Virus record (IMG/VR): IMGVR_UViG_2675903313_000007 | Origin: a virus | Lineage: Duplodnaviria; Heunggongvirae; Uroviricota; Caudoviricetes | Reading direction: 5' to 3' (one strand) | Length of the DNA stretch: 7,518 nt | Shown here: positions 1-7,518 of the stretch, one piece after another | Position numbering within the stretch: the stretch's first letter is position 1 | Layout: every line of letters begins with the position of its first letter | Made by a program: the position numbers and the translations under genes | The notes under the pieces: generated by a model | The model's database searches: none | What the model saw: the letters and a program-made list of their open reading frames with translations, nothing else | Told to the model about the DNA's origin: nothing

Positions 1-434
1 GCAATATGCTCACTGGCTACCTGCATCAGGTTGTTTTTTGTTTCTTCCGCCTCCCGGATCCGGAACAGTTTTTCTGCTTCTGCATCTTTCACCCAGGCTG
101 TGCCGTTCCACTTCTGAAACTCCCCTTCCGGCGATAACCAGGTAACATTTTCCGGTAACGGACCGAGTTCAGAAATAAATAACGCGTCCCCTGATGCCAC
201 GTCATAAACTGTTTTACCCCGATGGTCTTCAACAAGATGCCACGATGCCTCATCACTGTTGAAAACAGCCACGAAGCCTGCCGGAATATCTGGCGGTGCA
301 ATATCGGTACTGTTTGCTGGCAGACCTGTATGAGGCGGAATATATGCGTCACCTTCACCAATAAATTCATTAGTTCCGGCCAGCAGATTATAAATTTTTA
401 TGGTCCGTGCTTGTTCACTCATTCTGAATGCCAT
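1..434 (-). CDS. tfa: Tail fiber assembly protein Tfa, 5' partial (N-terminal 144 codons; 3' end lies beyond window position 1)
   Basis: Not in the ORF track because it has no stop inside the window. My own minus-strand translation from the ATG at 434..432 gives [144 protein letters not shown]..., with no stop through position 1. This matches the N-terminus of lambda Tfa as I recall it. The start overlaps the stf stop by 1 nt (TAATG), which is typical translational coupling. Confidence 0.85.
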
Positions 435-3133
435 TATGCAAGCCTCACAATATAGTTAAATGCGATGTTTTTGACGGTGTTTTCCGCGTTACCAGCAGCG
501 TTAACGGTGATGGTGTGTCCATGTGAACCAATCGCAACGGAGTGCGTATGAGCACCAATACCGACAGTATGTGCATGTGCGCCTGCGCTTGCAGCAGTGC
601 CGGACAGCGAGTGGGTATGAGCACCATCTGATGATGTCTTCCCTGCATTACGAGTCTGGCCACTACCGCTTGTTGTGCTCATAATCCCCGCGCTTGGATT
701 TGAAATCGCGGTATAACCATTAGGGAAAATGCTCGTGTTCGTGCCACCAAATGCACCGGAACTCTTGTGTTGGTGCGCACCGGCACTATTTGCAGTCCCG
801 CTAATACTATGGGTATGCGCCCCGGTGTTATTCGTGGATTTGGTTCCGTAATCAAACGACGATGTGTTTTTCGTCCCCAAATCCGTACTGGATGCGCTGG
901 CGCTGTGGGTGTGCGATTTAATGCCGTCCTGTTCCTGAGACAATACGGCTCGACCACTGGCGGGTTTGCCCTTAATCGTCCAGCCACGCATATCAGGGAT
1001 CACGCCTGACGGATAAGCGGCTGCAAGTTTCGGGTATGCAGATTTGTCAAAAGTCTGCCCCTGCATCAGGGCATAGCCAGACGGAACGGTATCTGATGGC
1101 CACGGGATTGGTGCGCCAGGCGGATAAAACTGCTCTGATGGCGTATAGAGTGAATAAACTGTACCGTCCGTTAACCCTTCCGGCTTATTAGCAGAATATG
1201 CTGGTGACGTATGAATCGTCACGCTGGCATTACTGGTATAATCCCATTGAATATTTACACCAGTCGCATAATTTCCGATTGCAACGTAAATATCGTAAGT
1301 ATCACCAGATGTATTGACCCAGGCAAAATTTGTAAACCCTGTCGATGTGCGCTGCCATAAAGCACCAGTAATCCCCTTCGGATTACCATTACCTGCACGC
1401 AAAACAAGTTCAGATATACCTGCCTGTTGAGGTGAACCGACGTTAAATCCAGCGCCACCAATCAACGTAATTGAAACAACAGAACTCGCCTGTGGCATGG
1501 TTACCGTTGCTAATTTGAACCAACCAGCACCACCGCTGAATGACATTGTTGTTGAGTTAAGCGTACCAATATCTTTCGGCGTCAGTGTTATATCCTCCGA
1601 AAGCGCCTTACCATTCACCTTACGGTCAGAAGGTACCCGATCATTCGCATTGTCATTCGCTGCTTTAACTGCCTTCGGTGTCGCGGCAAGCGTTTCAGAC
1701 GTACTGTTGGTCGCACTGCTGAGCTGTACTATCCCCTTTTTCGTCGTGCTCGCATCCTCAAGCGCCACGGCGGATGCAATATCCTCTGCCCGTTTTGCCG
1801 CTGTCTCAGCGCGCGTTGCTGCGGATTCTGCCGTACTTTTGCTCTGTGCTGCCGCTGTCGCACTGCCAGCAGCCTCTGTCGCCTTTGTGGATGCCGTCGT
1901 GGCGCTGCTCTTCGCTGCTGACGCCTGTCTGGTCGCCTCATCTTTTGAAGCAGACGCCGATGATGCCGATGACGCCGCCGAACTGGCGGACGATGCCGCT
2001 GCCGTTTTTGAGGATTCTGCGCTGGTTTCCGACGCTTTCGCGTTCGTTTCGGATGTCTTCGCTGAGGAAGCAGACCTCGCTGCTGCGCTGGCCTGTTCAG
2101 TGGCTTCGCCAGTCTTCGTTGTGGCTGTTGAAGCGGATGATGCGGCGCTTTCTGCCGATTTTCCGGCGGCGGTGGCACTGACTGAGGCCTGCCCGGCACT
2201 TATTGATGCGGCACTGGCGGACGACGCAGCCGCTGTTTTTGAATCTGCCGCAGCTGAGGCGCTCTGTCCCGCTGCTGTTTCAGAAGACTTAGCGTTCGTC
2301 TCGGACGTTTTTGCCGCCTTCGCGGAATTTCCTGCCGCCGTTGCCGAGGAAGCTGCACTACTGGCACTTGATGATGCATTCGTTTCTGAAGATTTCGCTG
2401 CCTCTTTTGAGGCCGCCGCACCCCGTGCCGAGGTGGCAGCTTCTGACGCCTTCGTGGTCGCTGTGGATGCAGAAGTGGCTGCCGATTTTTGTGATGCTGC
2501 GGCATTCGTTTCTGACGTTTTCGCGGCACTGGCGCTGGTAGCTGCCGCGCTTTTTGATGACTCTGCAGCAGCAGCACTTTTTGCTGCTTCACGGGCCTTT
2601 GTCGATGCCGTTCCTGCGCTGGAAGACGCTGACTGAGCCGACGACGCGGCCTGTCCGGCTGACGTGCTGGCGGCACGTGATGAGGCTGCAGCATCGGTTG
2701 CATGAGTTGCCGCCTCGCTGGCTGATGCACTGGCATCGCTGGCTGATTTTTTCGCGGCTGCCGTATTCTGTGCAACCGCGGAGGCGTTACGTGACACCTC
2801 TTCTACCATCTGCTCAAAGCGGCGCAGTGCCTCCGGTCGGACATCATCCTCCGTCATGGCACCGAGAAAATCATTCAGCGTACCTGGTCTGGAACCTTCA
2901 TAGACGGTAATGGTCCCGGCATGTGAAGGCGGAAAACCTTCAACCAGCAGGGTGACGCTGTACTGACCATGCTCAACATCCATGCTGTAACGTCCGGCTT
3001 CATCCGGATTTTCAGAGGCCACCGTGTTCACCACCACCGTGCTGCTGGTTCGTCTGGCCTTCAGCACAATGGTGCAGTTCTGTACTGGTTTTCCTGTGCC
3101 ATCTTTAAGCACGCCAGAAATTTTTACTGTCAT
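434..3133 (-). CDS. stf: Side tail fiber protein Stf (899 aa, intact)
   Basis: ORF track 434..3133 minus, coordinates including the stop. The N-terminus [28 protein letters not shown]...[25 protein letters not shown] closely resembles lambda Stf, as does the C-terminus (GAPIPWPSD...[31 protein letters not shown]...[31 protein letters not shown]), which carries repeated G-[AS]-H-x-H motifs. An SD-like GGTGGA sits 6 nt upstream of the ATG on the minus strand. Confidence 0.92.
1769..2776 (-). repeat. Ala/Ser/Thr-rich low-complexity shaft-coding region of stf, with dispersed near-identical 22-26 nt motifs encoding (A)AK(T/S)SETNA
   Basis: Stf residues ~120-455 are almost entirely A/S/T/K/E. The motif occurs four times on the plus strand at 2039..2060, 2292..2317, 2396..2418 and 2503..2528, all encoding K(T/S)SETNA on the minus strand. 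Boundaries are approximate. Confidence 0.6.
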
Positions 3134-3144
3134 ACTTTTCCACC

Positions 3145-3180
3145 AATAAAAAAAGCCCGCAGCAGTGACGCCACGGGCTT
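3145..3180 (-). terminator. Candidate rho-independent terminator between lom and stf
   Basis: Read on the minus strand: AAGCCCG-(14 nt loop)-CGGGCTT, with the core GC stem at 3155..3159 paired to 3174..3178, immediately followed by TTTTTTTATT (plus-strand A-run 3145..3154). It ends about 12 nt upstream of the stf ATG. The loop is large, so confidence is moderate. Confidence 0.5.
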
Positions 3181-3284
3181 CAGGACAGTGTAACTTTACG
3201 TTTCCTCAAACGCAGTTCACCCCATAAGGTGGATGAACCTGCGTATCATAACAATATTTACAGAAGATAAATCGGCGTCTGTTG

Positions 3285-3884
3285 TCAGAAACGGTATCCG
3301 ATACCAACAATAAATGCATCCGTTCGCCAGTCGCCACTACCGGAACCTTCATAAGCAAGGTCAATGGTCACGGATTCGGTCGGGTTAAACTGCACGCCAG
3401 CCCCCCACGCCAGAGACGTGTTGCTGTGGCGACCGTCATCACTTCCGGTCAGCACATCGTGCGTTTTCCCCTTGTTGTCAGTTACGCGGAGATAATCCCC
3501 GGAGAAAGTCGACACACGGCTGTAAGCCACACCCGCCATCGCATACGCGCTGAACCATTCATTCACGCGTACAGACGGCCCCGCCATCACGCTGAACCAG
3601 CGGTTACGCACGGAATCTTCATGCCAGCGGGTATCGCTGTAGCGCGTTTTTTGCTCATCCTCAGCATTGGCATAACTGAAGGACGTAATCAGCCCCAGCG
3701 CGTCCGTAAACTCATAACGGTATTTCACGTTAATCCCGTTCAGATCATCACTACCGGGAACGTTCGTCGAGGCATGGAGATACCCCGCGCTCAGCGTGGA
3801 CTGATGTTCTGCTGCACTCGCTGGCGTAGCAGCGGCGACCTGCCAGACTACTGCGGACAAAATAACAGCACATAATTTACGCAT
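3285..3884 (-). CDS. lom: Outer membrane protein Lom (Ail/Lom/PagC/OmpX family, 199 aa) with N-terminal signal peptide
   Basis: ORF track 3285..3884 minus. The product begins MRKLCAVILSAVVWQVAAATPASA (signal-peptide-like) and ends AYEGSGSGDWRTDAFIVGIGYRF, with a C-terminal aromatic residue typical of beta-barrel outer-membrane proteins. Internal blocks (GINVKYRYE, SVMAGP, SAYAMAGVA) match lambda Lom as I recall it. An SD-like GAGAGG sits 5 nt upstream of the ATG. Position between J and stf is the same as in lambda. Confidence 0.92.
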   Translation of the reverse strand: MRKLCAVILSAVVWQVAAATPASAAEHQSTLSAGYLHASTNVPGSDDLNGINVKYRYEFTDALGLITSFSYANAEDEQKTRYSDTRWHEDSVRNRWFSVMAGPSVRVNEWFSAYAMAGVAYSRVSTFSGDYLRVTDNKGKTHDVLTGSDDGRHSNTSLAWGAGVQFNPTESVTIDLAYEGSGSGDWRTDAFIVGIGYRF

Positions 3885-3905
3885 AATTACCTCTCGCTTT
3901 TCTGC

Positions 3906-3932
3906 AATAAAAAAGGCGCCATTTCTGGCGCC
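3906..3932 (-). terminator. Candidate rho-independent terminator between J and lom
   Basis: Read on the minus strand: GGCGCCA-GAAA-TGGCGCC, a perfect 7-bp GC-rich stem with a GNRA-type tetraloop (plus 3915..3932), immediately followed by TTTTTTATT (plus 3906..3914). It lies 20 nt downstream of the J stop and ends about 21 nt upstream of the lom ATG. Confidence 0.65.
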
Positions 3933-3951
3933 CGTATCTGGGTTATAAAAT

Positions 3952-6900
3952 TCAGCTAATCGTGATGCCTGCAGTGGCTTTCTTCATCACCACAACCAGC
4001 AAATCGCTGATACTTGCTGTGGGATACCAGTTATTTACCAGCCATGCTGACACCGAAAACTCCAGTGTCATGTGACCGTGACCGGCAGGCATATCAATAA
4101 CACCACTGTAAATCAGCGTATTATCCAGCGCGGTACGGTTATAAATTTCAGCACCGTTTTTCCGCACTATCAGACGGCATGAGGAGTAAATATCAGTATG
4201 CTCTTTCTCATGTTTAGCGCCGCTGAATGCCACCGCCGGAATAACAATCTGCCGGTCAAACGGCTGATCGTCATAAACCCTGACGGTAATGGTTCCTGAT
4301 GGCCACCGCTCCGGTGCACGGGAGTCCCGGGGGAAAGCTTTGCCCACTGTTTTAACGAGATCGCCTTCAATCTGGTTCGCGGACAATTTTCCCAGAACCC
4401 GACAGTTCTCGTTAATCGTGACGTTGTTGAGCGTCCCGGAGTTCGCATTCACGTTACCGCTGATATCGGCATTTTTCGCCGTCAGCCGCCCGTCCGGTGT
4501 CAGGGAAAATGCCGGAGGATTACCGCCGCTGGTAATGGTGGGAGCCGTCAGATATTTCAGGAACACTTCATTCATAAATATCTGATCGCCCTGACCAACA
4601 AACATCGGCTTTGTGTTGCCATTCGCAGGATTAATCATCGCAATCCTGTCTGCCGCCAGCAGCACCTGACTCTGCATTCCTGCTGGCGTATTCTCAATAC
4701 CGGCACCGATACCCGCAATATAAAGGCGTCCGTCCTGCATCTGCTGCAGTTTCACGGCCCACATGCTGTTCAGGTTATTATTTGTATCAACCTGAACTTT
4801 CTGTATCTGCTGGATTGCCGCACTCTGATTTTCCAGTTTTTTATTGACGGTCTGCGTGATTTCATTGCTGACATTCGTAATGGACGTCCTGATTTCAGCC
4901 AGGTCCGGCGCAAGCTGACCGTTATCAATCTGCGTCCACAGCTCCTGGGCCAGATGTGTTTTCCCGATTTCTCCTTTGAAAAAATCCAGGTAACCTTCCG
5001 CATCATCGCTCGCCCGACCGACAGCCTCCACGAATGCCGATTTGCCAACAGTATTCACACTGCGGATATAAAAATAATAATCATGGCCCGGTTTGATATT
5101 GATACTGGCAGCTATCCAGTACAACGCCGAGCCAAGATAGCGGGCTGCGGTTTCAACCTGCCTGATATCCGCAATCCGCTTTTCCGAGAACCAGAACTCA
5201 AACTGTACCGTCGGGTCATAAACGGCAAGATGTGGCGTTGCGGTTATCTGAAAATAGCCCGGCGTCAGCTCAATCCGCGACGGTGCTGCCGGTGCGGCAA
5301 TCCGGAAGGTGGTGGTGGCAGGTTCACCCTGCTGGCCATAGCTGTTTATCGCCCGCACCGTCAGGGTGTATTCCCCGAGCGGCAGACCACTGAAACGATG
5401 CTCTGTATCCGCAGTGATAGCGGTGGTCACCAGACGGCTGTCTTCTCCGCTTCCGCTGGTCAGTCGCAGACTGAAGCGCACCCCCTTCACCACCCGCGGC
5501 GTGTCCCATTTCGCCTGTGCCAGATACTGGCCGTCAGCTGCGCTCACCTCCACCGTCAGGTGCTGCACTGCCGGTGGGATGACGCTGTTCAGGGAGCCTG
5601 ACTGCGGCTCAAAGCGGGCACCGTTATCCACGATGGCTTCTTTTTCCGGTACGTGCTGCACCGCCGTGATGGCAAAGGTGCCGTCCGTGTTTTCCCGGAC
5701 GGAGACACAGCGGAACAGGCGACGGCGCAGTGACGGCAGGGAGAGTCCCCACACCCCGTATGTCTCCACACCATCAGGCAGGGTACTGACCTGTATCCGG
5801 TCCGGCGCGGGGTGTGCGGTGATGTCCACACTCACCGGCTTACCGCTGCCGTTAATCAGGTTCACCGCCGATGTACCTGTCTCCGGCAGGGTAACCTCAC
5901 GGTCCAGCGTCAGGGTGCGGGTGGCAGCATCAATGGACAGGACACGTCCGCCGGTCATAGTCCCGGCATAGTCGTTATCACAGATTTCAATAATGTCACC
6001 CGGTGTGTGACGCAGCCCCTGTGACCCGAGCGTGAAGTCCACCGTCTGCGTTTCCAGCAGTCCGGTCTTTATCACCCACAGACCTGCACGGTGAGCCTGA
6101 CCGCGGCTGGTACAGCCAAACGCATCCATCTTCAGCAGATTGCGCCCGTAGCGCAGTATGGCTTCCGGGTCTTCCACCAGTTCCGTGGAGGTCTGCCAGC
6201 CGTTCTGCGGGTCGGTGTAATTCACCTCCACCGCCGTGTGCCGGTCCTTCAGGGCACTGAAGCTGTAGCGGAACCCCACGCCGTTATCATCCACCACCAC
6301 ATCGCTGTTGGTGTACGGCCACACCACATCCGACGGGCGGTCCTGAACGAACGTCAGCGTCTGACCGTTCCATACCGGCATACAGCGCATCGCAGAGCAG
6401 AAATCACTGAGAACGTCCCACGCCTTACGCTGTTGTGCCAGGTACGCATTAAAGGTCATCCGCGGCTCGGTCCCCCCGAAACCATCCGGGACCGTCTGGT
6501 CGCAGTACTGCCCGATGGCATACAGCGCCCACTTGTCCACATCCGCCGCCCCCAGACGTTTTCCCATGCCGTAGCGCGGGTGAGTCAGCATGTCCCACAG
6601 GCACCAGGCCGGGTTGTTGCTGTATGCCGGTTTCAGACTGCCGTCCCAGATACCACTGTACGTGCGTTTTTCCGGGTCATAGTTTGACGGCACCTGGATG
6701 ATGCGACCGCGGATATGGTAGTTCACCGTCATCTGCTGGCCGCCGAACTGCTCCGCATCCACCTGCAGCCCCACAATGGCCGTGTTCGGGTAGCACTGTT
6801 TCACATCGATGATTTCGGTGTATGACGACCACAGCGTCTTATTCTGCAGCTGGTCCGTGGTGCTGTCCGCTGTCTCCCGGACCATCCGGATGTTAAAAGG

Positions 6901-7425
6901 ACGGGGAGGCAGATTATCCAGAATCACCGACGCCAGAAACTGCGAGGTGGTCTTGCCGTTAATGGTGACATCCTTTTCTGTCACCCAGTTACCGTTACGC
7001 TGTAACTGAATCAGCAGGCGGACGGATGTCGGGTTTCGGTCACCCTTTGACGTGGTCTGCACCAGTGACTGCACCCCGAAGGTAACCCGCAGGCGGTCAA
7101 TGTTCGCGGACGTAATGGTGCGCGTCACCGGTTTTGCCTTCGTCACTTCCACGCCCAGTCCGGTTTCAGCACCGGAGGACTCAAAGCCTTCCGGTGGTGT
7201 CTGCTCCTGCTCCCCGGCGCGCCAGACCGCGGTCACACCGTGTATCACGGGATTACCGTCCGTGTCCGTCAGCGGGGTTTTGTTCACCAGAATACTCTGC
7301 AGGCCTTTCACCGGGCCTTCTATCGGTCCCTCACCAACCGCATCAATCACGCTCATCATCTGCGTGGATTTGAGATTATCCTTCGCCTCGCGCGGTGTGT
7401 GCGCCCTGCCGCCGCCTTTGCCCAT
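3952..7425 (-). CDS. J: Central tail fiber / host specificity protein J (tail tip protein, 1157 aa)
   Basis: ORF track 3952..7425 minus. The N-terminus [39 protein letters not shown] is near-identical to lambda gpJ, and long internal stretches match it as I recall it (e.g. [54 protein letters not shown] and [38 protein letters not shown]). An SD-like GGGGAAGG sits 4 nt upstream of the ATG. Confidence 0.95.
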
Positions 7426-7445
7426 ACAGCCTTCCCCTGAATAAA

Positions 7446-7518
7446 TTAACCGCCACTTGCCATTCCGTACAGAAGTCGGATATCCTTCGCCCGAAAAGCA
7501 TGAAACACATTTCTGCCA
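7446..7518 (-). CDS. I: 3' end of the upstream tail gene, probably tail assembly protein I (C-terminal 23 codons plus stop; 5' end beyond the window)
   Basis: My minus-strand translation in the frame ending at the TAA (plus 7446..7448) gives ...[23 protein letters not shown]. This is an open frame from the window edge that ends 20 nt before the J ATG, the position gene I occupies in lambdoid phages. The fragment is too short to confirm identity from sequence alone. Confidence 0.45.

Follow-up and report, generated by a model that had tools for sequence, protein, structure and literature searches.

The stretch of viral DNA analyzed here (IMGVR_UViG_2675903313_000007; 7,518 nucleotides, referred to as the window) bears all of its long genes on the minus strand, with the side tail fibre gene stf located downstream of J and lom (Table 1). 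The same J-lom-stf order is found in lambda and in annotated E. coli prophages, where tfa immediately follows stf. Pfam assigns the N-terminus of the Stf protein to PF08400 (aa 1-134, E 4.7e-70), and aa 1-94 match PDB entry 9e7m (Ur-lambda StfN, E 3e-47); the limits given in Table 1 for this N-terminal region were borrowed from Yu et al. 2025 (PMC12617516). Further along the protein, aa 440-505 match the phage Mu tail fibre S (PDB 5yvq), and aa 656-899 match the T4 gp37 tip (PDB 2xgf, E 1.3e-82). This distal part includes a Pfam Collar domain at aa 673-720, a Phage_fiber match and, as in T4 gp37 and lambda Stf, His-x-His repeats. The PF08400 N-terminus, the gene order and the T4 gp37-type tip are those of a lambda-type prophage side tail fibre, and the Ala/Ser/Thr-rich segment between the two ends is its shaft. 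The first 496 residues of Stf are 100% identical to two partial E. coli proteins, and the best matches of the whole window to complete genomes reach 96-97% identity. A 379-aa antisense ORF overlaps the Ala/Ser/Thr-rich region.

Table 1. Features of the window; positions are counted from its first nucleotide.
Feature	Position (nt)	Strand	Stf residues	Basis
J	3952-7425	minus		ORF list; 1157 aa
lom	3285-3884	minus		ORF list; 199 aa
stf, side tail fibre gene	434-3133	minus	1-899	ORF list; 899 aa + stop
N-terminal collar/attachment domain and linker	2831-3133	minus	1-101	9e7m match; limits per PMC12617516
Shaft, 49 heptads	1763-2791	minus	115-457	heptad listing, Fourier analysis, self-blastn, AF2
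12-nt perfect direct repeat ATCAGCCAGCGA, two copies (2715-2726 and 2736-2747)	2715-2747	minus		repeat search, L008 alignment
K(T/S)SETNA unit 1	2501-2521	minus	205-211	motif search
K(T/S)SETNA unit 2	2375-2395	minus	247-253	motif search; left end of the 33-heptad-allele deletion
K(T/S)SETNA unit 3	2291-2311	minus	275-281	motif search; L066 crossover point
K(T/S)SETNA unit 4	2039-2059	minus	359-365	motif search; right end of the 33-heptad-allele deletion
15-heptad block without lambda counterpart (315 bp)	1898-2212	minus	308-412	global, heptad-wise and three-way DNA alignment
Conserved post-shaft segment	1664-1762	minus	458-490	(near-)identical in lambda and relatives
Distal receptor-binding tip	437-1168	minus	656-899	2xgf, Pfam Collar and Phage_fiber, lambda alignment

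When the shaft is written out in rows of seven residues, it resolves into 49 heptads running from R115 to A457 in unbroken phase, with the consensus (S/T)-S-A-(S/T)-x-A-x. Position 6 is Ala in 47 of the 49 heptads (96%) and Val in the first and the last one, position 2 is Ser in 37 and position 3 Ala in 33. Fourier analysis of the distribution of Ala yields peaks at periods of 3.5 and 7.0 residues, 50-100 times above the median power, and in 15 of 18 off-diagonal self-blastn matches within the shaft the offset is a multiple of 21 nt. Ala, Ser and Thr make up 72-78% of the segment, and its 343 residues contain three Val, two Ile and no Leu. This seven-residue (21-nt) period, the organising principle of the segment, had been missed by the first-pass annotation.

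An AF2 monomer model of aa 95-480, computed with no alignment, is helical throughout (mean pLDDT 74.9), with a fold-back at aa 255-258. The resulting helical hairpin is probably a monomer artefact, and the helix assignment alone was used here; a comparable fold-back artefact has been described for full-length Stf (Yu et al. 2025, PMC12617516). In the same study, modelling based on cryo-EM, cryo-ET and AlphaFold3 placed residues 102-393 of Ur-lambda Stf in a trimeric proximal coiled coil; for Ur-lambda, trimeric Stf, four fibres on each tail and faster adsorption are known (PMC12617516). The Ala/Ser-rich region that follows PF08400 in fibre proteins of E. coli prophages has likewise been identified as a trimeric coiled coil via CD, ultracentrifugation and EM (Ghosh et al. 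2012, PMC3368898). This region, termed PCoil, displays an A-x-x-A/S-x-x-S period, almost no Leu, Ile or Val, and length differences in multiples of seven (PMC3368898). The window shaft shares with it the seven-residue period with fixed small residues and the near absence of Leu, Ile and Val. Like the PCoil of the EHEC prophage collagen-like proteins EPclA and EPclB, it is Ala/Ser-rich and directly follows PF08400; the PCoil of these proteins is trimeric and alpha-helical by experiment (PMC3368898), the window shaft by prediction. EPclA and EPclB differ in having a shorter PCoil followed by collagen triple helices and PfC domains, whereas in the window a 343-residue coiled coil would lead to a gp37-type tip.

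Comparison with lambda first of all confirms the size difference that had been noted for Stf, 899 aa against about 774 aa. Ur-lambda Stf was rebuilt from NC_001416 by joining orf-401 to orf-314, which are separated there by the known frameshift, and the joined protein measures 774 aa. It contains three K(T/S)SETNA units, one fewer than the window protein, as previously stated. In the global alignment, lambda shows one clean gap of 105 aa facing window aa 308-412, a placement ambiguous by a few residues, so that 105 of the 125 extra residues form one block within the Ala/Ser/Thr-rich segment, where most of the extra length had indeed been located; the remaining 20 come from a central module unrelated between the two proteins and from small indels within the tip. 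The two proteins have in common the J-lom-stf-tfa gene context, the N-terminal domain, a heptad shaft, the post-shaft segment and a gp37-like tip. Lambda differs by its 34 heptads, its three units, the lack of the 15-heptad block and a central module unrelated to window aa ~490-655.

A closer counterpart of the shaft is found in StfR of the K-12 Rac prophage (WP_000279097.1, 1120 aa). StfR has the same N-terminal domain, a shaft of 49 heptads at aa 115-457, K(T/S)SETNA units starting at 205, 247, 275 and 359, and the same post-shaft segment; shaft identity to the window is 94.8% at the protein level, and the region is 91.5% identical in DNA over 1,444 nt. Past ~aa 490 the modules of the two proteins differ, as do their lengths (1120 vs 899 aa), and the distal half of the window Stf belongs to the lambda / T4 gp37 type of tip. 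Two other close E. coli relatives of 930 and 1056 aa carry exactly 49 heptads as well, with units at 205, 247, 275 and 359 as in StfR. Since the shaft is constant at 49 heptads in proteins of 1120, 930 and 1056 aa, protein length varies through the distal modules and not through the shaft.

Shaft lengths were then compared among 80 IMG/VR loci, identified with the N-terminal 118 aa, by measuring the distance from an N-terminal anchor to the LEDA...GIVQLS anchor, the post-shaft segment (aa 458-490) serving as C-terminal anchor for the heptad counts. Loci in which both anchors are present display distances of 119, 231, 336 and 343 aa, corresponding to 17, 33, 48 and 49 heptads, compared with 238 aa or 34 heptads in lambda; 26 of these loci belong to the 49-heptad class. 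An additional allele of 18 heptads (126 aa) occurs in strain 503440, and further relatives have other C-terminal anchors behind the same sort of heptad shaft. Lengths of 119, 126, 231, 238, 336 and 343 aa differ in sevens, as described for PCoil. One class (L013, L016 and L017) has a distance of 335 aa, the loss of a single residue having disrupted the phase; therefore, strict heptad quantisation is not absolute. Anchor-to-anchor distances took the place of a heptad walk demanding Ala or Val in each heptad, which stopped early in diverged relatives. Two protein samples were also set aside: a search with the N-terminal 118 aa returned short assembly fragments only and was replaced by the IMG/VR loci and complete genomes, and the homologue set for aa 1-496 consisted of near-identical, mostly partial proteins biased to the query length, and was unusable as a length sample.

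A copy that spans 80% or more of a 1,444-nt query comprising the N-terminus and the shaft is present in 3,560 (about two thirds) of 5,426 complete E. coli genomes. In a sample of 60 matches spread over the ranking, all 40 with full coverage are single colinear pieces with 89.6-97.5% DNA identity, and their spans equal that of the query, one being a single base shorter. The lambda-type junction, by comparison, occurs in at most 97 of the 5,426 genomes, an upper bound because megablast may join the query halves across the gap of 49-heptad alleles; several of the genomes listed belong to laboratory strains, BLR(DE3), C43(DE3) and J53 among them. An equivalent megablast with the 33-heptad junction matched 1,378 genomes, a number that is not an allele frequency since the 336-nt gap of 49-heptad alleles was bridged; single-piece exact matches do exist. 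As 49-heptad copies predominate and the lambda junction is confined to at most 97 genomes, the window shaft represents the norm and lambda is unusual: 49 heptads is the usual E. coli shaft length, and lambda has a rare short form. Tabulating homologues does reveal shafts that differ in length, between 17 and 49 heptads, yet 49 heptads with four units is the common form, and the former description of the window shaft as expanded does not hold. Common descent and horizontal transfer, rather than selection for a particular length, could account for the predominance of this form.

The junctions between length variants were mapped by heptad-wise alignment combined with three-way DNA comparison. The 33-heptad allele (L042 class) corresponds to the window without aa 248-359, its junction switching from unit-2 to unit-4 context inside the CAGCGAA with which both units begin. 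In the 48-heptad allele, 21 nt are missing between the two copies of ATCAGCCAGCGA, as seen in the three-way alignment with L008; the copies lie 21 nt apart and mark the site of the 48- vs 49-heptad polymorphism. In the 17-heptad allele, SSAQSAS is joined to SSASSAS, and lambda, joined at SSASAAS/SSATTAS, has a less clean junction at the DNA level. A chimeric locus (L066) follows the window almost identically as far as the third KTSETNA and resembles another type of relative (L035) afterwards, placing the crossover inside unit 3. Repeat-mediated length change therefore occurs in this family, at microhomologies of 7-12 nt and with heptad phase nearly always kept, but it does so rarely. Its direction, argued from allele frequency and the clean junctions rather than from a rooted phylogeny, would be deletion from 49 heptads and not insertion.

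The shaft might instead be regarded as a contingency-type hypervariable locus, in which dispersed short repeats promote frequent slipped-strand or unequal recombination, with the result that fibres of different length occur in a host population and host range is adjusted. Several length classes exist, units 2 and 4 form the exact ends of one deletion, perfect 12-nt repeats flank a one-heptad indel, one chimera has its crossover inside unit 3, and potential recombination partners are available, at a median of 2-3 related copies per genome. We nevertheless consider this very improbable. The 1,444-nt region has stayed colinear across 89.6-97.5% identity in about two thirds of the complete genomes, exact repeat runs extend over just 8-14 nt, and Tandem Repeats Finder, applied to the window, detected in the shaft just a 25-nt trace with a 9-nt period and no tandem array. 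Two of the roughly seven mapped events, the unit 2-4 deletion and the L066 chimera, touch K(T/S)SETNA, which is not clearly above the share of the shaft occupied by the motif, and enrichment of the motif at junctions cannot be claimed from about seven events. The earlier proposal that the repeats give rise to fibre-length variation between related prophages hence stands insofar as such prophages do differ and some junctions fall on repeats; the variation is rare, and the locus is not hypervariable. A separate reading, in which conserved heptads such as K(T/S)SETNA serve as linkers in register, where recombination shortens shaft segments or swaps them between divergent prophage fibres with the phase intact, is a speculative option that we judge unlikely on the present junctions; a few further heptads that recur might play the same part. 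If it were true, shaft length and type would be exchangeable modules, like receptor-binding tips.

The four K(T/S)SETNA units are nonetheless a genuine feature of the protein. In 5,000 shuffles preserving the composition of each heptad position, four occurrences of SETNA were never reached (0/5,000), and their recurrence is therefore not due to chance. At the DNA level, the 22-26-nt motifs, formerly described as near-identical, turned out to share 80-88% identity, the longest exact runs measuring 8-14 nt; the copies agree at 23-30 of 45 positions and differ mainly at third codon positions. The shaft copies are too diverged for Tandem Repeats Finder. Rather than recording a recent duplication, the units are old copies preserved at the protein level.

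The first-pass annotation had derived the fourth unit from an internal duplication of about 250 bp, based on similar stretches of roughly 85 aa behind units 3 and 4. In its strongest form, this reading states that a recent, tandem-like event of that size lengthened the shaft of a lambda-like ancestor. The window indeed has one unit more than lambda, and the best protein run of 5-6 heptads lies at an offset of 84 aa (aa 269/276 vs 353/360, 67-69% identity). However, the likeness behind the two units spans only ~5-6 heptads (~35-42 aa; TSETNAK, xSETxAx, xSKTAAA, SSASxAx) and ends there. Over 12 heptads, protein identity is 0.49 vs a background of 0.40, DNA identity is 0.444 vs a mean of 0.435 over all heptad pairs, and the top-scoring protein offset differs from 84 aa. 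Self-blastn matches of 45 nt (offset 252 nt) and 30 nt (offset 231 nt) accompany the likeness, the best DNA matches thus requiring a shift by one heptad, and a self-comparison of the shaft for off-diagonal similarity returned no match above 50 nt, with identities of 72-88%. Shuffling the order of heptads equalled the best runs in 92-403 of 1,000 protein trials (9-40%) and in 170-286 of 500 DNA trials; the run at 84 aa was equalled by 92-167 of 1,000.

Low sensitivity does not account for this negative result, because the same matrix method detects a true duplication elsewhere: in L035-type relatives it finds a 9-heptad (189-bp) duplication with 87.5% DNA identity vs a background of 0.49. Moreover, the block missing from lambda (aa 308-412) coincides with neither proposed copy, and K-12 StfR and the majority of E. 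coli genomes, at ~90% DNA identity, keep the same arrangement of 49 heptads and four units, so that any duplication must be ancient, older than present diversity. The shaft displays neither long copies above background nor copy-number polymorphism among close relatives, and hence fails to qualify as a segmental duplication or VNTR. A ~250-bp internal duplication is absent from the shaft, and its recent origin by such an event is largely refuted and most improbable.

A third reading, in which the segment is an unstructured low-complexity linker whose periodicity is a by-product of biased composition or of the antisense frame, could draw on the Ala, Ser and Thr content and the overlapping 379-aa ORF, yet it is hardly credible given a seven-residue phase held over 49 repeats with one position 96% Ala, which composition bias does not produce, phase-keeping indels between alleles, a model that is helical throughout, and biophysical and cryo-EM/ET support for the coiled coil of homologues (PMC12617516, PMC3368898).

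We therefore favor, with a probability of roughly 0.87, a coiled-coil shaft of 49 heptads that represents the common E. coli allele and arose without recent duplication. In this reading the shaft would be a homotrimeric alpha-helical coiled coil of 49 consecutive heptads, its core positions probably filled by Ala and the flanking ones by Ser and Ala. At a coiled-coil rise of ~0.148 nm per residue, the 343 residues would extend over ~51 nm, vs ~35 nm for the 238 residues of lambda. The shaft would thereby serve as a stiff spacer of ~51 nm that joins the tail-clamping N-terminal domain to the distal receptor-binding tip, and its length may influence adsorption. Only in-phase changes would keep the coiled coil continuous, and shaft length accordingly moves in seven-residue steps. 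The K(T/S)SETNA heptads are old repeats held at the protein level, with DNA copies that have diverged at synonymous sites. The window carries the common allele and lambda, with 34 heptads, a rare shorter one; the rare alleles of 17, 18, 33 and 48 heptads may have arisen via occasional in-register deletions at 7-12-nt microhomologies, and divergent co-resident prophage copies exchange shaft sequence as well. Taken together, the first-pass annotation is partly confirmed in its observations and partly supported in its interpretation.

The feature is already known, being a described structural element in its commonest form. As a discovery it carries little weight, the same shaft being present in K-12 StfR and both the coiled coil and the seven-residue steps having been published. 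It does show that lambda, the reference phage, carries an atypically short shaft, and counting by register provides a simple measure of shaft length. Natural in-phase junctions are now mapped at units 2/4, at unit 3 and at the 12-nt repeat at aa 129-142, and these could serve as guides when Stf fibres are made chimeric or altered in length for engineered lambda delivery particles.

The Ala/Ser/Thr-rich heptad shaft of Stf varies among relatives. In three IMG/VR relatives (L013, L016 and L017), deletion of a single residue at Stf aa ~185–191 converts KSAAAAE to KSAAAES, leaving the 38 heptads downstream of it out of their original phase in a shaft of 335 aa. Hexad discontinuities in trimeric coiled coils have reportedly been described to give rise to beta-layers. 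By analogy, and provided that the Stf coiled coil is trimeric, the discontinuity in these three proteins may form a local beta-layer.

A separate shaft family is represented by the IMG/VR relative L035 and similar proteins (788–798 aa), which carry six K(T/K)SETNA units. This shaft type contains a true tandem duplication of nine heptads (189 bp, 87.5% DNA identity) at L035 Stf aa ~178–304. The shaft of another related locus, L066, is chimeric, being of the window type as far as the third KTSETNA and of the L035 type beyond it, with the crossover located inside the KTSETNA motif itself (Stf aa ~276). Compared at the protein level, a further relative (L077) displays the same heptad pattern as L066.

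The 379-aa ORF on the opposite strand of the shaft has a counterpart in the lambda record, named orf206b and listed there as a hypothetical protein. The 379-aa ORF is probably no gene and free of stop codons only because GCN and TCN codons recur periodically along the shaft. The majority of database relatives of the window Stf, encoded at 434–3133, are annotated as “partial”, many of them stopping within or just past the shaft, and the median number of related copies per genome is 2–3. Probably, stf is a frequent break point of short-read assemblies.

Upstream of stf, terminator-like structures follow both J and lom. A 20-nt direct repeat (family D14; 3137–3156 and 3898–3917) forms the tails of the post-lom and post-J hairpins, respectively, which suggests that lom is bracketed by similar terminators. 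In many ST-related E. coli genomes (H51–H70, and the flanks of IMG/VR loci L051–L060), the match to the window spans ~8,751 nt, and a “macro domain-containing protein” gene is annotated inside the J-lom-stf-tfa region of these same genomes. This gene is a possible candidate for a moron insertion.

Features located in and around stf (window coordinates)
Feature	Position	Strand	Stf aa	Source
Terminator-like GC-rich hairpin followed by a T run, directly after J	3914–3933	-		
Terminator-like GC-rich hairpin followed by a T run, directly after lom	3152–3181	-		
379-aa ORF, antisense to the stf heptad shaft	1497–2636	+		ORF list
Central module, flanked by the conserved post-shaft segment and the gp37-like tip	1168–1660		~490–655	

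The central module of lambda Stf is unrelated to that of the window, and the module is different again in StfR, the side tail fibre of the Rac prophage, and in other relatives. Overall Stf length among the relatives ranges from 685 to 1680 aa, with the variation stemming mostly from this central module.

Follow-up and report, generated by a model that had tools for sequence, protein, structure and literature searches.

Does the outer-membrane protein gene lom, lying in the late tail operon of this phage with a hairpin on either side, form a transcription unit set apart from its neighbours, and is it expressed in the prophage? The DNA analysed here, called the window, is a stretch of 7,518 nucleotides from the virus record IMGVR_UViG_2675903313_000007. 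Its minus strand holds the last part of a tail operon of lambdoid type, in the order J, lom, stf, and close relatives are found among E. coli prophages and Stx phages. Three genes make up this part of the operon:

J, 3952..7425, minus strand: tail tip and host specificity protein of 1157 aa (open reading frame list; Pfam GpJ domains FNIII-A_GpJ, Ig_J, Phage-tail_3 and Ig_GpJ_C)
lom, 3285..3884, minus strand: Ail/Lom outer-membrane beta-barrel protein of 199 aa (Pfam PF06316, Ail_Lom, E = 9e-125, full length)
stf-like side tail fibre gene, 434..3133, minus strand: 899 aa (Pfam phage_tail_N, 4.7e-70, and Collar)

Scanned in full against Rfam (E <= 1), the window returned a truncated IS009 match at 1..91 and two weak isrG matches within stf.

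Late operons of this kind are switched on by Q antitermination (PMC2629481). In the literature lom is treated as an accessory gene (PMC3594210, PMC7067206), and a moron is described as a gene with its own promoter and terminator that is expressed from the repressed prophage (PMC3594210). The operon segment has only two intergenic gaps, J/lom and lom/stf, and in each the gene strand carries a hairpin that leads into a T-run:

Hairpin A, 3909..3933, minus strand: predicted intrinsic terminator between J and lom, with an 8-bp stem, a GAAA tetraloop and T6 (folding, terminator score and covariation)
Hairpin B, 3148..3181, minus strand: predicted intrinsic terminator between lom and stf, with a 12-13 bp stem, a 6-nt loop and T7, 14 nt before the stf ATG

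In hairpin A, the 5' arm (3933..3926, GGGCGCCA) and the 3' arm (3921..3914, TGGCGCCT) enclose the GAAA loop (3925..3922), and six of the eight pairs are G-C. The T6 run occupies 3914..3909, its first T doubling as the last base of the 3' arm, where it is paired to G3933. The stem of hairpin B spans 3181..3152 around a loop at 3169..3164 and contains seven G-C pairs; its T7 run lies at 3154..3148, and the first three T of this run close the stem. Both structures are stable on folding. The minimum free energy of hairpin A is -15.7 kcal/mol, a value equalled in none of 200 shuffles, and hairpin B folds at -24.3 kcal/mol in context, with a single shuffle of 200 equally good.

We then scored terminators with our own implementation of a d'Aubenton-Carafa-type score that uses modern energy parameters. 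Hairpin A reached d = +34 to +42 and hairpin B d = +18 to +44. Across both strands of the window A and B were the only positive-scoring terminator sites (about +34 to +44), the next best standing at -20. On the opposite strand no T-run follows the stem of either A or B, and both elements are therefore unidirectional and co-oriented with the genes. The initial annotation had reported a hairpin with a T-run in each of the two gaps, oriented with the genes, at 3906..3932 and 3145..3180, and had proposed folding and terminator prediction as checks; both came out in its favour, the coordinates were right to within 1-2 nt, and the identities it had given to J, lom and stf agree with the Pfam matches. 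Thus A and B have the structure of canonical intrinsic terminators, and their anatomy and conservation support regarding them as putative terminators. A full-text literature search with the hairpin sequences returned no matching papers, and neither a published description of these particular hairpins nor transcript ends at the locus were found in the literature searched.

The comparison with relatives covered about 220 lom loci gathered from viral and genome collections, whose flanks were compared; every J-stf locus in this sample was retrieved through lom. Upstream of lom there are 22 distinct hairpin sequences, each followed by 4-6 T. Within the allele group of the window the upstream stem appears as GGGCGCC/GGCGCC, GGGCGTC/GACGCC and GGGCACC/GGTGCC, along with G-U intermediates and a flipped loop. 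The relatives of hairpin A carry GGGCGTCA/TGACGCC and GGGCACCA/TGGTGCC, with a G-U intermediate, as against GGGCGCCA/TGGCGCCT in the window. Among 20 distinct sequences, 95.6% of cells were paired, compared with 36-59% when the partners were slid. Compensatory double changes occur at three of the eight pairs, and the observed covariation score was reached by none of 500 shuffles. The stem of hairpin A is kept by compensatory substitutions.

Beyond this allele group, both positions hold hairpins of differing sequence in lambda and in other lom alleles with 43-50% protein identity. The upstream hairpin is CGTCCG-GGAA-CGGGCG in lambda, and in a lom allele 45% identical in protein it is GGGCACCU-CAGG-AGGUGCCU (also written GGGCACCT-CAGG-AGGTGCCT). 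Downstream of lom we found three unrelated terminator sequences, namely type II (the window), type I (lambda and most relatives) and that of phi24B. The type I hairpin is AGCCCGCC-GGTTCA-GGCGGGCT followed by T6, with some stem variants among type I alleles, and in type I and type II alike 12-15 nt separate the end of the terminator from the stf ATG. Because hairpins of different sequence stand at both junctions across alleles including lambda, the bracket of two terminator hairpins is a conserved architecture of J-lom-stf modules, not a peculiarity of the prophage studied here, and the arrangement is maintained by selection across divergent modules, lambda included.

The lom gene of phi24B lies in a different genomic context. 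After it stands a hairpin with a U-run, the third of the downstream terminator sequences. This lom does not follow J, and its upstream spacer is AT-rich and without a hairpin, which fits the reading that hairpin A would be part of the J-lom junction rather than of lom. Two other observations from the survey were discarded. A copy of hairpin A after a terminase gene (L002), considered as a sign that the hairpin travels with lom, proved to be a single deletion in a degraded prophage with fused reading frames. In a scan of genome contigs for distant Lom contexts, most of the 42%-identity matches in unrelated taxa were low-coverage contamination with lambda DNA.

Could the two structures be chance inverted repeats with no function? 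Weak terminator-like sites are common, and a simple scan finds 13 of them in the window where shuffles lead one to expect 7.7. A and B nevertheless stand far above the other sites and are placed exactly in the only two gaps, and their positions are conserved with different sequences. As the compensatory changes in hairpin A and the terminator scores also contradict it, we regard this reading as extremely improbable.

Taken together, the sequence comparisons point to A and B as Rho-independent terminators that probably make lom a delimited cassette at the tail end of the lambdoid late operon. By analogy with lambda, a Q-modified polymerase coming from pR' during lytic growth would ignore both hairpins, and J, lom, stf and tfa would all be transcribed. 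In the prophage, without Q, hairpin A would stop stray transcription leaving J, and hairpin B would end any lom transcript before stf. According to the moron model, an accessory gene with terminators can be tolerated in an essential operon because the antiterminated polymerase reads through them and the unmodified polymerase stops. Read-through and insulation, both proposed in the initial annotation, are taken here solely from lambda biology, the window itself holding no Q, qut or pR'.

The expected behaviour of the Q-modified polymerase also bears on a second explanation, in which the hairpins would not terminate transcription but would chiefly be barriers to 3'-to-5' exonucleases, or processing landmarks, in the long antiterminated late mRNA, determining how stable and how abundant the J, lom and stf-tfa segments are relative to one another. 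Since a Q-modified polymerase would not terminate, any benefit of the hairpins in the lytic phase must be post-transcriptional. The two stems have high stability, and most counterparts of hairpin A in other alleles share with it a tetraloop of the GNRA type (GAAA, GGAA), although some alleles differ. In lambda, a stable sense hairpin without a good U-run lies right after the highly expressed gene E (7163..7180), which suggests that stabiliser hairpins exist in the late operon. A barrier of this type does not need a U-run, yet in every allele and at both positions 4-8 T directly follow the stem, which is the defining feature of a terminator. As the chief function, exonuclease protection therefore seems unlikely to us; as an additional function of the two hairpins it is plausible.

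A short stretch separates hairpin A from the lom gene:

lom leader, 3885..3908, minus strand: 24 nt with the Shine-Dalgarno sequence GAGAGG at 3895..3890 (sequence and promoter scans)

This leader is nearly invariant in relatives and holds only the GAGAGG between the T-run and the ATG. About 20 nt had been allowed for it at the outset, close to the 24 nt found (3908..3885), and the initial report that no sigma-70 promoter fits between the upstream terminator and the lom ATG was confirmed. Indeed, consensus and position-weight scans for sigma-70-type promoters found no -35/-10 pair in 3908..3885 or nearby, and the consensus scan found no minus-strand promoter in the whole window. The best minus-strand position-weight match lies 266 nt upstream, within J, with nothing usable near the leader. 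A promoter that uses another sigma factor or needs an activator may nevertheless be present. A mapped lom promoter, transcription start site or 3' end was not found in the literature searched, and one paper describes knowledge of the lom promoter as scant (PMC2147009).

Hairpin A could instead belong to an element in the lom 5' UTR, acting either as a 5' stabiliser or as the tip of a larger fold in which UAUAACCC, conserved upstream of it, pairs with the Shine-Dalgarno region, so that lom would be poorly translated from read-through mRNA. The minimum free energy structure of 3960..3880 does pair ACCC with the Shine-Dalgarno region around hairpin A, and two divergent allele groups share a TTAT(A/T)AACCC motif between the J stop codon and the hairpin. 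However, this extended fold is weak (z = -1.98, with 6 of 200 shuffles equally good), its pairing is mismatched, and lambda lacks the motif. A transcript from upstream of hairpin A would, moreover, meet the full terminator. We therefore consider such an element very unlikely.

What does the prophage express? Prophage PP6 of EPEC strain E2348/69 carries hairpin A, leader and 3' spacer identical to those of the window; the module lies at 1469950-1470800 of NC_011601, and the spacer allele has the E2348/69 coordinates 1470637-1470787. In published RNA-seq data for this strain, the DESeq2 baseMean was 2.0 for lom (E2348C_1438), 15 for J and 7 for stf (PMC8550237 Table S2); the value of 2.0 is that of the sheet for the activating condition, and counts may be too low because reads map to several lom paralogues. 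Per kilobase, the counts over J, lom and stf are flat and near background. In one strain whose flanks are identical, lom is thus nearly silent; the data do not speak for expression of this allele from the prophage, and they weaken the initial premise that lom is a conversion gene which the prophage expresses.

These results also bear on how far lom resembles a classical moron. A factor-independent terminator of its own stands downstream, in the form of the predicted hairpin B. A promoter of its own, active in the repressed prophage, was not seen, there being no sigma-70-like site and a baseMean of 2.0. Nor does lom deviate in base composition, its GC content of 0.548 lying between the 0.567 of J and the 0.543 of stf. 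Two classical features of a moron, its own promoter and a distinct GC content, are thus missing, which counts against the cassette view. If J is not transcribed in the prophage, the selective benefit of hairpin A as an insulator would also be doubtful.

The gap that holds hairpin B contains further conserved structure:

lom-stf spacer, 3134..3284, minus strand: 151 nt, type II allele (lambda and most relatives have an unrelated 64-nt type I)
Extended -10-like motif TGTTATGAT, 3245..3253, minus strand: divergent alleles have a perfect TGGTATAAT at the same place
Spacer stem-loop 1, 3210..3244, minus strand: a stem of about 13 bp interrupted by one bulge, which divergent alleles preserve by G-U wobble changes
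Linker, 3182..3209, minus strand: nearly unchanged from allele to allele, with partial pairing predicted (alignment and identity profile)

The initial annotation, which described hairpin B, had overlooked this spacer allele. Of 5426 complete E. coli genomes, 1640 (about 30%), O157:H7 and EPEC among them, contain the type II spacer at an identity of at least 90%, in no case with an annotation. VT1-Sakai carries a type I spacer, and the type II allele was not located in Sakai. Divergent type II alleles adjoin lom genes that are only about 45-50% identical to that of the window, with linker and terminator almost unchanged. Positions 3228..3139 are 90-97% identical among alleles, compared with 40-80% for the flanking lom and stf coding DNA, and form the best-conserved part of 1.1 kb. 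For hairpin B, no compensatory changes were found among the six variants compared, the stem being invariant in type II alleles. Such high sequence conservation suggests that hairpin B may have a role beyond simple termination.

In one such role, hairpin B would chiefly form the 3' end of a small regulatory RNA, some 95 nt long (roughly 3240..3148), and termination of lom there would be a by-product. This RNA would either start at an extended -10 promoter of its own within the spacer downstream of lom or be processed out of the lom 3' UTR. We offer this as a tentative reading with the odds against it. The -10-like TGTTATGAT precedes stem-loop 1 by 5-7 nt, and four divergent alleles (L159, L160, L162 and L199) carry the perfect TGGTATAAT; L161, however, has a poor -10, and about three one-mismatch matches to an extended -10 are expected by chance in the window. 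A 5' stem-loop, a linker and a terminator with U7 make up the typical anatomy of an Hfq-binding module, the U7 after hairpin B supplying the long U-run and the almost invariant linker a seed-like stretch. The 100-nt unit of the spacer folds at -42.5 kcal/mol (z = -4.66, none of 200 shuffles as good), but stem-loop 1 shows no compensatory pairs among six variants, and the high conservation of 3228..3139 could reflect recent recombination. There is no conserved open reading frame; a small one in the spacer was rejected because the frame differs between alleles.

Within this prophage family, spacers of the tail region house other small RNAs, such as PasB. The identical element in E2348/69 is nevertheless missing from the EPEC Hfq RIL-seq data, in which PasB, 4 kb away, is abundant: Tables S5 and S6, which cover two growth conditions, list no UTR or intergenic region of E2348C_1438/E2348C_1439 (PMC8550237). 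The supplement of Tree et al. 2014 has no lom or tail-fibre entries, and Rfam 15 covariance models gave no match at E <= 1 over 3134..3284 or 3885..3951. That the type II spacer (3284..3134) encodes an unannotated small RNA of about 95 nt, whose terminator was co-opted for lom, is thus a possibility to which we give a low probability on these sequence features. It is compatible with the terminator explanation and does not exclude it.

To conclude, the two-terminator layout is real but ordinary, as in lambda, and the less expected feature of the locus is the conserved, small-RNA-like stretch that holds hairpin B. The layout offers comparative sequence support for the textbook idea that an antiterminated polymerase ignores the terminators of accessory genes in essential late operons, and that the same terminators keep these genes separate from their neighbours in the prophage. 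As lom here has no recognisable promoter, a strong predicted terminator upstream and near silence in one transcriptome with identical flanks, caution is advisable before every prophage lom is treated as a virulence factor expressed by the lysogen. Were the small-RNA reading true, a widespread prophage-borne regulator would be added to E. coli pathovars, and what selection favours in the type II allele could be this RNA and not Lom.

Several known systems resemble parts of this locus. The prophage small RNAs PasA-D, AgvB and AsxR of EPEC and EHEC (PMC8550237, PMC4104026, bioRxiv 10.64898/2026.05.13.724894) are likewise short intergenic units with a terminator stem-loop and a long U-run. Unlike them, the lom-stf element, a candidate by its sequence, is reported neither as a small RNA nor as a RIL-seq partner. 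In EPEC PP6, a prophage of the same type, PasB lies in the I-J spacer, some 4 kb away from an identical lom-stf spacer. As the identity of our spacer element it was rejected, since the probe sequence is absent from the window and the I-J spacer lies beyond the window end. The microRNA-size RNA 24B_1 of phi24B (PMC4426718) is also non-coding and lies in a spacer after a lom gene. It too was considered and set aside, coming from a different spacer on the opposite strand, next to a different lom allele in a non-J context; a search of the window for its 20 nt, TAACGTTAAGTTGACTCGGG, allowing up to 3 mismatches, found nothing.

Lambdoid morons (the concept of Juhala et al. 2000; PMC3594210) share with lom the position of an accessory gene in a late operon closed by a factor-independent terminator. 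Unlike the usual morons, the lom of the window has no promoter of its own that we could find, a GC content like that of its neighbours, and a second terminator upstream.

The closest parallel is lambda itself, whose J-lom-orf401 (stf) region (NC_001416, 18903..19650) resembles the window in gene order and in having a hairpin and T-run at both junctions, at 18920..18935 followed by TTTTATTAT and at 19612..19633 followed by TTTTTT. The lom leader of lambda also matches that of the window in length and in its GAGAGG Shine-Dalgarno sequence. The two loci differ in detail: lambda Lom is only 43% identical to that of the window, the stem sequences are different, and lambda's counterpart of hairpin A is weaker (6 bp, d = +9). 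In lambda the -10-like TATTAT/TATAAA overlap the T-run, where the window has TATTGC, and between lom and stf lambda has the 64-nt type I spacer, which lacks the additional stem-loop and the linker found in the 151 nt of the window. Even so, the lom-orf401 hairpin was the top sense-strand match in the 20-kb late region of lambda, and the J-lom hairpin was also listed.

Hairpin A, the intrinsic terminator between J and lom, differs in one relative (L176), where the loop and its closing pair are inverted, reading CCATTTCTGG in place of CCAGAAATGG, while the rest of the stem is the same. This variant looks like a hairpin-loop inversion event. Downstream of lom, the type I (lambda-like, 64-nt) spacers carry a perfect palindrome, TAACAC-A-GTGTTA, just 5' of the type I terminator (for example at 896..908 of the lambda lom locus, L001), and this palindrome is kept in nearly all type I alleles. 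As its loop is too short for an RNA hairpin, the palindrome may be a protein-binding site.

phi24B (L244, HM208303) has a 7-bp hairpin with a U-run after it at 977..1000, approximately 25 nt past the lom stop codon. The paper on 24B_1, the microRNA-size RNA reported downstream of phi24B lom, stated that a Rho-independent terminator was not predictable in the region after this gene (PMC4426718). In the lambda late region (L242), the sense strand carries a stable hairpin at 7163..7180, directly 3' of the major capsid gene E; this hairpin has a UUCG loop but no proper U-run, and may stabilise the mRNA.

Further features of the window lie on the plus strand, antisense to stf, and at the window start:

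1234..1242, plus strand: extended -10 motif that matches the consensus perfectly, TGGTATAAT, antisense within the stf coding region
1497..2636, plus strand: long antisense ORF of 379 aa, from the ORF list
1..91, minus strand: partial match to IS009 (Rfam RF02111), covering model positions 1-91 of 199 at 90.9 bits and E = 2.8e-20

The IS009 match is partial because the window edge is reached at model position 91 of 199. According to the ORF list and Rfam scan of the window, it sits just 3' of a small ORF (370..89), which itself follows stf. IS009 and IsrG matches are reported to be typical neighbours of PasB, an Hfq-dependent prophage small RNA (2026 preprint). The J-lom-stf module is common to the window and the E2348/69 prophage EPEC PP6, in which the spacer between I and J contains PasB in antisense orientation, 153-235 nt upstream of where J starts. 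Since the window covers only 93 nt upstream of J (7426..7518), PasB, if present, would fall just beyond the window end.

Follow-up and report, generated by a model that had tools for sequence, protein, structure and literature searches.

The best-described relative of the protein considered here is gpJ of phage lambda (PDB 8xcj/8xck), in which a hub, FNIII, a helical shaft, a beta-prism and an Ig-like receptor-binding domain (RBD) follow one another. In the cryo-EM analysis of lambda (PMC11101478), four bottom loops of the Ig-like RBD reach into the extracellular lumen of every LamB monomer; on binding, the RBD bottoms spread apart and the beta-prism twists, after which the helical shaft flips and the tip opens. 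Natural gpJ C-termini were fused to lambda J at position 964 by Brödel et al. (Nature 2024; PMC11338833), and two OmpC-specific chimeras were obtained, A8 and 1A2, with the 1A2 C-terminus originating from an E. coli strain of a private collection. OmpC is also the receptor of phage 434 and of vB_EcoS_phi330 (phi330), the latter losing its plaques on an ompC knockout and regaining them upon complementation (PMC12502783). In phi330 J, the hairpin ENFNSNNQQS is predicted by AlphaFold3 to point into the OmpC barrel and ANNWTP is a second predicted OmpC-contact hairpin (PMC12502783).

Here the analysis was carried out on a 7,518-nt stretch of viral DNA (Caudoviricetes; IMG/VR record IMGVR_UViG_2675903313_000007), referred to below as the window, with features listed in Table 1. 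All genes of the window lie on the minus strand, with the end of one upstream tail gene preceding J, so that the gene order I - J - lom - stf - tfa is found on one strand as in lambda. The J product matched the NCBIfam profile NF049904 (lambda_TipJ) with 2363 bits (cutoff 1950), residues 1-1157 covering profile positions 1-1163. Its Pfam domains (FNIII-A_GpJ, Phage-tail_3, Ig_J, Ig_J_second, Phage_Tail_Tip and Ig_GpJ_C) all scored above cutoff and followed lambda's order, the last of these, PF12421, being the receptor-binding Ig domain and matching J residues 1027-1157. By analogy with lambda, J would assemble as a trimer that seals the tail tip until binding of the receptor opens it. The hairpin next to the J stop codon reads GGGCGCC-AGAAAT-GGCGCCT followed by TTTTTATT in the consensus scan, and terminators are annotated at the same position after J in phages 21 and 434. 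For the Ala/Ser-rich side fibre gene, Tandem Repeats Finder reported no repeats at the DNA level. A search with the whole window against complete E. coli genomes and phage records gave no full-length match of at least 99%, the best matches being at 96-97%.

Table 1. Coordinates of genes, hairpins and J segments in the window (position 1 is the first letter of the stretch).
Feature	Position	Strand	J residues	State or remark	Basis
tfa start (Tfa N-terminus)	from 437 downward	-		window holds start only	
stf, side tail fibre gene, 899 aa	434-3133	-		intact	phage_tail_N/Collar domains
Second terminator-like hairpin, after lom	3181-3152	-			consensus scan
lom, Ail/Lom-family gene	3285-3884	-		intact	Pfam domain (Ail_Lom)
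Terminator-like hairpin directly 3' of J stop	3914..3933	-			consensus scan
J, tail tip attachment / central tail fibre protein	3952..7425	-	1-1157	intact, 1157 aa + stop	ORF list
RBD module, truly divergent part	3955..4401	-	1009-1157		alignments and PF12421
Segment equivalent to the 1A2 natural graft	3955..4455	-	991-1157		frameshift-aware alignment
Segment V1130-P1135 (VNNWYP)	4021..4038	-	1130-1135		aligned to phi330 ANNWTP
Short putative loop E1073-T1077 (EKEHT)	4195..4209	-	1073-1077		aligned to phi330 E953-S962
Variable putative loop D1034-P1042 (DSRAPERWP)	4300..4326	-	1034-1042		indel block, seven-allele RBD alignment
Conserved junction, beta-prism fibre/RBD	4402..4605	-	941-1008	88% aa identity to lambda	alignment to lambda gpJ

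An earlier note on this DNA, made from the sequence alone, had placed a divergent C-terminal region of J at 3955-4470; these positions correspond to residues 986-1157, and the peptides quoted in that note were found there. Taking lambda J from NC_001416 as the reference in BLASTP and global alignments, the whole J shared 68-69% aa identity with lambda gpJ and the interval 986-1157 only 46.8%. The divergence proposed for the C-terminus is genuine, as the RBD proper (residues 1009-1157) dropped to 40.7% aa identity next to a junction (residues 941-1008) at 88.2%. Its proposed start was too early, since the first 23 residues of the interval belong to the conserved junction and the sharp break comes right after ...NVTINENC, at residue 1009 (window position 4401). 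Over the last 250 residues of J, where the note had named an identity above about 90% as the value that would speak against its reading, the identity was 55.4%. The further statement that the first ~985 residues track lambda closely did not hold uniformly along the protein: residues 1-985 shared 72.2% aa identity overall, and a second strongly divergent block, in the alpha-helical shaft (residues ~809-900; window 4726-5001), showed 45% and carried a 28-aa insertion. Within the RBD itself, the alignment of lambda with the window required one gap in 150 columns.

The closest counterpart with receptor data is the 1A2 chimera. The lambda graft point G964 aligns with G990 of the window J, placing residues 991-1157 opposite the grafted natural sequence. 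The 1A2 DNA was taken from the machine-read (OCR) supplement text of PMC11338833, which is full of single-base indels, and the window peptide was aligned to it using a frameshift-aware protein-to-DNA dynamic programme. Specifically, 159 of 163 cleanly read codons were identical, with one of the four mismatches being an impossible internal stop; a further 9 of the 172 codons had no clean reading in the 1A2 text, and a true substitution is possible at these. The same procedure gave only 69.7% with A8. Calibration on the lambda-derived part of the printed construct, for which the true sequence is known, gave an error rate of 3.2% per nt, all indels, corresponding to about 16 expected errors in the 502-nt graft; the OCR error rate thus accounts for the 12 imperfect codons seen. 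On this comparison, residues 991-1157 of the window J match the 1A2 graft within OCR reading accuracy. Plain tblastn against the OCR text returned identities of 60% and 47%, values that were set aside as misleadingly low because of the frameshifts. The printed 1A2 DNA shared 69% nucleotide identity with the window, so it was probably recoded. The likeness covers the grafted 167 residues; the window holds a natural full-length gene, whereas 1A2 consists of lambda J residues 1-964 plus the graft. Compared with lambda J, which forms the 1A2 backbone, the window J shows 76% identity in the hub and 77% in the prism, and it carries a long shaft allele (+28 aa, 45%).

The OmpC receptor of this RBD type is already known from published work, namely from the functional data on 1A2, which come from a chimera with an engineered side fibre in the lambda background and not from this prophage. 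The graft abolished delivery through LamB and conferred dependence on OmpC (PMC11338833). In wild-type MG1655 (LamB+, K-12 OmpC), lambda J gave 97.7% delivery and 1A2 5.2% (the latter at MOI 50); in an MG1655 lamB/ompC double deletion, 1A2 delivery was 2% when K-12 OmpC was supplied and ~98% when EDL933 OmpC was supplied (PMC11338833). Since 1A2 delivery in the K-12 background hinged only on the OmpC variant supplied, the receptor is OmpC and not LamB. In a panel of natural OmpC variants, 1A2 delivered efficiently via 20 of 23 (at least 76% GFP+ at the highest MOI; PMC11338833, Extended Data Fig. 1) and failed on G1, G2 and G40 (PMC11338833). The G1 values for 1A2 and A8 equal the ones that Extended Data Fig. 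2 of the same paper lists under K-12 OmpC, and A8 covers G1 and G2 while being weaker than 1A2 on G55, G56 and G67 (PMC11338833). As judged from the chimera, the 1A2 allele discriminates between OmpC variants, accepting the EDL933 type and rejecting the K-12 type.

Taken with the sequence match, these data make it very probable that the region studied here, the C-terminal RBD of J (the tail-tip protein, a trimer), represents an allele with OmpC and not LamB as its ligand. The suggestion of the earlier note that the phage uses a receptor other than lambda's LamB is thereby supported, with the 1A2-matching graft directing J to OmpC, which was among its candidate receptors, and abolishing delivery through LamB. 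A C-terminus that has merely drifted and still binds LamB like that of lambda would share the fold family and length of the lambda RBD, as is the case here with a nearly gap-free alignment, and could retain the lambda length and WPSG motif of segment 1034-1042, as it does. This explanation is nevertheless extremely improbable in view of the low RBD identity to lambda, the near-loss of delivery by 1A2 in LamB+ MG1655 under conditions where wild-type lambda J succeeded, and the fact that 1A2 works in a lamB deletion background provided with EDL933 OmpC.

A different possibility is that the native J uses another receptor, such as OmpF, FhuA or BamA, or a second protein receptor besides OmpC. Upstream of residue 991 the native J is indeed unlike the chimera that was tested, and a few tail-tip mutations are known to enable lambda J to use OmpF. 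This is still very unlikely, because K-12 cells lacking LamB and carrying K-12 OmpC, OmpF, FhuA and BamA allowed only the 2% delivery by 1A2 given above, because swapping the OmpC variant alone raised delivery to ~98% with no other K-12 surface protein having substituted for it, and because the choice of receptor lies in the 167 aa of the graft, which the window J contains. On the preferred reading, that of an OmpC-binding RBD, the native prophage J would be expected to behave like the 1A2 chimera.

The structural framework of the RBD was drawn from sequence matches to PDB entries, in which the J C-terminus matched 9wca (A8 gpJ 713) with E=3e-83 and 8xcj (lambda J with LamB) with E=1e-61; the structure "A8 gpJ 713" is deposited as 9wca/9wcb. 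Because these matches are gap-poor, an Ig-like RBD fold is the likely one for the window allele. A single-sequence AlphaFold2 model of residues 956-1157, with a mean pLDDT of 49, was discarded as too poor. The loop assignments are based on indels and on the published AlphaFold3 model of phi330. No OmpC-bound structure of exactly this allele was found, and in PMC11101478, consulted for residue-level LamB contacts, loops L1-L4 are named without residue numbers. In an alignment of seven RBD alleles, beta-core motifs were conserved throughout (DD..FDRQ, NG..I, (V/I)DMP.G.G..L.F and KK...GI), and the differences between the window and A8 were concentrated in the segments bearing indels. The indel pattern suggests that D1034-P1042 is a loop; it is 4 residues longer than in the OmpC-binding A8/phi330. 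EKEHT, which lies opposite the phi330 hairpin ENFNSNNQQS in this alignment, is shorter by 6 residues. The third segment, VNNWYP, contains an NNW.P motif common to the window J, A8, phi330 and phage 21 and absent from lambda and 434. These three segments, 1034-1042, 1073-1077 and 1130-1135, probably decide which OmpC variants the RBD accepts.

By analogy with lambda J and LamB, each of the three Ig-like RBDs would enter one OmpC monomer at its extracellular mouth by way of the bottom loops, the insertion of loops into a trimeric porin being presumed to proceed as in lambda. Binding of OmpC would then be relayed up the beta-prism and the helical shaft, so that the tail tip opens for DNA ejection. 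The RBD module itself is a mobile cassette, swapped among lambdoid phages by recombination in the junction (residues 941-1020).

For comparison with known J proteins, the 172-aa region was searched by tblastn in a set of 50,697 phage records. The region was 100% identical in VT1-Sakai (Sp15), several PPompW prophages and vB_EcoS-783R2. Many Stx2a/Stx1a phages, along with PhiR5_1 and 2G7b, carried it at 98-99%; identity fell to 64-68% for phi330 and phage 21 and to 44-47% for 434 and lambda. Restricted to the RBD (residues 1009-1157), the identities were 99-100% to VT1-Sakai, PhiR5_1 and 2G7b, 68% to phage 21, 62-63% to A8/phi330, 42% to 434 and 40.7% to lambda. The J proteins of A8 and phi330, whose RBDs are 99% identical to each other, belong to the same RBD family as the window, use the OmpC receptor and share with it an 18-residue C-terminal stretch in addition to NNW.P; they differ from it in the lengths of the first two putative loops, and A8 takes K-12 OmpC whereas 1A2, representing the window allele, rejects it. 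Lambda gpJ has the family and the domain order in common with the window J and differs in its RBD sequence and in its receptor, LamB versus OmpC. The RBD of phage 434 J is an OmpC-targeting lambdoid RBD, yet its alignment with the window contains several indels, and the 434/ev099 RBD is a separate OmpC-binding lineage; ev099 J is 95-97% identical to the window in shaft and prism and 44% in the RBD. Phage 21 J shares 95-96% with the window in shaft and prism and carries the next closest named RBD allele, which groups with A8/phi330 (81%) rather than with the window. A receptor for phage 21 J was not found in the literature examined, the genome announcement of phages 21 and 434 giving no receptors. 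For this allele in natural phages, the SNIPE paper with PhiR phages (PMC13190303) assigns no J receptors. Reference 47 of PMC12502783, considered as a source of receptor data, deals with one virulent O157:H7-specific phage and the tail fibre genes it carries, not with a lambdoid J.

Five J segments were then compared across eight phages, and each segment showed a history of its own. In 2G7b and PhiR5_1 the RBD is 99-100% identical to the window, though hub, shaft or prism segments share 45-82% with it: the hub of 2G7b is at 75% and its shaft is the short lambda-type allele, while PhiR5_1 has a hub at 97% and a shaft at 55%. Computed in 60-nt bins, the DNA identity of 2G7b to the window climbs from 62% to 90-100% at residue ~941 and that of PhiR5_1 climbs at residue ~981, and in phage 21 it drops from 90% to 57% at residue ~1021. 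Read from these profiles, J is a recombination mosaic with breakpoints at residues ~941-1020, within the conserved junction, and the junction 941-1008 is a recombination hotspot permitting exchange of the RBD module. The graft point chosen by Brödel et al. falls in the same conserved junction (PMC11338833).

The prevalence of the module was estimated by megablast of a 450-bp RBD segment against 5,426 complete E. coli genomes. Matches to the window segment were present in 3,378 genomes (~62%), with 994 records at an identity of at least 99% and a median of 2 copies per genome (maximum 9), as opposed to 98 of the 5,426 for the equivalent lambda segment, these being largely K-12 and BL21(DE3) laboratory strains. 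Given 3,378 versus 98 genomes, the allele described as divergent is in fact the usual one in E. coli. The number of copies per genome also bears on whether the window J might be a relic in a defective prophage, without a current role in adsorption, so that its allele would be uninformative on live host range: not all of these copies will be in active phages, many EHEC lambdoid prophages are defective, and in VT1-Sakai (Sp15), whose RBD is identical, the annotation describes the gene copy as interrupted by a mutation. Such a state is unlikely for the window, with a modest residual chance, since its J reads through as a single ORF of 1157 aa with every domain present and has intact lom and stf genes and the beginning of tfa as neighbours, and since PhiR5_1, 2G7b and vB_EcoS-783R2, all isolated as phage particles, carry near-identical RBDs. 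The question of a relic concerns the activity of the prophage and not the ligand of the domain.

The window, with an RBD very probably specific for OmpC, is itself a routine case: its J allele is very common, the receptor of that allele was established earlier, and the 1A2-type RBD has already been exploited in phage-particle engineering against O157 and gut E. coli. The analysis ties the private-collection allele 1A2 to the public VT1-Sakai (Sp15), PPompW prophages, PhiR5_1 and 2G7b. For annotation, J proteins with this C-terminal end can be labelled OmpC-specific (1A2 type) and not LamB-specific by default, the counts above showing lambda to be atypical of its family in the receptor that it uses. 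More tentatively, the 1A2-type RBD may dominate tail-tip specificity in natural lambdoid prophages of E. coli, and its discrimination between OmpC variants could be among the drivers of polymorphism in the OmpC surface loops and could determine which lineages are able to take up J-bearing Stx and other lambdoid prophages. If this were true, the window would be an ordinary example of a cassette with population-level importance.

The receptor-binding domain (RBD) in the window's tail-tip protein J was compared with those of natural phages. For PhiR5_1, whose RBD shares 99% identity with that of the window, the deposited record gives E. coli C as the host; for PhiR49_2, with 89% identity across the 172-aa query, it gives ECOR13. 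Neither record names K-12 MG1655. These non-K-12 hosts agree, as circumstantial evidence, with the reported failure of 1A2, the OmpC-binding gpJ graft that the window RBD matches, to recognize K-12 OmpC (PMC11338833). In VT1-Sakai (prophage Sp15), the RBD, shaft and prism of J were 100% identical between window positions 3952-7425 and positions 647-4119 of the VT1-Sakai record; however, the Sp15/VT1-Sakai J is annotated as two CDSs, split by mutation, whereas the window J is intact. Across 5,426 complete E. coli genomes, the window-type RBD segment was present in up to 8-9 copies per O157:H7 chromosome and gave 31 plasmid-borne matches, and the lambda RBD was essentially restricted to laboratory lysogens.

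Upstream of the RBD, J carries a long allele of the alpha-helical shaft, with 96-97% identity to the shafts of phage 21 and ev099 and 45% to that of lambda; the shafts of lambda, 434 and 2G7b are 28 aa shorter. Since the lambda J shaft flips and refolds in part into beta-sheet upon receptor binding (PMC11101478), this four-heptad extension could alter fibre length or triggering.

Features accompanying the J receptor-binding domain in the window
Feature	Position	Strand	Remarks
tfa (tail fibre assembly), partial	1-437	minus	start at 437; adjoins stf stop, continues beyond window edge
Side tail fibre gene (stf)	434-3133	minus	899 aa
Terminator-like GC-rich hairpin and T run, directly 3' of lom	3152-3181	minus	consensus scan
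Ail/Lom family gene, lom position	3285-3884	minus	full-length match, E=9e-125
Terminator-like GC-rich hairpin and T run, directly 3' of J	3914-3933	minus	consensus scan
J alpha-helical shaft, long allele	4726-5001	minus	J residues 809-900

The lom-position product shared only 41.5% identity with lambda Lom and is therefore, judged by sequence, a different allele from lambda's of this outer-membrane protein expressed by lysogens. Bracketed by two putative terminators, lom is possibly a separate transcription unit.

The side tail fibre is longer than both lambda ORFs that it matches, with 83% identity to orf-401 at the N-terminus and 69% to orf-314 at the C-terminus. Ala, Ser and Thr make up ~72% of residues 110-470, and His-rich repeats of the GAHTHS type occur near the C-terminus; no DNA repeats were found in the gene by Tandem Repeats Finder. 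The partial Tfa showed one mismatch to lambda Tfa in the first 60 residues. Lambda Stf binds OmpC. If the window Stf also does so, the same porin would be targeted by both tail tip and side fibres, and competition between the two for one porin is a concern voiced by Brödel et al. (PMC11338833).
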